Positions 1 to 9,054 of a stretch of 9,054 nt of DNA are shown here, piece after piece. The stretch is from Candidatus Pacearchaeota archaeon ex4484_71 (lineage in GTDB: Archaea > Nanobdellota > Nanobdellia > Pacearchaeales > GW2011-AR1), in NCBI GenBank assembly GCA_002254395.1, contig NJDN01000013.1, forward strand, positions 1-9,054. Reading direction: 5' to 3'. Under the pieces are notes generated by a model that worked only from the letters and a program-made list of their open reading frames with translations, ran no database searches and was not told the origin of the DNA. The position numbers and the translations under genes are program-made. The first letter of the stretch is position 1; every line of letters begins with the position of its first letter.

Positions 1-1777
1 AACCATAATCCCACCAGTGTAAAAAGATTTCTCCTTCAAGGGTATTGCCCCTCACCCAACTCATTGCGTTTTGCCAATCAGGGTTGTACGAAGGGTGTTG
101 GTTTTTTGCCTGATAACTTACAGTCTTATAATGCCCTGCCGAGATGTAAATAATTCCTATTATCATCAAGGCAAATACTATCCATAAAAGAATCCTCGTT
201 GTTTCGTCTTTAGATTTTTTGGCAATTTTCCCGGTTTCAAAAATCGCGGAGGCAACCATGAAGGACATGAAAGGCATCAATGCAAAGAAAACCCTTATAG
301 CAGATCTCACCGAAAGTAACATCGGAATCATCCATGCTATAATTATTATCCATTTAGTTTCTATCTTCCAATCTGATCTGGAATAAATGTATATTGTTGA
401 AACTGCAAATATGAGGAAAGAGATGAAAAAGAAAGCTTTTGACAATCCGTTGTTCCCATTAAGGGCGGAGCTTGAAGATATTCTCGAATAAAGTATCCCT
501 AGCAAGAAGATTGCAAATGAAATCGTGAATAAAGACCTAAAACTTTTTTTCCTAATTCCTTGCGAAACACGCCAACCCACAATAAGTGAACCAACCAAGA
601 AGATGTAATAAAAGACCTTTCCTATTTGGGCTATAAGATCGTTCAAGTATGGTTGAGCATTTTCTGCAACCGTTAAGCTAACCCTTGCAGTCCCAAAAGG
701 ATATATTATTGATTTTAGCATGTGTCCAATCATTGAAAACACATTTCCTACAGCGATCTGGTAAAAGATTGCGCCGATCACAATTGTTATAAGAAGAGAA
801 ATTAATTTTTGATATTTTTTGGTTTTGTCATTAAGAGTTTCTGTTTTTCTAAGAACCCCTTCAACAATAATATAAATCAATGAAACCAAGGTCAAAATAC
901 CACTAAAGTTTAACATATACGATCTTAACACGCCACTTAAAGCATATCCAAAGAACAATGCTCCCACAAAAATTCCAACAATCCACAATCCATAGAAAGA
1001 TATGTTTTTTCTAAGAGAATCTTTCCTTCTTACAAGCCATCTTATTAGGAATGCCAATGGGAAAATCATGAAAAGGAATTTTGCTCCTCCCCCCCAGGCC
1101 GCTATTGCAAACATGGTTGAGAACCCTGCAATGAATCCCACAATTCCTAAATTCAAAGGCTTAGATTTTTTGTCTAGTAAGAATAAACCCCACGTAAATA
1201 ACAAAAGTGCCAGGAAAACCCCCACCATTCCTATTGCCTCGTGATCAGAAAAACCAGCAAGGGTTCTGTAGAGGTATGGCGGAACAATTGTTAGTATGAA
1301 TGATGAAACAATAGCTATCCATTTGTTTTTTGTCAAGAACCATATAAAGAAAAAGAAGATCAATAAGCCCAGTGCAAAAAATATTACCGGATTCAAAACA
1401 TCTGCAAATCTCAATGTTGCTTCTTTAGAGAACGCGTGAATTATTTTATACAATCCTACTGTAGTCTTTGGAAGTATTTCTTTGCTCCATCCAGGGTTTA
1501 GACCCCCGTACCGCATGGAATCTATTTCGGGCAAGTGCCCTCCTGTTTCCATAAGCGTCTGAGAAATTCTTAAGAAATAGTAAGGATCTAGAGCGAGGGG
1601 GGTATACTCTCCTGTTGTTTTATCTATAAGGTTTGGGAGGGGTTGAACTCTAATCCAGACACCAAAGACAAGAATTGCAATTAAAAGGATTATAGCGATT
1701 GTATTCTGAACCTTTTTTTTAGAAAGGAATTTTATTGTTTTTTCATAACTCTCTTTAAAGTCTATCTTATCTGACAT
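1..1777 (-). CDS. aglB: Oligosaccharyltransferase AglB (STT3 family), N-terminal 592 codons; the 3' end and C-terminal domain run off the window
   Basis: Absent from the ORF track because it has no stop inside the window. I checked every minus-strand codon from ATG 1777..1775 down to nt 2 and found no in-frame stop. The translation is a polytopic membrane protein with the STT3/AglB catalytic motifs in canonical order: LDPYYFLR (D64), GFSDHEAIG (D178/E180, cf. eukaryotic STT3 SYDNEGIA), LTVAENAQP (E372, cf. SVSEHQP) and WWDYG at codons 588-592 (nt 16..2). Confidence 0.9.
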   Translation of the reverse strand, partial: MSDKIDFKESYEKTIKFLSKKKVQNTIAIILLIAILVFGVWIRVQPLPNLIDKTTGEYTPLALDPYYFLRISQTLMETGGHLPEIDSMRYGGLNPGWSKEILPKTTVGLYKIIHAFSKEATLRFADVLNPVIFFALGLLIFFFFIWFLTKNKWIAIVSSFILTIVPPYLYRTLAGFSDHEAIGMVGVFLALLLFTWGLFLLDKKSKPLNLGIVGFIAGFSTMFAIAAWGGGAKFLFMIFPLAFLIRWLVRRKDSLRKNISFYGLWIVGIFVGALFFGYALSGVLRSYMLNFSGILTLVSLIYIIVEGVLRKTETLNDKTKKYQKLISLLITIVIGAIFYQIAVGNVFSMIGHMLKSIIYPFGTARVSLTVAENAQPYLNDLIAQIGKVFYYIFLVGSLIVGWRVSQGIRKKSFRSLFTISFAIFLLGILYSRISSSSALNGNNGLSKAFFFISFLIFAVSTIYIYSRSDWKIETKWIIIIAWMIPMLLSVRSAIRVFFALMPFMSFMVASAIFETGKIAKKSKDETTRILLWIVFALMIIGIIYISAGHYKTVSYQAKNQHPSYNPDWQNAMSWVRGNTLEGEIFLHWWDYG

Positions 1778-1797
1778 TTTTTTAACAAGAAAGTTTC

Positions 1798-1806
1798 TTT
1801 TAAAAA
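1798..1806 (-). promoter_or_regulatory. TATA-like box upstream of aglB (sense TTTTTAAAA), predicts a leaderless mRNA
   Basis: A/T box whose proximal edge is 21 nt from the A of ATG 1777. There is no GGAG/GGTG between the box and the ATG. The same element and spacing occur in front of four other first genes. Confidence 0.45.
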
Positions 1807-1822
1807 CCTGTTTATGGCGATT

Positions 1823-2824
1823 CTAGAAGAAAATTACGAATCCAAGCGCGATTATAATTATCTGAAATATGTTTATTAAAAGAGGAACTTCCCACTCGTA
1901 AACTTTCCCGCTTGGTTTTATTTTACCAATTATCTTTATTGCAAGGTGCTCCAATCCGTATATCTTCTTATAAGGGGCTTTTAATGTTCCGTCTCTATTC
2001 AATTTTGCAAAGCTCTCCTTATCCAGCCTGCCTCTAAGTTTTAAAATAGCCTCTATGATGTAAGGTATGAAAAAGAACATAGCAATCATTTCTATATTGC
2101 CAAGAATTGCAATTCCCGCAATCATTGCCCCCACAGCATAGGTTAAAATATCTCCTGGGAAAACTTTTGCAGGGTATTTGTTAAATGGATACAGTGCAAT
2201 CATTGCCATCACCATACACATACTTAAAACACTTAGCCAAGGATTTCCTGTTATGAAGGTAACGACTGCGAGAGAGGTTAAGATTATGATTCCTTGACTA
2301 GTTTCTAAACCATTATATCCTGCAACAAAATTGAAAGTGGTTGTAGCACCAACAATCCCAATTGGGATTACAAGCAATGGGTAGAGCAAACCAATATCTA
2401 TTCCAAATATGGTGGAGGAACCCACATTCAAAACCATTAACGGAACGGCAGAGAATATTAAGAGAATTATCCTGGTCCTTCTACTCAAACCTCTTTTCCA
2501 TCCGAGAAGGTCGTCTACGACTCCTACAAGAGAAGCAAAGAGCAAAACTCCCATTAAAGCAAATATCTCTGGAAGGTGTGTGCTTTCCTTAAATAAGAAT
2601 GTTTTTAGAGCAATGTATAAAAACACCCCTATCGTAAATCCCATCAGCACCGGGATCCCTCCTCCTTCGGCCACCTTTTGGCCATCTTTCTTATGCATAT
2701 CTTTTGAAGTCAGCCCCTCTGTGTGAGCTCTTTTTATCCAGATTGGGAGGACACTAAAAGAAATAAGAAATGAAATCATAAGTATGGGAAAAAACAAGAC
2801 CCCTAAAAATAATAATGTTTCCAT
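1823..2824 (-). CDS. aglH: Polyprenyl/dolichyl-phosphate N-acetylhexosamine-1-phosphate transferase (GPT/Alg7-like, MraY-WecA superfamily; AglH-type)
   Basis: 333-aa multi-TM ORF with ATG start and TAG stop. Motifs are in the eukaryote/archaeon-like form of the family: KDMHKKDGQKVAEGGGI, VVDDLLG (D104 D105), NFVAGYNGLETSQG (cf. DPAGT1/Alg7 NILAGINGLEAGQ) and VFPGDILTY. It lies directly upstream of aglB on the same strand. The exact sugar-nucleotide specificity cannot be read from the sequence. Confidence 0.8.
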   Translation of the reverse strand: METLLFLGVLFFPILMISFLISFSVLPIWIKRAHTEGLTSKDMHKKDGQKVAEGGGIPVLMGFTIGVFLYIALKTFLFKESTHLPEIFALMGVLLFASLVGVVDDLLGWKRGLSRRTRIILLIFSAVPLMVLNVGSSTIFGIDIGLLYPLLVIPIGIVGATTTFNFVAGYNGLETSQGIIILTSLAVVTFITGNPWLSVLSMCMVMAMIALYPFNKYPAKVFPGDILTYAVGAMIAGIAILGNIEMIAMFFFIPYIIEAILKLRGRLDKESFAKLNRDGTLKAPYKKIYGLEHLAIKIIGKIKPSGKVYEWEVPLLINIFQIIIIALGFVIFF

Positions 2825-2846
2825 ATGGGAGATAAAAAACTCGTAC

Positions 2847-2856
2847 TTTTAAATTT
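2847..2856 (-). promoter_or_regulatory. TATA-like box upstream of the aglH-like gene (sense AAATTTAAAA)
   Basis: The proximal edge is 23 nt from the A of ATG 2824. No Shine-Dalgarno-like purine run follows. It lies 4 nt past the stop of the upstream DUF95 gene. Confidence 0.45.
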
Positions 2857-2860
2857 AACC

Positions 2861-3730
2861 TCAGTGGAAAAACATAGGGGTTAGGTAAACTTCCATCAGT
2901 CCCGCAATGATTAAAATGACTATCGAAACGAACAACAAAATAACCACATTTTCAAACACTCTTACGAATTTTCTACTTTTTATTCCATTCCTTATGAGCC
3001 CTACTCCAAGTATTCCTCCTGCAAGCGCAGAAACGAAGTATGCTGCAACTTCTGGCAGGCCATGAATCATATATCTTGAAATTCCCAAAGGGATTCCTGC
3101 AATCTTATATTTTGTGAAGATTCCTATTGCCCCGGCTATCACTGTTGCGTTCCAAGATAAGACAAATATTGCTCCCGCTCCAAACAACAGCGAAAAGAGC
3201 AGAGTGAATATGAGCACATAAATATTATTCTCCAAGATTGAAAAAAATCTCGTAGCTTTTGTAACGTTTCCTGTTGCCTCACTCATCTGAGAAAGATTTT
3301 GGAAGGAATATTGTTGCACACAATGGTCAATAGCTCCTGGGCTATTTATTGCGCAGTATGTTTCAACTTGGGCATTCAATAAATTAAAATCTCCCAAAAC
3401 AATAAACCAGAAAGAGAATGCAACCACAAAACCCAAGAAGAGCCACAAGAAAGCGAGGATGGCATCTTTGTGAACTTTCCAAACATGGATTAACCCTTCA
3501 ATTTCTTCGTCCTTTTTTTCTTCTTTTTTGAATATGTAATACATAAAAGGAAGGGTAAACATAACGCTAAACGTCACAACAATCATTCCTGAAAATTTAG
3601 ACAACACCGGATCTTTTCCAAAGAATAGCATTACTAATAACAATGACAGAGATGCATAGAGAATTCCAATGAAGAACATCTTCCATGGACCCTTCTCAGC
3701 TCTTTTTGGATTTATAAGGGACTCAAGCAT
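2861..3730 (-). CDS. SpoIIM/DUF95-family polytopic membrane protein, function unknown
   Basis: 289-aa ORF with about 7 hydrophobic segments. The C-terminal half carries the DUF95 pattern as I remember it: FFSILENNIYV ... GAGAIFVLSWNATVIAG ... MIHGLPEVAAYFVSALAGGILG (the family HG-x-x-E-x-x-A block). Residues 113-165 (nt 3236..3394) form a predicted external loop with C126, C137 and two N-x-S/T sequons (N145 NLS, N155 NVT). Confidence 0.6.
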   Translation of the reverse strand: MLESLINPKRAEKGPWKMFFIGILYASLSLLLVMLFFGKDPVLSKFSGMIVVTFSVMFTLPFMYYIFKKEEKKDEEIEGLIHVWKVHKDAILAFLWLFLGFVVAFSFWFIVLGDFNLLNAQVETYCAINSPGAIDHCVQQYSFQNLSQMSEATGNVTKATRFFSILENNIYVLIFTLLFSLLFGAGAIFVLSWNATVIAGAIGIFTKYKIAGIPLGISRYMIHGLPEVAAYFVSALAGGILGVGLIRNGIKSRKFVRVFENVVILLFVSIVILIIAGLMEVYLTPMFFH

Positions 3731-3740
3731 ATTTTGATAA

Positions 3741-3761
3741 GTTAAATAGGATTTTTAAAGG
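3741..3761. promoter_or_regulatory. Divergent promoter core: near-palindromic box TTTTTAAA (3752..3759) plus TTAAATA (3742..3748)
   Basis: Read on the minus strand, TTTAAAAA lies 22 nt from ATG 3730 (leaderless geometry). On the plus strand, TTAAATA centred at 3745 would start transcription near 3771. That gives a leader of about 19 nt containing GGTGA (3781..3785) before ATG 3790. Confidence 0.4.
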
Positions 3762-3789
3762 TTCTTGGCTTTTTGTAATTGGTGAAAAG

Positions 3790-4623
3790 ATGGTGATAAA
3801 GAACAAGAGAAAATTCATGAAAGTAGCAAACGATATAAAAGAGATAAAGATTCAAGGCGCAAGAAACATTGCAGGATGGGCTCTTTATGCCTACTTGTTA
3901 AGCCCTACTAAAGAGGCAATGAAAATTCTAAAGTCATTGCGCCCGACAGAACCTATGTTAATGAACGTTCTAAATAAACTTGAAAAGGGAGAGGACCACA
4001 AGAAAATATTAAATCATTTTTTCGAAGCTCAGAAGAAAATAAACAAATTTGTCTTTGATTTAATGGAGGATGAAGAAGTCATATTCACTCATTGCCACTC
4101 TACAAATGTTGTTAAGTCTCTGAAATATGCGAAAAAAAAAGGGAAGAAATTTGAAGTTCACAATACCGAAACTCGTCCCCTATTTCAAGGAAGGAAAACC
4201 GCGCGAGAATTAAAAAAAGCAGGAATAAAAGTAACGATGTTTGTAGACTCTGCATTAGGCGTGGCAATTTCAGGATCTCAAGGAAATAAAAAAGCCACAA
4301 AGGTATTTTTAGGAGCAGATGCTCTTTTAAAAAAAGGGGTTATAAATAAGATTGGTAGCGAGGTAATTGCCCAGGTTGCTAGGGAAGAAGGAGTTCCAGT
4401 ATATATAATCGCAGACTCATGGAAATTCTCTCCAAAAGAGATAAAATTAGAACAAAGAGACTTTGACGAGGTTTGGAAAAATATTCCTCAAAAGTCCCAT
4501 ATAAAGATAAAAAACCCTGCTTTCGAATTTGTTCACAAAAAATACATAAAAGGCGTTATAACAGAATATGGGGTTCTCCCATACAAGAAATTCATAAAAA
4601 AAGCGAGAAAGGAAAATCAGTGA
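3790..4623 (+). CDS. e2b2: eIF-2B alpha/beta/delta-family protein, most likely ribose-1,5-bisphosphate isomerase (formerly annotated aIF-2B subunit 2)
   Basis: 277-aa ORF. Family blocks present: IKIQGARNIA, FTHCHS (C102, nt 4093..4095), NTETRPLFQGR, LGADAL (D177, nt 4318..4320) and INKIGS. GGTGA (3781..3785) lies 4 nt upstream of ATG 3790. An alternative start at M10 (3817) cannot be excluded. The protein is shorter than the roughly 320-aa characterised archaeal members. Confidence 0.7.
   Translation: MVIKNKRKFMKVANDIKEIKIQGARNIAGWALYAYLLSPTKEAMKILKSLRPTEPMLMNVLNKLEKGEDHKKILNHFFEAQKKINKFVFDLMEDEEVIFTHCHSTNVVKSLKYAKKKGKKFEVHNTETRPLFQGRKTARELKKAGIKVTMFVDSALGVAISGSQGNKKATKVFLGADALLKKGVINKIGSEVIAQVAREEGVPVYIIADSWKFSPKEIKLEQRDFDEVWKNIPQKSHIKIKNPAFEFVHKKYIKGVITEYGVLPYKKFIKKARKENQ
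4596..4602 (-). terminator. Possible oligo-T terminator for pfdA (T7 on the minus strand), embedded in the 3' coding end of the convergent gene
   Basis: The minus strand reads TGA-TTTTCCTTTCTCGC-TTTTTTT, so the T7 run starts 15 nt past the pfdA stop. Archaeal RNA polymerase terminates at oligo-T tracts. However, A/T runs are common in this AT-rich, lysine-rich coding sequence. Confidence 0.25.
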
Positions 4624-5036
4624 TGGTGGTGTTCGTGCCCTTCATGGCCTTGATGTAGTTTTTGATGCTCTAAGAATGTTCTAGTAATCTCTTGGTTTAA
4701 ATTTTCTAGTTCTCGGTTTAGATCTACTTTTGAATTCTCTAACTTCTTTATTTGTTCACTTATTATCTCTTTTGTGCCAGGGATTGATTTGTCGACGTAT
4801 GTTTTGTTTCCTATGTCTATTACTAGATCTTCAGAACTAAGCTTTGTCTTTGCATAAACACCTCTTCCTATCGGTGCCAACACTTCTTTTCCTTCATTTC
4901 CTTTTAAGTCATCGAGTGATAAATGCAATTGTTTTAGCTCAACCATTGCTTGGTCTACTGCTTGCAATTGCTGTTGTAAACCCATTATTTGGGATTCAAA
5001 TACTTGAAACTTCCTTTGTAATTCTTGATCGTCCAT
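4617..5036 (-). CDS. pfdA: Prefoldin alpha subunit (GimC alpha) with a His-rich C-terminal tail
   Basis: 139 aa. N- and C-terminal heptad-like coiled-coil arms flank two beta-hairpin blocks, EVLAPIGRGVYAKTKL and LVIDIGNKTYVDKS, which is the alpha-class pattern (beta class has one hairpin). It ends HQKLHQGHEGHEHHHH. Its stop (4617..4619) lies inside the last codons of the convergent plus-strand gene. Confidence 0.8.
   Translation of the reverse strand: MDDQELQRKFQVFESQIMGLQQQLQAVDQAMVELKQLHLSLDDLKGNEGKEVLAPIGRGVYAKTKLSSEDLVIDIGNKTYVDKSIPGTKEIISEQIKKLENSKVDLNRELENLNQEITRTFLEHQKLHQGHEGHEHHHH
4659..4663 (+). terminator. Possible oligo-T terminator for the eIF-2B-family gene (T5), embedded in the pfdA 3' coding region
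   Basis: This is the first T5 run downstream of the TGA at 4621..4623 on the plus strand. The signal is weak and short. Confidence 0.2.
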
Positions 5037-5057
5037 GTTAGTTTTAGAAGTGAGGGG

Positions 5058-5064
5058 TTTTTAA
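5058..5064 (-). promoter_or_regulatory. TATA-like box upstream of pfdA (sense TTAAAAA)
   Basis: The proximal edge is 22 nt from the A of ATG 5036, and there is no SD-like element. Confidence 0.4.
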
Positions 5065-5080
5065 GGTTTTTGTGAGTTCT

Positions 5081-5641
5081 TTAGACAACGTTCATCCACT
5101 TTTTGAGGATGCTCGAGAATATAATCGAAAATATCATGTAAAAAACAACCCATCCCATAAATCCAAGGAATCTTACTGGCTCTCCGGTCTGCGCAGAGAT
5201 TGCGGAGAAGTAATCATTAAACCACCTGAAAATTAAGATAAGAGGTATTCCAGTATATATCATCGACCTCATGCTTAATTTCATTTGTTTTGGCATGAAG
5301 GACATCTGTTTTTTCTGAAGTTCCATTATCTTTTCGGGATGATCTTTAAACTCTTTCATCTGTTTTTGTATTTCTTTTTGTTCTTTTTTCAATTCTTTTA
5401 ATGTCTCTTGATCAGTGGTGTATTTCTGGATAATTGTTATAAGAAAACTAAGGATAAGAACAATCACAAGCATTCCCCATGTGAGGTTCCAATTCAGAAG
5501 CGCTCCGGCGGTGGGGTTGAAAATATATTCTGCTGCATTTTTTATCGCAGGTAGTTTGTCCCATAGAATAACGACTGCAAAAGTAAGAGCCATAATTCCT
5601 ATTATGGGTCCAAAACCTCCTTTTCCCTCTTTATTAGTCAT
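5081..5641 (-). CDS. DUF106 / EMC3-TMCO1-Get1-like membrane protein (archaeal Oxa1/YidC-superfamily insertase candidate, MJ0480-type)
   Basis: 186 aa. The architecture is TM, TM, a lysine/glutamate-rich coiled coil (TDQETLKELKKEQKEIQKQMKEFKDHPEKIMELQKKQM), then TM, TM. This matches the DUF106 layout and its conserved position downstream of secY in archaea. Its ATG (5641..5639) overlaps the secY TGA (5640..5638) as ATGA. Confidence 0.7.
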   Translation of the reverse strand: MTNKEGKGGFGPIIGIMALTFAVVILWDKLPAIKNAAEYIFNPTAGALLNWNLTWGMLVIVLILSFLITIIQKYTTDQETLKELKKEQKEIQKQMKEFKDHPEKIMELQKKQMSFMPKQMKLSMRSMIYTGIPLILIFRWFNDYFSAISAQTGEPVRFLGFMGWVVFYMIFSIIFSSILKKWMNVV

Positions 5642-7035
5642 TTTAAAGCGCTTCCCATGAATTTCTTAATTGCAGGGTTCATATCCTCCATGTGTTGTTT
5701 AGCAATATTTTGGTAGAACTGGAACATAATCATTATCACTAAAAGTATTGCCGTACCTTTCACGAGCGCACCCATTAGGTCTGTGAAAGACGCTAAAAGT
5801 CCAATCGCTGCTCCGCCCATTACTGTAAGAGGCATGATGTATCGGTCAAGTATGCTTTCTAAAACTCTTATGTCTTGTCTAAATCCTGCTACCTGTAATC
5901 CCGAAGAGGCTATTCTCTTCGCCTGAGCCTTTGAATCCATTCCTGATGTTTTAACCCAAAATACCGAGAACAAAGTAGACAGCACAACAAAGAAGAATAT
6001 GTGCGTTATTGCTTGAACAAGGTATCTTGATAGGAAACCCCCTCTTATTATAAGTTCAAGTATGTTCTGAGAATCCAACCAGAATCCCAAACCAGATACT
6101 GCTCTCCCATTTACGAAGTGTCCTAAGAACGTGGCATGTCCTAGCCAGTTTTCGAGCATTCCTCCAAATAATTGAATATTTGCTATAAGTGCGGCAACAA
6201 GTATGACAGGGATAACACTAGAATAGAAAAACGACAATGGCCATTTTACACCGTATCCTCTTATTCTCCCATATGATAATGGAATCTCTACTTTTAAGGA
6301 CTGAGCCCATACTACTGCTAAGAAAATCAAGATTGTCATAACAAGTGCGGCGAACGCGGATACAAATTCTGTTGGATATCTGTTTATTATAGATTGTATC
6401 AACAATAAAACCTTTCCAGAACAAGCAGTATTTCCAAAGTCGACAAGACAATTTTTACCTTGAGCATTTATGAACTGGAATGCACTTGTCATTAATCTCC
6501 AGGAAACCCCTGCACCAATGAATAAACTTACACCTGATCCAAATCCCCATTTTTCAGATAATTCATTCATGTAGTATATCGCAAGTCCACCGAGGACAAG
6601 CTGGAAAATAACAATTCCTTTTAGTCCCGGAGCGGCTTCTAATCCTCTCATTAAAACATAGACTAATGACTCGAAGATTATGAAAAAGAATACGAGTATT
6701 TTCTGTATTCCTTGGAAAAATTTCTTTCCTTCATCAGTGTTTGTGTCAATATTTACAATTCCTGATCCTGTTAAAAGTTGAAGGATAATGGAACCCATAA
6801 CAATTGGTCCAATTCCGAGAGAAATTATGGAACCAAAATCAGTACCTAAAATTATAGCCAAATATTCAAACCTATCAAGGGCGCTTGAAGAAAGGCCAAA
6901 CAATGGAACGTTCGCAAGTATGAAGAATGCCGCCAGAACTATCAATGTCCATTTAAGTTTTACATTGAAACTTAATTTCTTCTCATCAGGACTTTTAACT
7001 TCTGGAATCCATGCGAAAAAGTTTTTCCATTCCAT
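5638..7035 (-). CDS. secY: Protein translocase subunit SecY (Sec61 alpha homologue)
   Basis: 465 aa with about 10 TM segments. The archaeal-type N-terminus is WIPEVKSPDEKKLSFNVKLKWTLIVLAAFFILANVPLFGL. It sits in the canonical position directly downstream of uL15. Confidence 0.95.
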   Translation of the reverse strand: MEWKNFFAWIPEVKSPDEKKLSFNVKLKWTLIVLAAFFILANVPLFGLSSSALDRFEYLAIILGTDFGSIISLGIGPIVMGSIILQLLTGSGIVNIDTNTDEGKKFFQGIQKILVFFFIIFESLVYVLMRGLEAAPGLKGIVIFQLVLGGLAIYYMNELSEKWGFGSGVSLFIGAGVSWRLMTSAFQFINAQGKNCLVDFGNTACSGKVLLLIQSIINRYPTEFVSAFAALVMTILIFLAVVWAQSLKVEIPLSYGRIRGYGVKWPLSFFYSSVIPVILVAALIANIQLFGGMLENWLGHATFLGHFVNGRAVSGLGFWLDSQNILELIIRGGFLSRYLVQAITHIFFFVVLSTLFSVFWVKTSGMDSKAQAKRIASSGLQVAGFRQDIRVLESILDRYIMPLTVMGGAAIGLLASFTDLMGALVKGTAILLVIMIMFQFYQNIAKQHMEDMNPAIKKFMGSALK

Positions 7036-7056
7036 AACTATTTATCGAGAAAGTTG

Positions 7057-7064
7057 TTTTTAAA
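7057..7064 (-). promoter_or_regulatory. TATA-like box upstream of secY (sense TTTAAAAA), inside the uL15-secY spacer
   Basis: Identical octamer and identical 22-nt spacing to the box at 3752..3759, with no SD-like element before ATG 7035. Confidence 0.45.
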
Positions 7065-7080
7065 GCTTATTGGATGAGGA

Positions 7081-7581
7081 TCACTTCTTTCCCTTCTTTT
7101 TTTCATGCTTTGGATTTATTACCAAAGGGGTTTTAATTTCTTTTATTTCTTTAACGATTACTTCTCCGCCTGCTTTTTTTACTTTCTCAATTGCGGATTT
7201 CGACGCCTCAAAACAAGTTATTTTTAACTTTTTATTTACCTCTCCAGATCCAAGAATTTTATACTTCTTGAGCTCCACAATAAAAGAGTCTCCTGATTTT
7301 TTCCCATATTTCTCTATGTTTAGACTTATCTCTCCCACGTTGATTCTTTTTCGAATGTCCCTTTTTGTTCCCATGCTTGTGAAACCCTTTTTACCAAAAT
7401 ATCCGTGCCCGTGGATTTTTTGAATCTTAGTCTTCTTGTGGTCTGCTCTTTTTCCACTTCCAGACATCCCAATTCCCCCTTTATTTCCAGATTTTCTTTT
7501 ATTTTTTCTTGCTCCGCTACCATGAGTCCCCATATTCCTTCCTCTCATTCTTATTGATTTCTTTTTCTTTTTTACTTTCAT
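7081..7581 (-). CDS. rpl15: 50S ribosomal protein uL15 (L15P/L27Ae)
   Basis: 166 aa. The basic, Gly-rich N-terminus (RMRGRNMGTHGSGARKNKRKSGNKGGIGMSGSGKRADHKK) is followed by a YFGKKGF block and KILGSGEV. The ATG overlaps the stop of the upstream gene (TAATG at 7583..7579), and GGAG lies 10 nt upstream. Confidence 0.9.
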   Translation of the reverse strand: MKVKKKKKSIRMRGRNMGTHGSGARKNKRKSGNKGGIGMSGSGKRADHKKTKIQKIHGHGYFGKKGFTSMGTKRDIRKRINVGEISLNIEKYGKKSGDSFIVELKKYKILGSGEVNKKLKITCFEASKSAIEKVKKAGGEVIVKEIKEIKTPLVINPKHEKKKGKK

Positions 7582-7910
7582 TATCTGTTGTCTCCTTCTC
7601 CATGTATTACTTCTCTTTCTTTCCTTGAAGCGAGCTTTTTTATGTTTGTTTGAACGACATCTTCAAAATCAAGGCCCAATTCAGTAGATATTGTAGCGAG
7701 ATACCATAAAACATCTCCTAACTCTTTTTTCATTTCTTCTTTCTTCTGGTCGCTAATTTCTCCATTAAAATCACGCAATATTTTTTTCATCTTTTCTAAA
7801 ACTTCTCCAGCTTCTCCTCCAAGTCCTAGCATAGGATATATAACATTATTGCCTTTGTTTGGATAAACCGCAGTTCCCCATGCTTTTTTTTGATATTCAT
7901 TAAACTCCAT
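7581..7910 (-). CDS. Small all-alpha MazG-family nucleoside triphosphate pyrophosphohydrolase
   Basis: 109 aa. E33-A-G-E36, then 26 residues, then E63-L-G-D66 gives the ExxE-x(12-28)-ExxD metal-binding signature (nt 7713..7814). It also has the DVLWYL helix and the C-terminal NIKKLASRKER..HGEGDNR typical of single-domain MazG/YpjD/phage-type enzymes. Both junctions are 1-nt TAATG overlaps, with uL30 at 7910 and uL15 at 7581. GGAG lies 9 nt upstream of its ATG. Confidence 0.8.
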   Translation of the reverse strand: MEFNEYQKKAWGTAVYPNKGNNVIYPMLGLGGEAGEVLEKMKKILRDFNGEISDQKKEEMKKELGDVLWYLATISTELGLDFEDVVQTNIKKLASRKEREVIHGEGDNR

Positions 7911-8263
7911 TATAACATTCTCCTTATCAAATCATTTATTTTTTCTTTGTTATCTCCTAAAATTCCTTTAGGGAAATGGACTTTTGATTTTATTCCGCCT
8001 CTAGGGGGGTGTAATCTAAAGAACGGTTTTAATTTTCCATCCTTATTCTTTTTTCCTCTCTTTTCTATTAACTCTTTCTTGGTCTCCTCGTCTATTTCTC
8101 CATATGCGGCAAAATTTCTTAATTTAGAAATCATTCCCAAGTTTTCCTTTGTGGGCTCAATTAAAACACAAGTGTATTTCTTTCCAAGTCTAAGTCTTTT
8201 GAATGTCTCTGCGACATCCTTTCTCAGTCCGATTTGTCCCCTTATTCGAATTATTGCTATCAT
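7910..8263 (-). CDS. rpl30: 50S ribosomal protein uL30 (L30P/L7e)
   Basis: Matching blocks: MIAIIRIRGQIGLRKDVAETFKRLRLGKK, GMISKLRNFAAYGEID, FRLHPPRGG and INDLIRRM. I place the start at ATG 8263..8261 (M14 of the track ORF) because it forms an ATGA overlap with the uS5 stop and has GGAG 8 nt upstream. The 13 extra N-terminal residues in the track ORF (start 8302) would overlap uS5 and are not family-like. Confidence 0.85.
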   Translation of the reverse strand: MIAIIRIRGQIGLRKDVAETFKRLRLGKKYTCVLIEPTKENLGMISKLRNFAAYGEIDEETKKELIEKRGKKNKDGKLKPFFRLHPPRGGIKSKVHFPKGILGDNKEKINDLIRRML

Positions 8264-9054
8264 TTTTTCTCTCCGTTTGTTTTCGCTAGCGCATCCATAC
8301 ATGCCTTTATTAAATTGAATGTGGTTCTTTTGTTTCCGAACGTTTTACTATAAACATCTTTTATTCCTGCAAGTCTTAAAACTTTTTTCAATTCCCTTGC
8401 AACAACCAGTCCTGTTCCTTGGGGGGCAGGGATCAAAGTAACTCTAACACTTCCAGACTTTCCGGTAACTTTAAATGGTACTGAATGCGGTTCAGAGCAC
8501 GAACAATCAAAACTAGAACAGTCTCTTGTAACTTTTATAATATTTAATTTTGCTTTTCTAATTGCTTTATCTCTTGCAGGCAGGGTCTCTGTTGCTTTTC
8601 CAACACCAATTCCCACGTGTCCATTCTCATCACCAACGACAGCAAGCGCCGAAAAAGTCAAAACATTACCTTCTTTCGTTTTTCTTTGAGTCTGTCTCCA
8701 AGCTCTTCTTTTTCCTCCACCAAACTTTCCTTTTGCCTGGCCCATCGCTATAAGATCTGATTGAGCATCAATCAAGTTGTCGACAATTTGTTCTTCTAAT
8801 ATCTTTTTGCCTTTATCAAGTATTTCGTCTATGGATTTTATCTTTCCGTCTTTAACATCCCTTCCAAGCTTTGTTTTGGGTTCCCAAACTTCTACAGGTT
8901 CGTCATATCTTCCGCTCTTTTTCTTATCTTCTTTCTCTTCTACTTTCTCGTCTTTATTTATTTTCTCAAAAGCTTTTTTATTTTCCTCGTCTATTTTTTC
9001 GAGAATTTTTTCTTTTTCTTCAGTTTCTTCTTTGATTTCTTCTTTTATCTCTTC
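8260..9054 (-). CDS. rps5: 30S ribosomal protein uS5, 5'-partial (the reading frame is open to the window edge)
   Basis: Core blocks: VGDENGHVGIGVGKA, PHSVPFKVTGKSGSVRVTLIPAPQGTGLV and LAGIKDVYSKTFG. The track start at 8775 is a TTG, not an ATG. The frame continues without a stop or any ATG/GTG/TTG through 9054 and encodes the archaeal/eukaryotic uS5 N-terminal block VEVWEPKTKLGRDVKDGKIKSIDEILDKGKKILEEQIVDNL. That block is preceded by at least 55 residues of K/E-rich sequence. Confidence 0.9.
   Translation of the reverse strand, partial: EEIKEEIKEETEEKEKILEKIDEENKKAFEKINKDEKVEEKEDKKKSGRYDEPVEVWEPKTKLGRDVKDGKIKSIDEILDKGKKILEEQIVDNLIDAQSDLIAMGQAKGKFGGGKRRAWRQTQRKTKEGNVLTFSALAVVGDENGHVGIGVGKATETLPARDKAIRKAKLNIIKVTRDCSSFDCSCSEPHSVPFKVTGKSGSVRVTLIPAPQGTGLVVARELKKVLRLAGIKDVYSKTFGNKRTTFNLIKACMDALAKTNGEKK

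Follow-up and report, generated by a model that had tools for sequence, protein, structure and literature searches.

The ribosomal protein operon of Ca. Pacearchaeota archaeon ex4484_71 carries, between the genes for uL30 and uL15, a 109-aa ORF (7581-7910) which is predicted to encode a genuine single-domain MazG-type NTP pyrophosphohydrolase, and the order uL30-MazG-uL15 is found in at least 13 Pacearchaeota- or Woesearchaeota-like lineages. We consider it probable that this MazG is an accessory, horizontally exchanged single-domain (d)NTP house-cleaning enzyme, a passenger of the uL30|uL15 slot that borrows the expression of the ribosomal operon. As an enzyme, MazG is an unremarkable representative of a very large family; it is the location, rather than the enzyme, that is less ordinary. 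The window, i.e. the whole analysed stretch of 9,054 nucleotides, comes from contig NJDN01000013.1 and contains the following features:

8260..9054, minus strand: uS5 gene, 3' part (Pfam Ribosomal_S5 and S5_C; translation open to the window end)
7910..8263, minus strand: uL30 gene, 117 aa (Pfam PF00327, NCBIfam uL30_arch, gene call L001 2479-2832)
7920..7923, minus strand: GGAG, Shine-Dalgarno-like, within the uL30 coding sequence, 9 nt 5' of the MazG ATG
7908..7912, minus strand: TAATG junction of uL30 stop and MazG start, 1-nt overlap (read from sequence)
7581..7910, minus strand: predicted MazG-type NTP pyrophosphohydrolase, 109 aa, single-domain, all-alpha (PF03819, phrog_229, AF2, Foldseek)
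7803..7814, minus strand: codons of E33-A-G-E36, first metal-binding motif (ExxE), invariant in 35 family members
7713..7724, minus strand: codons of E63-L-G-D66, second metal-binding motif (ExxD), invariant in 35 family members
7592..7595, minus strand: GGAG within the C-terminal codons of MazG (..GEGDNR and stop), 10 nt 5' of the uL15 ATG
7579..7583, minus strand: TAATG junction of MazG stop and uL15 start, 1-nt overlap (read from sequence)
7081..7581, minus strand: uL15 gene, 166 aa (Pfam PF00828 and alignment)
5638..7035, minus strand: SecY gene (Pfam; same order in L004 and L008)
5081-5641: EMC3/DUF106-like gene, after SecY (Pfam; same order in L004 and L008)
4617-5036: prefoldin alpha gene, after the EMC3/DUF106-like gene (Pfam; same order in L004 and L008)

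An earlier reading made from the sequence alone (the sequence-only reading) had placed a 109-aa ORF with an ExxE-x26-ExxD signature between uL30 and uL15, and this is borne out by the ORF at 7581..7910, by a regular-expression search, which gave the same spacing of 26 residues between the two motifs, and by the Pfam assignment of the neighbors. Since three independent assemblies (L001-L003) show an identical gene string around MazG, the arrangement is not an assembly artefact. The base composition of MazG resembles that of its neighbors, as had also been noted (GC 0.342, against 0.336 in uL30 and 0.349 in uL15), with a somewhat lower GC3 (0.245 vs 0.31-0.33). An Rfam search of the window gave no match. 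The same reading had drawn attention to the missing nucleotide kinase genes adk and cmk: neither was found in the window by the Pfam scan, but their absence has no evident link to MazG, because three relatives which lack MazG (L177-L179) are equally without adk and cmk after SecY.

The identity of the enzyme was examined at the level of profiles, predicted structure and residue conservation. PF03819 was matched with E 1e-13 and 51.7 bits, well over its cutoff of 22, while PF12643 scored 24.7, under its cutoff of 27; phrog_229 was matched with E 1e-38, a homologue search returned 1372 homologues of the 109-aa protein, and models of the tandem type stayed under their cutoffs (TIGR00444 20.7 vs 148.3, PRK09562 28.8 vs 208). 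The AF2 monomer model (pLDDT 92.8) consists of four helices (residues 3-12, 24-48, 54-77 and 82-99), in agreement with the four-helix MazG fold that had been anticipated. In Foldseek the best 50 matches in the PDB were all MazG-like or HisE-like and those in BFVD were MazG-like, with a probability of 1.0 for BcMazG, YpjD, iMazG, DCTPP1, Sso MazG and DR2231 and a TM of 0.90 for the MazG of mycobacteriophage DS6A. A profile built from the MazG alignment matched PDB entries 5ie9, 2gta, 3cra and 2q73. The acidic residues E33, E36, E63 and D66 are invariant in 35/35 family homologues and in 14/14 operon-embedded orthologues, and the C-terminus HG(S/E)GDNR is nearly invariant across the family, so that both the intact motif and the family-typical C-terminus stand as first described. 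The operon copies evolve under purifying selection (median dN/dS 0.14), and their mean identity is 0.68 for MazG, 0.67 for SecY, 0.60 for uL15 and 0.58 for uL30. The predicted reaction is the conversion of (d)NTP to (d)NMP and PPi, which would take place at the Mg2+-binding E-x-x-E...E-x-x-D site of the four-helix bundle.

The same bundle of about 100 aa, with ExxE...ExxD and PF03819, is present in YpjD (2gta), Bacillus-conserved MazG (5ie9), iMazG (2q73/2q5z) and the MazG proteins of phages DS6A and S-PM2. The archaeal protein differs from these single-domain relatives by the subtype signature G31/L38 and by an invariant HGxGDNR C-terminus, and it is distant from them, with 17-25% identity to the solved structures and at most 51% to phage proteins. 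Like the integron iMazG it resembles a mobile single-ORF cassette, but its home is a ribosomal protein operon instead of an integron or a phage replication module, and it has no attC-like element. The E. coli-type MazG belongs to the same superfamily, and its C-terminal domain in 3cra is weakly matched at the sequence level; that enzyme, however, has two domains and about 265 aa, is linked to mazEFG and is (p)ppGpp-related, whereas here there is one domain of 109 aa in an archaeal host, and neither mazE nor mazF was found among the Pfam-scanned ORFs of the window. DCTPP1/RS21-C6 and DR2231, which are specific for dCTP/dUTP, match the fold with a probability of about 1.0 and TM of about 0.55-0.65; with about 20% identity they are a plausible analogue for dNTP house-cleaning, but their specificity is not transferable.

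At both junctions there is no intergenic DNA at all, in a genome of about 35% GC. The uL30 stop TAA (7912-7910) and the MazG ATG (7910-7908) have A7910 in common, and the MazG stop TAA (7583-7581) and the uL15 ATG (7581-7579) have A7581 in common, so the TAATG overlaps with GGAG 9-10 nt upstream are as the sequence-only reading had them. Its view of the first GGAG as a site of MazG's own has to be abandoned: the motif falls within the conserved codons at the end of uL30 (here ...AGG AGA ATG TTA TAA) and precedes any following gene, uL15 included. This 3' end of uL30, ...GA(G/A)GATGTTrTAA, encoding RRML or ERML before the stop, shows nucleotide-level conservation across more than 70 loci whatever gene comes next, and in lineages with an empty slot the equivalent GAGG/GGAG stands upstream of uL15. 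In a promoter and terminator scan, sigma-70 sites were no more frequent than in shuffled sequence, the sigma-70 model being in any case inapplicable to archaea. In the 13 lineages the spacer to the left of the operon MazG measures 0-5 nt, and that to its right is usually 0-3 nt long. As such tight packing, with no space for a promoter of its own, is kept in all of them, it is reasonable to infer from the anatomy of the locus that MazG is co-transcribed and translationally coupled with uL30 and uL15. With neither a promoter nor a ribosome-binding site of its own, MazG would be transcribed by read-through from the operon promoter, and its translation would restart at the TAATG overlap using the GGAG in the last codons of uL30. 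The same embedded GGAG would serve uL15 when the slot is empty, and a GGAG from the conserved C-terminal codons of MazG would do so when it is occupied. The level of MazG would then be constitutive and growth-coupled through the expression of the ribosomal operon.

The insertion is no peculiarity of ex4484_71, given the number of lineages that share it (L001, L004, L007, L008, L089, L091, L095, L100, L112, L120, L140, L142 and L152). Two of these (L095 and L091) are the deepest branches of the ribosomal protein tree and the others are scattered. The expectation that the gene order was previously undescribed agrees with the searchable literature, in which no paper was found on the uL30-MazG-uL15 order or on MazG in DPANN, Pacearchaeota, Woesearchaeota or a ribosomal protein operon; a preprint on complete Nanobdellota genomes (10.64898/2026.05.13.725050) mentions neither MazG nor this operon. 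A scan of GTDB with the MazG alignment showed, among the matches listed, a huge family which is mostly bacterial or viral; these matches were non-ribosomal, mostly CPR-bacterial and phage-like, and none of them had uL30/uL15 flanks. Taxon labels proved to be unreliable, as the "Patescibacteria" entry P0054 actually lies on an archaeal ribosomal protein contig and the "Pacearchaeota" entries L030 and L049 hold bacterial-type genes (MreB-, HU- and MnmA-like).

Related metagenomic loci give an impression of how the slot is used, their frequencies being rough because the 74 loci are matches listed, with near-duplicate contigs included. No passenger was present in 46/74, where uL30 and uL15 either abut (at most 60 nt, 43/74) or are separated by a spacer of 61-200 nt (3/74); direct adjacency is thus the commonest state among relatives, as had been supposed. 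MazG occupies the slot in 5/74 and is therefore far from universal there, relatives of L095 being also without it. In the remaining 23/74 other ORFs, belonging to at least 17 small and unrelated families, stand at the same position, which with MazG makes at least 18 unrelated families; among them are a GIY-YIG nuclease (L169) and many ORFans, for instance a 126-aa family and ORFans of 221 and 83 aa. MazG is the most recurrent passenger. Other passengers of archaeal ribosomal superoperons (SecY, adk, cmk, DUF106/EMC3-like, enolase, SUI1) are likewise presumed to be co-expressed with ribosomal proteins, and enolase is a documented precedent for an enzyme gene in this setting (PMC4390880, PMC2588523). 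These passengers are broadly conserved in fixed positions, whereas MazG is patchy and splits the uL30-uL15 pair, its place being taken elsewhere, to the nucleotide, by the unrelated ORFs. A more far-reaching and tentative interpretation, which we regard as rather unlikely, is that uL30|uL15 is a true cassette slot. Units consisting of an ORF only would enter it, replace one another and pass between lineages with stop-to-ATG precision, reusing the ribosome-binding site of uL30, and MazG would be the most successful cassette in an integron-like system for accessory genes that lacks promoters and resides in the cell's most conserved operon. Neighboring junctions of the spc-like operon may, to a lesser degree, be part of it, and the GIY-YIG ORF in the same slot in L169 makes homing-type targeting possible. 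An integron-type gene cassette was rejected as a model, there being no attC-like repeat or hairpin, no integrase and an insert that is the ORF alone. No consistent border repeats or hairpins were seen at the cassette edges in the window, L095 and L007, and no recombination machinery, integrase included, in the gene calls or the ORFs scanned with Pfam.

The clearest case of gain is the Woesearchaeota-like L095 lineage. Its insert comprises nothing but ATG..TAA and a further 1-2 nt, while in its relatives L177-L179 (SecY 84, 73 and 70% identical) the slot is empty; this lineage gained exactly the MazG ORF and the relatives keep the empty site. Other sister pairs in which one slot is empty and the other filled are L115/L118, L136/L153, L141/L143 and L100/L114. 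We picture MazG as having been captured into the uL30|uL15 slot, the ORF alone being the unit inserted, and as having then spread among lineages, probably by exchange, and been lost or replaced in others. An ancient vertical member, with a single entry in the ancestor of Pacearchaeota and Woesearchaeota followed by many losses and replacements and no horizontal exchange at all, appears unlikely to us. It would fit the distribution of carriers, which takes in the two deepest branches along with many scattered lineages, the grouping of operon MazGs in NJ trees with G31 and L38 in common, and the nucleotide identity between copies, which is 0.66-0.78 throughout and indicates no recent transfer. 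It fits poorly with the weak correlation of MazG and flank identities across operon copies (Spearman 0.23-0.29). The MazG of L095 is 77-81% identical to those of L140 and L152 (81% to the latter), but the ribosomal proteins and SecY only 38-60% (39-55% for uL30, uL15 and SecY against L152), and conversely L001 and L100, close by their ribosomal proteins, have MazG identity of only 69%. The empty site in three successive relatives of L095 would moreover require several precise and independent deletions. The discordance between MazG and its flanks could nevertheless be due in part to the strong constraint under which a short protein evolves.

A single capture is not established either, because bootstrap for monophyly of the operon MazGs is low (14/100) and the G31/L38 signature also occurs in 17/43 viral MazGs from IMG/VR and in one archaeal MazG that is not operon-embedded (P0055/L260); for the same reason the signature was discarded as a proxy for operon embedding. 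In NJ trees viral sequences are nearest to the operon MazGs, but it is with CPR sequences that these share the highest overall identity. A viral vector was rejected, since viral contigs of IMG/VR contained no archaeal-type MazG (best at most 60% identity) and no ribosomal proteins.

Concerning the role of MazG, it most likely serves to balance or clean up the (d)NTP pool of a cell that scavenges nucleotides; (d)NTP as the substrate class is suggested by analogy with phage enzymes, in a superfamily whose specificity is unpredictable from sequence. Even the closest of the characterised proteins are remote (17-25% identity in Foldseek alignments to solved structures), and the phage proteins with up to 51% identity are uncharacterised. 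Phage homologues sit in replication modules beside DNA pol I, RNR or helicase genes, and the MazG of cyanophage S-PM2, the one phage enzyme of this type to have been characterised, acts preferentially on dGTP and dCTP and did not hydrolyse (p)ppGpp (PMC6850273). Hydrolysis of alarmones, one of the roles raised in the sequence-only reading, is thus without support, the archaeal protein being of the single-domain phage/CPR type. A link to the ribosome or translation, with MazG as a dosage-matched partner which clears damaged GTP/NTP, hydrolyses an alarmone-like nucleotide or binds the ribosome, is suggested by its embedded and apparently translationally coupled place in a core ribosomal protein string of 13 lineages and by a rate of evolution about as slow as that of the adjacent ribosomal proteins. 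It is nonetheless highly improbable, as the variable slot, the few loci with MazG among those listed, the more numerous ones with unrelated ORFs instead and the absence from close relatives argue against a ribosome-associated or obligatory role, and the same subtype exists outside the operon in the archaeon L260 and in the replication modules of phages.

A hypervariable slot flanked by conserved genes is a typical feature of defence or moron loci. A selfish or virus-derived hitchhiker without benefit to the cell, or an antiviral or counter-defence gene in a variable "island" slot, would accord with the GIY-YIG nuclease and ORFans in the same position, with the phrog_229 match and with signature relatives in a phage-like replication module (L018) and among viral MazGs. 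We judge this very unlikely, given the strong purifying selection, the invariant catalytic residues, the absence of other viral genes nearby (window, L001) and the lack of archaeal-type MazG on viral contigs. A known anti-phage defence system was dismissed, as PADLOC-DB models gave no match (E <= 0.01) for MazG or nine other passengers.

Under the preferred reading of an exchanged house-cleaning passenger, the recurrence of MazG in the slot together with purifying selection suggests that cells scavenging host nucleotides benefit from control over the (d)NTP pool but can do without it. The tail of the ribosomal operon in these reduced-genome DPANN archaea accommodates precisely inserted single ORFs that lack promoters and seems to take them up time after time, and ORFs so inserted would inherit strong, growth-coupled expression. 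If the slot has a dedicated insertion mechanism, this would be a new route by which minimal genomes gain accessory genes and have them expressed with no need of regulatory DNA. The ribosomal protein synteny blocks of DPANN, used in binning and phylogenomics, are less rigid than often assumed. A minor observation from the same locus is that uS5, according to the gene call in the full contig (L001), has 300 aa and an E/K-rich N-terminal extension.

The sequence-only reading had placed a MazG gene between those of uL30 and uL15, and the ORF calls and Pfam matches of the window agree with it, the genes lying on the minus strand. The features are as follows (Pfam or gene identification for the neighbours, ORF call and Pfam for MazG, reading of the coding strand for the overlaps and GGAG sites):

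8260 to beyond 9054, minus strand: uS5
7910-8263, minus strand: uL30
7923-7920, minus strand: GGAG, 9 nt upstream of the MazG ATG
7912-7908, minus strand: TAATG stop/start overlap of uL30 and MazG
7581-7910, minus strand: MazG ORF, 109 aa
7595-7592, minus strand: GGAG, 10 nt upstream of the uL15 ATG
7583-7579, minus strand: TAATG stop/start overlap of MazG and uL15
7081-7581, minus strand: uL15
5638-7035, minus strand: SecY
5081-5641, minus strand: EMC3/DUF106-like membrane protein
4617-5036, minus strand: prefoldin alpha

Both overlaps and the positions of the GGAG sites are as had been noted, as are the complete metal-binding signature (E33-x-x-E36 and E63-x-x-D66, with 26 residues between) and the absence of adk and cmk, neither of which follows SecY in the window. 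The claim of a neighbour-like composition holds for GC (0.342 in MazG vs. 0.336 and 0.349 in the neighbours), less so for GC3, which is slightly lower in MazG. The same protein and gene string were found, identical, on three independent assemblies; the database entry reads hypothetical protein, Candidatus Pacearchaeota archaeon ex4484_71. Elsewhere in the string, uS5 has a long E/K-rich N-terminal extension (EEIKEEIKEETEEKEK..., window 8776-9054 and beyond); the full-contig protein has 300 aa and its counterparts in relatives 259-306 aa, typical archaeal uS5 being shorter. Prefoldin alpha has a His-rich C-terminal tail (...HQGHEGHEHHHH) and its 3' end overlaps by 7 nt the convergent IF-2B-family gene (3790-4623, plus strand).

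The identification of the protein as MazG was right. It matches PF03819, the Pfam MazG family, with E 1e-13 (51.7 bits vs. a cutoff of 22), scores below the Pfam cutoff for PF12643, and matches phrog_229 of PHROGs (MazG-like pyrophosphatase) with E 1e-38. A profile of 35 homologues matches in PDB the Bacillus MazG (5ie9), B. subtilis YpjD (2gta), E. coli MazG (3cra) and the integron iMazG (2q73). The AlphaFold2 model on the same alignment has four helices (pLDDT 92.8), and its best 50 Foldseek matches in PDB are without exception all-alpha NTP-PPases, including BcMazG, YpjD, iMazG, DCTPP1/RS21-C6, Sulfolobus MazG (1vmg), DR2231 and HisE; the best viral match is the MazG of mycobacteriophage DS6A (TM 0.90, 44% identity). 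While E. coli-type MazG has tandem domains, the window protein has one and misses the thresholds of the tandem-domain models. Because of this, and of the Pfam, PHROGs, profile and fold matches, it is a MazG of the single-domain, phage/CPR type. It adds a new member to a well-known family with 1372 database clusters of homologues, at least 600 matches in GTDB genomes (among those listed mostly Patescibacteria, Chloroflexi, Prochlorococcus and Alistipes) and homologues in 407 phage genomes (identity up to 51%), typically in replication modules adjoining DNA polymerase I. A biochemically characterised phage enzyme of this single-domain kind, the MazG of cyanophage S-PM2, prefers dGTP and dCTP and neither binds nor hydrolyses (p)ppGpp (PMC6850273).

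The gene order is not a peculiarity of one archaeon. Contigs encoding homologues show uL30-MazG-uL15 in six further distinct lineages (L004, L007, L008, L089, L091 and L095), each present on at least two independent contigs and with a MazG 78% to 61% identical to that of the window. L007, 535 kb long, comes from Pacearchaeota KatS3mg001, and the SecY of L095 is closest to "Nanoarchaeota" and "Woesearchaeota" entries. The public label of L008, whose MazG (P0054) is listed at NCBI as a "Patescibacteria group bacterium" protein, is wrong or doubtful, the contig being full of archaeal r-protein genes. A homologue of another sequence flavour, P0030, has a bacterial gene context. Also doubtful are the "Pacearchaeota" labels of two other contigs with bacterial-type genes, L030 (MreB-like) and L049 (HU-, PBP- and MnmA-like).

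The more interesting result came from the converse survey, in which metagenome contigs were scanned with a uL15 alignment and 80 loci among the matches listed (uL15 51-73% identical to that of the window) were classified, 74 of them with both uL30 and uL15. Occupancies are rough, among matches listed and with some near-duplicate contigs included: uL30 abuts uL15 (60 nt or less) in 43/74, a spacer of 61-200 nt separates them in 3, MazG lies between them in 5 (L100, L112, L140, L142, L152), and in the remaining 23 a different same-strand ORF fills the gap exactly. MazG occupies this slot also in the incomplete locus L120. In L147 the order is uL30-uL15-MazG (1455-2260, MazG 68 nt past uL15), therefore the same passenger can occupy the next junction too. 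The non-MazG passengers belong to at least 17 unrelated families, so that with MazG at least 18 unrelated same-strand small ORFs were found at this junction (loci L097-L176), which corresponds to 7581-7912 of the window. They include a DUF5680 protein, a 2-thiouracil desulfurase (PF04463), a GIY-YIG nuclease, a 126-aa family and many ORFans; 17 representatives were scanned against Pfam, 14 of them without a match. With the neighbouring junctions as a control, inserts larger than 200 nt are present in 28/74 of the loci listed at uL30/uL15, vs. 6/59 at uS5/uL30 (L097, L098, L113, L145, L146, L165) and 12/55 at uL15/SecY (L109, L117, L119, L131, L154, L176 and others). In this group the distal operon is porous in general, with uL30/uL15 as the favoured slot, a pattern beyond the sequence-only reading. 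Non-ribosomal passengers in r-protein clusters are a known concept; in the searchable literature we found neither a report of MazG at the uL30/uL15 junction nor one of a variable passenger slot there. Further insertions are a PIN-domain gene that separates SecY from the EMC3-like gene (L089, 6531-7939) and, in L091 (140-325 and 1246-1548), small ORFs between S14/S8 and L6/L32e. In L166 (about 2400-2500) and L176 (about 675-747) a non-coding spacer of 73-102 nt comes after the uL30 stop, here TAG; both spacers open with a shared G+C-rich string (cgaggggacaccc...), unlike the AT-rich surroundings, which may be a small structured element.

In all loci the last ~30 nt of uL30 (...aaaataaatgaTTTgaTTnnGA(G/A)GATGTTrTAA) are conserved in nucleotide sequence, and the following gene, be it uL15, MazG or other, starts 0-5 nt past the stop or overlaps it. 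Because this tail is conserved whatever gene follows, the GGAG noted before MazG is the ancestral uL15 ribosome-binding site within the uL30 RRML*/ERML* codons and was not brought by MazG. Passenger stops lie 0-3 nt from the uL15 ATG, or overlap it, in most loci. Near-identical sister contigs differ solely by the presence of the insert: the empty junction of L115 reads GGAGAATGTTATAATGACAATC and the filled one of L118 ...GTTATAAAATG(114-aa ORF)...AAAAAAATGACAATC, and among Woesearchaeota-like contigs the empty L177 reads gatgatttaa-aatgataaataaaag and the filled L095 gatgatttaa-t-(ATG-MazG-TAA)-aatgataaataaaag. Only the ORF has been inserted. No recurrent direct or inverted repeats were found at the insert borders, and no integrase or transposase is nearby among the Pfam-scanned window ORFs and the gene calls of the full contig. 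By eye, the 20 nt before the last uL30 codons of L095 (3967-3999) resemble the Pacearchaeota-type sequence of L152 more than that of L177, the relative of L095, whereas the last 10 nt are of the native type; this may reflect a short recombination tract or chance.

The MazG passenger is under purifying selection: the ExxE-x26-ExxD motif is kept in 14/14 operon copies, median pairwise NG86 values are dN 0.21, dS 1.55 (near saturation) and omega 0.14, and mean identity among the copies (0.68) is comparable to SecY and above uL30 or uL15. Strictly vertical inheritance with many losses is the less well supported account of its history. Operon MazGs do form one cluster in the NJ trees, with a bootstrap of 14/100. 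However, on the NJ tree of uS5, uL30 and uL15 the carriers are scattered beside empty and otherwise-filled relatives, and MazG identity correlates weakly with that of the flanks (Spearman 0.23-0.29). Between L095 and L152 identity is 81% in MazG but 39% in uL30, 45% in uL15 and 55% in SecY; the flanks of L095 are native (nucleotide identity 77-81% to L177 vs. 63-64% to L152) and the slot is empty in all three of its closest relatives retrieved (SecY 84%, 73% and 70% identical). These comparisons suggest a history that was not simply vertical, with a phage or CPR bacterium as candidate donor. G31 and L38, beside the metal site, are present in 14/14 operon MazGs vs. 1/81 and 2/81 other cellular homologues; the pair marks 53 of the best 120 database clusters, and 7/8 signature-bearing clusters checked are operon-embedded. 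As an exclusive signature it is ruled out by 17/43 IMG/VR viral MazGs (a pattern-biased sample), by L260, an archaeal-looking contig with such a MazG (4001-4336) outside any r-protein operon, and by a phage-like replication module in L018. The latter (662-5763, in a MAG labelled Hyphomonadaceae) encodes the MazG whose signature comes closest to the archaeal type, in the order 5'-3' exonuclease, DnaB-like helicase, MazG, Cys-rich HNH-like ORF, class II ribonucleotide reductase. Among the matches listed in the IMG/VR scan no archaeal-type copy was found on viral contigs. L260 also encodes a second MazG paralogue of 104 aa (5212-5526) 0.9 kb away, as well as ZPR1, BpsA_C and thiolase/HMG-CoA-synthase-like genes; one of its proteins is P0055.

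The protein is predicted to act as a Mg2+-dependent (d)NTP pyrophosphohydrolase. Transcription of the r-protein operon would read through the MazG gene and translation would re-initiate at TAATG, with the ribosome-binding site in the uL30 tail, while the conserved C-terminal codons of MazG (GxGDNR*) would supply the GGAG to uL15; the level of MazG should follow ribosomal-protein expression. No finding links its function to the ribosome, and the special ribosome-coupled role proposed earlier is not supported. A translation-linked role is less well supported, as is a selfish or defence-related hitchhiker, which has no PADLOC match. Because of its patchy presence, replacement by unrelated ORFs, occurrence outside the operon and kinship to enzymes of phage replication modules, MazG is best seen as an accessory enzyme in an expression niche, for house-cleaning or for shaping the dNTP pool. 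Enolase is a precedent for an enzyme in a "ribosomal superoperon" (PMC4390880; PMC2588523).
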